From Armatimonadota bacterium (GTDB taxonomy: Bacteria > Armatimonadota > SYMT01), in contig JAWLHY010000016.1 of the NCBI GenBank assembly GCA_041690135.1, positions 64,001 through 128,000 on the forward strand: a stretch of DNA of 64,000 nt, read 5' to 3'. The position numbers and the translations under genes are program-made. Below, piece by piece: positions 1 to 64,000 of the stretch; positions within the stretch are counted from its first letter, which is position 1, and each line of letters begins with the position of its first letter. Under the pieces are notes generated by a model. That model had not been told where the DNA came from and did not search any database. It saw only the letters and a program-made list of their open reading frames with translations.

Positions 1-1014
1 GCCGGGCGCCACCCACCCCACCCGGTAGCCGGGGGTGAGCGTCTTGCTGAAGGAGGAGCAGAGCATCACCAGGCCTTTCCGGTCCCAGGCGCGAGCGACT
101 TTCGGCCGTGGGGTGCGATGGGAGAGGTCCCCGTAAATATCGTCTTCGATAAGAGGGATTTCACGCCTCGCCAGCATCTCGACCAGCTCGGCCCGCGCTT
201 CGTCCGGCATGCATGCCCCCGTGGGGTTGTTGAAGTTGGCGATCAGGCAGGCGCGGATCGGGTGGTGATCCAGGGCGTAACGGAGGGTGTCGAGGTTGAT
301 CCCGGTGCGCGGATGCGTGGGTAGTTCCAGGGCCTTCAGTCCGAGGGCCTCGATCGCCTGGAGGATCCCGTAGAAGGTGGGAGATTCGATCGCCACCGTG
401 TCCCCCGGACGACAAACGGCCTGGAGGCAGATTACCATGGCTTCCTGGCAGCCAAAGGTGGTGACGATCTCCTCCGGGCGGAGCTCGCAACCTGACGCAA
501 GTGCCCGGCGCGCGATCTGGACCCGCAGTTGTTTGCATCCGGGCGGAACGTCGTAAGACATGCCGCCGCCCTCCACATCGCGCGAGAGGTTGTGCAGCAG
601 GCGGTTCAGCTTCTCGCTCGGCAACAGGCTCATATTGGGCACCGTGGCCGCCAACTGCACGAGGCCGGCACAGGCGGTGTCCTTGAGCACCCGCAGGCAG
701 AGCTCTCCCATCGTGACCTGAGTCGGATCGAGATCCGGCTTCGAGCAAGCGGGCTCCGCGGGTCGCTCCGTTACCCGCGGTGCGACAAAGTAGCCGGACT
801 GCGGGCGAGCCTCAATCCAGCCGTCACTCTCCAGTAGGCGGTATGCCTCGAGCACAGTCGTGATGCTCACGGCCCGCTGCCGGCTCTGGTCCCGCACGGA
901 CGGGAGGCGGTCGCCGGGACGGAGCGTCCCCTCCTGGATCAATCGCAGGATCTGGTCGGCGATCTGCTGGTAGAGGGTTTCCGCGGAAGAGAGAGTAGTG
1001 AGTGGGCTCGCCAT
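1..1014 (-). CDS. MocR/GabR-family regulator (GntR wHTH + PLP aminotransferase-like domain), truncated by left window edge
   Basis: Manual translation from ATG 1014: MASPLTTLSSAETLYQQIADQILRLIQEGTLRPGDRLPSVR...VSITTVLEAYRLLESDGWIEARPQSGYFV. The downstream part has aminotransferase-like motifs (AIESPTFYG, NFNNPTG, IEDDIYG, SSFSKTLTPGYRVGW). Absent from the ORF track because the stop lies outside the window. Confidence 0.93.
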   Translation of the reverse strand, partial: MASPLTTLSSAETLYQQIADQILRLIQEGTLRPGDRLPSVRDQSRQRAVSITTVLEAYRLLESDGWIEARPQSGYFVAPRVTERPAEPACSKPDLDPTQVTMGELCLRVLKDTACAGLVQLAATVPNMSLLPSEKLNRLLHNLSRDVEGGGMSYDVPPGCKQLRVQIARRALASGCELRPEEIVTTFGCQEAMVICLQAVCRPGDTVAIESPTFYGILQAIEALGLKALELPTHPRTGINLDTLRYALDHHPIRACLIANFNNPTGACMPDEARAELVEMLARREIPLIEDDIYGDLSHRTPRPKVARAWDRKGLVMLCSSFSKTLTPGYRVGWVAPG

Positions 1015-1023
1015 TTCAGGAAA

Positions 1024-1109
1024 GTGTACCCTGCGAACTGTCCGGCGGAAAGGTACAGATCTCCGTTCCGCCTACCAGTACAGTGGTATGAAATGGGTTA
1101 CTGTGCTGG
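1024..1109. promoter_or_regulatory. Putative MocR operator repeats in divergent intergenic region
   Basis: GTACAG direct repeats at 1053 and 1078; inverted pair CCAGTACAGT (1075-1084) / ACTGTGCTGG (1100-1109), 9/10 match. This direct-plus-inverted layout is typical of MocR sites. Confidence 0.55.
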
Positions 1110-1167
1110 CAGAAATTGCCTGGGAGTGTGTCTACCCGGTTTTTCCAGCTTCCGTAAAATGGCAGCC

Positions 1168-1467
1168 ATGGAAACCTATCGCCAAACTCTACCGGCTCGA
1201 TCCACTCTCCGCCTACCGGCGGCGACGGTCGCTGTTTCTCTGAAATTGGCGCGCGGAGCCGTGCGTGCCGTTGCCGCCGCCCCGGGAAGCGTCATCCACT
1301 GCCTCCAGGGGGAGTGCTGGCTTACCCGGGACGGCGATCCGCGGGACTACCTGCTGCGGGCCGGAGACTCGCAGGTCGTCTCCGAGCGTGGCCGCTGGGT
1401 GATCCAGGCACTTACAGACTGTCTTGTGGAAGTGCGTGAGGAACCAGTATCCCGCCGCCGGGGATAA
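1168..1467 (+). CDS. DUF2917-like small cupin-type protein
   Basis: IHCLQGECWLTRDGDPRDYLLRAGDS motif; divergent from the MocR gene. TAAAAT 7 nt upstream of ATG 1168 suggests a leaderless start (alternative ATG 1159). Confidence 0.8.
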   Translation: METYRQTLPARSTLRLPAATVAVSLKLARGAVRAVAAAPGSVIHCLQGECWLTRDGDPRDYLLRAGDSQVVSERGRWVIQALTDCLVEVREEPVSRRRG

Positions 1468-1588
1468 GGTGAGTGTGAACCGGGGCAGGTCCTCCCCGTC
1501 CCAAGTGGGATAACACTGCCGAGTGCGGTGGCCGGGGCGACTGCATGTCCAGGTGCGTTAGCTCTGGCAGGTGCGGTAATCAGGGAAA

Positions 1589-1645
1589 CCTCACCCCCGC
1601 CACCCGCTCCGCGGGTACCCGGCCTCTCCGGCGCAGAGAGGGGGA
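1589..1645. repeat. REP-like palindrome with nested hairpin
   Basis: CCTCACCCC...CCTCTCC-GGCGCA-GAGAGGGG containing CACCCGCTCCGCGGGTACCCGGC, which recurs at ~12289-12312. Confidence 0.5.
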
Positions 1646-1936
1646 GCCCGCGCTTGGATCGGAACTGGGATTGCAGTTCCGAATTGACGCAGGGACGCAC
1701 AAGGCTGACGCACGTTGGAGCAAATGCCCCCAAAGGTACGGGACAACTATTGGCGGCACGCGTGAAGGTAGGGAGTGTCGGTCCATTGCCGGCGTTGCTC
1801 TGGGTCCGCATACTTCGTGGCGTGTGGGTCTACACGAACGCGGAGGAAGTTTGCCGCGAGGAGGTGGAAGTACGCGAGGGCCACACTGGCGCGGCCCGCT
1901 CCGGCTTATCCGGGCATTCCTATCCGAGGACCGGCG

Positions 1937-4126
1937 ATGAAGGTTTCCCTGCTGATGTTGGCTGCGGCCACTGTGGTCGCAGTCGCGCCCAACTCACGAC
2001 CGGCTCCGACCGGCCTGATGTGCGAACTGCTGGCAGAGCCGGACCGGGCGGCGATTACGGACTCTTCTCCCGAGTTCACCTGGATCGTGCCGGGAGAGCG
2101 GAAGGACGAGGTGCAGACCGCCTATGAAATCCGGGTCGCTTCTTCGCCCGAGTTGCTGGAGTCGGCGAAGCGGAGCCTCTGGAGCAGCGGGAAAGTCCGA
2201 TCGGATCGGAGCACGGCCGTCACGTATGCCGGGCGCCCGCTGGAGTCGAACCAGACCTACTGGTGGCAAGTCCGCACCTGGAACCGCGGCGACAAAGCGA
2301 GTCCCTGGTCCGTGCCACAGCGGTTCCGCACCGGCGTGCTGCGGTCGGCGGGAGCGGCAGCGGGTACGCGCAAGCCGCAAGAGCGCATCACGGTGACCCG
2401 CTATCCACTGGTGCGTTCCGAAGTCGCCCCCACGGCCGTGACGCAGATGGGAGACGGGCACTACTTCCTGGACTTCGGCCGCGCGGCGTTCGCGGGTCTG
2501 CGCCTGACGCTCGATAATCCCCAGCCGGGCCGGCGGGTCGTGGTCCATCTGGGCGAAGCGCTGGACGGGCCGCGCCGGGTCCATCGCAAACCGGGCGGCT
2601 CCATCCGCTATCACCGGGCGGAAGTGGAACTGCAGCCGGGCCGTCACACCTACCTGGTGCCGCTGGGACCAAAGGACGGGCGCGAGATGCCAGCCCACAT
2701 TGGACCCGTGATGCCCTATCGGTATGCGGAGATCGAGAACGCCCCCGCGCGCCTGGATCGGGAGAGCGCGCGCCAGTTGGTGGCCCACTACCCCTTCAGC
2801 GACACCGCCGCGCGCTTTACTTCTTCGGACCGCAAGTTGAACGATATCTGGGAGTTGTGCCGCTACAGCATGAAAGCGACCAGCTTCTGCGGGGTGTACG
2901 TGGATGGGGACCGCGAGCGGCTACCCTACGAGGCTGACGCTTACATCAACCAACTCGGCCACTACGCCAGCGACCGGGAGTTCACGCTGGCGCGCTACAG
3001 CCACGAGTACTTGATGCAGCACCCCACCTGGCCCACGGAGTGGATCCTGCATTCTCCGCTGATGGCCTGGGCGGACTACATGCACACCGGCGACGCCGAC
3101 AGCCTGGCGGAGTTCTATCCGGACCTGAAGGCGAAGACCCTCCTCGCCCTGGCGCGTCCGGACGGCCTTGTCAGCACTGTGGAACGGGGCGTCTCCAAAG
3201 AGGTTCTCGCCTCGGTGTACTCGACACGGATGCGCGACATCGTGGACTGGCCGATGGCGGAGCGGGACGGCTACGAGATGCGGCCCGTGAACACGGTGGT
3301 CAACGCCTTCCACTACCGGTCGCTGGTCCTGATGGCCCGGATCGCGGAAGCGCTGGAGAAGCCGCAGGAAGCGAGGGAGTTCCGCCAGGCGGCGGAGCGC
3401 GTGGCGAAGGCGATCAACACGCGCCTATTCGACACGAAGGCGGGCCTCTATGTGGACGGAGAGGGCAGCGCGCACAGCTCTTTGCACGCCAACCTGTTCC
3501 CCCTCGCGTTTGACCTGGTGCCGGCGGACCGGCGGGCGAAGGTGGCGGAGTTCGTGCGGTCCAAGGGGATGGCGTGCAGTGTCTACGCGGCGCAGTACCT
3601 GATGGAGGCCCTCTACACTGCGGGGCTGGACGACCACGCCCTGGCGCTGATGACCGCGCCCGGCGATCGAAGCTGGGCGCATATGGTTTACGACGTGGGC
3701 ACCACCATCACCCTGGAGGCATGGGACAACAAGTACAAGCCGAACCAGGACTGGAACCATGCCTGGGGAGCGGCGCCGGCCAACATTATTCCCCGGTTCG
3801 TAATGGGCGTCGAGCCGCTCGAGCCCGCTTTCCGCACGGTCCGGATCCGGCCGCAGCCCGGCAACCTGGAACACGCCACGCTGGACCTGCCCACCGTACG
3901 CGGCCCGATCCATGTCGCCTTCCAGGCCGGGTCCCAACAGTTCGAGCTCACCGTCCGCCTTCCGGCGAACACCCGGGCGGAGGTCCACCTCCCCCGCCGC
4001 GGCACCACGGCCGGCGAGGTGCTGGTCGACGGCAAGAAGCGCAAGGCGCGGGTTGAGGGGAGCTTCCTGGTGGTGGAGGGCATCGGGTCGGGCGAGCACC
4101 GGTTTGCGCTCCCCGCCTCCAGATGA
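1937..4126 (+). CDS. Alpha-L-rhamnosidase-like glycoside hydrolase (GH78) with N-terminal FN3-like domain, secreted
   Basis: Signal peptide after GAGGA RBS; QTAYEIRVAS, LDFGR, VDGDRERLPYEAD, TTITLEAWD, NHAWGAAP motifs. Confidence 0.9.
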   Translation: MKVSLLMLAAATVVAVAPNSRPAPTGLMCELLAEPDRAAITDSSPEFTWIVPGERKDEVQTAYEIRVASSPELLESAKRSLWSSGKVRSDRSTAVTYAGRPLESNQTYWWQVRTWNRGDKASPWSVPQRFRTGVLRSAGAAAGTRKPQERITVTRYPLVRSEVAPTAVTQMGDGHYFLDFGRAAFAGLRLTLDNPQPGRRVVVHLGEALDGPRRVHRKPGGSIRYHRAEVELQPGRHTYLVPLGPKDGREMPAHIGPVMPYRYAEIENAPARLDRESARQLVAHYPFSDTAARFTSSDRKLNDIWELCRYSMKATSFCGVYVDGDRERLPYEADAYINQLGHYASDREFTLARYSHEYLMQHPTWPTEWILHSPLMAWADYMHTGDADSLAEFYPDLKAKTLLALARPDGLVSTVERGVSKEVLASVYSTRMRDIVDWPMAERDGYEMRPVNTVVNAFHYRSLVLMARIAEALEKPQEAREFRQAAERVAKAINTRLFDTKAGLYVDGEGSAHSSLHANLFPLAFDLVPADRRAKVAEFVRSKGMACSVYAAQYLMEALYTAGLDDHALALMTAPGDRSWAHMVYDVGTTITLEAWDNKYKPNQDWNHAWGAAPANIIPRFVMGVEPLEPAFRTVRIRPQPGNLEHATLDLPTVRGPIHVAFQAGSQQFELTVRLPANTRAEVHLPRRGTTAGEVLVDGKKRKARVEGSFLVVEGIGSGEHRFALPASR

Positions 4127-4190
4127 ACGCAGCTCACCCGAGGTCGGGCGCAACTGAACCCGACGGAAGGTAATCAGGGAAACTGTTTCT

Positions 4191-4236
4191 GCCCGCGGAA
4201 AACGCGGAAGGACGCGGAAGAATTGGGAAAGCGGAA
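4191..4236. repeat. 9-nt-period short tandem array (ACGCGGAAG)
   Basis: GCCCGCGGAAAACGCGGAAGGACGCGGAAGAATTGGGAAAG; a related copy lies at 39671-39728. Confidence 0.6.
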
Positions 4237-4481
4237 CAAACTGACTCGCTCCAAGAGTTCGTGGATGCACGGTTGGAGTCGCGCACGGCTGGACGGGTGC
4301 GAACTTCCGCTCTTTCGGCCCCCTAACCCCCAATCCTGGGGGGATGGCGCATCTTCCGCCAGCTACCGGGTTTCATCCATTGCATAACCCAGGGATGCCC
4401 GTCTCCGACGAACCGTGCTTGAGGGGATCACCTCAGGTAGGACCTGCGCTAGCCATCGGAACAAGCGTAGCAAGCGCCGTA

Positions 4482-5444
4482 TCAACTGGAGGAAGCCACC
4501 TTGCTTGCCGGGTCCAGCATTGCAGTGAGCTCATCCAGTTGCCTTTGCAGTATGCGCAGCCAGCGAGCTTCTCCGCTGGCTGCGGCGATCTCGACGGCCT
4601 GCTTGAGAAGCGGCAGTTTGCGCTTCGGCCGCTTGAGGACCTCCGCGGCCGCTATTGCCGAAAGGGCCTCGTGCAGGTCCATGCCCGACCGGGGCTTGAG
4701 CAGTGCCACGAGTTTCTCCCGCTCACCGAGGCGGAGCCGGCATTGCTGCATCTCTACGAAGGCGGTCTGATGCGCCGGCCCAAAGCGACTGCAGCAGTCG
4801 AACGCCAGCACTGCCTGCGCGAGCGTCTCCTCACGTGTCGCCAAGACAACTCCCAGCCAATAGAAGGCTCTTGGTAGATCCGGGTATTGGCCCGCGCTCT
4901 CGGCATAGACGAGAGCCTCCTTGAGGAACGACGCGGCGGCATCCAGCAGGTAGGTGGCGTCCCGATCAACCCATGTGCCGTGGAGGTGCAATAAGCCGAG
5001 GTCAATCAAGATTCGGCCCACGGACCGGCGATGCCGCGCCTGCCGGGCTTGTGTGAGTGCAGTGTGGAGGAGGTCCTCCGCCTCGGAGAAGTGGGTAGCC
5101 TTAACCTGTAGACGCGAAAGCTCCACGCAGGCTGCTGATCGCGCGATTCGGATCTGCGTCAGGTCCGCTCCGGTCTCGCGCGCAGCCGCCTCCTGTTCGT
5201 CCAGGCTCTGGAGAAAGGTCCGGCAGTAGACCTCTTCCGGACCCGGCTTTCGCGAGCGGCGCAGGCGATTTCGCTGCTCCTCCGGCATCCGCGCAACCGC
5301 CTGGCTGACTTTCGAGTGGCCCTCCTGGAACTCGAGTGCCAGCGCCTCGTCGTCGTCAACAGGCACACCCAGCCGGCGAAGGTTCTCGACGATTTCCTTC
5401 CCCGAGCGGGGAGTGGCTTGCCCCGAAGGCGTTTTCGGTTCCAC
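4482..5444 (-). CDS. Hypothetical TPR-like helical protein
   Basis: 3' third of track ORF 4482..6926; GTG 5444 with GAGGA RBS; TPR-like helices (FSEAEDLLHTALTQA, RAFYWLGVVLA). Confidence 0.65.
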   Translation of the reverse strand: MEPKTPSGQATPRSGKEIVENLRRLGVPVDDDEALALEFQEGHSKVSQAVARMPEEQRNRLRRSRKPGPEEVYCRTFLQSLDEQEAAARETGADLTQIRIARSAACVELSRLQVKATHFSEAEDLLHTALTQARQARHRRSVGRILIDLGLLHLHGTWVDRDATYLLDAAASFLKEALVYAESAGQYPDLPRAFYWLGVVLATREETLAQAVLAFDCCSRFGPAHQTAFVEMQQCRLRLGEREKLVALLKPRSGMDLHEALSAIAAAEVLKRPKRKLPLLKQAVEIAAASGEARWLRILQRQLDELTAMLDPASKVASSS

Positions 5445-5460
5445 CGTAGCAGTCCTCTGC

Positions 5461-5541
5461 CGCCACTTCGGGGCTTTTCTTGTACGCCGTGGGTCCGGGG
5501 GTTCACACCCCCGGCTATGGTCCCACCGCCCCTCCGGGGCT
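5461..5541. repeat. REP/REPIN-like palindromic element
   Basis: CGCCACTTCGGGGCT ... CCGGGGGTTCACACCCCCGGCTA ... CGCCCCTCCGGGGCT: a central hairpin flanked by two short hairpins. Confidence 0.65.
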
Positions 5542-5580
5542 CTATCGCTTCGTGTACGGAACCGTTCTGACCGGCTATCT

Positions 5581-5606
5581 GGAGTGCCGGGTGAGCCCGG
5601 CACTCC
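5581..5606 (-). terminator. Strong hairpin downstream of PQQ-propeller gene (terminator or REP)
   Basis: Perfect 11-bp stem GGAGTGCCGGG-TGAG-CCCGGCACTCC; no clear U-tract. Confidence 0.45.
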
Positions 5607-5659
5607 ATAAGAACGTCGTAAACGAGACTGTAAACGACCGGGTGATGCCGGCCCAGAGG

Positions 5660-6892
5660 CTACTTTTTGCCGATGGCGTAGAGGTGGTTGACACCGCGAA
5701 GGAAGAGCTGGCCCTGGCTGACGACGGGGGAAGCGTAGGTTTCTTCTCCCAGAGGATTCTCCGCCAGCTTTTCGAAGGTTTTTCCCGGCCGAACGACGGT
5801 GGTGACCCCCTTGTCCGACTGTACATACAACAGGCCGTCTGCGAGGATCGGGGAGGCGCTGGTGTGGCCCGCGGTGCGCTCGTTCCAGAGCTGCTCGCCG
5901 GTGTCGGCCAGCCAGCAGCCCAGGAAACCGCCGTCCGACACGTTCAGGAAGTAGGGCCCCGTCACAATCGGAGAGGGCACGTAGCCGGCGCCGCGGCGAG
6001 TGCGCCAGGCGATGTGCTCGTCCGCGATCTTCCCTTTCCCGTCCGGGCGGATCGCCACGATGTGGAGCTCCGGATAGCCGGCGGTGATGAACAGGAGCTT
6101 GCCGTTGTAGACTGGCGCGGCGACGAACTGTTCCGTGGGGCCGTCCATGATCCACTGGAGCGCGCCGTTTTCGGGGTTGTAGCTTGCCACGCACATGCTG
6201 CCGGTGAGCATCATGTGCGGCTCGCCGTTGATCTCGCGGATGATGGGAGTGCAGTAACTGCGGGTGTTGTTGGGGCGCTGGATCTTCCAGAGGGTCTTGC
6301 CGGTCTTGCGGTCGAGCGCGACGATGAACCCCGCGCCGTCGTGATCGCCGTTCACGATGATCCGGTCCTTGTAGAGGATCGGATTGCTGGAATAGCCGTG
6401 CTTGCTGGAGAACGGTCCGGGGCGCACTTCCCAGACTCGGTTTCCGGTGAAGTCGTAGGCCGCCACGTACATCCGGTCGCGGTCGAGGAAGGTCACGTAG
6501 ACCCGCTCGCCGTCGGTCAGAGGCGTGCTCGAGGCGTAGCTGTTGAGGCGGTGGATCTGCTCCAACGGCGACTTGAGGACCGTCCGCTGCCACAACGTCT
6601 TGCCGGTGCGGCGGTCCAGGCAAAGCAGGAGCCGCTCTTCCTTCTCTTCCAGCGCCGAGACGAGGAAGATGCGATCGCCCCACACCACGGGCGAGGCGTG
6701 ACCGCGACCCGGAATCGGCACCTTCCAGGCTACGTTTTCCGTGCCGCTCCACCGGATGGGCAGGCCCTTCTCCAGGCTCGTGCCATCCCCGCGGGGACCC
6801 CGGAAACCGGGCCAGTTTTCCGCCTGGGCAGCGGACACGCCCAGTGTCGTCATGGACAGCAGGGCCAGCAAGCCTCTCCGGGTGCAGTTCAC
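5660..6892 (-). CDS. PQQ-like beta-propeller repeat protein (BamB-like family), secreted
   Basis: AENWPGFRGPRGDG, GHASPVVWGDRIF, YASSTPLTDGERVY, YASPVVSQGQLFLRG. Confidence 0.9.
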   Translation of the reverse strand: MNCTRRGLLALLSMTTLGVSAAQAENWPGFRGPRGDGTSLEKGLPIRWSGTENVAWKVPIPGRGHASPVVWGDRIFLVSALEEKEERLLLCLDRRTGKTLWQRTVLKSPLEQIHRLNSYASSTPLTDGERVYVTFLDRDRMYVAAYDFTGNRVWEVRPGPFSSKHGYSSNPILYKDRIIVNGDHDGAGFIVALDRKTGKTLWKIQRPNNTRSYCTPIIREINGEPHMMLTGSMCVASYNPENGALQWIMDGPTEQFVAAPVYNGKLLFITAGYPELHIVAIRPDGKGKIADEHIAWRTRRGAGYVPSPIVTGPYFLNVSDGGFLGCWLADTGEQLWNERTAGHTSASPILADGLLYVQSDKGVTTVVRPGKTFEKLAENPLGEETYASPVVSQGQLFLRGVNHLYAIGKK

Positions 6893-6956
6893 AGGGGTTC
6901 TCCTCTCCGCGCTCGTCTACCGGCATGGCGTTACGGCATACCCGGCGAGCTTCCCT

Positions 6957-8012
6957 TCATGAAGATTGGGAGCGAGATCCCATCAGTTGTTCGATATCTG
7001 AAACTAATTGGTGGACATCTTCCGGCTGGGTGTCCCAGCAGCACATGAGCCGGCAGCCGCCCTGGCCGATGAAGGTGTAGAACTTCCAGCCGGCTTCCGC
7101 CAGCGCCTGGGCGACCCGGGGAGGGAGTTGTACGAAGACGGAGTTGGCCTCCCGGGGGAAGAGCAGGCGAACCTCCGGCAAGCACCGCAGGCCCTGCTCC
7201 AGGAGCGCGGCCATGGCGTTAGCGTGCTCCGCATATTTCAGCCAGGCGCCGCTCTCCAACATGCCGACCCAGGGGGCGGAGAGGAAGCGCATCTTCGAGG
7301 CGAGCTGTCCCGCCTGCTTGCAGCGGTACTCGAACTCGTAAGCGAGATCCCGGTTGAAGAAGACGACGGCCTCGCCCAGTCCCGCCCCATTCTTGGTGCC
7401 GCCGAAAGAGAGCACTTCCACCCCCGCCTCCCAGGTGATCTCGCGCGGGGCGACCCCCAGCGATGCCATGGCATTTGCCAGGCGGGCGCCGTCCATGTGC
7501 AGGCGCAGGCCCAGGCTCCGCACCCGGTCGGAGATCTCGCGGATCTCCTCCGGACGATAGACGGTGCCCAGTTCCGTCGCCTGTGTGAGGCTGACGACCT
7601 TCGGCTTGGGGTAGTGGATATCGGTTCGGCGCTTCACCTGCCGCTCGATCGCTTCCGGGTCGATCTTGCCGTCGTCACCGGAGAGGAGCAGGATCTTGGT
7701 GCCGTTGGAGAAGAACTCCGGCGCGCCGCACTCATCCGTTTCCACGTGCGCGGTCTCGTGGCAAAGGATGCTGTGGTAGCTCTGGCACATCGCGGAGAGG
7801 GCCAGGGAGTTGGCGGCCGTGCCGTTGAAGACGAAGAAGACTTCGCACGGGGTCTCGAACAGGTCACGGATCAGCTCGGAAGCGCGCGCGGTCCAGGGGT
7901 CGTCGCCGTAGGAGGGAACGTGCCGCTGGTTGGCCTCTTCCATGGCCCGCCACGCTTCGGGGCAAATCCCGGCGTAGTTGTCGCTGGCAAACTGTCGGAT
8001 ACGTTCGAGCAT
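6957..8012 (-). CDS. ltaE: Low-specificity L-threonine aldolase
   Basis: FASDNYAG, FNGTAANSLAL, HMDGARLANA, SFGGTKNG (PLP lysine), GQLASKMRF. Confidence 0.92.
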   Translation of the reverse strand: MLERIRQFASDNYAGICPEAWRAMEEANQRHVPSYGDDPWTARASELIRDLFETPCEVFFVFNGTAANSLALSAMCQSYHSILCHETAHVETDECGAPEFFSNGTKILLLSGDDGKIDPEAIERQVKRRTDIHYPKPKVVSLTQATELGTVYRPEEIREISDRVRSLGLRLHMDGARLANAMASLGVAPREITWEAGVEVLSFGGTKNGAGLGEAVVFFNRDLAYEFEYRCKQAGQLASKMRFLSAPWVGMLESGAWLKYAEHANAMAALLEQGLRCLPEVRLLFPREANSVFVQLPPRVAQALAEAGWKFYTFIGQGGCRLMCCWDTQPEDVHQLVSDIEQLMGSRSQSS

Positions 8013-8202
8013 TCGGAGCCTCCCCCATCCGGCGAGGGTTTCCCGGACGGCCTTTCCAGTATAGCCTATACTCGGCACCAAGCCCGAGCCGGGGCACGAC
8101 CCCGGGAAGGATTTGCGGGACCGCCAGCGTCAAAGTCTTTCGGTGATCACGCCGGAGTGATGAGCTTTCCGGCATTCTTTGCTTCCGAGGAACAACCGTC
8201 TT

Positions 8203-9240
8203 ATGAGCCAGAGTCCATCCGGCGGGCCAGTGGGGGGTGATGCCCCGTCGCCGCTCCTGTTTATGAACACCCTCAACGCGTTCCATGGCACGGCCGCGCT
8301 GAAAGCGGCCGTGGAGCTGGATCTGTTTACGGCGCTTGGTGAAGGCTGTGCCTCGCCCGCCGAGATCGGCACGCGCTGTAACGCCGCGGAGCGCGGGGTG
8401 CGCATCCTTTGCGACTATCTCACGATCCTCGGCTTTCTCACCAAGACCGACGGCCGGTATCAGTTGACGCGGGATTCGGGCGTCTTCCTGGACCGCCGCT
8501 CCCCGGCGTACATGGGCGGCGTGGTCCAGTTTTTGCTCTCACCCACCATTGTGGAGAGCTTCGCCAACCTGACCGAGGCGGTGCGGCGGGGCGGGACGGC
8601 GACTTCCGCGGAAGGGACCATGGAAGCGGAGCATCCGGTGTGGGTGGACTTCGCCCGCGCGATGATGCCGATGATGGCCCGGCCGGCCCAGGAGATCCCG
8701 AGTCTTCTCGGTCTCGATCCGGAGCGGAAAATCCGGGTCCTGGATCTGGCCGCGGGACACGGCTTGTTCGGCCTGGCCTTCGCCCAGCAGTTCCCGAATG
8801 CGGAAGTGACGGCGGTGGATTGGGCGCCGGTACTGGCGGTGGCGGAAGAGAATGCCCGAGTCGCCGGGGTGGCCGACCGTTTCCGCTCGCTGCCCGGAAG
8901 TGCATTCGACGTCGAGTACGGTGAGGGGTATGACGTGGTACTCCTTACCAATTTCCTGCACCACTTCGATCCGGCGACCTGCGAGAGCCTGTTGCGGAAG
9001 GTGCATGCCGCCCTGGCGGAAGGCGGACGGGCGGTCACGCTGGAGTTCGTGCCAAACGAAGATCGGGTGAGCCCGCCCGGACCGGCGACCTTCAGCCTGG
9101 TGATGCTGGCCTCCACGGCGCGCGGCGACGCCTACACCTTCGGCGAATACGACGCGATGTTCCGCAACGCCGGCTTCAGCCGGAACGAGAGTCGTCCCCT
9201 GCAGTCCAGCATCGAACAGGTCGTGATCTCCCATAGGTAG
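8203..9240 (+). CDS. SAM-dependent O-methyltransferase (dimerisation + Methyltransf_2 domains)
   Basis: [11 protein letters not shown]-terminal domain; VLDLAAGHG motif I; [10 protein letters not shown]. Confidence 0.9.
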
Positions 9241-9244
9241 CCCC

Positions 9245-10015
9245 ATGCCCTACCCACACCGGTTCGCTCAACTGTACAACTGGCTGGTCCACGGGCAATC
9301 CCAACCCGGAGCGGATGACGAACTGGCATTCCTGGCGCGCGTGTTCGCAGAGGACGCACGCCGCCCGGTGCGGGAAGTGCTCGACGTGGGGTGTGGACAG
9401 GGCCGCATCCTCGTACCCCTGCTCCGGCAGGGGTACGAGGTGACCGGTCTCGACCAGAGCCCGGGCATGCTCGCAGCCTGCCGCCGACACCTCGAACGGG
9501 AGGGCCTCCAGGGGGAGGTCTGCGAAGGAAGCATGGAGACCCTGGAAGCGGAGGAAGCCTACGACGCCATCCTCGGAATCGACTCGGTCATCTGCTACCT
9601 GCGGGAGAGTGCCGCCATCGTGGAGGTGCTCCGCCGGTTCCACCGGGCGCTCCGTCCTGGCGGCGTGCTGGTCCTGGATAACTGGAACGCGTTGGGCAAC
9701 TGGCGTCTCCTCGGCGTTCCCCAGCGCTACCAGTTTGAGGAGGCCGCGTTCTCCATGGAGCTGGAAGAGCGCTGCCGGTTCGATAGCGTCGCTTCCCTGT
9801 GGGAGATCGAGTTCCGGGCGACGGTGCGGGAAGGGGCGGCGCCGGAGGAGTTCCACCACGTCGAAACCCTGCACGTGATGACGGTTTCGGAGCTGGTCCA
9901 TTATCTCCAGCAGGCAGGGTTCGCGGCAGTTCGCACGTATACGGATTACATAGATGAACCCAGCGAGGGAGATCCGGAGCAAATCCAGTTCGTGGCACAG
10001 CGCGAAACGGAGTAG
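9245..10015 (+). CDS. Class I SAM-dependent methyltransferase
   Basis: VLDVGCGQGR, GLDQSPGML, ALRPGGVLVLD; starts 4 nt after the previous gene. Confidence 0.9.
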   Translation: MPYPHRFAQLYNWLVHGQSQPGADDELAFLARVFAEDARRPVREVLDVGCGQGRILVPLLRQGYEVTGLDQSPGMLAACRRHLEREGLQGEVCEGSMETLEAEEAYDAILGIDSVICYLRESAAIVEVLRRFHRALRPGGVLVLDNWNALGNWRLLGVPQRYQFEEAAFSMELEERCRFDSVASLWEIEFRATVREGAAPEEFHHVETLHVMTVSELVHYLQQAGFAAVRTYTDYIDEPSEGDPEQIQFVAQRETE

Positions 10016-10041
10016 CGGCCGCCAAGGCTCCGACGATGCCC

Positions 10042-10509
10042 TTATGCCGCCTCGCAGGGGCTGGGCGGCATCTCACGGCAGGCGCGATGCGTAGCCGTGG
10101 AGCGGTTAGGGTGGCAGCAGTCCGCAATGACTTCCATGAGGAGCCGCAGATGCAGCGGCTTCGGGAAAAAGGCCACAGCTTTGAGGACCGGACGCGGATG
10201 CTCGTCCCAGGGAACCGCGGATATCACCAGCACCGGAATGGACGCCCAGTCCGGATTCTCCAACTGATGTGTCTGGAATGTCCAGCCGTCCATTACCGGC
10301 ATCACGAGATCCAACAGGATCAGGTCCGGCCGGGGACCACTCCGCAGGTAGTCGAGCGCGGACTCGCCATGACGCACCGGAACGACCTCGTATCCCTTGT
10401 GGACCAGCAGTTCCGCCAGGGCCTCGCGGATGCCGTCATCATCTTCCACCAGTAATATGCGAGCCCCAGCGTGGGGCGCCGGACGCAACCGCTCGTCTTG
10501 CACAGTCAC
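10042..10509 (-). CDS. Single-domain response regulator (receiver)
   Basis: ILLVEDD, PDLILLDLVMPVMDG, IPVLVISA, FPKP; start uncertain. Confidence 0.85.
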   Translation of the reverse strand: MTVQDERLRPAPHAGARILLVEDDDGIREALAELLVHKGYEVVPVRHGESALDYLRSGPRPDLILLDLVMPVMDGWTFQTHQLENPDWASIPVLVISAVPWDEHPRPVLKAVAFFPKPLHLRLLMEVIADCCHPNRSTATHRACREMPPSPCEAA

Positions 10510-10684
10510 CCGACCTACTCCCCATTGCATCCAAGCCTGCGGGGCCACAATGGGCCCGCAGGCTTGGACAAAGCGAGCAATCCAGGGAGTCGTTGGGCGC
10601 GGTGCGGGCGTCCTTCCTGCCGGTTGAAGGGGAGATTCGTCCCGATAAGGACATTTAGAGCGGGACAAATCTCCCTTGCACGCG

Positions 10685-12157
10685 TTACGCCACGATCTTC
10701 TCGATCACCTTCCCACCGAAATCGGTGAGACGCTCGTTCCGTCCGTTGTGGAGGACGGTCAGGCGAAGATGGTCGAGGCCCAGCAGGTGAAGCATGGTGG
10801 CATGGATATCGCGAGGATGAACCGGGTCTTCCACCGCGCGATAGCCGATCTCGTCGGTGGCGCCGAACACCGTTCCCCCTTTGATCCCGCCGCCGGCCAT
10901 CCACATGGTGAAGCCGTAGGGGTTATGGTCGCGACCCTTGCCATTTTGTGTAACGGGGGTTCGGCCGAACTCCCCGCCCCAAACCACGAGCGTGCTATCC
11001 AGCAGCCCCCGCCGCTTCAAATCCTTCAGCAAAGCGGCAATGGGCTTGTCGGTCCAGCGACACATCCTCTCGTGGTTCTCCACCATGTTGTCGTGCGCGT
11101 CCCACTGCGCGCTCAGCGGGCCACCGCCGGAGTATAGCTGCACGAACCGCACCCCCCGCTCGACCAGCCGCCGTGCAAGGAGACAGCGCGTGCCGAACTC
11201 CGCAGTGGAAGCGTGGTCGAGCCCGTAGTGAGAGCGGGTCTCCGGGGTTTCTTTGGTGATGTCTACTGCTTCCGGGGCGTGCTGCTGCATCCGGTACGCC
11301 AGCTCGTACGCCGCGATGCGGGCCGAAAGCTCGGTCCCCCCATCGTCGGCCGCCATCCCGTTGACCTCGCGAAGGTAATCGAAGATACGACGCTGCTGCC
11401 TCTCGGTGATGTCGGCGGGAGGCTTGAGATGGAGAATGGGTGCGCTGCCGTTGCGGAGCACCGTTCCCTGGTACACAGCCGGGAGATAAGCCGACTCCCA
11501 CATCGGCGCACCTCCTTCGGGAAGTCCCTGCGGCTGGGTGAGCACGCAATAGGCCGGCAGGTTCTGGCTCACGGTACCGAGCCCATACGTTACCCAGCTT
11601 CCCAGAGAGGGGTGCCCGGCCAGGGTGCGTCCGGACATCATCTGGTACATCGCCGGGGCGTGGACGAAGCTCTCGCTGTGCACCGACCGGATGATGGCCA
11701 TATCGTCGACGCATTCGGAGAGATTGGGATAGAGATCGGACACCTCGATGCCGGACTTGCCATACTTGCGGAACTTCCACTGGCTCCGCATGAGGGGGGT
11801 CCCGGCCTTGATGAACTGGCTCTTGATCTCTCCGAAGCTGGAAGGGAGCTGCTGGCCGTCCAGGCGGTCCAACTCCGGCTTGGGGTCGAACGTCTCGATG
11901 TGGCTCGGCCCCCCCACCATAAACAGGAAGATCACCGCCTTCGCCCTGGGCTTGAAGTGGGGATCCCGCGGCGCCAGCGCGTTGAGGGTGGGAGCGGCTC
12001 CCCCACCTGCTCCAGCTGCCTCCTCCGCCAGCAATGCCGAGAGAGCGAGCGCGCCGAAGCCGCCACCGGCCCGAAAGAGCAGGTCGCGGCGCGTGCCGAC
12101 CGTCGGGAGGTGCGGGGTCTTGCTCACCATATGTGCTCTATCTTCCATCTCATTCAA
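10685..12157 (-). CDS. DUF1501 domain protein (Tat-type leader)
   Basis: TRRDLL leader; [47 protein letters not shown]. Confidence 0.92.
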
Positions 12158-12406
12158 TTCTTCCGCCCCAGAGTGGGCGTAACCTCAACCAGTTGGCCGC
12201 AATCAATAACTCCTGCCCGCAGGGAGGCTTCAAGCTCTGAGGGGCGCGTGCAAGTGACTGGACAGGTACGGATCCCCACAGGGGCCGACACCCGCTCCCG
12301 CGGGTACCCGGCGCCGTCACTCCGGCAAGGCTTGCAGACCTGAGTGGAGAATCAGGCTCGTGCCCAGTGGTCGAAATCTGTTCAGTTACTTCCCCCATCC
12401 CCTCGG

Positions 12407-12443
12407 CCTTCAACTTTGAACTTTCAACTTTGAACCTTCAACT
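12407..12443. repeat. Heptamer tandem array (CYTTSAA x5)
   Basis: ccttcaa ctttgaa ctttcaa ctttgaa ccttcaa, abutting the stop codon of the DUF1553 gene. Confidence 0.8.
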
Positions 12444-15250
12444 CACCTCACGTACACGAACTCGTTGAGGTTGAGGACCGCCAGCGACAGGTCGGCCCAG
12501 GCCGCGGCTTCCACAGGGTCTATCTCCGTGGGTATTCCGTCCAGCCGGGCAATGGCAGCGCCGCGCTTCCGTCGCTCGCGCAAGATCTGCGCCTGGTCCG
12601 CAAGGAAACGCTCCGTGGCCGCTAATTCGCGAGGCTGGGGAGGGCGCGCCAGGGTGAGGGTGTAGAGGCGTTCAATCCGCCCACGGACATCGCCAGGTTC
12701 TTCTGTCAACACCCGGCGGGCCAGCGCCCGACTCTGGGCAGTCATGAACTCGCCGTTCATCAGGGTCAACGCCTGCAGCGCGTGGACGCTCTGGCCGCGC
12801 GCGCCGCACGAGCTCATCATGTCCGGAGCGTCGAACACCGCCAGCATCGGCAGCCGGACGTTCCGTTTCCGCAGCAGATAGAGGCTGCGACGCCGGTGCT
12901 GGTCTTCATCCGGCGTGACGGGCCACAGGTTGTCCGGCTCCCCCTCCGTGAAGATCTGGGCGTAGACCTCCGGCTCCAGCGGCACCCGGACCGCCGGGCC
13001 GCCCATGTCCGGGTTGAGCGTGCCCGCGGTGTGCAGGACCGCGTCGCGGATCGCCTCTCCGTCCAGCCGCCGCCGGTTCATACGCCAGAGCCACCGGTTA
13101 TCCGGATCGATCTCCGCCTTCTGCGGGTGGGAAGCGCTTGCCTGTTTGTAGGTGTTGCTGGTGACTAGCAGGTAGTGTAGCTTCTTGAGGGACCAACCCA
13201 TGCCTTCGGCGGGGCTGGGGGTTGGGGGCTTGGGGCTGGCCTGGATGAAGGATGAAGGATGAAGGATGAAGGATGAACCCGTGTACCCGGCGGTGGCAGC
13301 GGCAAACGGGGCCTTCACTCCCTTGTCCCCTTCCCCCTCGCCCCCTTGCGTTAAGTTGACCGTACCCGCGTTGGTGAACACGGATGCCAGATAGTCTAGC
13401 AACTCCGGATGGGTGGGCTTTTCGCCGTGGCGGCCGAAATCGTTGGGGGTGCCGACGAGACCGCGGCCGAAGTGATGCTGCCAGACGCGGTTGACGAGGA
13501 CGCGGGCCGTGAGGGGGTGGTCGGGACGAGTCAGCCAGGCAGCCAGTTGGGTACGGCGGCCTTCCTGTGCCGCACCGGCAGCCGTGGGGACGATTACGGC
13601 CGGGGTTCCCATGCCCGCGACCAGGGCCGTGGGAAAGCCCGGGTCCACTTTGGGGCCGGGAGTATGGAGATCCCCGCGGAGCAGCACGTGCGTGGGCGGC
13701 ACGGGGGAAAGCGTCTCCCCCACGCCCGGCGCCATTGGCAGCGGGGCCGGCGCATGGAGGTTCAGCGTGTGCATCTGCTTGCGAAGGTCCGCACGTCGCC
13801 GGCGGTCCTCCGGGGTAAGCGCGGCGACCAACTCATCCCAGGCGATGCCGAGCATCTTCTGGGCGTCGGTCGCCAGCCGCTTCTGATCGGCGGTGCGCAT
13901 TTTCTCCGGCGTATCGAGGGCAACTCGGTAAGCCGGCTCCAGTGCCTCGTACTTCAGTTTCCGCAGGCGTTCACGGTAAGGCTTTTCCAGGGCCCCTATC
14001 TCGGCCTGGATGGGACGGAGCCTGGCCTGGTGCGCGCGGACCGCCGCCGCATGCGCCTCCTTCTCCTCCGCCTGGTGCCGTTCGAAGTTCTGGTTGGCGG
14101 TGCCGGCGAAGAAGGCCTGGAGGCGGTAGAAGTCCTTCTGGGGGATCGGATCAAACTTGTGGTCGTGGCAGCGGGCGCAGTTGATTGTCAGTCCGAGGAC
14201 CCCCGCTCCCACGCCGGCCACCGCTTCCGTGAGCCATTCCTGGCGCTGTTCCGCCGGGTTGACGTTGCCGCCAAAGACATGCGCCGGGCCGGCACGGAGG
14301 AAGCCCGTCGCCACCCGGAGATCGAAATTTTCCGGATCGATCTCGTCTCCCGCGATCTGCTCCGTAATGAACCGGTTGTAAGGTTTGTCCTCATTCAGGC
14401 TGCGGACCACGTAGTCCCGATAGCGCCACGCCTGGGGACGGTCCGCATCCCCCTCGAATCCGTTGGTCTCCGCGAACCGGACCACGTCCAGCCAGTGCTG
14501 GGCCCAACGCTCGCCGTATCGAGGCGAATCGAGCAACCGGCGCACCACCCGGTCGTAGGCATCGGGGGCGCGGTCGTCCAGGAAGGCCCGCACCTCTTCC
14601 GGTGTGGGCGGGAGACCCGTCAGATCAAGGGTCAACCGTCGCAACAGCGTGGCGCGGTCGGCCGCCGGGGAGGGGCTGAGACCCTTCTTCTCCATCTCGG
14701 CAAGAACGAAGGCGTCGACCGGGTTCAGGACCCAGTTCCGGTATTTCACCTGCGGCACGGGAGGCTTCCGCGGCGGCACAAAGGACCAGTGTACGGTGCT
14801 CCCGCCTCCCTCCGCCCCCTTGATCCCGGAAGCGGGCCAGGGGGCGCCGGCATCGATCCAGGCGCGCAGGAGGGTGACTTCTGCCGGTGTGAGCGGCGGA
14901 GCACCGAGCGGCATGATCTTGCTGGGATCGCGAGAGGTGACCCGACGGATCAACTCGCTATCGTCACTCTTGCCGGGATGGAGGGCCGGCCCGGATGCGC
15001 CACCTTTGAGGATCGCCGCGCGCGAGTCGAGCCGGAGTTTCCCCTGGGCGCTCCCTTCCGTGTGGCAGGAGAAGCAGCGCGCCTTAAGGAGAGGCAGAAC
15101 CTGCTTCACGACGTCGACCCGCGCGGGGCTCGAAGCCTCGCCGGTCCGCCTCTCGCCATCCTGCGCCGGGGTACCCAGGCTTGCGGCGGAAACCGAGCCG
15201 GTGACCGCTGCCCCGAGTAGAACTATGGTCCAGTTTTTTACCCTACCCAT
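12443..15250 (-). CDS. Planctomycete cytochrome c + DUF1549 (PSCyt2) + DUF1553 (PSD1) protein
   Basis: CFSCH and CARCHDHKFDP heme motifs; HWSFVPP, GERWAQHWLDVVRFAET, HPLTARVLVNRVWQHHFGRG, RRRSLY. Confidence 0.93.
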   Translation of the reverse strand: MGRVKNWTIVLLGAAVTGSVSAASLGTPAQDGERRTGEASSPARVDVVKQVLPLLKARCFSCHTEGSAQGKLRLDSRAAILKGGASGPALHPGKSDDSELIRRVTSRDPSKIMPLGAPPLTPAEVTLLRAWIDAGAPWPASGIKGAEGGGSTVHWSFVPPRKPPVPQVKYRNWVLNPVDAFVLAEMEKKGLSPSPAADRATLLRRLTLDLTGLPPTPEEVRAFLDDRAPDAYDRVVRRLLDSPRYGERWAQHWLDVVRFAETNGFEGDADRPQAWRYRDYVVRSLNEDKPYNRFITEQIAGDEIDPENFDLRVATGFLRAGPAHVFGGNVNPAEQRQEWLTEAVAGVGAGVLGLTINCARCHDHKFDPIPQKDFYRLQAFFAGTANQNFERHQAEEKEAHAAAVRAHQARLRPIQAEIGALEKPYRERLRKLKYEALEPAYRVALDTPEKMRTADQKRLATDAQKMLGIAWDELVAALTPEDRRRRADLRKQMHTLNLHAPAPLPMAPGVGETLSPVPPTHVLLRGDLHTPGPKVDPGFPTALVAGMGTPAVIVPTAAGAAQEGRRTQLAAWLTRPDHPLTARVLVNRVWQHHFGRGLVGTPNDFGRHGEKPTHPELLDYLASVFTNAGTVNLTQGGEGEGDKGVKAPFAAATAGYTGSSFILHPSSFIQASPKPPTPSPAEGMGWSLKKLHYLLVTSNTYKQASASHPQKAEIDPDNRWLWRMNRRRLDGEAIRDAVLHTAGTLNPDMGGPAVRVPLEPEVYAQIFTEGEPDNLWPVTPDEDQHRRRSLYLLRKRNVRLPMLAVFDAPDMMSSCGARGQSVHALQALTLMNGEFMTAQSRALARRVLTEEPGDVRGRIERLYTLTLARPPQPRELAATERFLADQAQILRERRKRGAAIARLDGIPTEIDPVEAAAWADLSLAVLNLNEFVYVR
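13211..13348. repeat. Intragenic composite short-tandem-repeat block (GGGGCTG x4, GGATGAA x5, CCCTTGTC-like 8-mer x4)
   Basis: Read directly: 13211-13238, 13243-13277 (five perfect copies) and 13312-13348. Confidence 0.85.
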
Positions 15251-15675
15251 CCGGACTCATTTCTCCACACCAATATGGCAATTGTTCGATCCGAAGGCCT
15301 GATGGAACCGCCGGGTGCACGCCCGGCTCTACTCCTGACTGACTACCGATATGCATGCCAGGTGCTACCGCATAATCCGGGTCGGGGACTGCGACCGCGA
15401 CCCTGCCTACCGTCTCCCGTGATGCAATCCGGCTGCGTGGGTCCGATGGGACGCCCACCAAATACCTACCTTTGGACACGGCGCCCTATTGCGGGTTGCC
15501 GCCGGTTCCATTGTTATTCTGCGACGGGTGCCGAAACCGCCTCCCTGCGGGTGCCAATTGCACCTATTGCTGCAACCCGCAGCTTCCGCCATTCGTAACA
15601 AATCACGTATAGCACCGATAAAGATCAGCTATAGGAGAAATCATCTCCCCGGCTGTTACGACGGAACACAAGCTC

Positions 15676-16677
15676 ATGAAGCAGTTTACCGCAATAGTTA
15701 CCGCCTCCCTCGTGGGAGGCATCGGCATCGGCGTGGGCCAGGGCCTCGTCAACTTCCGAGACGTCCCCGTTGCGTGGGCACAGGCGGTCCCGATCCCCAG
15801 CGGCAACCAGGAGCAGACGGTTATCGAGGTGGTCAAGCAGGTACGGCCGGCCGTGGTTAGCGTGAAGCGCCAGGGCGGGTCCGGATCGGGCGTGATCATC
15901 CGCCACGACGGCCTGGTCATCACCAACGCGCACGTGGTAGGCCAGTCGAAAGAGGCGACGGTCAAGCTCGCCAACGGCAAAGAGTACCCGGCGCAGGTGC
16001 TGGGCGTGGACCCGGCCGTGGACGTCGCCGTGCTGAAGGTGTCGGCCACCGGTCTTCCCGTGGCGCCGTTCGCCGATTCGGACCGGCTGGACGTAGGCCA
16101 GACGGCCATCGCCATCGGTAACCCGCTCGGCCTGGAAGGCACCGTCACGACCGGAGTTGTCTCCGCCACAAACCGGCAGCGCAGCCCTGACGATTTCGTG
16201 GAGTTCATCCAGACGGATGCGGCCATCAACCCCGGCAATTCCGGCGGTCCGCTCCTCGACTCGCGCGGCCGGGTGATGGGGATCAACACCTGGATTATCG
16301 GCCGGGCCTCCGGTCTCGGGTTCGCGGTGCCGATCAACGTGGCGCGCGACGTGGCCAAGCAGGTGATGGAAACGGGTACCGTCCGCCGCGCGGTGCTCGG
16401 CATCCTGCCCAGCAGCGTCACTCCCGAGACGGCTGCGCGCCTGAACCAGCCGGTGAAGCGCGGCGCCGCCGTATCCGAAGTCACCAAGGACTCCCCCGCC
16501 GAGCGGGCCGGCCTGAAGACGGAAGACATCATCACCGCCGTGGACGGCGAAGCGGTAACGAGCGCCGGCGACCTCCGCCGTCTGCTCCGCCCGCACAAGC
16601 CGGGCGACGTAGTGACCCTGACGGTCCGCCGCGGCAGCGAGACGCTTTCCCTCAAGGTGAAGCTGGGCGAGGGCTAG
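15676..16677 (+). CDS. htrA: HtrA/DegP-family serine protease with one PDZ domain
   Basis: GSGVII, TNAHVV, DVAVLK, IQTDAAINPGNSGGPL; C-terminal PDZ. Confidence 0.93.
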   Translation: MKQFTAIVTASLVGGIGIGVGQGLVNFRDVPVAWAQAVPIPSGNQEQTVIEVVKQVRPAVVSVKRQGGSGSGVIIRHDGLVITNAHVVGQSKEATVKLANGKEYPAQVLGVDPAVDVAVLKVSATGLPVAPFADSDRLDVGQTAIAIGNPLGLEGTVTTGVVSATNRQRSPDDFVEFIQTDAAINPGNSGGPLLDSRGRVMGINTWIIGRASGLGFAVPINVARDVAKQVMETGTVRRAVLGILPSSVTPETAARLNQPVKRGAAVSEVTKDSPAERAGLKTEDIITAVDGEAVTSAGDLRRLLRPHKPGDVVTLTVRRGSETLSLKVKLGEG

Positions 16678-17061
16678 GGCTAGGGATCAACCACGAAGGC
16701 GGGAAGGACACAAAGAAGGCGTTAAGAAGCCCGAGGGGCATTGTTGAACCCTTGCTCTGAATCGATGCCTTGGCGGTCGGCGAATGTTCGTCTTCGTGGT
16801 ATCAACCTTTCCCCAGGAGGTCCGGCAGCATTGCTGCCGGACCTCTGTCCTGTGTGGTCGTTCGAGCCGTCAGCGATCCCCATGACCCGCCAGGCGATGG
16901 GCGGGGTGCGAGGGCTTGGATTGTTGCCGTGAGCCCGGCACTGGTGTGAAAGCCGGTACCTCCACGCTCCCCACTTTCAGATGCCTCCGAAGGAGGCAAG
17001 GGGACGGCTCTTTGAGAACATCTGCGTATCCGGAGCTCTCGCCCCCTCGTTATCGATTCCT

Positions 17062-18273
17062 ATGACCGAAACCGCCCGTTCCGAAGAAGAGGATCGTCCC
17101 CGGCCGGAGAAGCACGCTCCCGTGGTCGTCTCCTCCGGGTTGACCTACCGGGATCTCCAGCGCGCGATCTTTCTGGCGTTCAGCCTGTTCGTCGTCTGGC
17201 ACCTGGCCGAACCACTTACCACGCTGCTGCTGTTCTTCCTGCTCGTCTTCATCCTGGCGGCGGTGATGAACCCGATCGTCGTAGCACTACAGCGCCGGGG
17301 CGTGCCGCGCATTGCCAGCGCGGTGGGTGTGGCACTCCTGGTAGTGGTCGGCATGGTCCTGCTCAGTTGGATGATGTGGCAGCCGCTGTTGAGCGAATTG
17401 ACCCGGTTCGTGGGCACCTGGGACCAGAAGCAGCAGCAGTTGGAGGGCTATTATTACCAGTTCCGAAACCAATACCCGGAGTTGGCCGACCAACTGCCGC
17501 CCGCGAACGCCATCTTCCAGAACCTCTCACCGAGCATCGGACGGCTGGCCGGCATGTTGGGGCGCTACACCGTCAACGCGATGGTGGGCATCGGCTCGCT
17601 GTTTCTGCTCCTCATCCTGGTGATCTACGCGGTGGCTCAGCCCGCGCCGATGCTCGCGGGGCTCCTCACGGCTACCCCGGAGCGGTACCGCGAGCGGATG
17701 GACCGCGCCCTGCGCCGGATTCTGGAGCAATTGAAGAACTGGGCGTTCGGGTCGCTGGTCCTCGGGATCATCGTGGGGGTCGTCTCCGGAGTGGGCCTGC
17801 ACCTACTCGGGGTGCCTAACGCCCTGCTGTTCGGGATCATCGCGGGGATCGGCGAACTGATCCCGAACATCGGCCCCATCCTGTCCGCGGTTCCTCCCCT
17901 GCTGGTGGCGCTGGGTGTGGATCCCAAGCTGGCCATCGGGGTGGCGATCCTATTCATCGCGATCCAGCAGGTGGAGAACGCCGTGCTGGTACCGCGCGTG
18001 ATGGGCCAGATGCTTAACCTCCATCCGCTCTCCGTCATCTTCACGGTGATGGTGATGGGCGTGCTTTTTGGGCTCCTGGGGGCCGTAATGGCGGTACCCG
18101 TCTGCGCGATCGTTAAGGTCTGCTACGAGGAGTTCGTCATCGCACCGCAGGGCATCAACCCCGACAAGATGCTGGCGAGTGCCGATGACATCGTGGCCAA
18201 TGCGGCGACCCCCGGACCGGCCGTACCGAAACCCGTGGAAGAAGTGGAGCAAACAACCGACCGCCAACTGTAG
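17062..18273 (+). CDS. AI-2E family transporter
   Basis: Multiple TM helices; ELIPNIGPIL, IQQVENAVLVPRVMG, LHPL, GLLGAVMAVP. Confidence 0.92.
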   Translation: MTETARSEEEDRPRPEKHAPVVVSSGLTYRDLQRAIFLAFSLFVVWHLAEPLTTLLLFFLLVFILAAVMNPIVVALQRRGVPRIASAVGVALLVVVGMVLLSWMMWQPLLSELTRFVGTWDQKQQQLEGYYYQFRNQYPELADQLPPANAIFQNLSPSIGRLAGMLGRYTVNAMVGIGSLFLLLILVIYAVAQPAPMLAGLLTATPERYRERMDRALRRILEQLKNWAFGSLVLGIIVGVVSGVGLHLLGVPNALLFGIIAGIGELIPNIGPILSAVPPLLVALGVDPKLAIGVAILFIAIQQVENAVLVPRVMGQMLNLHPLSVIFTVMVMGVLFGLLGAVMAVPVCAIVKVCYEEFVIAPQGINPDKMLASADDIVANAATPGPAVPKPVEEVEQTTDRQL

Positions 18274-18358
18274 TATTTCATGAACTCGTGGGAACCCTGC
18301 CGGTGAGCAGAGGGTCCTCTCCCGTAAAGCCACCGCATCCAACGGGAGTGAGTTGTAT

Positions 18359-20620
18359 ATGGTAGGTCGGACGATCGATCGCTACACCCTGGTGGAGAAA
18401 CTGGGCGCCGGGGGGATGGGCGATGTCTATAAAGGACACCACACCTCACTCGACCAGTACCGGGCCATCAAGGTTTTGCCGGCACACCTGTCGCGCAACC
18501 CGGAACTGGTCGAGCGTTTCATGCGCGAGGCCCGGCGCTACGCCGGTTTGAGTCACCCCAACATCGTACGCGTGGAGCACGTGGGTGATCAGGACGGGAC
18601 CCTGTTCATGGTCCTGGACTACGTTCCCGGTGAGAGCCTGCGCGGGATCATCGACGACCGCGGCGCCGTCCCCCTCGATCGCGGAATCTCTATCGCTGTC
18701 CAGGTCTGCGAAGCCCTCGCACACGCGCACGAGCGGGGTATAATCCACCGTGATGTCAAACCCTCCAACGTGCTCATCGCGGCGGAGCGAGGCAGCGACC
18801 GGGTCGTGCTGACCGATTTCGGTATTGCGCGCGGCCTGGGACCGGAAGAGCCGGGTCTCACTGGCGCCGGAATCACCGTCGGGACGCCGGAGTACATGTC
18901 TCCGGAGCAGATTCGCGGCGAGCCGCTGGATGGCCGCAGCGACCTCTACTCGCTAGGGGTTGTGCTCTACGAGATGTTCACCGGAGAACTCCCCTTTGCG
19001 GCCCGCTCCAAGACCAACGTGAAGCGGATGCATCTGGAGAAGGCGCCGGACCCTCCGCATTTCCTGGTGCCCGACCTTCCGCACGCGCTCGAAGCGTTGA
19101 TACTGCGCGCTCTGGAGAAAGACCCGAACCGGCGGTACGCTTCCGCACAGGCGATGGTGGAAGCATTCTCCGCACTGCGGGCCGCGTCGCTGGACGAGAG
19201 TGCTCCTTCAGCACACTCCGGATCCGGCAGCTATGGATGGCCGCCGGTAGGGATCTCACCCGAACCTCCCGAAGACCCGGCCCCGTCGCGTGCGACCCTC
19301 TTCGCGCACACCCGGCGCCGCAGCGAGCGGGACACGTACGACGAACGGCCCACACCGGTGGAACAGGATACCCTGGGAGCGGCGGCCACCGTCGCCGGGG
19401 GCCAGTGGGGCCTCCCGCCGCGCGCCGACGCAGGAAACGCCCCAGCCTTCCGCCTACCGCGGATGCCGGCCTGGACCCACCGCCTTCCGCCGCTGCCGGC
19501 ATACGCACCCATTGCCGCAGGGGCTCTGCTGATCGGGCTAAGTGCCGGGCTGTTGCAGGCCCTCGGAACTGGGGCGGCCGCCGACCGCTTCGGCGCGGAG
19601 AAGCGAGTAGATCCGCGCACCGGCAAGGAGTTCGGCGTGGTGCTGGCACATGGCATTCCGTTATTCGTGCTCACCCGCCCCGAGGGCGACTTGTCGCCCG
19701 CACAGCGCGCCGAACGCACGGCCCACAAACTCACGGAGATGCTCCGGGGCAGGAACGGTAAAGCTCTGGGGCCGGAGATGGTGAGCGCCGTAGTCAATGG
19801 CCGCGGCGAGACCGTTCTCGCCCGGAAGGGCACCGCCGGGAAGGAACCCGATCCCGACGACGTGATTGTGACCGTGGAATCGGACACCGCCGATGCCTAT
19901 ACCGGTACGGACCGGGCCTCACTAGCTACCTGGTGGCGCGACATACTCCGAGATCACCTCCGGTTGGCCCAGGGAAAGCCGCCGGTGTCCACCTTCGAGA
20001 GCCAGCATGGCCGGATCCTGGACCGAGTCCACCAGGAGGTGGAGGATGAGCGGACCGGCGACTGGATTCCCGCGGGAGAGATCCGAAAGGCATTCGATGA
20101 CCTCTCCGAACCGCACCGGGAGGCGCTGCAGACCGCCTGGCGGACGGTGCCCAAGGCATGGACCCATGGAAACGTCGGGTTGCCCGTTCAGGCCGGCCTG
20201 GTCGCGGTGCCCCGCCAGAACGTTTCCGTTTCCGACGCAGACCCCGGGTATTCTGGGCGCAACGCCATCGACAACAACGGCTCCTCCGCATGGCAGGCGA
20301 AGCACGGCACTCGCTACCGGGGCTGTGGTCATTGGATCAAGGTCCACGTGCCGACCGGTTATCGGGTGGCGGAGGTGCACCTGCAAGAAGGCTCCCGCGC
20401 CCGCCCGCAGTTCCAGCTCCGTCTGAAGCAGGCCAAAGTGACTCTTTCGGACGGCTCGACGCATCGGATCTGGCGCGAGAGCCCTTCCGATCCCCTGCGG
20501 CTGACTATGCCCGGGCGAGCGACCCGTTGGGTCAAGATCGAAGCGGAACGGTACTTCCGGCATCCCAACCCTCACGACTCCCATCTCTATCTTTCGGAAG
20601 TGAAGCTGTGGGGGAGGTGA
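18359..20620 (+). CDS. Membrane Hanks-type Ser/Thr protein kinase with extracellular domains (C-terminal discoidin-like)
   Basis: LGAGGMGDVY, AIKVL, HRDVKPSN, DFGIAR, GTPEYMSPEQ; one TM helix; C-terminal NAIDNNGSSAW...WIKV...SEVKLWG. Confidence 0.92.
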   Translation: MVGRTIDRYTLVEKLGAGGMGDVYKGHHTSLDQYRAIKVLPAHLSRNPELVERFMREARRYAGLSHPNIVRVEHVGDQDGTLFMVLDYVPGESLRGIIDDRGAVPLDRGISIAVQVCEALAHAHERGIIHRDVKPSNVLIAAERGSDRVVLTDFGIARGLGPEEPGLTGAGITVGTPEYMSPEQIRGEPLDGRSDLYSLGVVLYEMFTGELPFAARSKTNVKRMHLEKAPDPPHFLVPDLPHALEALILRALEKDPNRRYASAQAMVEAFSALRAASLDESAPSAHSGSGSYGWPPVGISPEPPEDPAPSRATLFAHTRRRSERDTYDERPTPVEQDTLGAAATVAGGQWGLPPRADAGNAPAFRLPRMPAWTHRLPPLPAYAPIAAGALLIGLSAGLLQALGTGAAADRFGAEKRVDPRTGKEFGVVLAHGIPLFVLTRPEGDLSPAQRAERTAHKLTEMLRGRNGKALGPEMVSAVVNGRGETVLARKGTAGKEPDPDDVIVTVESDTADAYTGTDRASLATWWRDILRDHLRLAQGKPPVSTFESQHGRILDRVHQEVEDERTGDWIPAGEIRKAFDDLSEPHREALQTAWRTVPKAWTHGNVGLPVQAGLVAVPRQNVSVSDADPGYSGRNAIDNNGSSAWQAKHGTRYRGCGHWIKVHVPTGYRVAEVHLQEGSRARPQFQLRLKQAKVTLSDGSTHRIWRESPSDPLRLTMPGRATRWVKIEAERYFRHPNPHDSHLYLSEVKLWGR

Positions 20621-20622
20621 TC

Positions 20623-20670
20623 GTCAGGTGTTCGGGTCTTCGGGTGTTCAGGCGTTGGGGCATTCAGGCC
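20623..20670. repeat. Octamer tandem array (TTCRGGYG x6)
   Basis: gtcaggtg ttcgggtc ttcgggtg ttcaggcg ttggggca ttcaggcc, 2 nt after the kinase stop codon. Confidence 0.75.
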
Positions 20671-20838
20671 CCCCTGTGGGGCGTAACCGTTGGGTGGTCA
20701 GGCCCCCTGCGGGGGATCTCACCCAAGTCCCAGAACAACCCGATCGCGGGCAGTCCAACTGCCCGCGATCGAATTTCCTAACAGCATCGTTCGGGCGTTC
20801 AGGTCGCCGGGTTTGAGGAGTTGGGACGTCTTAATCCT

Positions 20839-22902
20839 ATGCAGGTCATCAATTCCGCTAACGTAGGAATGGAGCCGGAACTGGGGCTGGAGGGCGGGCA
20901 GGAGGTTGGGGCCTCCGCCCGGCTGATCGTCGGGCGAGAAGCGGGCGTTGATCTGCGGTTCCCCCATCCGGAGGTTTCGCGCCGGCACGCCGTGCTTCTC
21001 CGCACTGAAACAGGAGACTACCTCCAGGATCTCGGCTCGGCCAACGGCACCCGGGTAGGTGGACTGTTGCTCCGCCCGGACGAACGGCATCTGCTCTTTG
21101 ATGGTGACTCTGTGCACCTGGGCGGTCTCGCTCTCACCTACCGGGCAGGAGCTCTGGTCGAGGCGCCGGCATCGCAGCCGGAGGAGATCCGGAGCGTGCG
21201 CGTGGACGTGCGGAACCTCCGGCAGGTGGTGCGGCGTCGCGGCCGGGAGTTGGTGCTGCTGGATAATGTCTCGTTCTCGGTCTATCCCCGTGAGGTGGTG
21301 GGCATTGTCGGGGCGAGTGGGGCGGGAAAGTCGACCCTCGTCAACGCCCTGAACGGAATGCGTCCGGCGGTGGAGGGATCGGTCCTTTACAACCACCTCT
21401 CCTTCTACGCGGACCCGGAAGCGTTCCGCGGGGTGATCGGCTACGTGCCGCAAGAGGACATCGTCCACCGGCAGCTCTCCGTCGCGAGCGTGCTGCGATA
21501 CGCTGCCGAACTCCGCCTGCCGCCCACTACCCCTCCCGCCGAGATCGAGGCGCGCCTGGAGGCGGTCCTGGAAGAGTTGGAGCTGACCCACCGGCGCGAG
21601 GCCATCGTCGCCACGTTGAGCGGTGGGGAGCGCAAGCGGGTGAACATCGGGGTGGAGCTCTTGACCCGGCCCAGCCTGCTCCTGCTGGATGAGCCGACCT
21701 CCGGCCTCGACCCCGGTCTGGAGCGCCGCGTGGTGGGCCTGATCCGGCGACTGGCGGAAGAGGGACGCACCGTCCTCTTCGTAACACACGCCACCGAAAG
21801 TATCTCGCAGTGCGATCTTGTATTGTTCCTGGCGCCTGGGGGACGTGTGGCTTTCTACGGTCCACCGGCCGCAGCGCTGGAGTTCTTCGGAGTCGACGAG
21901 TTTGCCGAGGCCTACCTGAAACTGAACGTCGACCGTGATACGGAAGGCGGCAACCCGTGGCCCGAACGGTTCCGTGCCTCTGCGTATTACGAGACATACG
22001 TGGTGGAGCGGGGGCATACCGCCGGACGCTCGCCGGAGGAGCCGTCCTATGCCGCGCGCCTGGAACGACGCCCCACCCTTTCCCCCACCCGGCAATTGAC
22101 GTTGTTAGGCCGGCGCTACCTGGAGGTGATGAAAGGGGACCGCCGCAACCTGGCGGTGTTGCTGCTTCAGGCTCCGCTCATCGCCGGGATCGTGGGGGCG
22201 ATCTACCCGCACAACGTGTTCACCGACGATCTGCCCAGGTCCGCCGGCGCCGCCCCGCCCGTGAGGGACGCCGGGGAACTGCTGTTCCTGCTGGTCATCG
22301 CCGCGTTGTGGTTCGGCACCGTCAACTCCGCGCGTGAAATCAGCAAGGAGCGGACGATCTTCCTGCGCGAGCGACTCGCGGGGCTGCGGGTGTGGCCTTA
22401 TCTTCTCTCGAAAACGGGGGTGCTGGGCCTTCTGTGCCTGCTTCAGGCCTTCTTCCTGCTGGCCGGGGTGGGCGCGCGGATCGACTTCCACGTGGAAGGC
22501 GCCGCGTGGTGGCAACTCTACGGCGTACTCACCCTGGCGTCGCTCGCGGCCACGATGCAGGGCCTGGTGCTCTCTTCCTTCTCGAATTCCACAGACCAGG
22601 CGGCCAGTCTCGTGCCGCTGGTGCTCCTGCCGCAGGTCATCTTCTCCGGCATGCTGCTCGGCCTGGACGATCTCGGACCGTTCCGCGCGGTGGCGAACGT
22701 GATGCCGGGCCGGTGGGTGTACGGCGGACTGGCCGCGCTGACCCGGCTCCCCGACCTTTATGCGGATACCGGCATCTCCCGCGCCGTGAAGGATGTTTTC
22801 TATACCGATCCCCTGGCGGCCATGGCTGCGCTGACGGTGATCTCTCTGGCGTGTCTGGTCGCTGCCGCCATGGCCCTCACTGCTCGCCAGTCTGCTCGCT
22901 AG
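20839..22902 (+). CDS. FHA-domain ABC transporter, fused ATPase + ABC-2 permease (Rv1747-like)
   Basis: FHA (VGR..VSRRHA..DLGSANGT), GASGAGKST, LSGGERKRV, LLLDEPTSGLD, C-terminal TM domain; start uncertain. Confidence 0.92.
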   Translation: MQVINSANVGMEPELGLEGGQEVGASARLIVGREAGVDLRFPHPEVSRRHAVLLRTETGDYLQDLGSANGTRVGGLLLRPDERHLLFDGDSVHLGGLALTYRAGALVEAPASQPEEIRSVRVDVRNLRQVVRRRGRELVLLDNVSFSVYPREVVGIVGASGAGKSTLVNALNGMRPAVEGSVLYNHLSFYADPEAFRGVIGYVPQEDIVHRQLSVASVLRYAAELRLPPTTPPAEIEARLEAVLEELELTHRREAIVATLSGGERKRVNIGVELLTRPSLLLLDEPTSGLDPGLERRVVGLIRRLAEEGRTVLFVTHATESISQCDLVLFLAPGGRVAFYGPPAAALEFFGVDEFAEAYLKLNVDRDTEGGNPWPERFRASAYYETYVVERGHTAGRSPEEPSYAARLERRPTLSPTRQLTLLGRRYLEVMKGDRRNLAVLLLQAPLIAGIVGAIYPHNVFTDDLPRSAGAAPPVRDAGELLFLLVIAALWFGTVNSAREISKERTIFLRERLAGLRVWPYLLSKTGVLGLLCLLQAFFLLAGVGARIDFHVEGAAWWQLYGVLTLASLAATMQGLVLSSFSNSTDQAASLVPLVLLPQVIFSGMLLGLDDLGPFRAVANVMPGRWVYGGLAALTRLPDLYADTGISRAVKDVFYTDPLAAMAALTVISLACLVAAAMALTARQSAR

Positions 22903-23000
22903 CCGGATAGAGGATGTCGTCTTCCGTGGAGGCACCTTCGCGGGCCTCGGCCGCGTCGGAAATCGGAAACAGGCCGCGCTGGGCGGCCCTGGAGTGGCGG

Positions 23001-23435
23001 TTAGCGATCGAAGGCGTGACGGATCGCTTCAATCCCCAGCGGCACGAGCACTCCCGCTACGGCGCCACCGCAGATCCCGAACTGCACCAGGAACGCCTGC
23101 ACCGGCGGATGGCCGGCGAACAGGGGGCAGAGGGCCCAACTGTAGATCCAGCCCACCAGCGCTCCGATGAGCATGGACAGCGAAATGCGGGATCCGAGAG
23201 TCGGCAGCGGTGCGGCGAGGCATCCCATCAGGAATCCACCTGCAAGACCCGGTGGGATGCCGAAGCCGGCAAACAGCCCGAAGACCAGCACATAGCCCAG
23301 CAGCGGGCTGGGCTCCGGTACGCCGGCCAGAGAGGGGCCCCGCAGGGTGATGAGCCCAAAAGCACTGATCAGGGCGCCGGTGACGATCCCCACGAGAGTC
23401 CAGGCCACGATCTGGGCGGTGCGCTGGGTGTCCAT
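23001..23435 (-). CDS. Hypothetical membrane protein (about 4 TM)
   Basis: Gly-rich hydrophobic helices; GGAGG RBS before ATG 23435. Confidence 0.65.
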   Translation of the reverse strand: MDTQRTAQIVAWTLVGIVTGALISAFGLITLRGPSLAGVPEPSPLLGYVLVFGLFAGFGIPPGLAGGFLMGCLAAPLPTLGSRISLSMLIGALVGWIYSWALCPLFAGHPPVQAFLVQFGICGGAVAGVLVPLGIEAIRHAFDR

Positions 23436-23529
23436 ACGACCTCCGGAACCGGGCAAGGAGAAGCTGCCCTACTGGATTGTAGCGTAGGTTGACGATTGCC
23501 GCCAGAATCGGGCTCGCACTTCAGATAGG

Positions 23530-23578
23530 GATTGCAAACTCAAAAGCTTGAAATTTCAAGTTTGCAATTTTCAATTTG
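23530..23578. repeat. Degenerate AT-rich heptamer array
   Basis: attgcaaactcaaaagcttgaaatttcaagtttgcaattttcaatttg shows 7-nt periodicity and overlaps the stop of the 23571 gene. Confidence 0.65.
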
Positions 23579-24032
23579 GTACTTTCAGCGACGGGAGGTC
23601 TGGACCCTTTGCCGGCGGGATGACCAGCTTCTCCAGCTCCATGCGGGGTGAAGCGAGGTTGAACTCTACCTGGAACCGGTTGGCGTGGGCATCGTGACCC
23701 ACGCGCCAGTCACACGTGGCATCCAGCTTCTTGAAGCTGACGGACACCGTGGCGCCGGGACATTCGGCGAGTTCTTCCAGGAACATGCTGGCGGCTCGGG
23801 TCTCGCCCTGGTAACAGAGGGACGTCCAGGAGTTGATGAAATGACCGCTGACGAATTTGGTGTCTTTGCGGTTCAGGACGGCCATCACTTTCTTCTGGGC
23901 CTCCGCCGGATAGCCGGCGGAGAATGCCACCCCCGGCCGGTCGAGCTTGCCCGCCAGTGCCCAGGCCGGCATTGCCAAACCCAGCGCAACAGCCGTAACC
24001 GCCCCGACCAGCCACCTCTTCGCACCGCCCAT
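23571..24032 (-). CDS. Hypothetical secreted protein
   Basis: GAGGGAGG RBS, signal peptide, typical codon bias. Confidence 0.75.
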   Translation of the reverse strand: MGGAKRWLVGAVTAVALGLAMPAWALAGKLDRPGVAFSAGYPAEAQKKVMAVLNRKDTKFVSGHFINSWTSLCYQGETRAASMFLEELAECPGATVSVSFKKLDATCDWRVGHDAHANRFQVEFNLASPRMELEKLVIPPAKGPDLPSLKVPN

Positions 24033-24188
24033 TTTACACCTCCCTCTCGAAGCGCGAGCTCATGAATGCCGTGTGCAGGATCCCGACCCCGGCACGTTAT
24101 TCGCAGTTTGGATGCACGAGAGGGGTCGGGGGTTACACCTGGGAGATGCCCGGCAGGCGAATTGGGCCTTCGCAGCCGGGAAAGCCCA

Positions 24189-24197
24189 TGCTATAAT
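24189..24197 (+). promoter_or_regulatory. Extended -10 promoter element for tRNA-Lys
   Basis: TGCTATAAT about 40 nt upstream of the tRNA. Confidence 0.7.
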
Positions 24198-24236
24198 GGC
24201 CGGGCGCCGCGGGAGGGATACCGTCCGTAGCGCAAT

Positions 24237-24309
24237 GAGCCGGTAGCTCAGTCGGTAGAGCAGTGCCCTTTTAAGGCATTGGTCCTGGGTTCGAGTCCCA
24301 GCCGGCTCA
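24237..24309 (+). tRNA. tRNA-Lys (anticodon UUU), CCA not encoded
   Basis: Cloverleaf: GAGCCGG/CCGGCTC acceptor, GCTC/GAGC D-stem, GTGCC-CTTTTAA-GGCAT anticodon arm, CTGGG-TTCGAGT-CCCAG T-arm. Confidence 0.97.
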
Positions 24310-24346
24310 TTTCTGCATTGTGCCATTCCGAATCAGGAGTGAAGTG

Positions 24347-24740
24347 ATGACTCTGGTCCTTCACTTGCCGCCCGTCACGGAGCGGAAGCTCCAGGAACTG
24401 GCGTCCCAATCGGGTCAGGATGTGTCCGAGTACGCACTCGGTGTCATCCAAACTCACCTTCACGCGTGCTCGGATAGTGAGAGCAGCGAAGCCGATGACT
24501 TCTTCCAGCAGGCAGTCACTCGACTGACGGAGCGAACCCCGGAACAGTTGGCAGGTGCTCGCGAAGCGTCGAAGCGCTTCATCCGTCCCGGAAAGCCGCT
24601 ACCGCAGGGCGCATCGGTTCTGGATGTTGTTTTCGGTAACTGGCCGGCTTCTCCTGACGTCTGATCAAGACTTCGACCACCTGTCTCCCCTCTTTCTTGA
24701 GCGGGAGTACATCCCGGAGAAGCGTGACCTTTCTGGTTAG
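24347..24740 (+). pseudogene. Collapsed antitoxin / VapC(PIN) toxin pair
   Basis: Antitoxin-like ORF 24347-24664 (MTLVLHLPPVTERKLQELASQSGQDVSEY...FGNWP) runs directly into a PIN C-terminal remnant in another frame (VTGRLLLTSDQDFDHLSPLFLEREYI*). Confidence 0.6.
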
Positions 24741-24759
24741 GTTCCAGTTCACGCGACCA

Positions 24760-25019
24760 GGCCGGTAGTCATACAGCTCGAATTCGGCGGTTTCGGGGGA
24801 GGCGCCGGGGACCTTCCACTCCACCAGGCGATAGCGGCCCGTGCGGGTAGCGCTTTCCACGCAGTCCCCGCGGGGGAAGCGGTGGTAGGCTTGGTCTCGG
24901 ACCGTCGACTTGGGTCTCGCAAGACCGGCGCCATGCTCAATCCGTCGATCGACTGCGGCCCCTTCAGTGCGAGAAGGCCGGCGAGGCTCCGCCAGTGTCG
25001 GGAACACATCTATGGTTTC
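24760..25019 (-). pseudogene. Frameshifted duplicate of the 3' part of the sulfatase gene (28240-28500)
   Basis: Direct nucleotide alignment by eye; encodes DVFPTLAE / GPQSIDGLSMAPVLRDP / YRLVEWKVPGASPETAEFELYDY across two frames. Confidence 0.88.
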
Positions 25020-25083
25020 CCCATCCTGGCGCTGTTTTCGGGTGTCCTGACTCGCCGCTTCTCCTGGGGAGGAGGCGAGGCCA

Positions 25084-28000
25084 ATGCTGTGCAAGTCAAC
25101 CTTGCCGGTTACCCACTCGCCGCCCTGGGAGGTTGCGCCTGTGTCTACGCTTGCTGAAAGCTCGGAGGCGCCTGCCAAGGGCCTGGAACACTCCCATCAC
25201 CTTCCTTATGGCCCGCCCGAATGTTGCGTGGGCCGCGACTTGTTGCTGGCTGATCTACATGGCCGGCACCCGCTGGAGCGGGTCGTGGTGGTTGCGGGGC
25301 CAGAGGGGATCGGCAAGACCACGGTTGCACTTGCTTACGCACATCGGTTCGGTCATCACTATCGCGAGCTGCTGTACGTGAATGCCGCCGACGGCGCCCC
25401 ATCGCTCATCGGTGAGTTCGCCCGTCTGTCTCTCGAACTTGGGGTGCGGCGGGCTTTCACCAGCGACGCAGCCGGGGATGCAGAGACGGCGAAGAAGGAG
25501 ATAGAGACCGCCGTCTCTCGCCTGTTGATCATCGATAACGCGCTCGACGAGCAGGCCGTTCGGCCGTGGATTCCCCAAGGCGGCGAGTGTCACACGGTCA
25601 TCATCTCCCCCACTCCGGGCTGGTCCACCGCGGCAACCCTGGTGGTTCCGGCACTCGCACCCAACGCGGCTAGCGAGCTGCTCCTGCGCCGAAGCGAGCG
25701 AGCGAGTAGCACGGCTTGCCGGGAAGCGGCGGATCGCCTGGCCCGGGAGCTCAATCACCACCCACTGGCGCTGGAGCTCGCGGCTCGCTACTGCCGGCGG
25801 GAGCAGTTGGATTTCGATCACTACCTCGAACTTTGTGCCGGCGCCCGGGAGGAACTGCCGGCCGCGTGGGGGCCAGAGGGAGCGGGAAGTCCAGACCCGG
25901 TCCGGATCACCGCGTGGCTCACCCTGAAATGCCTTACCGGTCCGGCTCTGGCAATATTCCGCTTGTCATCCTACCTCGGTGCCGGCGACGTTCCGTTGAG
26001 CCTGTTTGATGCCGCCGGTCCGCTGCTCGTCGTTACTGACCTCGATCCGGATCTGGACACCGCGAGTGAGAGTGAATACGCCGCCAATGTGTCGTTGCCG
26101 GTGGCGGAGGCACTCGCAGAGCTGGCCGATTTCTCCCTCATCCGCTACCGTCCCGGAGATCGCACCTACGGCGTGCACGGCATGCTCCAGGCGGTAACAC
26201 GGGAGGCGGCGTACTCCGGCCCAACAAGCCATTATTCGGAGCGGGCGATGGAGGCGGTAAGCGGAGCCTTTCCGGAACCGGAAGAGGCAAACTGGGCAGT
26301 CTGCGAGCAACTCCTACCGCACGCTCACGCCTGCGCGGCGCGGATCGTCCAGGAAGGCATGCAGACCGAAGCGGCGGCTCGCCTGCTAACCCGCCTCGGT
26401 ATGTACCTCCTGGCAAGGGGGCAAGACACAGCAGCGGAGAAGTTGCTGCGCCACGCGTTGGCGATCGACCGGCGCATCTTTGGTGAGGAACACACCCAGA
26501 CGACAACGGACCTCGAGATCCTGGCCGGGCTGCTCTTCACACAGCAGAAGTTGGATGAAGCCGAGTCACTCTACCGGCAGTCCCACTCCCTCCGCGAGCG
26601 ACTGTTCGGGGCACAACATGTAGAGACCGCTCTTTCGCTGAACAATCTCGGCGCGGTTCTCCGCGATCTGGGCCGCAACGGCGAAGCGGAGCCGCTGCTT
26701 CGGCGATCGGTGGCGATCCTCGAAGCGGCCGCAGAAGAACCTCTACACAGGGCTACCGCGCTTCATAACCTGGCCGAACTTCTCTGGCATCAGGAGAACA
26801 CGAGGGAGGCCGAGGTCTTGCTCCGGCGCTCGGTTACGGATTACGAGGCTGCATTGGGGGAAGAGCATCCAATTGTAGCCGGGGCGTTGAGCGAACTGGC
26901 ATGGACGGTGTATTCCCGAGAAGACCGCGATGGGGCATTGGCCCTCCTCGAGCGCCCCCTGTCGATTCTAGAGGAATGGAAGAACGGCGATCCGCACGCA
27001 GAGCGGGTGCTTGTCCGGTGCGCGGAACTCCTGCGCGACATGGAGCGTGATTCCGCCGTTGAGCCGGCCATTCGGCGGTGCCTGGCAGTCTGCGAGACGG
27101 TCCTGGGAACCGACCATGTCGAGACGGCTGCCGTGATGCTCGACCTCGGCGAGTTATTGCGCAAACAGGAGAGATTCGAAGAGGCGGAACCCTTTCTCCG
27201 GCGATGTCTCGCGATTCTGGAGGCCAAGGCGGACCGTCAGGAGGACGCGGCCACCGCCATGACCAGCCTGGCGTTGACCCTGCACTCACTCGACAAATTA
27301 AAGGCAGCGGAGCCTCTCTTTCACCAGGCGCTGGCAGCGTGGGTGGCTGCCGTGGGTGAACAGGACCCGCAGGTGGGCATCGTCATGCTTTGTCTCGCGA
27401 TCTTATTGAAAGACCGGGGCAAGCTCGCCGAGGCCGAGTGCTTGTTTCTTCAGGCGCTCAAGCATATTGAAGACACGCTGGGAAGGGATAGTGAAGAAGT
27501 AGCCAATCTCCTCAGGCACCTGGGCCACCTGAAACAAGAGCAGATCCGGCTGCAGGATGCCGAGCGGTATTTTCGCTGGGCCGTTTCGGTCAGCGAAGAA
27601 GCCCTAGGTGTAGACCATCCAGGCACCGCCGATGCGCTGCATGACCTGGCGCAACTCCTTCAAGAACGCGGAAAGTATGCAGAGGCGGAGGTGTTTTTTC
27701 GCATGTGCCTGGCCAAACACGAGGCGTGCTTTGGCCCGGAGCATCCCGACACGGCAACATCGCTCTTTTACCTGGCGGAGCTTTATCGCGGGCAAGGCAA
27801 GACCGTGGAAGCCGAGCGAAACCTTTGGCGGGTCCTGGCGATCTACGAAGCCGCCCTGGGACCCGAGCATCCTTATGTTGCAGCGGCTTTGAACAGCCTG
27901 GCGTCACTGCTCCGGGATGAGGGGCGGCTGGCCGAGGCCGTAACCCTCTTCGAGCGCTCCCTGGCTATCCGGGAAGCGACGCTCGGCGCCGAACATCCTG

Positions 28001-28101
28001 AAACCCAGACAACTCGGGAAGACCTGTCCACCGTCCGGCAGTTGTTGGCCCCTGGGGTTGACGGCTGGGTGGCACGCCTGCGGCGAACCACAGGGATCTG
28101 A
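25084..28101 (+). CDS. STAND (NB-ARC-like) NTPase with long kinesin-light-chain-type TPR array
   Basis: Walker A GPEGIGKT, Walker B LLIIDNA, HPLALELAA, VHGMLQ; many repeats of the type LGPEHPYVAAALNSLASLL. Start could be GTG 25141. Confidence 0.9.
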   Translation: MLCKSTLPVTHSPPWEVAPVSTLAESSEAPAKGLEHSHHLPYGPPECCVGRDLLLADLHGRHPLERVVVVAGPEGIGKTTVALAYAHRFGHHYRELLYVNAADGAPSLIGEFARLSLELGVRRAFTSDAAGDAETAKKEIETAVSRLLIIDNALDEQAVRPWIPQGGECHTVIISPTPGWSTAATLVVPALAPNAASELLLRRSERASSTACREAADRLARELNHHPLALELAARYCRREQLDFDHYLELCAGAREELPAAWGPEGAGSPDPVRITAWLTLKCLTGPALAIFRLSSYLGAGDVPLSLFDAAGPLLVVTDLDPDLDTASESEYAANVSLPVAEALAELADFSLIRYRPGDRTYGVHGMLQAVTREAAYSGPTSHYSERAMEAVSGAFPEPEEANWAVCEQLLPHAHACAARIVQEGMQTEAAARLLTRLGMYLLARGQDTAAEKLLRHALAIDRRIFGEEHTQTTTDLEILAGLLFTQQKLDEAESLYRQSHSLRERLFGAQHVETALSLNNLGAVLRDLGRNGEAEPLLRRSVAILEAAAEEPLHRATALHNLAELLWHQENTREAEVLLRRSVTDYEAALGEEHPIVAGALSELAWTVYSREDRDGALALLERPLSILEEWKNGDPHAERVLVRCAELLRDMERDSAVEPAIRRCLAVCETVLGTDHVETAAVMLDLGELLRKQERFEEAEPFLRRCLAILEAKADRQEDAATAMTSLALTLHSLDKLKAAEPLFHQALAAWVAAVGEQDPQVGIVMLCLAILLKDRGKLAEAECLFLQALKHIEDTLGRDSEEVANLLRHLGHLKQEQIRLQDAERYFRWAVSVSEEALGVDHPGTADALHDLAQLLQERGKYAEAEVFFRMCLAKHEACFGPEHPDTATSLFYLAELYRGQGKTVEAERNLWRVLAIYEAALGPEHPYVAAALNSLASLLRDEGRLAEAVTLFERSLAIREATLGAEHPETQTTREDLSTVRQLLAPGVDGWVARLRRTTGI

Positions 28102-28143
28102 CGCCGGCCCCCAGCTATCGCTCTCACCGGCGAGGGGTGCCGG

Positions 28144-29640
28144 TTAACGGACGGCTTCGGGGTGACGGGCGAGGATGGCCCGCATCCGCGCCAACTGTTC
28201 CGGCTCCGAAGCAGCGACATTCCGCGTTTCGCCCGGGTCGGCCTGGTAGTCGTACAGCTCGAGCTCGGCGGTATCGGGGGAAGCGCCGGGGACCTTCCAC
28301 TCCACCAGGCGATAGCGGTCCGTGCGGATAGCGCGCCCCATGCGGTCCCCGCGGGGGAAGCAGTGATAGGCGTGGTCTCGGAGCGGCGCCTTTGGGTCCC
28401 GCAAGACCGGCGCCAGGCTTAATCCGTCGATTGGCTGCGGTCCCTTGGGTGCGGGAAGCCCTGCCAGTTCCGCCAGTGTCGGAAACACGTCTACTGTTTC
28501 GGTCAACTGCCGGGAGGCGCTGCCGGGCTTCGTCACGCCGGGCGCGACCACCAGCAGCGGGATCCGGTTGGCCTGCTCGTAGTTGGTGTGCTTGGTCCAG
28601 TAGCCGTGATCGCCGAGGTGCCAGCCGTGGTCGCCCCAGAGCACCACGACGGTGTTCCGGCGGAGCTTGAGCCGATCCAGCGCATCCAGCACCCGGCCGA
28701 CCTGCGCATCCATAAAGCTGGTGCAGGCGTAGTAGCCGTGGATCAACTTGCGCTGGTTGGCCTCTTCGCGCAGGTTCTCCACGGAGAGCGGCGCATAGTT
28801 GACGATCTCCCCACCCCGCTTGCCGGCCACTCGGGGAGCGCCCGTGGGCGGCTGCTGGTCCGGCGCCAGGGGGAAGGCTTTGGGATCGTGCATGTCCCAG
28901 TACTTCTTCGGCGCGGTGAGCGGGAGGTGGGGCTTGACGAAGCCAAGGGCGAGAAAGAAGGGAGAGTCACTCCGCGCGGCGGCCTCCAGGCGGCGGATGC
29001 CTTCGTCCGCGATCCGGCCATCCGCGTAGGCGTTATCCGGAACATCCGCGACTTCCCATGCGGAGCCGCGCGGCAGCTTTCCGATCTCGCCCAACCGCTG
29101 GTTGGTGAAGTAGGCCTCTTCGCGCGTGAGCTGCCCGTTGGCGGAGTTCTCCGGTTGGAGGTACTCGACTACTTTCTCGGGATGAGACTTCACGCTCCAG
29201 GAGGCTGCGTCGTCGTGGTTGCCGTGGCCGGTGTGCAGCACCTTGCCGACCGCTTCCGCACGGTAGCCGTGGCGCATGAAGAACTGGGGCATGGTCACGC
29301 CGTTGGGAGCCGCCGTGCGGAAGTTCTGATGGAGGCTGTAGATGCCGAGCGAGGTGGAGCGAGAACCCAGGAGCAGGTTGTTCCGGGAAGGCGCGCAAAC
29401 GGCCTGGTTGCAGTAGGCCAGATCGAACCGCACACCGCGCCGCGCCAGCCGATCGATGTTGGGAGTCCGTGCCAGGCGATCCCCATAGCAGCCGAGCGCC
29501 GGTTTGAGATCGTCCACGCAGATGAGCAACACATTCCGCCGTGGAGAGGCCCCCTCGGAATGCCCGCGACCCGCCGCTGTGACCATCACCAGCCCGGCTA
29601 ACATCCAACCCATCGCCTGATAACGCCCGCTCCTCGCCAT
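28144..29640 (-). CDS. Sulfatase (iduronate-2-sulfatase-like, S1)
   Basis: NVLLICVDDL, CAPSR, GKVLH, KPHLP, WGDHGWHLG. Confidence 0.93.
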   Translation of the reverse strand: MARSGRYQAMGWMLAGLVMVTAAGRGHSEGASPRRNVLLICVDDLKPALGCYGDRLARTPNIDRLARRGVRFDLAYCNQAVCAPSRNNLLLGSRSTSLGIYSLHQNFRTAAPNGVTMPQFFMRHGYRAEAVGKVLHTGHGNHDDAASWSVKSHPEKVVEYLQPENSANGQLTREEAYFTNQRLGEIGKLPRGSAWEVADVPDNAYADGRIADEGIRRLEAAARSDSPFFLALGFVKPHLPLTAPKKYWDMHDPKAFPLAPDQQPPTGAPRVAGKRGGEIVNYAPLSVENLREEANQRKLIHGYYACTSFMDAQVGRVLDALDRLKLRRNTVVVLWGDHGWHLGDHGYWTKHTNYEQANRIPLLVVAPGVTKPGSASRQLTETVDVFPTLAELAGLPAPKGPQPIDGLSLAPVLRDPKAPLRDHAYHCFPRGDRMGRAIRTDRYRLVEWKVPGASPDTAELELYDYQADPGETRNVAASEPEQLARMRAILARHPEAVR

Positions 29641-29702
29641 CTCCCCTCCTCTGTTCTCCGTGTGCCCTCAGTGCCTTGGTGTCTCTGTGGTGAGGGGACC
29701 CT

Positions 29703-31130
29703 TTACCGCGCTGCAGGCATGTAGGTCGCGCCGTTGTCGGGAGGCATGGAACGGTGCCAGGCCAGGACCGCCTCCGTCAGTCGCTTCACCACGTCGGGAT
29801 GTTCGGAGGCCAGGTTGCGGGCTTCACTGCGGTCGGCTTCCAGATCGTAGAGCTGCGGGTCCGCGCCGTCGTACTCGCAGAGGAGTTTCCATTTGCCGTC
29901 CCGCACGGCGAGATCCGGCAGGTCGTTCATGCCGAAGATTCCGTCCCGGTCCGGCGGGCGCCGGAAAAAGAGCGGGCGCTCGCGCGAGGCCTCGGACTTG
30001 CCCAGCAGAACTTCCGGAAGCGGAACGCCGTCATACTCCACGCCGGCGGGTTTGGGTGTGCGGGTGATCTGGAGCAGGGACGGAACGAGGTCTACCGCGG
30101 AGAAGATGGAGCGAGCGTTCCGGGTACCGGCTTTCTCCGCATTCAGGAGGCCTGGCCCCCAGGCGATCAGCGGCGACCGGACTCCCCCTTCGTAGAGCAT
30201 CGCCTTGAAGCCGCGGAGACCACCGGCACGGCCGGCGCCCCGCTCGGGGCCGTTGTCCGAGCAGACCAGAACCAGCGTGTTGTTCCGCAGCTTCTCGCTG
30301 CCCCGGATGTAGTCGAACAACACTCCCAGTTGCTCGTCCATCGTTTCGAGCACGCCGAGATAAAGGGCGCGCTTGCTTCCGTCGCCGCGTCGCTCTTTCG
30401 GCGGGTAGAAGGGCGAGTGTACGTCGTCGGGCCAGAGGTTCACGTAGAACGGCTTGTCCTCCGCCTCGGCCTTCCGGATGAATTTCAGCGCCCCGGAAAC
30501 GAAAGCGGAGGTCACCCTGGACCGGTCTTCCCAGGTGATTTCGCCTCGCCCCAGGAGATCCGAGCCGAGGGCGTGCTTGCGGACCGGCTTACCGTCGTGC
30601 GCGTCGCAGAGGGGAAGCACCCGCGGTCCCAGCCCTTCAAAGTTGGTGAGCGACGCGTCGAAGCCGTACTCCGTGATGAGCGGCGCTTCCCCCACGTCGC
30701 GCTGGCCACCCATGTGCCACTTACCGAAGTGCCCGGTGGCGTAGCCCGACTGCTGGAGCGAACGCGCCAGCATGGGGGCTTTCGGGTCGAGCCACTGCGC
30801 AACGCCCCGGTCGTCGTTGTTCTTCCGGTTGTTGAGGAAGGAAGTGATGCGCCACCGCTGCGGGTATTGTCCGGTAGCAACGGCCGTGCGCGAGGGAGAG
30901 CAGATCGGTGAGTTGACGTAGAACTGCTCGAACCGGATCCCTTCCGCGGCCAGACGGTCGATGTTTTCGGTCTTCGCCTGACGGTTTCCGAAGCAGGAGA
31001 AATCGCCCCAGCCCATGTCGTCGATGTAGACGAGGACCACGTTCGGCCGGTCGGGTCGTTCGCCCGCGGCGAGGGCGCCGCCCCCCACGAAGCAGGCGAG
31101 GAGAAGAAACAGGATACGCAGCGCAGGCAT
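29703..31130 (-). CDS. Sulfatase (arylsulfatase-like, S1)
   Basis: PNVVLVYIDDMG, CSPSR, GKWHMG, SDNGP, LYEGGVRSP. Confidence 0.93.
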   Translation of the reverse strand: MPALRILFLLLACFVGGGALAAGERPDRPNVVLVYIDDMGWGDFSCFGNRQAKTENIDRLAAEGIRFEQFYVNSPICSPSRTAVATGQYPQRWRITSFLNNRKNNDDRGVAQWLDPKAPMLARSLQQSGYATGHFGKWHMGGQRDVGEAPLITEYGFDASLTNFEGLGPRVLPLCDAHDGKPVRKHALGSDLLGRGEITWEDRSRVTSAFVSGALKFIRKAEAEDKPFYVNLWPDDVHSPFYPPKERRGDGSKRALYLGVLETMDEQLGVLFDYIRGSEKLRNNTLVLVCSDNGPERGAGRAGGLRGFKAMLYEGGVRSPLIAWGPGLLNAEKAGTRNARSIFSAVDLVPSLLQITRTPKPAGVEYDGVPLPEVLLGKSEASRERPLFFRRPPDRDGIFGMNDLPDLAVRDGKWKLLCEYDGADPQLYDLEADRSEARNLASEHPDVVKRLTEAVLAWHRSMPPDNGATYMPAAR

Positions 31131-31213
31131 GGTGGAGCTTTCGTGAGTGGCTTACGGCCATGGGATCGCGGTCCGGGCCGAGGGAGTCGTGAAAGTTATA
31201 ACCTACTTCAGTT

Positions 31214-32104
31214 TCAGGCGTTGAGCGCCATCACCTCCGCGACCGCCTCTTCCACCGCCTGGGCTCGCCGGTTCGCCTGCGTCACGGACTCCTGGAACTC
31301 CGCTACTTCCGTCGCCATGGGTGGGGACGATACGGCACTGGTCCGGGTCAGGCTCGCCTGGACGGAGGCGAGGGTTTGCAAGATCAGTTCCTGTTGCGCC
31401 TCCGCCTGCTCCCGGGCCGGATTCAGGGACCTGGCATGTTCCAGGCGTCGACGACAAAGAGAGATGCTCTGCTCCATCATCTCCCTCGCCTCGGCATCGG
31501 AAAGCCCCTCCCGGCGCCGGCGTAGTTCGGTCATCTCGGTTTCCAGCGCCGAAAGTGACACACTCGCAGAAGCGGCGTGATAGCGACGGATGGAGACGTC
31601 CAGTTTGCGATGGCTGTCCAGAAGGCCGTTGAGCTGCTGAAGAATCTCGTCTTGCGCAGCCGCGCCGAGCAGCGATCCTGCTTCGCTCAGCGTTGCTACC
31701 GCTTCACAATAGAGTTGCTCCGCACGACTGACGGAAGCCAAGCGCGGAAGCACCCGCAACACTTCGGGGCATACCAAGCGAGTTGCATCCTTCTGTGCCA
31801 GGATAAAGGCACGGACGATCAACACCCATCCCAGCGAGTTCAGGAGGATGAACAAGGGTGCGATCAGACCCTCGTTTGCGGCTTCCAGAAACGGCAGGCT
31901 GAATACGCTGACCGCAAGGCTCAACCCACCGCCCCACACATATCCCTGGTACCTGCGGAAGGATTCTCGCCACCGCTGGCTCCCTGCCCTGCGAATGCGG
32001 GCAACGAGCGGATCCTGGGTCCCCTGCCCCATCGAGATCTGAGTCAGGCGTTCTTTAAGAACGTTCTGAATGCCGGCATCGATGTCTTCCGAGCGGATGG
32101 GCAT
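31214..32104 (-). CDS. Hypothetical membrane protein (2 TM + C-terminal coiled coil)
   Basis: ATG 32104 lies 16 nt after the DUF1552 stop; two hydrophobic helices followed by a long heptad-rich region. Confidence 0.7.
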   Translation of the reverse strand: MPIRSEDIDAGIQNVLKERLTQISMGQGTQDPLVARIRRAGSQRWRESFRRYQGYVWGGGLSLAVSVFSLPFLEAANEGLIAPLFILLNSLGWVLIVRAFILAQKDATRLVCPEVLRVLPRLASVSRAEQLYCEAVATLSEAGSLLGAAAQDEILQQLNGLLDSHRKLDVSIRRYHAASASVSLSALETEMTELRRRREGLSDAEAREMMEQSISLCRRRLEHARSLNPAREQAEAQQELILQTLASVQASLTRTSAVSSPPMATEVAEFQESVTQANRRAQAVEEAVAEVMALNA

Positions 32105-32120
32105 GGTGGAATCCGCGTTC

Positions 32121-33425
32121 TCACACCTCCGCGAGTGGCTCCGCCGAGTCGCCGAACCGCTCGAGGCGGATGCCGCACCGGTCCAGCATCGAGAGATAGA
32201 GGCTGCACATCTTGCGGTTGGGCTTGCCAAGGAAGTCCAGCACGCGCCCGCCCCGGATTCGGCCGCCGCCTCCCCCCAGCAGGACCACGGGAAGCTGGGT
32301 GGCCTCGTGGTTGCCCGTGAGCATGCTGGAACAGTAGAGTAGCATGGAGTTGTCCAGCGCCGTCCGATCCCCCTCCTGGATCGCGTCCAGCTTCCGGGCG
32401 ATATAGGCCACCTGTTCCAGGAAGAACTGGTTCACCTTCAGCCAGTCCGGCGTATCGCTGTGGGAGAGCAGGTGGTGGATCATGTAGTCCACGTTCAGGT
32501 GCGGGAAGCGCATGGCGCTGTGGTCGTTGTTCAGCTTGAGGGTGCAGACCCGCGTGGTGTCCGTCTGGAACGCCAGGACAAGGATGTCGCACATCAGCCG
32601 CATGTGCTCGGCGACGTTCTCCGGCACCCCGTCCGGCGGGCGCGGAATGTTCGGCTTGTCCAGGGTCGGCTTCCAACCGTGGGTCTGTCCCTGTTTCCCC
32701 GCCTGTTCGATCCGCTGCTCCACGTCCCGGACGGAGGCGAGGTACTCGTCCAGCTTCGCCCGATCCGCGCTGGTGATCTTCCCCCGGAAACTGCGAGCGT
32801 CTTCGAGCACCGCGTCCAGCACGCTCTTCTCTCCGCGCTGCAGACCGTTGTTGAAAAGGCGGTCGAAGGCCAGGGCCGGGTACAGCTCCAGCGGCGTGGG
32901 CGTGGTCGGGCTGCTCCAAGAGATGTGGGAGCTGTAGAGCATCGAGTAGTTCTTGTGGATGCTGGGGTTTGACTTCTCACACCCGAGGACGAGGCTGGAG
33001 ACCTTGGTCGAGCGCCCGTACCGCTGCGCAATCAGCTGGTCGACGCTGGTACCGGAGCGGATCTCGCCTCCTGAGGCGAGCGGAGCGCCGGAGAGCAGAT
33101 TGCCGGTCTGCGAGCTGTGGATGTTCCCCTTGAGGGCTTCTTCGTTGTAAAGCCCCCGGATGAAGAGGAGCTTCTCCCGGTGCGGGTGCAGCGGCGCCAG
33201 GACCTTCCCCAACTCCATCTGCTTCCCCTCGCCCTTCGCCCACCATTCACGGCTGTGGAAGCCGTTCCCGGAGAACAGCACCGCCAGCCGCACGGGCGCC
33301 TCGCTTCCCGGCGTCCGCGGCCGGGCCTCGTCGCCCCAAACCGGAAGCGACTCCAACCACGGCAGTGCCATGGTCACGCCGGCGCCGCGCAGGAAGGCTC
33401 TTCGACTGAAGTGGTGAGTGTTCAT
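32121..33425 (-). CDS. DUF1552 (HXXSHH-type) protein, Tat leader
   Basis: SRRAFLRGAGVTMALPWLESL, SVDQLIA, SVLDAV, HHLLSH, LDNSM. Confidence 0.92.
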   Translation of the reverse strand: MNTHHFSRRAFLRGAGVTMALPWLESLPVWGDEARPRTPGSEAPVRLAVLFSGNGFHSREWWAKGEGKQMELGKVLAPLHPHREKLLFIRGLYNEEALKGNIHSSQTGNLLSGAPLASGGEIRSGTSVDQLIAQRYGRSTKVSSLVLGCEKSNPSIHKNYSMLYSSHISWSSPTTPTPLELYPALAFDRLFNNGLQRGEKSVLDAVLEDARSFRGKITSADRAKLDEYLASVRDVEQRIEQAGKQGQTHGWKPTLDKPNIPRPPDGVPENVAEHMRLMCDILVLAFQTDTTRVCTLKLNNDHSAMRFPHLNVDYMIHHLLSHSDTPDWLKVNQFFLEQVAYIARKLDAIQEGDRTALDNSMLLYCSSMLTGNHEATQLPVVLLGGGGGRIRGGRVLDFLGKPNRKMCSLYLSMLDRCGIRLERFGDSAEPLAEV

Positions 33426-33429
33426 CGGA

Positions 33430-36400
33430 TTATCTCTTGTATTGAAATTGCCGGCTCTGGACGATCAGGTCCACGGCGACGGAGAACCGGTACCCCTGCT
33501 TCGCGAGTTTCCGTTCCATCGCCTCAAGGAGGGGTTGGTCGGAGAGCTGGACGGCACGTCCGAGCGAGTAGCCCAGCAGCTTGCGGCAGAACTGGCGCAG
33601 GACCGTATCCCGCCGTTTCTGGACGAGATAGGTTCTCAAGCCGTCCAACCCGTCGATTTGCTGCCCGTCAGGAGTCTCCGCTCGCGTGTCGACCGGGCGG
33701 TTGCCAAGGTCGGTCTTGCGGCTGCGACCGATGGCGTCGAAACCCTCCAGCGAGAAGCCGAACGGATCGATTCGCACATGGCAGCCGGAGCACTTGGGAT
33801 CCGAGGTGTGCCGGACCACGAGTTGCCGCATGGTGAGGCCTTCGGTGGCCGTCTCGTCTTCCGGCAAGGGCGGCACGTTCTTCGGGGGCCGCGGAAGCCG
33901 CTCGCCCAACAACACCTCGCTGACCCAGTTGCCCCGCAGGATGGGACTTGTCCGCGAGGCTCCGGACTGCTTCGCCAGGGTCGCCGCAAGGCCGAGAACC
34001 CCGCCGCGCCCCCGGCTACGCATGCCTTCCACGCGCTGCCAGGTGTCCGCTTTCAGGCCGGAGAGGCCCGGCAGTCCGTAGAACCTGGCGAGCCGTCCGT
34101 TTACGAAGGTGTGGTCGGCATCGAAGAGGCTGAGGACGGAGCCGTCGCGCTGGAACAGGTCGGTGAAGAAACGGATGGCTTCCTCATACATGTCCTGGCG
34201 CAGGACGGCGAATTCCGGGAAGTGCCGCTCGCTCTTTTCGTCCAGAGCATCGAACTCGTAGATCTGGAGCCACTGGCACGCGAACTCGGTCGCCAACCGG
34301 CGGGCGCGCGGGTCTTTCAGCATCCGGCGGGTCTGCGCGGTGAGGACCTCCGGTTTCCGAAGCGTGCCGGAAGCGGCCACGGCCCGGAGCCGTTCATCCG
34401 GCGGTGAGGACCAGAGGAAGTAGCTGAGGCGGGTTGCCAGCTCCCAGTCGGATACGGGCGCGGGACCGGGACCGGCCGGCGCCGTCTCCAGGCGGTAGAG
34501 GAAGGCGGGGGCGGTGAAGATGCGGGCCAGGGTGAGCCGGAACGCCTCGTCGTGCGGCAGTTCTTCCGCGCGCAGCCGGGCGTAAAGGCCCCGCAACTCC
34601 GTGGTTTCGGCAGGGGTCAGCGGGCGCCGGTAGGCACGCGCGGCAAACCGGGTCAGGTGGTCCAACTGCCGGGGTTCAGCGGCGACCAATTCCTTCCGGA
34701 AGGCGTCGGCCCCTGCGTACACCGGCTGCTTGAGCAGCTTGAAGGCCTCCACGAGGTCGGGACGGTCCTGGGTGGCGAACTCGACGATCTGCTCGTAGGC
34801 GTTCACCAGCTTCAGCGGCGCCTGGCTCACCCAGCGGAGCTCGGCCCAAAGGCGGTCCAGATCGCGGGCCTCGGCGTCCGTCAACATCAGACGCCGAAGC
34901 GGCTCGTCCTCCCGGTAGAAGAGCGTGAGAGTGACGACTTCGTCTGTCGGGACGATCTTCGGATAGCAGAGCGCGGCGGGGAATAGCGCGCGGAAGTCCG
35001 CGAAGGCCGTCTCGAACCGTTTTCCGGCGGGACTGCCGGCCCGCACGACCACCGGCGTGCCCGGAAGCAGGCTTCCCAGGCCGTCGCGAGCGGACCGCAC
35101 CTCCATCTGGACACTGGCGTCCATCCCGGCCTCCGGATGGAGTGATGCGGTGGTCGCCAACTCCGCGCCGGCGGCGAGCTCCGCGGGAAGACGCACTTCC
35201 AGCACGGAAGGCGCGCGGACACAGAGGCTGGCCGGGTCCACCGTCTTCCCCGCAGGGTGCTTGCCGAACAGGGACGGGTCCAACCCCAGGACGCCTACGC
35301 CTTCCAATGACGGACGCGCGGTGACGGGCTTTGCCGCGAACTCCCGCCAGACGGAAGACAGCAGCGGGCCGGTGAAAGCGCGCAACTGGCGGTAGAGCGC
35401 CACATCCGGCGATTCGGGGTTCTGGCCGGGCGGCGGTCCCTCAACCAGGAGTTTCTGAAGCGCGGCGGCCAGAGGGAGGCGCTCCGCGGTCGTTTGGGCG
35501 GACTGCCAGCGTGCCAGCAGCGATCCCGCCGGGATGGATGAGACCGGCTCCGCCCCGTCCACCGGTTCCGAGTAGAAGTGCCACACGCCCGCGTTCCCGA
35601 GGCGGTCCGCGTGCGGGTTCCCGTCGAGCACGTTGTCGGCCACATCGCGGGTGAGGCTCCACTCGGAGGCTTTGGGTTCGCCCTCCGCTGACCGGATCCG
35701 GAACTCCAGGTCCGTCAGATCGCAGGAATGGTTCCGGTCTCGGGGGCCGATCACGAGCGACAGCAGGTCCCCCGGGCGAATGGCCACCGGCTCTGTCACG
35801 GTGAAGGGAGCTGCCTGGGCGGCGTGGGCCGTGCCTGCCGCCAGGCGTCGACGCATGCCGCCGCGCCGGAGTTCTAGCGACCAGGTGACGCCGTTTCCGC
35901 ACTCCGGGTGAGCGTGGGTCACCTTGCCGTCGATCCGCACCGCCCCTCGCAGGGGGCTCCGCCAGCCGACGCAGGCGGAAAGCGTGGGCGTGGGATGGAC
36001 GAACACGCCGTGCGGCTTCGCGTGGCCGGGTATACGGACCGCCTGGTCCGACGCGTTGGTGAGCAGGCTGGGAAGGTCCGGCGAGCCCCAGCCATTGATG
36101 AAGGGATGCCCTCCGCCGCTCGTGAGCTTCGTGCGGAAGTAGGTGAGGTTCAGCGGGGCATTCACCCCGATACCCAGCGTCTCGAGCCAGGGATTCAGCT
36201 CGGCGGTCCGGACCCCAAAGCGTTCCGCGAGTTGCGCCACCGCGGTTTCGCTCTCCTCCCGGGTGGCCGCATTCGCCGCCGCAAGCGCCTTCGCGGTGGC
36301 CGCAAAGAGCTGCTTCCGGCGGGCCAGCAGCTCTCCCGTGAGAGCGCGCACATCCCGCAGGGGCAGGTCCGGCCGGCCGGGCGCGACTAGGCGCGGCTGC

Positions 36401-37635
36401 CCCCACACGGCGTAGTCCTCGGCGCTGCCGTCTCCGGCATCACGCGCCGTGAGGTAGAGCGTGACAGGGCTACCGTCCGGGGAAGCCGGTACTTTATAGC
36501 GGACCTCCCGGCGCTCCACCAGCGGCGTTACCGGCTCCTGCCACCTCGTGGGGCCTCCCGCACGGCCGATGTGACCGACCGTGGTGAACCGCCAGAGCGC
36601 CCGCTGCCAGTCCGCAATGGCGGCGGTCAGCGAGGAGGCGTCCCCGGGCCTGGCCGCACTCCACCGGGCGCGAAGGTCGTCGAGCAGCAGCGAGGGCTTT
36701 CGGTCGTGCAGCGCGTTCCAGAGGAGGACCAGGTACTTCGCGCTCAGGCTCCGCTCCGCCGCAATCGCTGCCAGGCTCTTCTTGCCGGATCGCAGCGCCT
36801 CCCGCTCTTCCAGCAGCGCCGCCAGGTAGCGTTCCACCGGCAGGCGTCCGCCCTCGTTGGTCTGGATAACGATCCCCTGCAGGTTGACGGAAGTCCCCTG
36901 GCCCGCGTCCGTGTAGCGCTGGTAAAGGGCGCGGATCCGGTCGAGCGCCTCGTTGGTCCAGTCGCTGCGGCTGGTGGACGGCGCAAAGCGGAATCCCTCC
37001 GGCAGGAGCTGCGCGTGGCGGGCGATCTCCTTGCCGGCATCGAAGTACTTCGTGAGGAGCGCGGGCGACATCACAAGCGAGCCGCCTGTATTGGTGAAGC
37101 CTTCCCCGGCCGCGCCATCCGCGGGAAAGTCGCGGGCGGGGTCCAGGTCGATGCCGGTGAGCTCGCGGATGGTGTAGGTGTACTCGGCATTGTTCAGCCG
37201 CCGCAGCACCACCGGCCCCGGGTCGCCCGCGTTGGCGAGGGCCTCGGCGTCCAGGTAGCGCTCGACCCAGCCGGTGAGACGCTGTCGCTGCGCGGGAGTG
37301 GGCTGACGGGCACCCCTGGGGGGCATTTCGCCGTCGTGCATGATCTCGGCGACCCGCATCCAGGCTTTGGGGTCCCGGCGCACGGCGGCCAGCGTGCCGA
37401 ACCGCTCCAGGTCCAGCTCGCCCGCCCGCTTCGCCGTGGAGTGGCAGCCGGTGCAGTACCGGCGCAGTACAGGCAGGATCTCGCGAGAGTACTCGACACC
37501 CAGGGCCTGGAAGGCAGGCGTCCCCCTGGCCGCTGGGGTTGTCGCCCTGGCGGCCCGCTTCGGCCCCCCACCGGCCGCCGCCACCCCGCAGCCCAGGAAA
37601 ATCGTCAACCCCACTGCCGCCTGTAGACGCCGCAC
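33430..37635 (-). CDS. Cytochrome c + DUF1587/1595/1592/1588/1585 protein with large internal insertion
   Basis: CTGCH, LRRLNNAEYTYTIREL, ELATRLSYFLWSSPPD, RTSPILRGNWV, CSGCH, FCRKLLGYSLGR. Confidence 0.92.
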   Translation of the reverse strand: MRRLQAAVGLTIFLGCGVAAAGGGPKRAARATTPAARGTPAFQALGVEYSREILPVLRRYCTGCHSTAKRAGELDLERFGTLAAVRRDPKAWMRVAEIMHDGEMPPRGARQPTPAQRQRLTGWVERYLDAEALANAGDPGPVVLRRLNNAEYTYTIRELTGIDLDPARDFPADGAAGEGFTNTGGSLVMSPALLTKYFDAGKEIARHAQLLPEGFRFAPSTSRSDWTNEALDRIRALYQRYTDAGQGTSVNLQGIVIQTNEGGRLPVERYLAALLEEREALRSGKKSLAAIAAERSLSAKYLVLLWNALHDRKPSLLLDDLRARWSAARPGDASSLTAAIADWQRALWRFTTVGHIGRAGGPTRWQEPVTPLVERREVRYKVPASPDGSPVTLYLTARDAGDGSAEDYAVWGQPRLVAPGRPDLPLRDVRALTGELLARRKQLFAATAKALAAANAATREESETAVAQLAERFGVRTAELNPWLETLGIGVNAPLNLTYFRTKLTSGGGHPFINGWGSPDLPSLLTNASDQAVRIPGHAKPHGVFVHPTPTLSACVGWRSPLRGAVRIDGKVTHAHPECGNGVTWSLELRRGGMRRRLAAGTAHAAQAAPFTVTEPVAIRPGDLLSLVIGPRDRNHSCDLTDLEFRIRSAEGEPKASEWSLTRDVADNVLDGNPHADRLGNAGVWHFYSEPVDGAEPVSSIPAGSLLARWQSAQTTAERLPLAAALQKLLVEGPPPGQNPESPDVALYRQLRAFTGPLLSSVWREFAAKPVTARPSLEGVGVLGLDPSLFGKHPAGKTVDPASLCVRAPSVLEVRLPAELAAGAELATTASLHPEAGMDASVQMEVRSARDGLGSLLPGTPVVVRAGSPAGKRFETAFADFRALFPAALCYPKIVPTDEVVTLTLFYREDEPLRRLMLTDAEARDLDRLWAELRWVSQAPLKLVNAYEQIVEFATQDRPDLVEAFKLLKQPVYAGADAFRKELVAAEPRQLDHLTRFAARAYRRPLTPAETTELRGLYARLRAEELPHDEAFRLTLARIFTAPAFLYRLETAPAGPGPAPVSDWELATRLSYFLWSSPPDERLRAVAASGTLRKPEVLTAQTRRMLKDPRARRLATEFACQWLQIYEFDALDEKSERHFPEFAVLRQDMYEEAIRFFTDLFQRDGSVLSLFDADHTFVNGRLARFYGLPGLSGLKADTWQRVEGMRSRGRGGVLGLAATLAKQSGASRTSPILRGNWVSEVLLGERLPRPPKNVPPLPEDETATEGLTMRQLVVRHTSDPKCSGCHVRIDPFGFSLEGFDAIGRSRKTDLGNRPVDTRAETPDGQQIDGLDGLRTYLVQKRRDTVLRQFCRKLLGYSLGRAVQLSDQPLLEAMERKLAKQGYRFSVAVDLIVQSRQFQYKR

Positions 37636-37875
37636 CCCGCCCCCTTTCCCAGGCGCTCCACTGCACCTTAGCTGTTAGTGAGTGTCCCTATCCGAGACGG
37701 GTTTCGGCTTTATCTCGCTGGCGAGGGCTTACTGAACGGTCGGAGGATATTGTCAGCGCCATCGGGCCCGCATTGGACAGCGGACCGAACTGAACCTGCA
37801 ATAACCAACATACTGCTGCAGTCCGCTGCAACCAACTCCCTTCAGTGCATCGCCACATTGGGTATACTACAGGTT

Positions 37876-38103
37876 ATGGACGCGCTACTTTCCCGTATCA
37901 CGATTGACCCGACTATCTGCCACGGCAAGCCGTGCATCCGCGGCCTTCGCTACCCCGTGGAAGTGCTGCTGGATCTTCTAAGCTCCGGGATGAGTCCAGA
38001 GGAGATACTTGCGGACTATGAAGACCTGGAGCCAGATGACCTGCGTGCGGTTACGGCCTATGCGGCCAGAATTGTTCGGACTCGCCGTCTCCAGCCGGTT
38101 TGA
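37876..38103 (+). CDS. DUF433 family antitoxin
   Basis: RITIDPTICHGKPCIRGLRYPVEVLLDLLSSGMSPEEILADYEDLE. Confidence 0.92.
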   Translation: MDALLSRITIDPTICHGKPCIRGLRYPVEVLLDLLSSGMSPEEILADYEDLEPDDLRAVTAYAARIVRTRRLQPV

Positions 38104-38459
38104 CCGTGAAGTTCATAATTGATGCCCATATCCCGCGAAGAGTGGCCACCTGGCTGGTTGCATCCGGACATGATGCGATCCACACGCTGGATCTGCCGGA
38201 TGGCAATCGAACCACGGACGAGCAGATTAATGACCTAGCGGAGAGGGAGGACAGGGTCGTGGTAACGAAGGATGCGGACTTTGTGGATTCGCATCTCCTT
38301 CGAGGACGGCCACCGAGGTTGCTGCTGATATCGACGGGAAATATCAACAACCGCGAGTTAGAAGCACTCCTGGCACCGCTTATTCCCGCTGTCGTGAGTG
38401 AGTTTTACTCTAACTCCTTCCTTGAATTGGGTAGGGCTGGTCTAGTGGTGCGCGGGTAG
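38100..38459 (+). CDS. DUF5615 family PIN-like toxin
   Basis: KFIIDAHIP, GHDAIH, DEQI..AEREDRVVVTKDADF; overlaps the antitoxin stop codon. Confidence 0.9.
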   Translation: MTVKFIIDAHIPRRVATWLVASGHDAIHTLDLPDGNRTTDEQINDLAEREDRVVVTKDADFVDSHLLRGRPPRLLLISTGNINNRELEALLAPLIPAVVSEFYSNSFLELGRAGLVVRG

Positions 38460-38666
38460 GACCCTTGGAAATGGGATGCTACGCTTTCGACCGTACCTGC
38501 TGCCCGGCAGGATCAAAGGTGGAGCCGGTGATCTGTGCCAGCTGGGCGACCCGCTCCAACAGTATAGGGGCGATTGTCTGCAAGTAGTGACTTCCGGTTC
38601 ATCCTCCATCCGACACCTCCGAGGGTCGCGGTCAGCATAGCCCTTGCACACCAGTCGCAGGTGCGC

Positions 38667-39086
38667 TCAGAGGCGCACCATGGCTCTCCACTCGACCAGC
38701 GTCAATCCTAACGACGCCGCCACGATGCTGTCTTCAATGTATGCGAGTGCGGGCAAGAGTTCCTCGGGGCGATGAGCCGGGTAGTGGCGGATTGCAGGGC
38801 TGTCCTGCCGCTGCAGCCGGCCCTGGTAACGGGTGGTTCCAACCAGCACCGTCAATTTGCAGCGATGCCCGGCCCAGTCCAACTGCACCAAATCGCGTCC
38901 CAATTCAGGCGCACCTACCCTGTAACCCAGCGACCCGACACAGGTCGTCAGCGAGTCGGGAAGCCGGCGCACCCATGGACACCCGACCAGGGCGCGTACT
39001 GAAGCCAGGAGCTCCGCTGGGTAAACGGAGCCTTCACTATCCCGTTCGAGCTGGGACAGGCGGGCCTCAAAGCTCTCCGGTGTCAC
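38667..39086 (-). CDS. Hypothetical protein
   Basis: 139-aa ORF overlapping the exonuclease 3' end by 20 nt; no recognised motif. Confidence 0.5.
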   Translation of the reverse strand: MTPESFEARLSQLERDSEGSVYPAELLASVRALVGCPWVRRLPDSLTTCVGSLGYRVGAPELGRDLVQLDWAGHRCKLTVLVGTTRYQGRLQRQDSPAIRHYPAHRPEELLPALAYIEDSIVAASLGLTLVEWRAMVRL

Positions 39087-39636
39087 GGCGGCTTCCGTTC
39101 AGGAGCGAGCACAGCAGCCGGGCGATGTTCCAGGCATCATCGTCGCCGCGGTGGTGGGTGCCTTCCAGCTTGAGGCCAAGCCGACCGAACGCCTCGCCCA
39201 GCCCCAGCTCCCGCCGGGATCCCGTGGCGACGGCGAACAGCGTCTTCACGTTCAGGTGGCTCGTCCCAAAGGGATAACCTACGCCTTGCTCTTTGCAGAC
39301 CCGTTCGAACTGGCGGCGGTCGTAGTCTCCCCAACTGGCCCAGAGGCGGTCCTGGGAGTGGTACTCCTGCTTCAGGATGCGGACGGCATCGGCCAGGGTG
39401 CCGGCATCCTTCAGATGGTCCGCGGTCAGGGTGGTGAGCTGCGTGCAGAAGGGGCTGACCTCGGAGCGGACCGGTTTGATCAGGATGCTGCGCTTCTCAC
39501 CCCGCTCCAGGGTAGATACATCCACGGTGCAGAGACCGATTTCGATGATCTCGCTGACCTGCCCGGGCGGCGGGTTGCCCTCCCAGCAGGTAGATTCCAG
39601 ATCGATTACCAGGATTTGGTCCAATCGTTTGGCCAA
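39067..39636 (-). CDS. DEDDh 3'-5' exonuclease (KapD/ERI1-like)
   Basis: VIDLESTCW, EIIEIG, WGDYD, HHRGDDDA. Confidence 0.9.
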   Translation of the reverse strand: MAKRLDQILVIDLESTCWEGNPPPGQVSEIIEIGLCTVDVSTLERGEKRSILIKPVRSEVSPFCTQLTTLTADHLKDAGTLADAVRILKQEYHSQDRLWASWGDYDRRQFERVCKEQGVGYPFGTSHLNVKTLFAVATGSRRELGLGEAFGRLGLKLEGTHHRGDDDAWNIARLLCSLLNGSRRDTGEL

Positions 39637-39808
39637 TTCGATTACCCCACAACTAATGAGAGAGAGGATTGCCCGCGGAATACGCGAGCCTGCCCGTATG
39701 GGAAGGACGCGGAAAGGTTGGGAAAGAGCTGACGGGTAACTTCGGGCGCTTTATCGGAAAATCGGGCACTGTCCCGCCTACCTCCGGCGCGCGTCAAGTG
39801 GGAAGCAG

Positions 39809-40174
39809 ATGCGGATTGGATCGATTGTTATCAATTGCAGCGACTTCGAGGCGATGCTTCGCTTCTGGCAGGAGGCGCTTCACTACGTGCCGCGAGAGCC
39901 GCCTTCGGATGGCTGGGTCGTCCTGTGCGACCCCCGCGGCCCCAACGTGAATGTCTCGCTTCAGCAGGTTACGGAGCCGCGTGTCGAGCGGAACCGCCTC
40001 CACCTGGACCTTTACACCTCCGACCGGGAGGCCGAAGTCGCGCGCCTTCTGGCATTGGGCGCCACGCGGCACCCGCGCCACGCTGACCCGGATGAAGACT
40101 TTGTCGTTCTGGCCGACCCGGATGGTAATCTCTTTTGCGTGGTCGAAAAACTCCCGGTCAGCGGACCAGTTTGA
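39809..40174 (+). CDS. VOC/glyoxalase-like protein
   Basis: FWQEAL, NRLHLDL, VVLADPDGNLFCVV. Confidence 0.9.
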   Translation: MRIGSIVINCSDFEAMLRFWQEALHYVPREPPSDGWVVLCDPRGPNVNVSLQQVTEPRVERNRLHLDLYTSDREAEVARLLALGATRHPRHADPDEDFVVLADPDGNLFCVVEKLPVSGPV

Positions 40175-41222
40175 AAGTGGCGCGGCGGACGCTGAAGCTG
40201 TCTTCCCCCGAAAAGACCAGGTGTGCGGTCCGCCCGTCTTCGCTCATCCATTTCGAGGGGAAGTCCCCGTGTTCGCCCGGGCCGACGTCCCACTTCGGAG
40301 TATGGAATGCGGTGGTCCAGGGGCCCCACGGTTCGGGAGCGTCGTAGACGGCAAAACCGCCTTCGAACCGGGTGTCGCCGCGGTCCCGGTGCCCCGGCGG
40401 CTGCGGGATCTGCTGCCACCACAGATAGCGCTTCAGGCCGGCGTTGTACGTCATTGCGGACCGGAGGCAGCCATCCCGGTGGTAGAAGACACCAGCGCGC
40501 TGCTGGATATCGCGGGTCCAGCGGGGGCGCTGTTTCGCATCGAAGCCGGCAAAGAACTCCCAGTCGGACCGCTCGGTCAGCTTCTCACGCGGCGCGCGCA
40601 TCAGAATGAAGCGGTCCGCGGGGGTATCTGCCAGCGGGCCGTCGTGGGAGTAGGCATAGACCCAGGCGTCACGCGCGCCGGCGTAGTCCTTTCCGTAGTT
40701 GACGAAACCCACCAGGCCGAACTCCGGAAACTTCCAGTCGGCGAAGGTCCAGGTGCGCGCGTGGTCCCGGGACCAGGCGAGTTGCGCGGTCCCGCCCTTC
40801 TGGTCCGCGTGTCCTAACCAGAGGTAGAGCGTTCCGGCCACGGAAAGGATCCCCCACCCCTTCTTGCCGTTACGCCCTTGCCCGATTTGCTCGGCATCCG
40901 ACCGCACATTGGTCCCTGTAAAATCGGTCGGAGATCCGGTGACCCGCGCGAAGCCGCAACTCAGTTTCTTCTCCACCCTGGGCACAAAGCCCGTGCCGTC
41001 GCCCCAGGTGGTGTAAAGCGCGTCGTCGTCGGCCCAGGTTACGGGCCAGTTGTCTCCGTCCTTCGCTTTCCGGACGATGCTCTCTACCGGCGCCCACTCC
41101 ACCGCCCGGATAACCGGACTGGGTGGGTAGGGTGGTTTCGGAGCTTCGGTGCCTGCCTGGGTGGCTACCGCAAGGGAGGCCATCCCCAGCAGCAAGGAGC
41201 CCACCGCTAACCGGATCCACAT
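40158..41222 (-). CDS. Secreted beta-propeller protein (DUF4185-like)
   Basis: Signal peptide; DGDNWPVTWADDDALYTTWGDG, YDAPEPWGPWT, FPSKWMS. Confidence 0.75.
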   Translation of the reverse strand: MWIRLAVGSLLLGMASLAVATQAGTEAPKPPYPPSPVIRAVEWAPVESIVRKAKDGDNWPVTWADDDALYTTWGDGTGFVPRVEKKLSCGFARVTGSPTDFTGTNVRSDAEQIGQGRNGKKGWGILSVAGTLYLWLGHADQKGGTAQLAWSRDHARTWTFADWKFPEFGLVGFVNYGKDYAGARDAWVYAYSHDGPLADTPADRFILMRAPREKLTERSDWEFFAGFDAKQRPRWTRDIQQRAGVFYHRDGCLRSAMTYNAGLKRYLWWQQIPQPPGHRDRGDTRFEGGFAVYDAPEPWGPWTTAFHTPKWDVGPGEHGDFPSKWMSEDGRTAHLVFSGEDSFSVRRATFKLVR

Positions 41223-41363
41223 TTCCCTGTTCCTTCTGCCCTTGCCGGTGCTCGGCGAAAAAGCACGCCACTTCTGTGTTAGCACGGTAATGGTCAATTG
41301 CCCTGGAACGGCTCTTTTAGACGAGAGATTGCCCGCTTTCTCTCGATCCTGTATGATAGCCGC

Positions 41364-41594
41364 ATGAAACCTGAAACTCACACTCAATGCCTGTTGCGGC
41401 GAGGCGCGTTGCAACAGGTCGCCTGGGTTCCCAGCGCCTTTGCCCGCGAAGGGTTGACGGTCAAAGTTCAGAACGATGACGACAGTTGGGACCCGGGCTG
41501 GCAGGTAGCCGCCCGCTACACCACGCTCCCCACAACCACCGTGAAGGAGCGGAGCCGGGACTGCGAGCGGACTCGCAAGGCGAGCGACCGTTAG
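41364..41594 (+). CDS. Small hypothetical protein
   Basis: MKPETHTQCLLRRG...AWVP...GW...RSRD..RTRKASD; TATGAT 6 nt before the ATG. Confidence 0.65.
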   Translation: MKPETHTQCLLRRGALQQVAWVPSAFAREGLTVKVQNDDDSWDPGWQVAARYTTLPTTTVKERSRDCERTRKASDR

Positions 41595-41682
41595 GCATTC
41601 CGGCGTCTCCCCGGTATAGCCGGGGAGACGCTTTCGCCGTACCACTTCTCGCGCATCCCTGCTGATTTCCGGAGGGTGGACG

Positions 41683-42204
41683 ATGGCCCACCTGCATCTT
41701 GAACCTGAGAGCGTGCCCTGCAAGTTCACCTCCGCTTCTGAAGGTGCGGAGCGGGCGAGGCGGGACACCTACGGACGCACCCTGGATGATGCCCGCCGTG
41801 ACGACCGGAATTGGTTCGAGTTACGCCGGCGGCGGATGGTGCGGTGGATGATCCGGGTACGTGACCTTTATGGCATTATCTATCGGTTAGTACTGGCCGG
41901 CGGGCTTGGCGCTGCTTTTCTTGGCCTCACGGTGCCGATCTACGGTCTCATGTGCCTCAACTGGCGGGAACCGAGCACACTGGAGATCTGCACTGCGGCC
42001 GCACTGCTGATGGTGTTGGTAGCCGTTACCGAGCAATTGGCTCGAGCAACGACCGTCGGAGCCCTACGCCTGTTGCGCTCGCTGGCGGCGCAGGAGGGGA
42101 TCGAGATCCCGGAGCCCGTCAACTTTCCGTGGCAGCGACCACGGAAGATACCGCCCCCTCCCGTACCCCAACGCGACGCGGGCGGACGGTACTACCTCTC
42201 CTAA
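41683..42204 (+). CDS. Hypothetical membrane protein (2 TM)
   Basis: GGAGG RBS; two hydrophobic helices and a Pro-rich tail. Confidence 0.6.
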   Translation: MAHLHLEPESVPCKFTSASEGAERARRDTYGRTLDDARRDDRNWFELRRRRMVRWMIRVRDLYGIIYRLVLAGGLGAAFLGLTVPIYGLMCLNWREPSTLEICTAAALLMVLVAVTEQLARATTVGALRLLRSLAAQEGIEIPEPVNFPWQRPRKIPPPPVPQRDAGGRYYLS

Positions 42205-42750
42205 CCCGGCGTAGCCGGATCCAAGAGGGAAACGGCGTCATCCATACGGACTTGCAGTTGCGAAGGAGCCTTAGCGACCCTATGCTCCGTCGGGTAAACT
42301 CGCGCCCCGCAGAGGGGGGACCTCGTACCCGAATGCGACATGGTCCAAAGCACTACAGGCGTGGCTAGCGGCGGACTGGCTGGGGCTCGCAAACCGCAGG
42401 TCCGTATGGATGTCGCGCGCTAGTTTTCCGAAGCGACACCAGGTATGTGCGCTTCGCAAAGCGGCGCACTGTTGAAAGATAAATACGTGTAAAATTGGCG
42501 CTCGACCTGCCGCTATAGTTCCTCCGTGAAAGGTCCGCCCTTTGCTGGCGCATCCTCTCGAGCGTCGGTTTTGAGCCGGCGATGTCCGAGCTTCCTATCG
42601 GTGTCAAGTCCCGATCAGGATTCCGCGACAACTCCCGCACAACTCCGCTACAGGCTCCCGGGCAGGAAATCCGCTCGGTAAGACCAGAACATGGTGGAGG
42701 TGTCGCACGACCCCAGGTGAGCCGCCGTTCGTGGCGGAGGAGCAAGTATC

Positions 42751-44058
42751 ATGTCCGAACAGGTAGAGAACGGCGTCGGATCGTCCAGTCGCCGCCAGTT
42801 TCTGAAGACCGCCACGGCCGCCGGCTCGACGGCCGCCCTCCTTTCCTCCGGGAATTTCGCGTACGCCCAGGGGTCCGACCAGATCAAGATCGGTCTCATC
42901 GGCTGCGGCGGGCGCGGCGCGGGCGCTGCCGTGGATGCGCTCCAGGCCGATCCGGGTGTCTACCTGACGGCGATGGCCGATGCTGTGCCCGCACCCCTCG
43001 AGCGGAGCCTGGGCCTCCTTCGCAAACACGAGAAGTACGGCCAGCGCGTACAGGTTACGGATGCGAACCAGTTCATCGGACTGGACGCCTACCAGCGGGT
43101 GATGGATAGCAACGTGGACGTGGTGCTCCTCTGCACGCCGCCCGGCTTCCGACCGCTGCACATCAAGGCAGCCGTGGCCGCCGGCAAGCACATCTTTGCC
43201 GAGAAGCCGATGGGAACGGACGTGGCCGGAACCCTGGCCGCGCTGCGGGCAGTGAACGAGGGGCGCAAAGACCGCTGCTTCCTCTCCGGCTTCTGCTACC
43301 GCTACGCGGAGCCGCACCGGGCGTTCTACAAGCGCCTGCATGAGGGAGCGATTGGCCCCGTGCGCTTCGTCCACGCCACCTACCTCACGGGTCCCGTCAA
43401 GCCCATGCCGCCGGCCTCCAGCCGCCCCAAGGGGATGAGCGACGTGGAGTGGCAGATCCGCAACTGGTACAACTTCGTCTGGCTTAGTGGGGACGGGCTG
43501 ATCGAACAGGCGTGCCACAGCGTCGACAAGATCCTGTGGGCGATGAAGGACGTGCCGCCGGTTCGCTGCGTCGGCTCCGGTGGGCGCGTACAGCCGAATA
43601 ACGAAGGCAATATCTTCGACCACATGGATGTCTTCTACGAATGGGCCGACGGCACGCGGGCAACGATGGCGCAGCGGCAGATCGCCGGGGTTTCCCACAA
43701 TGACAATACGGACTACGTGATCGGCGCCAAGGGCACGGGGACCGTCCACTTCGCCTCCGCCGAGATGACCGGAGAGACGCCGTGGCGCACCGACCCGCCG
43801 AAGAAGACGATGTACCAGCTCGAGCACGATGCCCTCTTCGCGGCGATCCGCAAGGGCAAGCCGATCCGCGAGCAGGAGAAGATGGCGCGCAGCACCCTGG
43901 CCGGCCTGATGGGGCGGATGGCCGCCTACACCGGCGCCGCCGTTACCTGGGACCAGTTGCTGAAGTCGGGCGAGGACCTCTTCCCGAAAGACCTCGACTG
44001 GAACGGAAAGCTGCCGATTCCTCCCATGGCTACTCCGGGCAAGCCGGCACTCGGATAG
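42751..44058 (+). CDS. Gfo/Idh/MocA oxidoreductase, Tat leader
   Basis: SRRQFLK, IGLIGCGGRG, TPPGFRP, FAEKP, EQACH. Confidence 0.93.
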   Translation: MSEQVENGVGSSSRRQFLKTATAAGSTAALLSSGNFAYAQGSDQIKIGLIGCGGRGAGAAVDALQADPGVYLTAMADAVPAPLERSLGLLRKHEKYGQRVQVTDANQFIGLDAYQRVMDSNVDVVLLCTPPGFRPLHIKAAVAAGKHIFAEKPMGTDVAGTLAALRAVNEGRKDRCFLSGFCYRYAEPHRAFYKRLHEGAIGPVRFVHATYLTGPVKPMPPASSRPKGMSDVEWQIRNWYNFVWLSGDGLIEQACHSVDKILWAMKDVPPVRCVGSGGRVQPNNEGNIFDHMDVFYEWADGTRATMAQRQIAGVSHNDNTDYVIGAKGTGTVHFASAEMTGETPWRTDPPKKTMYQLEHDALFAAIRKGKPIREQEKMARSTLAGLMGRMAAYTGAAVTWDQLLKSGEDLFPKDLDWNGKLPIPPMATPGKPALG

Positions 44059-44073
44059 GCGCGGAGAATCCTG

Positions 44074-44961
44074 ATGAAACGACGAGATTTCCTCGCGCAG
44101 TCCGTAGCGGGAGCGGCAGTACTCTCCGGGGTGGCAAACCCGCAGCCGGCGGCCGCCCAGGCGAATGGCATGAAGAAAGCAATCACCTACTCGATGCTGC
44201 CTTCCGCGCTTCCCCCCGCCGACCGGTTCAAACTAGCGAAGGACTGCGGCTTCGACGGGGTGGAGATGCCGGCGGTCCCGGTGGCGGAGTGTGACGCGCT
44301 CCGCTCCGCCGCGGAGAAAGCCGGAATCCGCCTGCACTCCGTGATCTACGGCGGCTGGAACCCACCCCTGACCCACCCCGATGCCGCTCAGCGGGAGCAG
44401 AGCTTCAAGAATGCGGAAGCGTCACTCCACAGTGCCAAGGCCCTGGGGGCGGATTGCATCCTGCTCGTCCCGGGCATCGTCAATGCGAACACTCCCTACA
44501 AGAGCGCCTACCAGTGGGCGCAGGAAGGGGTCCGGAAGCTAGTTCCGACAGCGGAGAAGTTGAAGATTCCCATCCTTCTCGAGGAGGTGTGGAACAACTT
44601 CCTGTTCAGCCCGCTGGAGTTCAACGCCTTCGTCGATAGCTTCAAGAGCCCCTGGGTGCAGGCATACTTCGACGTCGGCAACGTGGTCCCGTTCGGCTGG
44701 CCCGAAGACTGGATCCGCACGCTCGGACCTCGGATCAAGAAGGTCCACCTGAAGGACTTCAAGGGCGGCCCTGGTTTGTTCCAGGCAATCGGTGGAAGCT
44801 TCGTCAACCTGCGTGACGGCAGCGTCAACTGGCCGGAGGTCCGCAAGGCGTTCTCCGATATCGGCTACCAGGGCTGGATGACCTGCGAGCTCCGCGGCGG
44901 CGACGCGGAGTATCTGAAGGACGTGAGCAAGCGGGTGGACCTGATCCTGGAAGGGAAGTAG
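44074..44961 (+). CDS. Sugar-phosphate isomerase/epimerase (xylose-isomerase-like TIM barrel), Tat leader
   Basis: KRRDFL, GFDGVE, EEVWN, YFDVGN, HLKD. Confidence 0.9.
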   Translation: MKRRDFLAQSVAGAAVLSGVANPQPAAAQANGMKKAITYSMLPSALPPADRFKLAKDCGFDGVEMPAVPVAECDALRSAAEKAGIRLHSVIYGGWNPPLTHPDAAQREQSFKNAEASLHSAKALGADCILLVPGIVNANTPYKSAYQWAQEGVRKLVPTAEKLKIPILLEEVWNNFLFSPLEFNAFVDSFKSPWVQAYFDVGNVVPFGWPEDWIRTLGPRIKKVHLKDFKGGPGLFQAIGGSFVNLRDGSVNWPEVRKAFSDIGYQGWMTCELRGGDAEYLKDVSKRVDLILEGK

Positions 44962-44994
44962 CGATAACAGCCCGGCAGGACGGCAAACGCAATT

Positions 44995-45023
44995 AACCGC
45001 CAAAACGCCAAGAGCGCCAAGAG
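44995..45023. repeat. 8-9-nt tandem array (CGCCAA core x3)
   Basis: aaccgccaa aacgccaa gagcgccaa gag, downstream of the epimerase stop. Confidence 0.65.
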
Positions 45024-45109
45024 AAAGAAACGAGCCAAGGCTTATAGGACTGGGGAGGCGTTTGTCACGCCGGACAAATGGCCCATTAGAAGTCCAGACC
45101 TCAACGCAG

Positions 45110-45154
45110 ACTGCCGGCCCGGCCTTTGAGCCGCGGCCGGCAGTTGTTTGCTTT
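45110..45154 (+). terminator. Rho-independent terminator
   Basis: ACTGCCGGCC-CGGC...GCCG-C-GGCCGGCAGT stem followed by TGTTTGCTTT. Confidence 0.65.
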
Positions 45155-45395
45155 CACCACTTCGGGAGGTCAAAAAGGTAATAGACATCGCCGCGACGGT
45201 TCGTATGGGTAACTGGCACGCGTGAGGTCACTCCTGAAGCGGGCATCCATGGTGCTACAAGCTTCGTCCCAGTTCCCTTTCCGCGGGCGATGTTCCTACT
45301 GGGAGGTAACGGGATCCGGTTTCCGCCGCTGCGAATGCCGGTAAACAGCAAACAACAACGGTTTCTAATGAGCAGGGACGGAAACGAGGTTCCAG

Positions 45396-45914
45396 ATGCC
45401 GGCTACACGCGCACATCGGGCCGGGCAACGGCTCCCCCACTGGGGCTGGCTTGCCGGAACACTGGCATTGGGTCTGCTCCTCTGGGTGCTGACCGCCGTG
45501 GTCGAACGGAACGATCGGACGGTACCTGCACCCACGGAGCGCGTGGCCGGCCAACGCCAGGAGCTGCGGGAGGGCGTCCTGCCGTTGGCGACCGTCATCG
45601 GTGACCCGGAAGCGCACCTGGACCGGACCGTCTCCGGAACCGCTTACGTCGTCCAGGTCGTTTCGGACCGCGCTCTCTGGCTGGAACGGGACAACGAGCG
45701 GCTGCTGGCCGTCTTTCACAAGCCCGCACTCACGGCCGGGAGCTTGTTACCCGGGCAGCCGATATGGCTCACCGGGCGGGTGCTGGACGCGCAGCAGGCG
45801 GTTGGCATGTCTCCCGCGGTTGTGCTGGAGTCCGAAACGCTCCAGGTCCTGGGTCAGCAAAAGGCCTTCCTACTGGCTCACGCCGAGGACTTCGAGGTTC
45901 TGGGTTCTCCGTAG
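45396..45914 (+). CDS. Hypothetical membrane-anchored protein (possible OB-fold)
   Basis: GAGG RBS; N-terminal TM helix; VSGTAYVVQVVSDRALWL beta-rich segment. Confidence 0.6.
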   Translation: MPATRAHRAGQRLPHWGWLAGTLALGLLLWVLTAVVERNDRTVPAPTERVAGQRQELREGVLPLATVIGDPEAHLDRTVSGTAYVVQVVSDRALWLERDNERLLAVFHKPALTAGSLLPGQPIWLTGRVLDAQQAVGMSPAVVLESETLQVLGQQKAFLLAHAEDFEVLGSP

Positions 45915-46225
45915 AACGGCCCAGGTGGATCCTATTGCTCCGCGTACCGGTCACCGGCAGCCGGCCGGCTCATCGTAGACAGCCGGCAGAACCCTTCATT
46001 GTCCGCAAATAGGCTGGCCGAATTCTCGCCTTCATGAGGCAACCCGGCCTCTTGAACCACTCCCTTCATGCCAGGATAGTACTGTTACAGGCAATACTCC
46101 TTCGCGTGCGTGCTTGTCGGCAGCTGCGTTACTCTGGAGGAGAGCGCGGCCCCGTTTCCGTATTGGTTTTGACCTGTACCTTGCTTTCCACGGTATCCGC
46201 TTCTGCCGGTCTCGGGAGTTCTACC

Positions 46226-48094
46226 TTGAAGAAAAGCGTCCTCGTCACCGCCTCCCTATTGCTCTTCACGGTCGCCGCTGGGCCTGTCGGTCCGCTATAT
46301 GCGCAAGGCATGGCTGCGGAGGCCCAGCCGTCTTTCGCATCCTATTCCGCCGCGCTCCAGGCGGGTGAGAAGCTTTTCGGCGACCGCAAGTACAAAGATG
46401 CCCGGACTGCCTACGAGTCCGCCTTATCCCTGGCTAAAACGGATGACGAGCGGGCGGAAGCGTTCTTCGGCGCGGCTCGGACCCACGAAAAGGAGTTGGT
46501 GATCCGCGAGGTGCGGTCCGGAAAGTTCGCGACCCGTCGCGAGTCTTTTACGGATTACGAAGCGGCTCGCCGGAAGTATGGAGAGGTGGAAAAGCTGCCC
46601 GGTCTCTCGTCGGAGAAGAAGGCCGATGCCAGGGTAGCCCTTGCAAACACCTACGCGCTGGCGGGTGCGAGGACCGAAGCACGGGAACAGTTTACGAAAC
46701 TGCTCGACGCCGGACTTCCGCCGGCGGCCCGCGCGACGGCCCTTGTGGGGCGCGCGGAATCGTATCTGAACGGTGTTCTTGCTTCCTCTTCGGACGTGAC
46801 CCTGGCGATGGCGGACCTCGAGCTGGCCCTCAAGGTGGAGGGAATCCGGGACCCGCAGAAGGCGGATGCACTCCTGCGGCTGTCGGAGCTTTACTTCCGC
46901 ACGCTCAACAAATCGCAGGTGCCGGCGAACCTGGCCGCCGTCATCTCGCTCCCCGGCGCTACCGGGGCACAAAAGGCCAAAGCGTACTTGATGAGCGGCA
47001 ACCTCCACCACTTGAACAAGGATACGGAAAAGGCCCGGGCCGCCTGGAGCCAGATTCCGCTGCTACCCGGAGTGGCCGCGGATCAGAAGGTGCTGGCGCA
47101 TCGGAACGTGGCACAGACCTACCTCACCGAGAAGAAGATCGAGGAGGCCCAGGGTGAACTGGAAAAGGCCGCCCAGCTTCCCGAACTCACCGTGTTCGAG
47201 AAGGCCGCGCTCTATGAGGATATGGGCGATATCTACCTGGCTGCTGCCAACTACGCGGCGGCCCGCTCGGCGTTCGCCCGTATCGTAGCGTTGCCGGATG
47301 CGGGTCCCCTGCGCCATAAGGACGCCAGAATCAAGACCGGGCAGGCGTTCGAGAAGGAGAAGAACTACGCCGCTGCCCGCGAAACCTGGGAGAACCTGGC
47401 GGGTGGAAAGGATGTCGGCGCCACGGAAGCACTCCGGCTGATAGCGATCTCCTACGTAACCGAGAAAGACTACCCGGCCGCACGGGCGGTCTTCGAACGG
47501 TGGCTCGCAGTCCCGGTCGCCAGTTACTGGAAAGAAGACGCCTGGCTTCTGATGGGGCAGGTCTACGAGCGGGAGATGAACTGGACTGCGGCCCGGGATG
47601 CCTACGGGAAGCTGGGGCAGGATCCGAAAGCGCGCAACACCCGCAAGGTGCACGCGGTGCTCGGCGTGGCCCGCACCTATCAGGCCGAGAAGAACGAAGA
47701 GGCGGTTCTTCAAGCCTACGCCACCCTTCCGGCTGCCTTTAAGGTGGAAGATCAGATTTCACCCGCGGAGCAGAGCGAACTGAACCAGATGCGCACGGCG
47801 CTCCTGGAGCAGCTGAAGAAGCTGGCCGCGGCCCGGAGCCAGGATAAGGACAAGTTGCCGCAAGCCGTCTCCCTCTTGCGAACTGCCGAGGGTATCAGTT
47901 TCATCCGCACAGCGAAGGCCACGGTTCTGCTCCAACTTGCCAATCTGTACTTTGCCCACGGAATGCTCGCAGAAGCGAAAGTGGAGTATCAGAAGGTGGT
48001 GCAAGACGGCTTCACCGCTGAACAGCAACAGGCCAGACAGAAGCTAAAGGAGATTGAGGAGAAGGAGAAGGCGGCTGCGGGCGCCGCGGGCTAA
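46226..48094 (+). CDS. Secreted tetratricopeptide-repeat protein
   Basis: TTG start after GGGAG; signal peptide; repeated TPR helices (MGDIYLAAANYAAARSAF). Confidence 0.8.
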   Translation: MKKSVLVTASLLLFTVAAGPVGPLYAQGMAAEAQPSFASYSAALQAGEKLFGDRKYKDARTAYESALSLAKTDDERAEAFFGAARTHEKELVIREVRSGKFATRRESFTDYEAARRKYGEVEKLPGLSSEKKADARVALANTYALAGARTEAREQFTKLLDAGLPPAARATALVGRAESYLNGVLASSSDVTLAMADLELALKVEGIRDPQKADALLRLSELYFRTLNKSQVPANLAAVISLPGATGAQKAKAYLMSGNLHHLNKDTEKARAAWSQIPLLPGVAADQKVLAHRNVAQTYLTEKKIEEAQGELEKAAQLPELTVFEKAALYEDMGDIYLAAANYAAARSAFARIVALPDAGPLRHKDARIKTGQAFEKEKNYAAARETWENLAGGKDVGATEALRLIAISYVTEKDYPAARAVFERWLAVPVASYWKEDAWLLMGQVYEREMNWTAARDAYGKLGQDPKARNTRKVHAVLGVARTYQAEKNEEAVLQAYATLPAAFKVEDQISPAEQSELNQMRTALLEQLKKLAAARSQDKDKLPQAVSLLRTAEGISFIRTAKATVLLQLANLYFAHGMLAEAKVEYQKVVQDGFTAEQQQARQKLKEIEEKEKAAAGAAG

Positions 48095-48105
48095 CGATGG
48101 GGAAC

Positions 48106-48146
48106 ACCGGCGGTGCGGGTCATGGCGACGTGACGGCACCGCCGGT
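48106..48146. terminator. Hairpin between convergent genes
   Basis: ACCGGCGGTGC / GCACCGCCGGT, 11-bp inverted repeat. Confidence 0.5.
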
Positions 48147-48737
48147 AGCGTGCCCCTTAAGTTTCTCCTGCTCGTCCAGGTGGGGTACCCAGACGATCCG
48201 CCCATCGATCTTCAACGCTAACACCTTGTCGGGGTCCGGCGCCGCCGGCGGGTAGTGGCCCTGGCACCAAACAATGGTAGTATTGGCGCCGAATCGCTGT
48301 TCCAACTGATGTCGCTTCCGGGCCTGTCCCAGTAGAGCTTCCTCTCGCTCCTCTGCTCCCGTCAACAGCAAGTGCGGGTCCACAAAGAACTCGTAACCGT
48401 AGGCGGTGGCCAGGTGACCCGGCGGGGATTCTGGACGTGGATACTTGGGGCACCGGAATACACGGGGATCGGAAATGTAGCGCGGGTAGAGACCTGGGAT
48501 GGCAGTACCGTTGGGGTGCGTAAAGCTCGTCAGGATGGGGGGATCAGTTCCCCAATCCTGACGGTAGAGTGCGAGGGCGGCACTGATTTGCAGCAGGTTG
48601 GCCTGGCACGCGGTGTGTGCCGATACTTCCGGATGGGGTCGCGACCAGTACCACCGCAATCCGACCAGGAGACAAAGGCCGGTTACCAGCAGAAATGCCA
48701 GGACCGCGCCGACTTCCCAGGTTCGTTTCCGAGTCAT
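48120..48737 (-). CDS. Pseudopilin/DUF1559-like membrane-anchored protein
   Basis: TM helix followed by CQANLLQISAALALYRQD, LYPRYI..VFRCP, H...DG. Confidence 0.7.
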   Translation of the reverse strand: MTRKRTWEVGAVLAFLLVTGLCLLVGLRWYWSRPHPEVSAHTACQANLLQISAALALYRQDWGTDPPILTSFTHPNGTAIPGLYPRYISDPRVFRCPKYPRPESPPGHLATAYGYEFFVDPHLLLTGAEEREEALLGQARKRHQLEQRFGANTTIVWCQGHYPPAAPDPDKVLALKIDGRIVWVPHLDEQEKLKGHATGGAVTSP

Positions 48738-48904
48738 CGCAACCAGCCTTTCGAGGACACATCCTGTCTTTCGTCCTTATACGGCAAAGCTGGAATGCTG
48801 GTTACCTGCCAGGCAGAGGTCTTTTGCTTCCCCTTGCCGACGTACGTGCGGAAGGAAGCGGCAGCTAACCCTTCGAATCTAACAGCGATCGATCTTTCGC
48901 CTTC

Positions 48905-50212
48905 TTGCCAGGGAGCCTTCCGTTGCGCGTGTTCCACCGTTGTGCTGTATCGCTGGCTATGGCCTGCCTTCTTGCAGGGGTAGCGAGTGCTGAATCCCTC
49001 TGGACGGACTTCCGGGGACCGACCGGACAGGGCCACTCTTCCGCGATGGGTCTGCCATTGGAGTGGGGTCCCACCAAAAACATCACCTGGCGTGTCGAAC
49101 TCCCCGGGCGCGCCTGGTCCTCACCGATCTTCGCGGGCGGTAAGATTTTCCTCACCAACGCGGTCCCGCTGAAGCCCGATGAGCCCGAGGCCGGTGTCTC
49201 CCTCCGGGTGCTGGCCCTGGATGCGGCTACTGGCAAGCTGCAATGGGACCAGGAGGTGCTCCAGCAGACGGACCCGGCGGCGCTGCGCCAGCACGAGAAG
49301 AACAGTCACGCCAGCCCCTCACCCGTTTACGAAATGGGGCGGATCTACGCTCACTTCGGGCACCATGGCACGGCCTGCGTCGACGAAACCGGCAAGGTCT
49401 TGTGGAGCACGCGCGAGCACCGCTATCCGCCGGTACACGGCACCGGAGGGAGCCCCGTGCTGGTGGACGATCTCCTCATTTTCAACGCGGACGGCGCGAC
49501 CAACCCCGCGGTGATCGCCCTGGAGAAGGCCACGGGCAAGCTCCGCTGGAAGACGCCTCGCCCACCCTCCCCCGCCCGGGGCAAATTCTCCTTCAGCACC
49601 CCCCTCCTGATCCAGGTGAACGGCCGGAGTCAACTCATCACGCCCGGCAGCGGCATCGTGCAGGCGCTGGACCCGAAAGACGGTAGCGAGATCTGGCACG
49701 CCTTTTACGGAACCGGCTTCTCCGTGGTGCCGCGGCCAGTGCATGCCCACGGCATGGTATTCCTGAGTTCCGGATATCAGCGACCCGTCGCCTACGCGAT
49801 CCGCGTCGATGGCCGGGGCGACGTGACGGACTCCCACGTCGCGTGGACCGCGACCAAACGCGCCCCCCTTAATCCTTCCATGGTCGTAGTGGGCGATGAG
49901 CTGTATATGCTCGCCGACAGCGGGATCCTGTCATGCGTGGACGCGAAGACGGGTGAGGTCCACTACGAAGAGCGGGTGCTGGGCCCCAGCTCCGCGTCCC
50001 TCCTGGCGGCGGAGGGTCGCATCTACGCCGTGGACGAACTCGGGAAGGCGGTGGTGGTCAAGGCCGGCAAGACGTTCCAACTCCTGGCGACGAACGACTT
50101 CGGCGAGCGCACACTGGCCTCGTTCGCCGTTTGCGACAGCGATTTGCTGGCTCGGACCGAAAAGGCCGTCTACCGGATTAGCAAAGCGGGACCTCCGAAG
50201 GCGGGTCGCTGA
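48905..50212 (+). CDS. PQQ-like beta-propeller repeat protein
   Basis: WTDFRGPTGQG, AWSSPI, NSHASPSP, SFSTPLLI; start uncertain. Confidence 0.9.
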   Translation: MPGSLPLRVFHRCAVSLAMACLLAGVASAESLWTDFRGPTGQGHSSAMGLPLEWGPTKNITWRVELPGRAWSSPIFAGGKIFLTNAVPLKPDEPEAGVSLRVLALDAATGKLQWDQEVLQQTDPAALRQHEKNSHASPSPVYEMGRIYAHFGHHGTACVDETGKVLWSTREHRYPPVHGTGGSPVLVDDLLIFNADGATNPAVIALEKATGKLRWKTPRPPSPARGKFSFSTPLLIQVNGRSQLITPGSGIVQALDPKDGSEIWHAFYGTGFSVVPRPVHAHGMVFLSSGYQRPVAYAIRVDGRGDVTDSHVAWTATKRAPLNPSMVVVGDELYMLADSGILSCVDAKTGEVHYEERVLGPSSASLLAAEGRIYAVDELGKAVVVKAGKTFQLLATNDFGERTLASFAVCDSDLLARTEKAVYRISKAGPPKAGR

Positions 50213-50288
50213 CCCTCGCGGTTTCGTCGGCCGGCTCTTGCGGACAAGAATAGTACAGCACTCTCGAACTATAGGTAGAGGCCGCCCG

Positions 50289-50549
50289 ATGCCAGAGGAC
50301 CTGCTCGATCCCGACCTTCGCCCCACCGTACTGGAAGAAAGCACCTTTCAGGAACGCCTCGACCGTTGGGTGGACGTGATGAACACCTGCGAACAGTTTC
50401 TCCTGGCCGGTCTCCGCCGGGAAATCGGACCGGATGGCGATTTGGATGCAGCCTATCGCCAGTGGTACGAGCAGCAGATGGAAGAACACGACCGGACGAT
50501 GATCCACCTGCTGGAACAACTCAATCGGAGGCTGGGAAGCGGTGGCTGA
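50289..50549 (+). CDS. Small hypothetical protein, partner of the downstream nucleotidyltransferase
   Basis: GAGG RBS; 86-aa helical ORF whose stop overlaps the GTG of the next gene. Confidence 0.65.
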   Translation: MPEDLLDPDLRPTVLEESTFQERLDRWVDVMNTCEQFLLAGLRREIGPDGDLDAAYRQWYEQQMEEHDRTMIHLLEQLNRRLGSGG

Positions 50550-50987
50550 TCTCATCCTGACTGTCCTTAACGGGTGCTGGCGGTTCTTCGGCAGCTCAAT
50601 ACGCCTTCGGGGGTGATGGGGGGAGTCGCCGTATCCCTCTGGAAGTACGTACGCGCCACGCAGGATGTAGACCTCCTTGTGGCTGTTCCCAATGATGAAG
50701 ACCAGCTGATTCAGGCCTTCCAAGACGCTGGGTTTCTGCCCAAGCGCCAACCGCCAGTCCTCCAACTCGATGAGTTTCGACTGCTGCAGCTACTTTATGA
50801 GCCGGCAGGTCGGATACTCGATCGTGCGGATGTTAGTGCACTGCTGCGCGCGAACGAGGCGGCCCTTGACACCGGATACCTTCACACCTGGGCGTCCAGG
50901 CTGGGTGTCGAAGCCGATCTGAAGAGTATCTGGCAAGAATCGCTCCCAGGTCGAGACGGTCCGGAAGGTGCTCCTGGGGTGAAGTAG
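50542..50987 (+). pseudogene. Nucleotidyltransferase (MNT/AbiEii-like), probably frameshifted and internally deleted
   Basis: GGVAV...RATQDVDLL catalytic motif and GRILDRAD. The coupled GTG 50542 is out of frame with the body (shift near 50568), and the middle of the domain appears to be missing. Confidence 0.6.
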
Positions 50988-51325
50988 CGCGATCAGCTCG
51001 TTCTATCCGGAACACCACCCTGTGTCAGGCCCCGGACGTGGAGGTGGATCTTGGCGGCATCCGCGGAGGTCATCTTGCGTATGGCTTCTTCAACGGATTG
51101 CCGGTGCCGAGGGACCGAGGCACGGTAGTGAGCGCTCCGTGGAGACAGATAGCGCCGATGAAACTCTACCACTCAGGTTCCGTGCTCGGGGTGCTCGTTA
51201 CCCTACCCTGGGGCTGCCAGCAGACTCACGCTGCGGAGAAGGCCTTCACTGCCGCACCGTGTAAGGGGGATCTTCTAGTTTGAAGATCCCCTCTCGCGTT
51301 TTGGCCCGCACGCGGTACCGGCGGC

Positions 51326-52096
51326 TTACTCGGCTTTGCTGGATGCCGCAAGCTCCAGGATTTGGGTTCGGAGGATCGCCACCCACGCCGTGTAGCCGTC
51401 GTTGTTGAGATGAAGGCCGTCGTCGCGCAGCAGGTCCGCGCGCGGCTCCCCTTCCGGGGTCAGGAACTTGGTGTGGGAATCGAGGTACGCCAGTTTGCCG
51501 CCCTTTGCGTTCTGTTCCTGAATGTAACTGGCAATCTGGCGGTTGGCCTCCACCATCTGCTCCTGCAGGTTCCAGCGCTTCACGCTCGGGTTGATCGAGA
51601 TGAAGGCGATGCGGGTGTCCGGCAACTCGGCGCGTACTACGGCCACGAACTGTTCGAAGTCCTTTCGGACCTGTTCGGGGGTCAATCCCCGGGCGATGTC
51701 GTTGCTGCCGGCGTACAGGACGATCAGTCGCGGCTTGTAAGGAAGCACGATCCGGGGCGCGTAGTGGGTGCATTCCGCGATAATGGAGCCGCCGAAGCCG
51801 CGATTGATCACCTCCAACTCGGGGAAATCGTCGGCCAACGTCTTCCAGAGGCGAATACTGGAGCTGCCGACGAACAACACTCCGCCGGTGGGTGGTGGGT
51901 TCTCCCGGTCCGCCGCTTCATACGCGGCAATATCCTTCTCGAAGCGTGCTTCAGGTTTGGTTTCCGCCGGCTGGGCCGTACCAGCCGGTGAGGTAGGTGC
52001 GTGGCCAATTGCGGCGGATGCGGGTAGTCCCGGCGCGCCGAGGGAGAAGGCAAGGCCGGCGACCAGAAAACTGTAGATCAAGCGGTGGAGACGCAT
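51326..52096 (-). CDS. SGNH/GDSL hydrolase, secreted
   Basis: FVGSSSI, NRGFGGS, YAGSND, DGLH. Confidence 0.92.
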   Translation of the reverse strand: MRLHRLIYSFLVAGLAFSLGAPGLPASAAIGHAPTSPAGTAQPAETKPEARFEKDIAAYEAADRENPPPTGGVLFVGSSSIRLWKTLADDFPELEVINRGFGGSIIAECTHYAPRIVLPYKPRLIVLYAGSNDIARGLTPEQVRKDFEQFVAVVRAELPDTRIAFISINPSVKRWNLQEQMVEANRQIASYIQEQNAKGGKLAYLDSHTKFLTPEGEPRADLLRDDGLHLNNDGYTAWVAILRTQILELAASSKAE

Positions 52097-52177
52097 TCAA
52101 GAGCTCTCATGTCTGGAGGCCAGGCGACTTGCCTGGCCTCCCTCGCGTTTGGGGTGCGGTCCGGGGCGGACACGTAG

Positions 52178-54187
52178 TTATACGTTCCGGAGCCCAGATC
52201 CGTCTTTCCCCGAATTCTCCGCTCCTGGAACCTCCCGCACGGACTGGAGCCAAGCAGCCAGTTCGGTGTGGCCGGATTTTTCCGCCCAGGCCAACGGCGC
52301 GGCCCAGGGTTCCGCGTCCAGTTCATCAATGGGAGCGCCGCGTTCCACGAGGAGGCGCGCCATGCCCAGGCGGTTCCAGCGCGCCGCCCACCCCAAAGGC
52401 GTGCTCCGGAGGAGATCATCACGCACGTCCCACTGGGCACCGGCGTCCAGCAGCATGGTAGCGAACTCCGACCGCACCGCTTCGGTCATGACCGGCTGGC
52501 CCCAGGTGCTTCCCAGTGCCGCGACGCGGTGCAGCATCGTCGCACCGAACCGGCCCACCAGGTTGGGATCGCATCGTTCCAGGATCAGGCGGAAGCAAAG
52601 CGCGTAGGTGGACCGGTCCAACTCCTCGGCTCCGCGCGGAACCCAGTGTCCGGGGCCGTGGTTCCAGAGGCGGAGAGGCTGCTCCAGGATCTCGAACCAG
52701 CGGGTATCGTCTTTCGGCCAGTCGAGGCGCTCCAGGCATGCTGCCACGATTGCAGGATCTCCTCCACAGGCGGCAGCCCACAGGAGATCGCGAATGCCTT
52801 TCTCCCCGGTCTCCTTCAGGGAAGGAGATACCTCGTTGCCGCCCTCCAGGAAGCTGAGCCCCAGCGCTGTATGCCGGTATAGTCCGGCCGTGATGGCATC
52901 GACGCGTCCGCCGTAGCGTCGAAGCAGCACGATCATGCGCTTATCCCGCTGACCGTAGGCCTGGAACACGGCCGACCCGCTGGCATAGACCTGCGCGTTG
53001 GGATCGGCGCCCCGCTCCAGCAGCAACTCCGCCAGGTCAAGACGCCCGGAGCCGGCACAGTGCCACAGCGGCATCCCACTGCTGAGCTGCTTCTCCTCCA
53101 GTTCCAGGACCTGCGTCGCCTCGTTCGGATCCAGGCCCAAATCGAGCAGTGACTCCAGCACGTCGGAGCGGTCGTGCTGGACAGCCACGCTCAGAAGGCC
53201 TCCCCGGAAGACATCGATCTGCGTGAATGCTTCCGGCCTCTCTGCGTGGAGTGAGATCAGGGCCTCGCGTTCTCCCAGCGCCACGGCGGCCAACGGCGTA
53301 ATGCGGGCTCCCGCAGTCCTCATCCGGTTCGCCACCGGTTCGAAGCGCCGTAAAGACCCCGGCCTACGCCAGTGGACGGCCCGGACCGCGTGATCCAGGG
53401 GCGTGTGACCGCGAAAGTCGAGCGCGTCAACCTCCGCGCCGTGGTTTAACAGCCAGAAGACCACTTGCTCGCTAAGTGCGGCGGCGGCCAGGTGAAGTGC
53501 GGTGGCTCCCTCTTCGTTTACGGCAACCAGCAATGAGGGATCTTCGTTCAACAGCGCAATCGCTGATTCCGCGGCTTCCCCCCGCAACGCTTCCACAAAC
53601 GGGGTGAGATCAGGCACCGCGACCGACCTGGCCCCAGCCAGTGCTTCCCGGCGCCGCCTCTCCCCTTCGTCGATCGCCGCCACGACCTCCGTGTAGCCTC
53701 GTTCACGGGCCAGGGTGTAGGCACTGGTGGCGTCGCGGTGCGGGTAGATGCCCTGATGCGGGTCTGCTCCCGCTTCCATCAGGAGCCGCACCATCTCCAC
53801 GCAGCGGCCCAGAACCGCGAAGTGCAGGGCCCGGTGCTCGTTGTCGCCGGCCAGGTCCATGTGGACCAGCTCCGGCCGGCGCCGGAGCAAGGCGCGCACA
53901 CGGGATCGGTCACCCGCCTGCACCGCTTCCACCAGGCGGGCTACGGTGGCCCGGTCCAATTCTTCCTTCAGCCGGGGCCAGCTCTCGAAACCGTGGAAAC
54001 GCGCGATCACCAGCAGCGCATCCGAGAGTTGGAAGGTGGCGGGGTCGGCGTTGCGGTAATGGGCATCCACCAACGCCACAGCATCCGGATGCCCGGCTTT
54101 GAACGCCCGGCACAGGTCGCGGGCCTGGCGGCGGACTTGCTCCGCATCCCGGTGCCGTTCGTGCGGCGTGGGGGGCAGGTAACGCAT
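52178..54187 (-). CDS. Ankyrin-repeat protein with N-terminal 'ARxxGFxSW' helical module
   Basis: GAAAGGAG RBS; ANK repeats (RALHFAV, TALHLAA, TPLDHAV, TPLGWAA, LLERGADPN). Confidence 0.9.
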   Translation of the reverse strand: MRYLPPTPHERHRDAEQVRRQARDLCRAFKAGHPDAVALVDAHYRNADPATFQLSDALLVIARFHGFESWPRLKEELDRATVARLVEAVQAGDRSRVRALLRRRPELVHMDLAGDNEHRALHFAVLGRCVEMVRLLMEAGADPHQGIYPHRDATSAYTLARERGYTEVVAAIDEGERRRREALAGARSVAVPDLTPFVEALRGEAAESAIALLNEDPSLLVAVNEEGATALHLAAAALSEQVVFWLLNHGAEVDALDFRGHTPLDHAVRAVHWRRPGSLRRFEPVANRMRTAGARITPLAAVALGEREALISLHAERPEAFTQIDVFRGGLLSVAVQHDRSDVLESLLDLGLDPNEATQVLELEEKQLSSGMPLWHCAGSGRLDLAELLLERGADPNAQVYASGSAVFQAYGQRDKRMIVLLRRYGGRVDAITAGLYRHTALGLSFLEGGNEVSPSLKETGEKGIRDLLWAAACGGDPAIVAACLERLDWPKDDTRWFEILEQPLRLWNHGPGHWVPRGAEELDRSTYALCFRLILERCDPNLVGRFGATMLHRVAALGSTWGQPVMTEAVRSEFATMLLDAGAQWDVRDDLLRSTPLGWAARWNRLGMARLLVERGAPIDELDAEPWAAPLAWAEKSGHTELAAWLQSVREVPGAENSGKDGSGLRNV

Positions 54188-54325
54188 GGAGATCTCCTTT
54201 CACGAGCGGGCCCGAGGTCCGCTCGATCGGGCAGAAAGAAGATCGCCCTGGCTACAGGTAATGCGGCCGGAACAGGTGGACACGGTCCTTTCCGCGGACT
54301 CGGGGGCGCCCTGCCGCACCCTCTC
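54188..54325 (-). ncRNA. Candidate structured cis-regulatory leader RNA of the ankyrin gene
   Basis: Extended -10 TGCTATACC on the minus strand at ~54330-54338. Long-range stem 54294-54304 / 54211-54222 competes with local hairpins 54285-54299 and 54204-54224. Confidence 0.55.
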
Positions 54326-54405
54326 GCTTGGTATAGCATGAAGACGACCGGAGGGCACCACGCAAACCGGAGCAAAAAACTTCCTGATTCATCATGCGGA
54401 AGTGC

Positions 54406-54436
54406 TTGACCCTGACGTTACGTCACCCTGTAGCCT
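54406..54436 (+). promoter_or_regulatory. MerR-type promoter/operator
   Basis: TTGACC - 19 bp - TAGCCT with dyad TGACGT-T-ACGTCA (54413-54425) in the spacer. Confidence 0.85.
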
Positions 54437-54460
54437 GCACACGGAAAGGAGGAGGACACC

Positions 54461-55294
54461 CTGAACGGCCGTTTCTATCGCACGGGGCAATTTGCACGAC
54501 GGGCATCCGTCACGCTGCGCACGCTCCGCTACTACGACCGGGTCGGTCTCTTGAGCCCCCGGCAGCACACAGATGCGGGATATCGCCTCTATTCGGACGA
54601 GGACCTGGTCCGATTGCAGCAGATCCTGGGGCTCAAGTTCCTGGGTTTCACGCTGCAGGAGATCCGCGCCTGCCTGGAAGCTGGGCCGCAGCAGCTCTCC
54701 GTGGTGCTGGCGCAGCAGAAGGCGATGCTGGTGGACAAGCGCCGCCAGCTCGACGCAATCTTGCGGGCGATCGAGGAGACCGAGCAGCTTGTGCAGGCCG
54801 GCGAGTGGAATTGGGAGGCCATCGCGGGGGTGATCCAGATAACGCAAATGGAACAAAAGAGTGAATGGGTGAAGAAGTACTTCTCGGAAGAGCAACTCGC
54901 CAAGATGGAGGAGCTTAGCCAGAGCTCCTACTCGCCCGAAGCGCGTGAAACACTGGCTCAGCGCAGTGGGGAGTGGACCGAGGCCGACCAGCAGCGCGCC
55001 CAGGAACAGTGGGCGCATGTGGCGAACGAGGCCCGCCGACTGGCTGCTGCCGGAGCGGACCCCGGCGGACCCGAAGCTCAGGCAGTCGCGAAGTTCAAGT
55101 ACGAGCTTCTTTCGGCCTTCACACAGGGGGATCTCCAGGTGGAAGCCGGCCTGAACCGATTCTGGGAACAGTTCCAGGCATTGCCGAAGGACGAGCAACC
55201 GTTCGATAACTCTCCCTTCGACGCCGGAGAGGAGGGCAATGCCCTGCTCAACCGCGCTATGGAGATCTACCGAGAGCGGAGTGCCGGTCCCTGA
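54461..55294 (+). CDS. MerR-family regulator with TipAS-like C-terminal domain (CTG start)
   Basis: FYRTGQFARRASVTLRTLRYYDRVGLLSP...GYRLYS...LGFTLQEI; DPGGPEAQAVA TipAS-like motif; strong AGGAGGAGG RBS before CTG. Confidence 0.9.
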   Translation: MNGRFYRTGQFARRASVTLRTLRYYDRVGLLSPRQHTDAGYRLYSDEDLVRLQQILGLKFLGFTLQEIRACLEAGPQQLSVVLAQQKAMLVDKRRQLDAILRAIEETEQLVQAGEWNWEAIAGVIQITQMEQKSEWVKKYFSEEQLAKMEELSQSSYSPEARETLAQRSGEWTEADQQRAQEQWAHVANEARRLAAAGADPGGPEAQAVAKFKYELLSAFTQGDLQVEAGLNRFWEQFQALPKDEQPFDNSPFDAGEEGNALLNRAMEIYRERSAGP

Positions 55295-55343
55295 AAACCG
55301 AGGAAGCCATGACCTGCCTCGCAGGCGTGCACACTAGCCAAAT

Positions 55344-55391
55344 GGGAAGCGGTGGGGCCCCTGTTCGCCGGCACAGGCTCACCGTTTCCCA
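55344..55391 (+). terminator. Long hairpin downstream of merR
   Basis: GGGAAGCGGTGGGG..CCTGT...ACAGG.CTCACCGTTTCCC imperfect stem. Confidence 0.45.
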
Positions 55392-55645
55392 GGCCGTTGG
55401 GGCTACTGCACCTTCTCACAGGAAAGATCTGTAGACCGAGTTGCTGAGTGGCCCGGTGGCATGTTAAGTAAACACTTAGAACCGTAGTTGTAGTTCAGAA
55501 TCCTTCACCGGCTAACCGGTCTCCCTTCGACCTATGGGGGCGGAAGCAAGAGACCGGTATCTTATCTAACGCCGGCAGGTAACGAAGCAGGTCCATTCCA
55601 TCGCCTCCGACGGTGCAGGCGGAGGCCCTCACCGAGGGAAAGACC

Positions 55646-56419
55646 ATGAGATCGCGTCGGTCGGGGTTTACTTTGATCGAGCTACTGGTGGTTATCGCCA
55701 TCATAGCCATTCTGGCGGCAATCCTGTTCCCTGTGTTTGCACAGGCGCGCGAAAAGGCCCGGTCCGCCGCCTGCTTGAGTAATGTCAAGCAGCTCGCCAG
55801 CGCTGTCTTGATGTACACTCAGGACTACGATGAATTGCTGCCTCACCATGCTGCGGACGTTCAGGACTTCCTGAACCCGGCGGTTGCCCCAACCTGGCAG
55901 CGGGGGACCCTTCCCTATATCAAGAACGATAAGGTGTTCTTCTGTCCTTCCAGCCCTCAGGCTCCCACGCAACCGGAGAACGCCACCAATCGCTTGTGGC
56001 CCCGGAGTTCGTACCAGGGGAACTGCGTGGTCATCTCCCGGACGGGAACCGCGCTGGCCCGAATCCCCAATCCGGCGGACATCCTGTTTGCGCAGGAGAA
56101 TTTCTTCAAGTTTTTCAACGCGTATAATCGCCCCACGCAGAGCGGCAGCAACTTCTACTACTGGCACCTGATCGACTGTCGCCCGCAGTATCCCGGGCTC
56201 CCGATGACCGGTGGTCCGTGCGGCGAACAGTACAACAGCCGCCACTTCAGCGGCGGCAATCTCGTCTTTGTCGACGGGCACGCCAAGTACTTCCAGGTGG
56301 CGCGCATGAGAAGCGGTATGTTCGGGCTATTGCCCGACGAACCTTACAACCCGAACGACCCAACGCAGGGAACCTGCAGCCCCGGTTGTAGCTCGAAAGC
56401 TTATACGGCCGCGTTTTAG
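55646..56419 (+). CDS. Prepilin-type N-methylation / DUF1559 / H-X9-DG protein
   Basis: [56 protein letters not shown]. Confidence 0.93.
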
Positions 56420-56459
56420 CATTGACGCACTCCCGGCGTAACCGGAGAGGTAACTTCCA

Positions 56460-57374
56460 TCAACCGCCTGCGGCTGGCGTGAAGTGCTGGGCGACTTCAC
56501 GGGCGATCTCCGCGCTCAGGAGATCGCCCGCGTTGTCCGCGGACCAACGCTGGTCTTCATTCTGGTCGGTGAGCACGCTCAGGGCCACGGGGCCGCTCCG
56601 TGTATAGAGGATGCCCGCGGCCGTGCGGGCCGCGTTGACGCTGCCGCCTTTGAAGGCGACCCGCACGCCCGATGGGAGGAAACGCGGAAACTTGAAAGGA
56701 GCGTCGGTGGCCCGGAGGTGCCCCAGCATCGCCGCGGAGGCCTCGGGGCTGACCAGTTGGCGCTTTTCCAGGGCTTCAAACAACCGAACCGTTTCGCGCG
56801 CTGTAGTGCTGCCCAGCCCGAACTGCCGGCTGCGCTCCGGAAACACGGAAGTGTCCCGGCGGAACACCTTGGCATGCAGCTTGGTATGCGGGTAGCCCAG
56901 GCGCTCCATGGTAGCTGCCGTGGCGCCGACCCCGATCTGGTCCACGACCATATTGGTGGCCGTGTTGTCCGAGAGGGAGATCATAAGGTGGATGGCGTCT
57001 CGCAGGGTCAGCGTCAGCCCCGGCGTGAGTTGAGTCAGGATGCCCGAGCCGGGCACCTGGTCTTCTTTGCGAAGTGTGAGTTTCCGGTCGAGATCCAGTT
57101 GACCTTCCTTAGCCTGCCGGTAGGCCTCCACCATCACTGCCACCTTGATCAGGCTGGCGGTAGGCATCGGCGCATCGGCCTGGTGGTAGAACTCTTCGCC
57201 GGTGGTGAGATGCTTGACCGCTACCGCGACTTTCCCTTTGTGTGCGGTTATCAGAGGCTTCAGACGGTCTGACAGCGTTGCTTCGGTTGCAGCACGAGCC
57301 GGCAGACCCAGCATCGGGGCGGAAAACAGAACTGCCGTCGATAAACCGGCGAACTGCCTGCGTGAGATGCGCAT
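56460..57374 (-). CDS. Class A beta-lactamase-related serine hydrolase, Tat leader
   Basis: SRRQF leader; SLIK (SxxK), SDN, KGG (KTG-equivalent); start uncertain. Confidence 0.85.
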   Translation of the reverse strand: MRISRRQFAGLSTAVLFSAPMLGLPARAATEATLSDRLKPLITAHKGKVAVAVKHLTTGEEFYHQADAPMPTASLIKVAVMVEAYRQAKEGQLDLDRKLTLRKEDQVPGSGILTQLTPGLTLTLRDAIHLMISLSDNTATNMVVDQIGVGATAATMERLGYPHTKLHAKVFRRDTSVFPERSRQFGLGSTTARETVRLFEALEKRQLVSPEASAAMLGHLRATDAPFKFPRFLPSGVRVAFKGGSVNAARTAAGILYTRSGPVALSVLTDQNEDQRWSADNAGDLLSAEIAREVAQHFTPAAGG

Positions 57375-57588
57375 TTGGATGGCGCGCAATTTCAGCCTCG
57401 TAAGTTCATCCATCTTCCGGCCCGCCGACCGGCACATCGCTTTACTGTCTTCACCCATGGAATCCTCCCTGCCCCATTCTAACAGACGCAGGAGTTGTGG
57501 AAAGCGGAAGAGGTGGCGGAAACAAAAAGCGATCCACCCCTTGTGCAAAGAGTGGATCGCTTGAACGCTGGTTAAGTCCGGCGCCGGA

Positions 57589-58908
57589 TCAGGTCAGGTC
57601 CGGGAGAGGGCCGCCACCGCAGAAGTCCGGGTTGCCGAAGGTCGGAATCCGGTGGCCGAACCCGTGCGCGAGGGACATCAGCAGGCGGTTGTGCGGCACG
57701 CGCGGGTACTTGAGGGAACGACCCATCTTGAACCCGAGGCCGCCGCCCACGAGCACGAACGGAATGTTGTCCAGGGTGTGAGAGTTGCCCTTGCCCAGCT
57801 CGTTGGTCCACACGATGAGCGTGTTGTCGAGCAGGCTTCCCTCTCCGCCGGGCTCCGGCGTTTCGGCGAGGCGCTTGGCCATGTACGCCAACTGGCTGCA
57901 GTACCACTGGTTGATCCGGGTGAGCTTGTCCTGGGCGTCGGCATCGCTGTCCGGCTTGTGGGAGAGGTCGTGCTGCCCCTCCTGAATACCGAGCCAGCGC
58001 ATCCGGGCCTGGCCCACCGAGTTGGTGTACTGGAACGTCGCCACGCGAGCGAAGTCGGCGGCGAAGCTGTTCACCAGCAGGTCGATCTGCAGCTTGCTGA
58101 TCTGCGGGATGTTGTCGTTGTCCTCTTTCACCCCGGGTTCCAGCACGGGTACCGGATGTCCCATCTTCTGGGTGCCGGCGGAGCGGATCTCTTGCTCCAT
58201 CTCGCGGACGAGGGTGGCGTGCTCTTCCAGGATCTTCCGATCTTCCGACCCGACCCGGGAGCGCACCTTATCCAGGTCCTCGCGCAAATCGTCCAGCACA
58301 CTCCGGAGGCTTTCCTGGTCCTTGGCGCGACCATACAGCTTCTGAAACAACTGGTATGGATTGTCGATCGGAGCGACGGGCTTGTTCGGGCCGACATAGG
58401 ACATCCGGGTCCAGGTATCGGCTCGGTCCGGTACCATCACCCCGAGTTCCAGCGAGCCGAACCGGGTGCGGGTGGCGGGGTCCTTCTGGAGATAATTCTT
58501 GATCTCCTGGTCGATCGAAAGGCCGCTAGCCCAACCGGCCGGTGTATGGGAGCCGCCCTGGATATTGCCGGGGAAGAGCTCGATGCCCGTGAGCAGGCAG
58601 CCGATGCCCCGCATGTGGGCGTCGCCGTCCCCGCGCACGCGGTCGCATACGCCGTGCAGGATGAGGGTGCGGTCCCGGAACGGCTCCAGGGGCTTGAGGC
58701 TCTCCTTGAGCGTGAAGGCCTCCCCCACTTCATCCGGCCAGAACGTGTTGGGCACTACGCCGTCGGGGCTGAACATCACTACCAGACGCTGCTTGCGCCG
58801 GCCGTCGGCCGCGTGGGCCAGGCTGGGCAGGTTCAGGACGAAGGGCAGCGCGGCAGCGCTAACACCCAGGTCGCGCAAAAACTCACGTCGGGTATTCCGA
58901 TAGCTCAC
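57589..58908 (-). CDS. DUF1552 protein, Tat leader
   Basis: [38 protein letters not shown]. Confidence 0.92.
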
Positions 58909-59042
58909 GTTAGTTCCTCAAATCCACCATTACGACATCTAGAGGGCTCATCCGCCTCCCTACGCCTTTCCAACACCGGGTAGGGACGAGGGGTAAACCC
59001 CTCCAGTGATTGGGACGGTCTGACCTGTGGAGAGTTTCAGGT

Positions 59043-61418
59043 TTACTGCTTGAGCGCTGCCTTCAGCATCGTCTCCACCAGTTGCTTGCGGACGTCGAAA
59101 TTGTTTGTGGCGAATGTCTGCCGGAGTTCCTGCAGCGTCTGGGGTCCGAACGCCTGCGCCGGCTGCTTGACCAGGTGCTGGAAGAGCTGCTCCACAAAGG
59201 CCACCTGGGAATCCTCGCTGGTCGCCAGGTAACTCGCCAGGTCGCGAACGCCCGAGAACTTGAAGGCCTTTCCGTCGCGGGTTTCGTAGCCTCCCGTGGT
59301 GTCGACCGGCTTGCCATTATCCCGGGTGCGGAGGCGCCCGATCGCATCGAACTTCTCCAGAGTAAAGCCCAGAGGGTTGATCAAGTCGTGACACGTGGAG
59401 CAGGCCGCCGGCTTCGTTTGGAGCATCACGCGCTGCCGGGTCGTCAGGTTCGGATGGGCTTCCGCCGGGATGGGGGTTACGGCGTCCGGCGGGGGTTGGA
59501 GCCGCCGTCCCAGGAGACTCCGGGCTACCAGCACTCCCCGGTGGATGGGTGAGGTCTCGTCTGTGTAGGCGAAGCTCGCCAGCACGTACGGGTGCGTGAG
59601 CACGCCGGCCCGCTCGTTCGGCTCCAGGGAGACGGGTTGGAACGGCGCATCCGCCGGGAGCGAGACTCCATAGAGCTTGGCCAGCCGACCGTTGAGATAC
59701 ACCTTGTCGCCCAGGAACAGCTCCCGCACGTCCGAACGCTCGCCCCATACTGCCGCGTCCAGGGTCAACTCCAGCGAGGTCCGGAGATCCGACGCGACCG
59801 CCTCGTCGAAGCCGGGGAAACGCTTGGGGTCCTTCGAAAGGTCGGGATACTGATCGACCTTGAGCCACTGCAAGAAGAACTGCTGGACCTTCGCGCGGGT
59901 GCGAGGATCGGCGGCCATCCGCTCCGCCTGCTTCTGAACCTGTTCCGGGGTGGACAACTGACCCGCCGCCGCCGCCTTCAGCAATTCCGCATCCGGGAAG
60001 GAATCCCACAGCCCAAAGGAAAGCCGGGAAGCCACGGCGTAGGCGTCCTGATCCGCGGTGCCCAGTTCCCGGTAGAGGAACCGCGGGGACTTGAGCGTGA
60101 GTAGTACCACCCGCTTGACCGCCGTTTCCAGGTCCGGCGAGTCGGCAAACTGTCGTGTGACGTAGGTCTGCTCCAACTCCGACGAAAGGGGGCGCCGGAA
60201 GGCCCTCTCCACGAATTGCCGGCAGAAGGCGCGCAGCCTGGTTTCGCGGTCCGGCGCCCCCTCCGCCGCCCCCGAAAGCTCGCGAAGGCGCGTGGCGACG
60301 AACCCGGCGGTCTCCAGGGCGCCTTCGGTGGTCGCTTCTTCCCACGCCTTGGAGATGGAGGTTCCCCGCTCATACCCTTCACTCCGGTCGTCCGGCGGGA
60401 ACGGCGAGGTGACCACGAACACCTCCGGCATGGCGACCGGCATCAGGCAGCGCTGCGGGATCGGTTCTTCCACCCGGTGCGGCGGCTTCCACTCCAGCGA
60501 GAGAGAAGCGGGCAGCGGTGGCTTCTCCTTGAGCTTGGCCAGGTTGTTTACGCCCTGCACGCCCTTGGAGAATTCAAGTCGCAACGGATAGGCGCGCCCA
60601 CCGATGAGGGAGAGGGCCCCCCGATACTCGTTCGCATTCCCGGATTTCACCCGCGCGTCGATCAACGGCTCGCGGCGGTTGTTGACCCAGAGTTGGGCGC
60701 CGTGTTCCGTGCGCACGATGAATTCGTACTCGCCCGTTTCCGGAGCGATGACGGAACCCTCCCACTGCATTGAAAACTGGTAGGGATCGTCCGCCTCGGG
60801 AAGCGGTCCGGTGGTTCCGAAGTTGAACCGGATCTCCGGGTCCACGCGTTCCAGAATGCGCTCGTTCCGCCGCGGACGGGCCGTCTTGTAGTATTCACCA
60901 CGCAGGCCGCGCCGCGCATCCCAGGGCCGGCTCTGCTGAAAGCTTCCCAGCAGGTCCGCCACGGCGTTGCGGTACTGACCCACCGTGAGCCGTGCCAGCT
61001 CCACGCGCGCTGGCTTGAGGCGGGCCTGGGCAATGGGCGAGTAGAAGGCGTCGTAGATGTACGATGCGACCAGTTGGGCGTTGGGGCCCGCGCACTTCTT
61101 GGGGGCGCCGGGAGGCATCGCTTCCGAGATGAAGCGCGCGAGTTGCCCTACCGACTGGTCGCCGATGAGTGGCTTCCGGTAAGCTTTGGTCCCCTCGCCC
61201 TTGGCGCCATGGCACGAGGCACACTGCTGCGCGTAGATTTGCTGGCCGGTCAACTTCTTCTTCGCAGCGACCGCGACGACGGCGGGGCGCTTCTTGCGAG
61301 CCGGCGCCGCGTGGGTCGCCACCATGACCGACAGCGAAGCGAAGAGGGCCAGGCCCAGGGCGGGGTATCGCGGGTTCCGCAAAAGATGGTGAGATAAAAG
61401 GGTGCGATCGTGCATCAT
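59043..61418 (-). CDS. Cytochrome c + PA14 + DUF1595/1592/1588 protein
   Basis: CASCH; PA14 (GLRGEYY..RVDPEIRF..FSMQWEG..ETGEYEF); ASRLSFGLWDS, TSPIHRG, CSTCH; start uncertain. Confidence 0.9.
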   Translation of the reverse strand: MMHDRTLLSHHLLRNPRYPALGLALFASLSVMVATHAAPARKKRPAVVAVAAKKKLTGQQIYAQQCASCHGAKGEGTKAYRKPLIGDQSVGQLARFISEAMPPGAPKKCAGPNAQLVASYIYDAFYSPIAQARLKPARVELARLTVGQYRNAVADLLGSFQQSRPWDARRGLRGEYYKTARPRRNERILERVDPEIRFNFGTTGPLPEADDPYQFSMQWEGSVIAPETGEYEFIVRTEHGAQLWVNNRREPLIDARVKSGNANEYRGALSLIGGRAYPLRLEFSKGVQGVNNLAKLKEKPPLPASLSLEWKPPHRVEEPIPQRCLMPVAMPEVFVVTSPFPPDDRSEGYERGTSISKAWEEATTEGALETAGFVATRLRELSGAAEGAPDRETRLRAFCRQFVERAFRRPLSSELEQTYVTRQFADSPDLETAVKRVVLLTLKSPRFLYRELGTADQDAYAVASRLSFGLWDSFPDAELLKAAAAGQLSTPEQVQKQAERMAADPRTRAKVQQFFLQWLKVDQYPDLSKDPKRFPGFDEAVASDLRTSLELTLDAAVWGERSDVRELFLGDKVYLNGRLAKLYGVSLPADAPFQPVSLEPNERAGVLTHPYVLASFAYTDETSPIHRGVLVARSLLGRRLQPPPDAVTPIPAEAHPNLTTRQRVMLQTKPAACSTCHDLINPLGFTLEKFDAIGRLRTRDNGKPVDTTGGYETRDGKAFKFSGVRDLASYLATSEDSQVAFVEQLFQHLVKQPAQAFGPQTLQELRQTFATNNFDVRKQLVETMLKAALKQ

Positions 61419-61653
61419 CTTCTCCGGCCCGCGCACCGGATGGGGAGAACCGGTCGCAAGCACTTGAACTGAACCTGTGGCCGCACGGCGCCTTTGCCGG
61501 TCGGCAGCGGTTGAAGGTAACTCCAATTTAGGATGCCACGGGACGATGGTTGCTGCCAGCAGCAAAAAAGTGAAACTCCCCGCACGACCGCCTCAATACT
61601 CGCACGCTCACAACCGCCGGTGTCAGCGGAAGAGAAATGCACGTATTGAGTAG

Positions 61654-63543
61654 ATGCGTGAGAAACTGCGAGTGCGGCGCAACGCGCCTCACTGCCGGCA
61701 CCGTGCTACTCCTGACGAACCCGTGAACAAGAAGTTATCGGTCTCGGGCCAATCTGTTTCCCTTCCCCTCCGCTGGTACCTTGTGCTGCTGGTGGTGGGA
61801 ACCCTGTTGCCGGCGGTGGTTTTTGGGGCTGCGCTTCTCCTGCGCCTGGCTAGCGAAGAGCAAGATGCCGCGGAGCGCCGCCTCGCGCATTCGGCGAGGG
61901 TCATGGCGGCATCGATCGAGCGGGAACTCTCCAGCAACGTCCGCACCCTCCGGGCGCTGGCCGAGTCGGAGTACCTGGATCAGGACGATCTGAAGGCATT
62001 CCACGCGCAAGCGATGCGAGTGCAGAGCACTCAGCCCGGGTGGCTGACGGTCCTCTTGCTGAATCCGGATGGACGCCAACTGGTCAATTCTGCGCGGCCC
62101 TGGGGAACGTCCCTAACGGGCGCGCAAGAGCCGGATAGCCTGCGTGCAGTCGTGAAAAGTGGCCGGCCCGTGGTCGGGCGCCTGGCCCGAGGAAAACGAG
62201 GGAACTGGGCTTTTCCCGTCCGGGTGCCCATCAAACGGGCGGGCGAGATCCGCTATGTGCTCACCGCCGCTGTGACGTGGGAGTCGCTGGCGGACGTGGT
62301 CGCCCACCAGCTGCCGCCTCAGGAAGAATGGACGCGGGTCATCGTGGACCAGTCCGGTCGAATCGCGGCGCGGACTCGCAATCCCGAACAGTGGGTCGGA
62401 CAACTCGGCACCCCTTCCTTCATTCAACGGTCCGCCGCTTCCGCAGAGGGAGTTTACCGCGACCGAACAATGGAAGGGACCTCGGTCTATGTAGCCTTCA
62501 GCCGGGTCCCGGGTAGCGGCTGGACCGCCGCGGTAACGGCTCCCGTGCTCGTTGTCGAGAAGTCGGTACGCAGTTCGCTGGCAGCGGTTCTGGTCCTGGG
62601 TCTGGTGCTACTACTGGCCAGTGGAGCGGGAGCATTCTACCTCTCGCGACATGTGTCACAGGGGATCATCTCGGTAGCCGCGGCCGCGGAAGCCCTGGCA
62701 CACGGCGCACGTCCCGTTTCCAAGCCGGCGGGGATTACAGAGGTTGCCCGCCTGGGAGAAGCGCTGGAGCGCTCCGCGGCCCTGCTCCAGGCACGCGAGC
62801 GAGAACGGGATGAACACTTACATCAGGCCGAAGCGGCGCGCGCCGAAGCAGAAGCGGCCAGCCGCGCCAAGGACGAGTTCCTCGCGATGCTCGGCCATGA
62901 ACTGCGCAATCCCCTCTCCCCTATCCTCACCGCCGTGGAGATCATGAAGCTGCGGCAAGCAGGCCAGCCTCGAGAGCTCGGCGTCATCGAGCGGCAGGCG
63001 CATCACCTGACGCGCCTGGTGGACGATCTCCTGGATGTCTCCCGGATCACCCGCGGAAAGATCGAGCTGCGGAAGGAGTCGGTGGACCTGGCCGGCGTCG
63101 TCGCCCGCGCCCTGGAAATGGTTAACCCGCTCCTGGAACAGCGTGAGCATGAGGTTGCAGTCGTCTGTGGCTGCGACGCGCTGCGGGTGGTCGGCGACCC
63201 GGTGCGCTTGGCCCAGGTGATGGCCAACCTCCTCACCAATGCGGCTCGCTATACCGAGCCCGGCGGCCGCATTGAGGTGGTCTCCGAACGGAAAAGCAAC
63301 CAGGCCGTGATCCGGGTCAAGGACAACGGCCAGGGCCTCGCCGCCGACCTGCTGCCACGCGTGTTCGATCTGTTCGTCCAGGGGCCGCGCGCCCTTGCTC
63401 GGCAGGAGGGCGGATTGGGGATTGGCCTGACCCTGGTGCGCAGCCTGGTCGAGATGCACGGCGGCACCGTCGAAGTATCGAGCGACGGTCTGGGGAAAGG
63501 GAGCACCTTCACCGTGCGGCTTCCGCTGGCAGATACCGTTTAA
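61654..63543 (+). CDS. Membrane sensor histidine kinase (Cache-like sensor, HisKA, HATPase)
   Basis: Two TM helices; FLAMLGHELRNPL, NLLTNAARY, DNGQG, GLGIGL, GKGSTF. Real start may be GTG ~61723. Confidence 0.92.
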   Translation: MREKLRVRRNAPHCRHRATPDEPVNKKLSVSGQSVSLPLRWYLVLLVVGTLLPAVVFGAALLLRLASEEQDAAERRLAHSARVMAASIERELSSNVRTLRALAESEYLDQDDLKAFHAQAMRVQSTQPGWLTVLLLNPDGRQLVNSARPWGTSLTGAQEPDSLRAVVKSGRPVVGRLARGKRGNWAFPVRVPIKRAGEIRYVLTAAVTWESLADVVAHQLPPQEEWTRVIVDQSGRIAARTRNPEQWVGQLGTPSFIQRSAASAEGVYRDRTMEGTSVYVAFSRVPGSGWTAAVTAPVLVVEKSVRSSLAAVLVLGLVLLLASGAGAFYLSRHVSQGIISVAAAAEALAHGARPVSKPAGITEVARLGEALERSAALLQARERERDEHLHQAEAARAEAEAASRAKDEFLAMLGHELRNPLSPILTAVEIMKLRQAGQPRELGVIERQAHHLTRLVDDLLDVSRITRGKIELRKESVDLAGVVARALEMVNPLLEQREHEVAVVCGCDALRVVGDPVRLAQVMANLLTNAARYTEPGGRIEVVSERKSNQAVIRVKDNGQGLAADLLPRVFDLFVQGPRALARQEGGLGIGLTLVRSLVEMHGGTVEVSSDGLGKGSTFTVRLPLADTV

Positions 63544-63676
63544 TCATCCGAGCTTTGTGGCATGCCACAGTTGCACTTGGCCGGCATCGCCTGACGCAAA
63601 TCCCGTGTCCGGGTCAGTCACTTGCCTGGAGACCGGGATCACCGTATCGAGGCCGGTCCGCAAAGGAGAATGCCGG

Positions 63677-64000
63677 ATGTTTCGCCGTATCGAAGCCTTA
63701 CAGTACCATGCCAAGCCGGACAAGCCGGATCCTGTATTCGCTCGCCAGCTCCAGGAAGTCCTGGGAGGCCAATGGGGCGAGATGAGTGTGATGATGAGCT
63801 ATCTCTTCCAGGGCTGGAACTGCCGCGGCCCGGCCAAGTACCGGGACATGATCCTGGACATCGCCACCGAGGAGATTGGGCACGTGGAGATGCTGGCGAC
63901 CATGATCGCCCGGCTCCTGGAGCGAGCGCCCCTGGAAGCGCAAGAGGATGCCGCCCGCAACCCGATTGTGGGTGCGATCATGGGCGGCACCGATCCCCAG
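63677..64000 (+). CDS. Manganese catalase family protein (5' part, truncated by window)
   Basis: AAGGAG RBS; manual translation MFRRIEALQYHAKPDKPDPVFARQLQEVLGGQWGEMSVMMSYLFQGWN...DIATEEIGHVEMLATMI. Confidence 0.92.
   Translation, partial: MFRRIEALQYHAKPDKPDPVFARQLQEVLGGQWGEMSVMMSYLFQGWNCRGPAKYRDMILDIATEEIGHVEMLATMIARLLERAPLEAQEDAARNPIVGAIMGGTDPQ

Follow-up and report, generated by a model that had tools for sequence, protein, structure and literature searches.

Autoregulatory leaders are a feature of ribosomal-protein operons, that of rpsF being one among others. The rpsF leader is reported to be autoregulatory and to be bound by S6:S18 (PMC3895269). The leader analyzed in this study, which lies upstream of an ankyrin-repeat gene of an Armatimonadota bacterium, resembles ribosomal-protein leaders in being a structured 5' UTR that is tied to one protein family in several phyla and in which the translation start is contacted or masked, and the same logic, in which a gene product binds its own leader, is proposed here. 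It differs from them in that the encoded protein is not among the known RNA binders, its N-terminal module having neither a Pfam family nor a Foldseek match in the PDB, and in the greater size and conservation of the RNA, which contains two pseudoknots. We know of no second RNA target that this leader class could mimic.

The yjdF motif is found almost exclusively upstream of yjdF genes. It exemplifies the orphan, or single-gene, type of riboswitch candidate (PMC12641257). The present leader shares with it a complex aptamer-like fold, a restriction to essentially one gene family, translational control (here proposed) and genes that give no clue to a ligand; it differs in matching neither yjdF nor any other Rfam family in sequence or structure and in being linked to a module fused to varied C-terminal domains rather than to a whole protein family. 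SAM-II/SAM-V, preQ1 and guanidine-III are pseudoknot riboswitches of about 35–60 nt that bury the Shine-Dalgarno (SD) sequence within the aptamer pseudoknot. The leader is similar to these in its H-type pseudoknot and in the proposed control of access to the SD, and it departs from them in matching none of their Rfam families and in having a separate anti-SD helix of 10–14 bp, which is tied to the 5' domain only by a kissing-type loop. On the protein side only, eukaryote-type adaptors combine an F-box or SOCS-box with LRR, ankyrin or WD40 repeats, and the proteins considered here may be regarded as analogous in that exchangeable interaction repeats follow a small helical module that stays constant at the N-terminus. 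Unlike an F-box, the module has about 85 aa in four helices and no F-box family among its Pfam matches listed at E ≤ 10, and we know of no F-box gene with an RNA leader.

The features of the locus are listed below, with coordinates in the window, that is, the whole stretch of 64,000 nucleotides that was analyzed (subtracting a position in the covariance-model match from 54323 gives its window coordinate).

54330–54338, minus strand: extended -10-like box TGCTATACC, with the hexamer TATACC at 54335–54330
54185–54322, minus strand: whole RNA motif, 138 nt through the AUG, from covariance-model matches
54304–54321, minus strand: S1, 5'-terminal hairpin; 5' arm GGGUGC 54321–54316, 3' arm GCGCCC 54309–54304, loop containing CAGG
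54310–54313, minus strand: 5' strand of S2, CAGG, located within the loop of S1 and pairing with CCUG 54276–54273 to give H-type pseudoknot 1
54294–54299, minus strand: pseudoknot 2, 5' strand GUCCGC, pairing over 6 bp with GCGGAC 54222–54217
54278–54293, minus strand: conserved joining strand GGAAA (54293–54289) and hairpin P1, GGAC-CGU-GUCC (54288–54278)
54273–54276, minus strand: S2 3' strand, CCUG, immediately 3' of P1
54245–54272, minus strand: variable linker, conserved in neither sequence nor length, consensus entirely "n"
54234–54244, minus strand: anti-SD strand GAUCUUCUUUC, partner of 54201–54191
54210–54232, minus strand: hairpin P3, GCCCGA 54232–54227 with UCGGGC 54215–54210, the loop carrying GCGGAC 54222–54217
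54191–54201, minus strand: SD strand GAAAGGAGAUC, with the SD core GGAG at 54197–54194, sequestered by the anti-SD strand
54187–54185, minus strand: start codon ATG, from the sequence
52178–54187, minus strand: regulated ankyrin-repeat gene, an ORF of 669 aa with the N-terminal four-helix module followed by ankyrin repeats
roughly 53933–54187, minus strand: N-terminal module of the 669-aa protein (residues ~1–85), from the module profile match

A covariance model was derived from the window leader, the leader of a paralogue elsewhere in this genome and one relative. The window leader scored 140.8 bits in model R1 and 118.4 bits (E = 2.4e-22) in model R2, the latter in a whole-genome search. 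The paralogous leader is 71% identical to the window leader over 122 nt, and the two encoded proteins have only 29% identity. Covariance-model search identified the RNA, about 128 nt long, at 45 sites, which fall in 33 of the 151 genomes sampled from the phylum; an unfiltered targeted search added two genomes of the phylum, and seven full-length matches were found in the class, spread over six of its eight genomes. Hundreds of genomes contain a homologue of the leader, Streptomyces, Acidobacteriota, Planctomycetota and Proteobacteria being among the carriers, and at least 120 loci match a strict 25-nt pattern, including those of cultured Streptomyces, Nonomuraea, Amycolatopsis and Rugosimonospora. 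A BLAST-type DNA search in the family returned one true relative and also a chance match in coding sequence (L005), which was discarded. Neither the DNA nor the protein had a match in a plasmid search.

The earlier note on this DNA had suggested similar leaders before homologous genes, and such a recurrence was found: the RNA precedes 78 of 80 genes that were chosen solely by their N-terminal module and that come from about ten phyla. The reverse relation is also nearly complete, in that the module is encoded downstream of 44 of the 45 matches in the phylum and at 114 of 120 pattern loci, the six misses among the latter being five loci without downstream sequence and one chance pattern match. 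Among the 151 genomes, the 33 with the RNA all fall within the 37 with the module, and 114 have neither; the window genome has two module genes, each preceded by the RNA. Module genes lacking the RNA were two in genome G117, one at G006:C155 and one at L066. The leader follows the N-terminal module and not the ankyrin part, as the same three counts indicate, and the C-terminal parts are exchanged: Ank repeats were found in 63 of 75 proteins, with LRR, TPR, GNAT, Clp_N and ClpS among the others. The LRRs of module proteins match Pfam models named for F-box/LRR proteins. No conserved neighbor gene was detected among 109 neighboring ORFs.

Comparison among homologues is also what shows the predicted fold. 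In the 5' domain, five of the six pairs of S1 have changes on both sides; its inner pairs are formed in 97, 95 and 92 of the 99 rows of alignment A10, in which the whole helix pairs in 76.9%, and variants noted by eye include GGCGU/ACGCC, GGCAU/AUGCC, GCUU/AAGC and UGCCG/CGGCA. S1 is absent from covariance model R2. All four pairs of S2 covary, and 89.1% of cells pair with S2 omitted from model R3; the versions observed included CAGG:CCUG (50), AAGG:CCUU (28), GAGG:CCUC (10) and GGGG:CCCC (6), together with the rarer CAGA:UCUG (2), UCGG:CCGA (2) and AAGU:ACUU (1). P1 is paired in 99.7%, with three of four pairs covarying (for example GC in 75 versus AU in 22 at one pair), and the consensus of the joiner is GCGGRnAGG.

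In the 3' domain, the anti-SD:SD helix encloses P3 and ends a few nucleotides short of the AUG. Both-side changes were found in 10 of its 11 counted pairs and about 93–96% of cells pair, with variants such as CUUUAUGC:GCAUGGAG and ACCUUUC:GAAAGGU; its mean duplex energy is -12.3 kcal/mol, and in the window the helix together with P3 amounts to -21.6 kcal/mol. P3 is paired in 99.2%, one of its pairs reading UA in 57, CG in 34, UG in 6 and GC in 1. Pseudoknot 2, which was included in none of the covariance models, pairs in 99.8% of cells and has both-side changes in four of six pairs in A10 and five of six in A11. Its fully compensated variants among 186 rows were GUCUGC:GCAGAC (6), AUCCGC:GCGGAU (4), GUCCGU:ACGGAC (2), GCCCGC:GCGGGC (2), GCCUGC:GCAGGC (1) and GCUCGC:GCGAGC (1). 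Over 100 copies, ranging in motif length from 115 to 146 nt, identity is 97% or higher at 26 positions and 90–97% at a further 21, and these roughly 47 near-invariant nucleotides are largely unpaired and conserved across phyla. A subclass of the RNA has an insertion of about 45 nt.

The evidence for the RNA comes from comparison, and single-sequence folding is uninformative. The 159-nt stretch that was folded comes to -62.1 kcal/mol, compared with -59.9 ± 4.1 for shuffled sequences (z = -0.52), and a fold at least as good was obtained for 57 of 200 shuffles. The nested minimum-energy structure (-57 kcal/mol) is not the consensus fold, for which -37.5 kcal/mol was calculated, plus about -13 for both pseudoknot duplexes. 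The alignment has 99 distinct rows, and the share of its cells that pair is 93.4%, versus 84.7% when shuffled and 38–45% when slid. The earlier note had named covariation among homologous leaders as a check on its structured 5' leader, and compensatory changes were present: 30 of 36 pairs are changed on both sides, compared with 15.4 ± 1.7 in shuffles, none of 500 of which reached 30. On the alignment from a model lacking both pseudoknots, 95.5% of the pseudoknot cells pair, and nine of ten pairs are compensatory versus 2.5 ± 0.6 in shuffles (0 of 500). Many of the homologous sequences are from related MAGs, so these counts are not of independent events.

The -10 box that had been proposed for the window ends 7 nt before the motif, where homologues have one too: of 99 homologous leaders, 86 contain a TANNNT hexamer ending 3–8 nt before the motif, and many of these also have TTGAC some 17 nt further upstream. 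The last base of the window hexamer is C, not T, and a scan of the window locus with consensus models found no promoter and no terminator-like site. From the position of the box we infer that transcription starts at about 54325–54322; as with the fold and the near-obligate coupling to the module, it is comparison that shows this predicted position.

When the window sequence was read again, every leader feature of the earlier note was found at the claimed minus-strand coordinates: CCCGAGTCCGC at 54304–54294 and GCGGACCTCGGG at 54222–54211, which together form an 11-bp pairing that has a single bulged C, then GTCC-GCGGAAA-GGAC at 54299–54285, GAGCGG at 54224–54219 with CCGCTC at 54209–54204, and GAAAGGAG at 54201–54194; the quoted N-terminal module does open the 669-aa protein. 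Alignment of the homologues then separated what is conserved. The core of the 11-bp long-range pairing, GUCCGC:GCGGAC, is the covarying 6-bp pseudoknot 2, whereas its CCCGAG:CUCGGG extension is not conserved, with 67% and 20% of cells pairing and no pair changed on both sides; CUCGGG is really the 3' arm of the conserved P3. The GAGCGG/CCGCUC hairpin said to lie against the ribosome-binding site turned out to be specific to the window (35% paired), and the GGGC/GCCC hairpin joins the variable linker to the 5' arm of P3, as judged from alignments by eye with no count. S1, S2, P1 and the main functional helix, anti-SD CUUCUUUC:SD, had been missed. The alternative GUCC:GGAC hairpin, which was one basis for describing the leader as a switch, can form in 96% of cells; because it shows no compensatory changes, bistability of the leader is treated here as no more than possible.

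In the regulated protein, Pfam identified only Ank families, and its assignment to the ankyrin-repeat proteins lies above the Pfam gathering score (Ank_2, E = 1.7e-31 and 109 bits against a cut-off of 27.3; Ank, 88.8 bits). Matches to NCBIfam models for Legionella Ank effectors and MzaA reflect generic repeats (58 bits versus a cut-off of 600), and NCBIfam and PADLOC searches with the module protein gave generic ankyrin matches and nothing further. The module, often present in two or three tandem copies, was modeled by AF2 over residues 1–90 with four helices and a pLDDT of 87.2. Its net charge averages +3.65 per 85 aa, and the remainder of the protein is acidic. The module family comprises about 6,000–11,000 clusters at 50% identity (~10,854 at E ≤ 1e-3). 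Seven modules searched at E ≤ 10 belonged to no Pfam family, the weak matches being to DUF6381, Glyoxalase_8, DUF732, LigB, ABATE and PLDc_3; no F-box model was among these listed matches, and the module is not placed in the F-box family. Foldseek found nothing in the PDB at E ≤ 0.001, PDB sequence profiles gave weak matches to PhyR-type sigma-like domains (E = 0.06) and to 9s82 "JUBO2" (E = 0.005), a name for which a literature search turned up nothing relevant, and the ESM Atlas contained only unnamed clusters.

The RNA had been said to match no recognized riboswitch class, and the Rfam search agreed. Cmscan of 53800–54700 of the window against the 4227 models of Rfam 15 at E ≤ 10 returned no family match, the sole match being a 20-nt fragment of sX6 in the coding region (12.5 bits versus a gathering score of 40), and ten homologous loci from other phyla gave just a chance match to mir-679 at E ≤ 1. 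In the open-access literature searched, no paper tying such an RNA motif to ankyrin genes or to these phyla was found, and the supplementary motif lists of large RNA-discovery papers may hold the motif under another name; term searches of PMC11109978 and PMC8632094 gave no mention of the motif. Judged from these searches, the leader looks like a member of an undescribed, widespread class of cis-regulatory RNA.

The explanation that we rank best overall, with somewhat less than even confidence, is that the 5' UTR belongs to a new RNA class that buries the SD and is autoregulated through the gene's own module. A sigma-70-type promoter would start transcription at the first stem, and approximately 54322 to 54188 on the minus strand, roughly 135 nt, would make up the entire 5' UTR of the gene. 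In the fold shown by comparison, the 5' domain is an H-type pseudoknot of S1 and S2 with P1 embedded, the 3' domain is a long anti-SD:SD helix reaching almost to the AUG with P3 inside, and the 6-bp loop-to-strand pseudoknot GUCCGC:GCGGAC docks the two domains together. Since the ribosome-binding site is buried in the conserved fold, translation initiation would be held off, and the RNA probably controls translation. The effector, on weaker grounds, is possibly the gene's own product: the small basic N-terminal module would bind the folded leader and stabilize the closed state, resulting in negative autoregulation like that of ribosomal-protein leaders. In a possible open state, the partner of the anti-SD strand would be GGRAAGG, a purine-rich sequence in the 5' domain, and this pairing would exclude P1 and the pseudoknot. 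This "SD-mimic" pairing is positionally consistent in about 65–70% of sequences; it shows no covariation and is lost, by eye, in variants with a C-containing joiner.

For the effector, we favor autoregulation by the encoded module, with a riboswitch as the chief rival. The RNA is part of the 5' UTR of the very gene whose protein it co-occurs with, and the swapped C-terminal domains, the lack of conserved neighbors and the basic module all fit autoregulation; moreover, a self-contained unit present in about ten phyla suggests that the effector is either self-encoded or universal. The second possibility is what a riboswitch would provide, with the double-pseudoknot 5' domain docked on P3 as the aptamer, a small molecule or ion common to all these bacteria gating the anti-SD helix, and the module proteins serving the biology of the ligand. 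In agreement with this, there is an aptamer-like fold in which both pseudoknots covary, the intricacy of which, with about 47 near-invariant and largely unpaired nucleotides, would be expected in a metabolite aptamer rather more than in a protein-binding leader, and the covarying anti-SD:SD helix near the AUG corresponds to a classical expression platform that sequesters the SD, with a candidate alternative partner for the anti-SD strand; the RNA also begins at the putative transcription start. Validated riboswitch classes usually control multiple gene families related to their ligand, however, and this RNA is tied to a single protein module: the downstream gene encodes the module protein, no transporters or enzymes are controlled and the neighbors do not recur. 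The controlled proteins consist mainly of protein-interaction repeats, which point to no ligand, and we consider a riboswitch rather unlikely. Autoregulation itself has difficulties, in that the absence of detectable kinship of the module to known RNA-binding domains in Pfam, Foldseek and PDB profiles counts against it, and the anti-SD:SD helix is so stable that a repressor seems unnecessary, an activating effector fitting equally well; the few module genes without the RNA and the lack of covariation in the candidate open state are further points against it.

The stability of the SD masking, the 5'-terminal stem at the putative transcription start and the occurrence of the RNA across phyla without conserved partner genes could also reflect a universal cellular component or condition of a non-metabolite kind (such as the ribosome or its 30S subunit, tRNA, RNases, RNA helicases or temperature), or constitutively low translation together with protection of the 5' end. 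Such an arrangement would explain neither the exclusive pairing with this module nor the conservation of two pseudoknots and many unpaired bases, and is improbable. The nearly invariable co-inheritance of RNA and module while the C-terminal domains are swapped, the frequent tandem copies of the module (two or three) and a conservation of the RNA beyond what masking the SD needs would suit a leader, possibly cleaved off the mRNA, that forms a stable RNP with the module, the variable repeats aiming the RNP at targets. Because the SD and AUG belong to the conserved fold, which indicates translation control, and no terminator or processing signal was found between the RNA and the gene, this is given little probability. 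A reading at the DNA level, in which the conserved stretches are promoter or operator sites for a transcription factor and form no RNA structure, could draw on the GTCCGC/GCGGAC inverted repeat and on the divergent MerR-type (MerR/TipAS) gene at a distance of about 270 bp in the window. In seven helices, compensatory changes preserve Watson-Crick and G-U pairing, and G-U wobbles are meaningful only at the RNA level; the motif is situated 3' of the -10 box, and the MerR neighbor is absent at the paralogue and in G002 and does not recur among the 109 neighboring ORFs; given the covariation, we regard this reading as close to refuted.

A broader form of the favored autoregulatory reading, put forward tentatively, is that the leader and the ~85-aa four-helix module constitute a portable switch, in which the module would be a new RNA-binding domain for its own leader, either autoregulating or forming an RNP, and the cassette would have been fused to ankyrin, LRR, TPR, Clp_N, ClpS and other domains in ten or more bacterial phyla.

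In conclusion, undescribed structured RNA classes this large and widespread are now rare, and the near-exclusive tie to one uncharacterized protein module is unusual. The findings raise the questions of what the module does and which signal, the gene's own protein or a universal ligand, opens the shut ribosome-binding site. Cultured and tractable carriers such as Streptomyces, Amycolatopsis and Cellulomonas are available. Either answer would provide a function for thousands of genes labeled "ankyrin repeat protein" or "hypothetical", and would add either a new riboswitch class or a new protein-RNA recognition pair.

All elements that the earlier note had described upstream of the ankyrin gene are present in the window:

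54338-54330, minus strand: TGCTATACC, the proposed -10 element
54304-54294, minus strand: CCCGAGTCCGC, 5' arm of the proposed long-range pairing
54222-54211, minus strand: GCGGACCTCGGG, 3' arm of that pairing
54299-54285 and 54224-54204, minus strand: two local hairpins
54201-54194, minus strand: GAAAGGAG, the proposed ribosome-binding site
54187, minus strand: ATG start codon
52178-54187, minus strand: ankyrin gene, encoding 669 aa with ankyrin repeats as the only Pfam domains

Taken alone, the window leader is unremarkable, with a folding energy no better than that of shuffled sequences (z = -0.52) and no consensus promoter or terminator called; it is the relatives that mark it as a real feature. 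Within the same genome, a DNA search detected a second leader (71% identity over 122 nt) on another contig (C4, 357015-357148, minus strand; locus L006, 1501-1634), preceding an ankyrin paralogue that is only 29% identical in protein sequence and starts with the same N-terminal module of ~85 aa. In this paralogue the module is duplicated in tandem, and the gene's divergent upstream neighbour is a DNA methyltransferase-like ORF. Another genome within the family supplied a third copy. The covariance model built from these three copies (R1) found seven full-length copies in six of the eight genomes of the class, and the model built from those seven (R2) gave 45 matches in 33 of 151 genomes sampled from the phylum.

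A protein search with the module only (alignment A5) returned 425 relatives, the best 80 of which were examined for the RNA with R2. It was located directly upstream of 78 of these 80 genes, which bears out the leaders before homologous genes that the earlier note had mentioned; one of the two other genes has just 89 nt of upstream sequence. According to organism names taken from record titles, the 80 presumably belong to Actinomycetota, Acidobacteriota, Gemmatimonadota, Verrucomicrobiota, Chloroflexota, Latescibacterota, Armatimonadota, Pseudomonadota and others. Searching with a strict 25-nt pattern of the RNA identified at least 120 further loci, some of them in cultured Streptomyces, Nonomuraea, Amycolatopsis, Rugosimonospora and Actinopolymorpha and others in Planctomycetota.

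A gene starting with the module directly follows 44 of the 45 phylum matches, the exception being the weakest, partial match, and 114 of the 120 sites located with the RNA pattern; five of the other six lack downstream sequence, and the last is a chance occurrence of the pattern without a model match. Among the 151 sampled genomes, 37 carry the module and 33 the RNA, all 33 within the 37, and two of the remaining four yielded the RNA in targeted searches run without filters. The leader motif is absent before module genes L132 and L133 (genome G117), L136 (genome G006, contig C155) and L066, whose modules have a divergent N-terminus without the usual LPxxPxLE start; these genes may be a divergent subfamily in which the RNA was lost or was never present. 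The C-terminal parts are variable: 63 of 75 downstream proteins have ankyrin repeats, LRR, TPR, GNAT, AHSA1 and Clp_N domains were also found among the 75, and a wider search added ClpS, FHA-GGDEF and FliG-type domains. Pfam Glyoxalase_8 was matched by three of the 75 (best E = 2e-4). One leader-bearing gene, L011 (genome G007, 895-1503, minus strand), encodes just 203 aa, the module being followed by a short C-terminal part that is not ankyrin and matches nothing in Pfam, NCBIfam or PADLOC. Clustering of 109 neighbouring ORFs yielded only two clusters of two; neighbours are thus not conserved, and the unit is a stand-alone promoter-leader-gene cassette.

In the window, the divergent upstream neighbour is a MerR/TipAS-type regulator gene (54461-55294, plus strand), in which no ATG, GTG or TTG lies early enough to encode the HTH; the first listed start, TTG 54551, would remove it. 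The frame opens at CTG 54461, 5 nt after GGAGGAGG (54448-54455), and reading it from 54455 gives Pfam matches to MerR_1 (6.1e-19) and TipAS (1.7e-07). Upstream lies a MerR-style promoter (54406-54463, plus strand), with TTGACC at 54406-54411, TAGCCT at 54431-54436 and a 19-nt spacer containing the dyad TGACGTTACGTCA. A further ORF (55613-56419, plus strand) carries a prepilin-type N-terminal methylation motif and probably resembles the DUF1559-type proteins, of which Planctomycetota, Verrucomicrobiota and Armatimonadota have many.

In 86 of 99 copies a TANNNT hexamer lies just upstream of the RNA, its end 3-8 nt from the first model position, and many copies also have TTGAC ~17 nt further upstream; the motif therefore starts at the predicted transcription start and would make up the entire 5' UTR. 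In the window, TGCTATACC occupies the same place as TANNNT, ending 7 nt short of the motif, so that the promoter proposed in the earlier note agrees with the homologues in position, while its hexamer ends in C.

The elements of the fold are, from 5' to 3' (position p of the window copy is coordinate 54323 - p):

S1: 5'-terminal hairpin
S2: 4-6 nt of the S1 loop (xAGG) paired with CCUx just after P1
Conserved single strand of the 5' domain, ending in GUCCGC
Purine joiner GGRAA, between GUCCGC and P1
P1: 4-bp hairpin
Variable linker of ~30 nt
Anti-SD strand: CUUCUUUC and flanks
P3: hairpin GCCYG...CRGGC, its loop containing GCGGAC
Unpaired stretch of ~8 nt
SD strand: GAAAGGAGG, followed by AUG

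S1 and S2 form an H-type pseudoknot, and GUCCGC forms a second one with the P3 loop. Across 100 copies (115-146 nt, median 128), identity is at least 97% at 26 positions and 90-97% at another 21. A subclass of 157-175 nt (L163, L206, L190, L030, L177, L180, L176, L170, L181, L205) has ~45 extra nt between P3 and the SD strand, where the models misalign; this insert looks like an added hairpin.

Pairing in the RNA alignments (here and below, counts are of sequences, not independent events, many rows being related MAGs)
A4, class, 7 rows: paired cells 99%, shuffled 91.5%, slid 41-52%; pairs changed on both sides 10/28, shuffled 4.3 +/- 1.4
A10, many phyla, 99 distinct rows: paired cells 93.4%, shuffled 84.7%, slid 38-45%; changed on both sides 30/36, shuffled 15.4 +/- 1.7
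A11, S2 and second pseudoknot only, 100 rows: paired cells 95.5%, shuffled 88.6%, slid 34-44%; changed on both sides 9/10, shuffled 2.5 +/- 0.6

In each alignment, none of 500 shuffles matched the observed both-side changes. Because fitting an alignment to a model biases it in favour of the helices which that model contains, A11 was made with a third covariance model that includes S1 and omits both pseudoknots, and only S2 and the second pseudoknot were counted, in 80 copies found with the RNA pattern and 20 phylum copies. In 186 rows the second pseudoknot is GUCCGC:GCGGAC in 158, with six fully compensated variants (GUCUGC:GCAGAC, AUCCGC:GCGGAU, GUCCGU:ACGGAC, GCCCGC:GCGGGC, GCCUGC:GCAGGC and GCUCGC:GCGAGC). 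The covariation includes G-U pairs, which practically excludes an operator acting at the DNA level.

This second pseudoknot is the 6-bp core of the 11-bp long-range pairing proposed in the earlier note, and that core is conserved. Three other parts of that proposal are peculiar to the window: the CCCGAG:CUCGGG extension (67%/20% of cells pair) and the GAGCGG/CCGCUC hairpin (35%) show little or no compensation, and the GGGC/GCCC hairpin was judged by reading the alignments. The alternative GUCC:GGAC hairpin can form in 96% of cells with no pair changed on both sides, both strands being conserved for other pairings. The dominant regulatory helix, anti-SD:SD, was absent from the proposal. The RNA is possibly still a bistable switch, judging from predicted pairings: in about two-thirds of copies, the stretch upstream that pairs best with the anti-SD strand consists of the GGRAAGG joiner and the 5' arm of P1 (mean -8.1 kcal/mol, versus -12.3 for anti-SD:SD), a pairing with no covariation that would exclude P1 and the pseudoknot, freeing the SD.

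The module family comprises 10,854 clusters at 50% identity (E <= 1e-3; 6,166 at E <= 1e-10), and the module is nearly always N-terminal, often in 2-3 tandem copies. AF2 with a 60-sequence alignment predicted a confident four-helix domain (pLDDT 87.2). No Pfam family covers the module, Foldseek against the PDB found no relative, and PDB sequence profiles gave weak matches only. With a charge of +3.65 per 85 aa the module is mildly basic, and the remainder of the protein is acidic. Within module residues ~10-45 and ~50-70 there is faint sequence similarity to three entries, namely PhyR-type sigma-like domains in their first helix (E = 0.06), NCBIfam PRK05973 'DNA helicase' at its N-terminus (E = 5e-4, L064) and PDB 9s82 'JUBO2' (E = 0.005). 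The half with AREyGFxSW may be a mini-motif of wider occurrence.

Comparison among the copies thus shows a conserved predicted fold that buries the SD, its position at the 5' end, and its coupling to the module, and we infer that the RNA gates translation initiation. Since it works in about ten phyla without partner genes, the effector would be either the gene's own product or some universal molecule. We tentatively favour autoregulation by the module, because the RNA tracks the module and not the C-terminal domain, because no other gene class is ever under its control and because the unit is self-contained. The main rival is a riboswitch, in favour of which speaks the elaborate and strongly conserved fold with its two pseudoknots; we consider it unlikely, though less so than two lesser readings, both improbable: that the RNA serves as an RNP cofactor, or that it responds to another universal component or has a constitutive role.

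The earlier note had recognised no riboswitch class in the RNA, and no Rfam 15 family was found for the window leader (E <= 10) or for ten relatives. Full-text literature searches and term searches in RNA-discovery papers gave no description of it, and it may have been listed earlier, under another name, in a supplementary motif table. An SD-masking cis-regulatory leader is a known kind of element; the fold and the pairing of this RNA with the module appear to be new.
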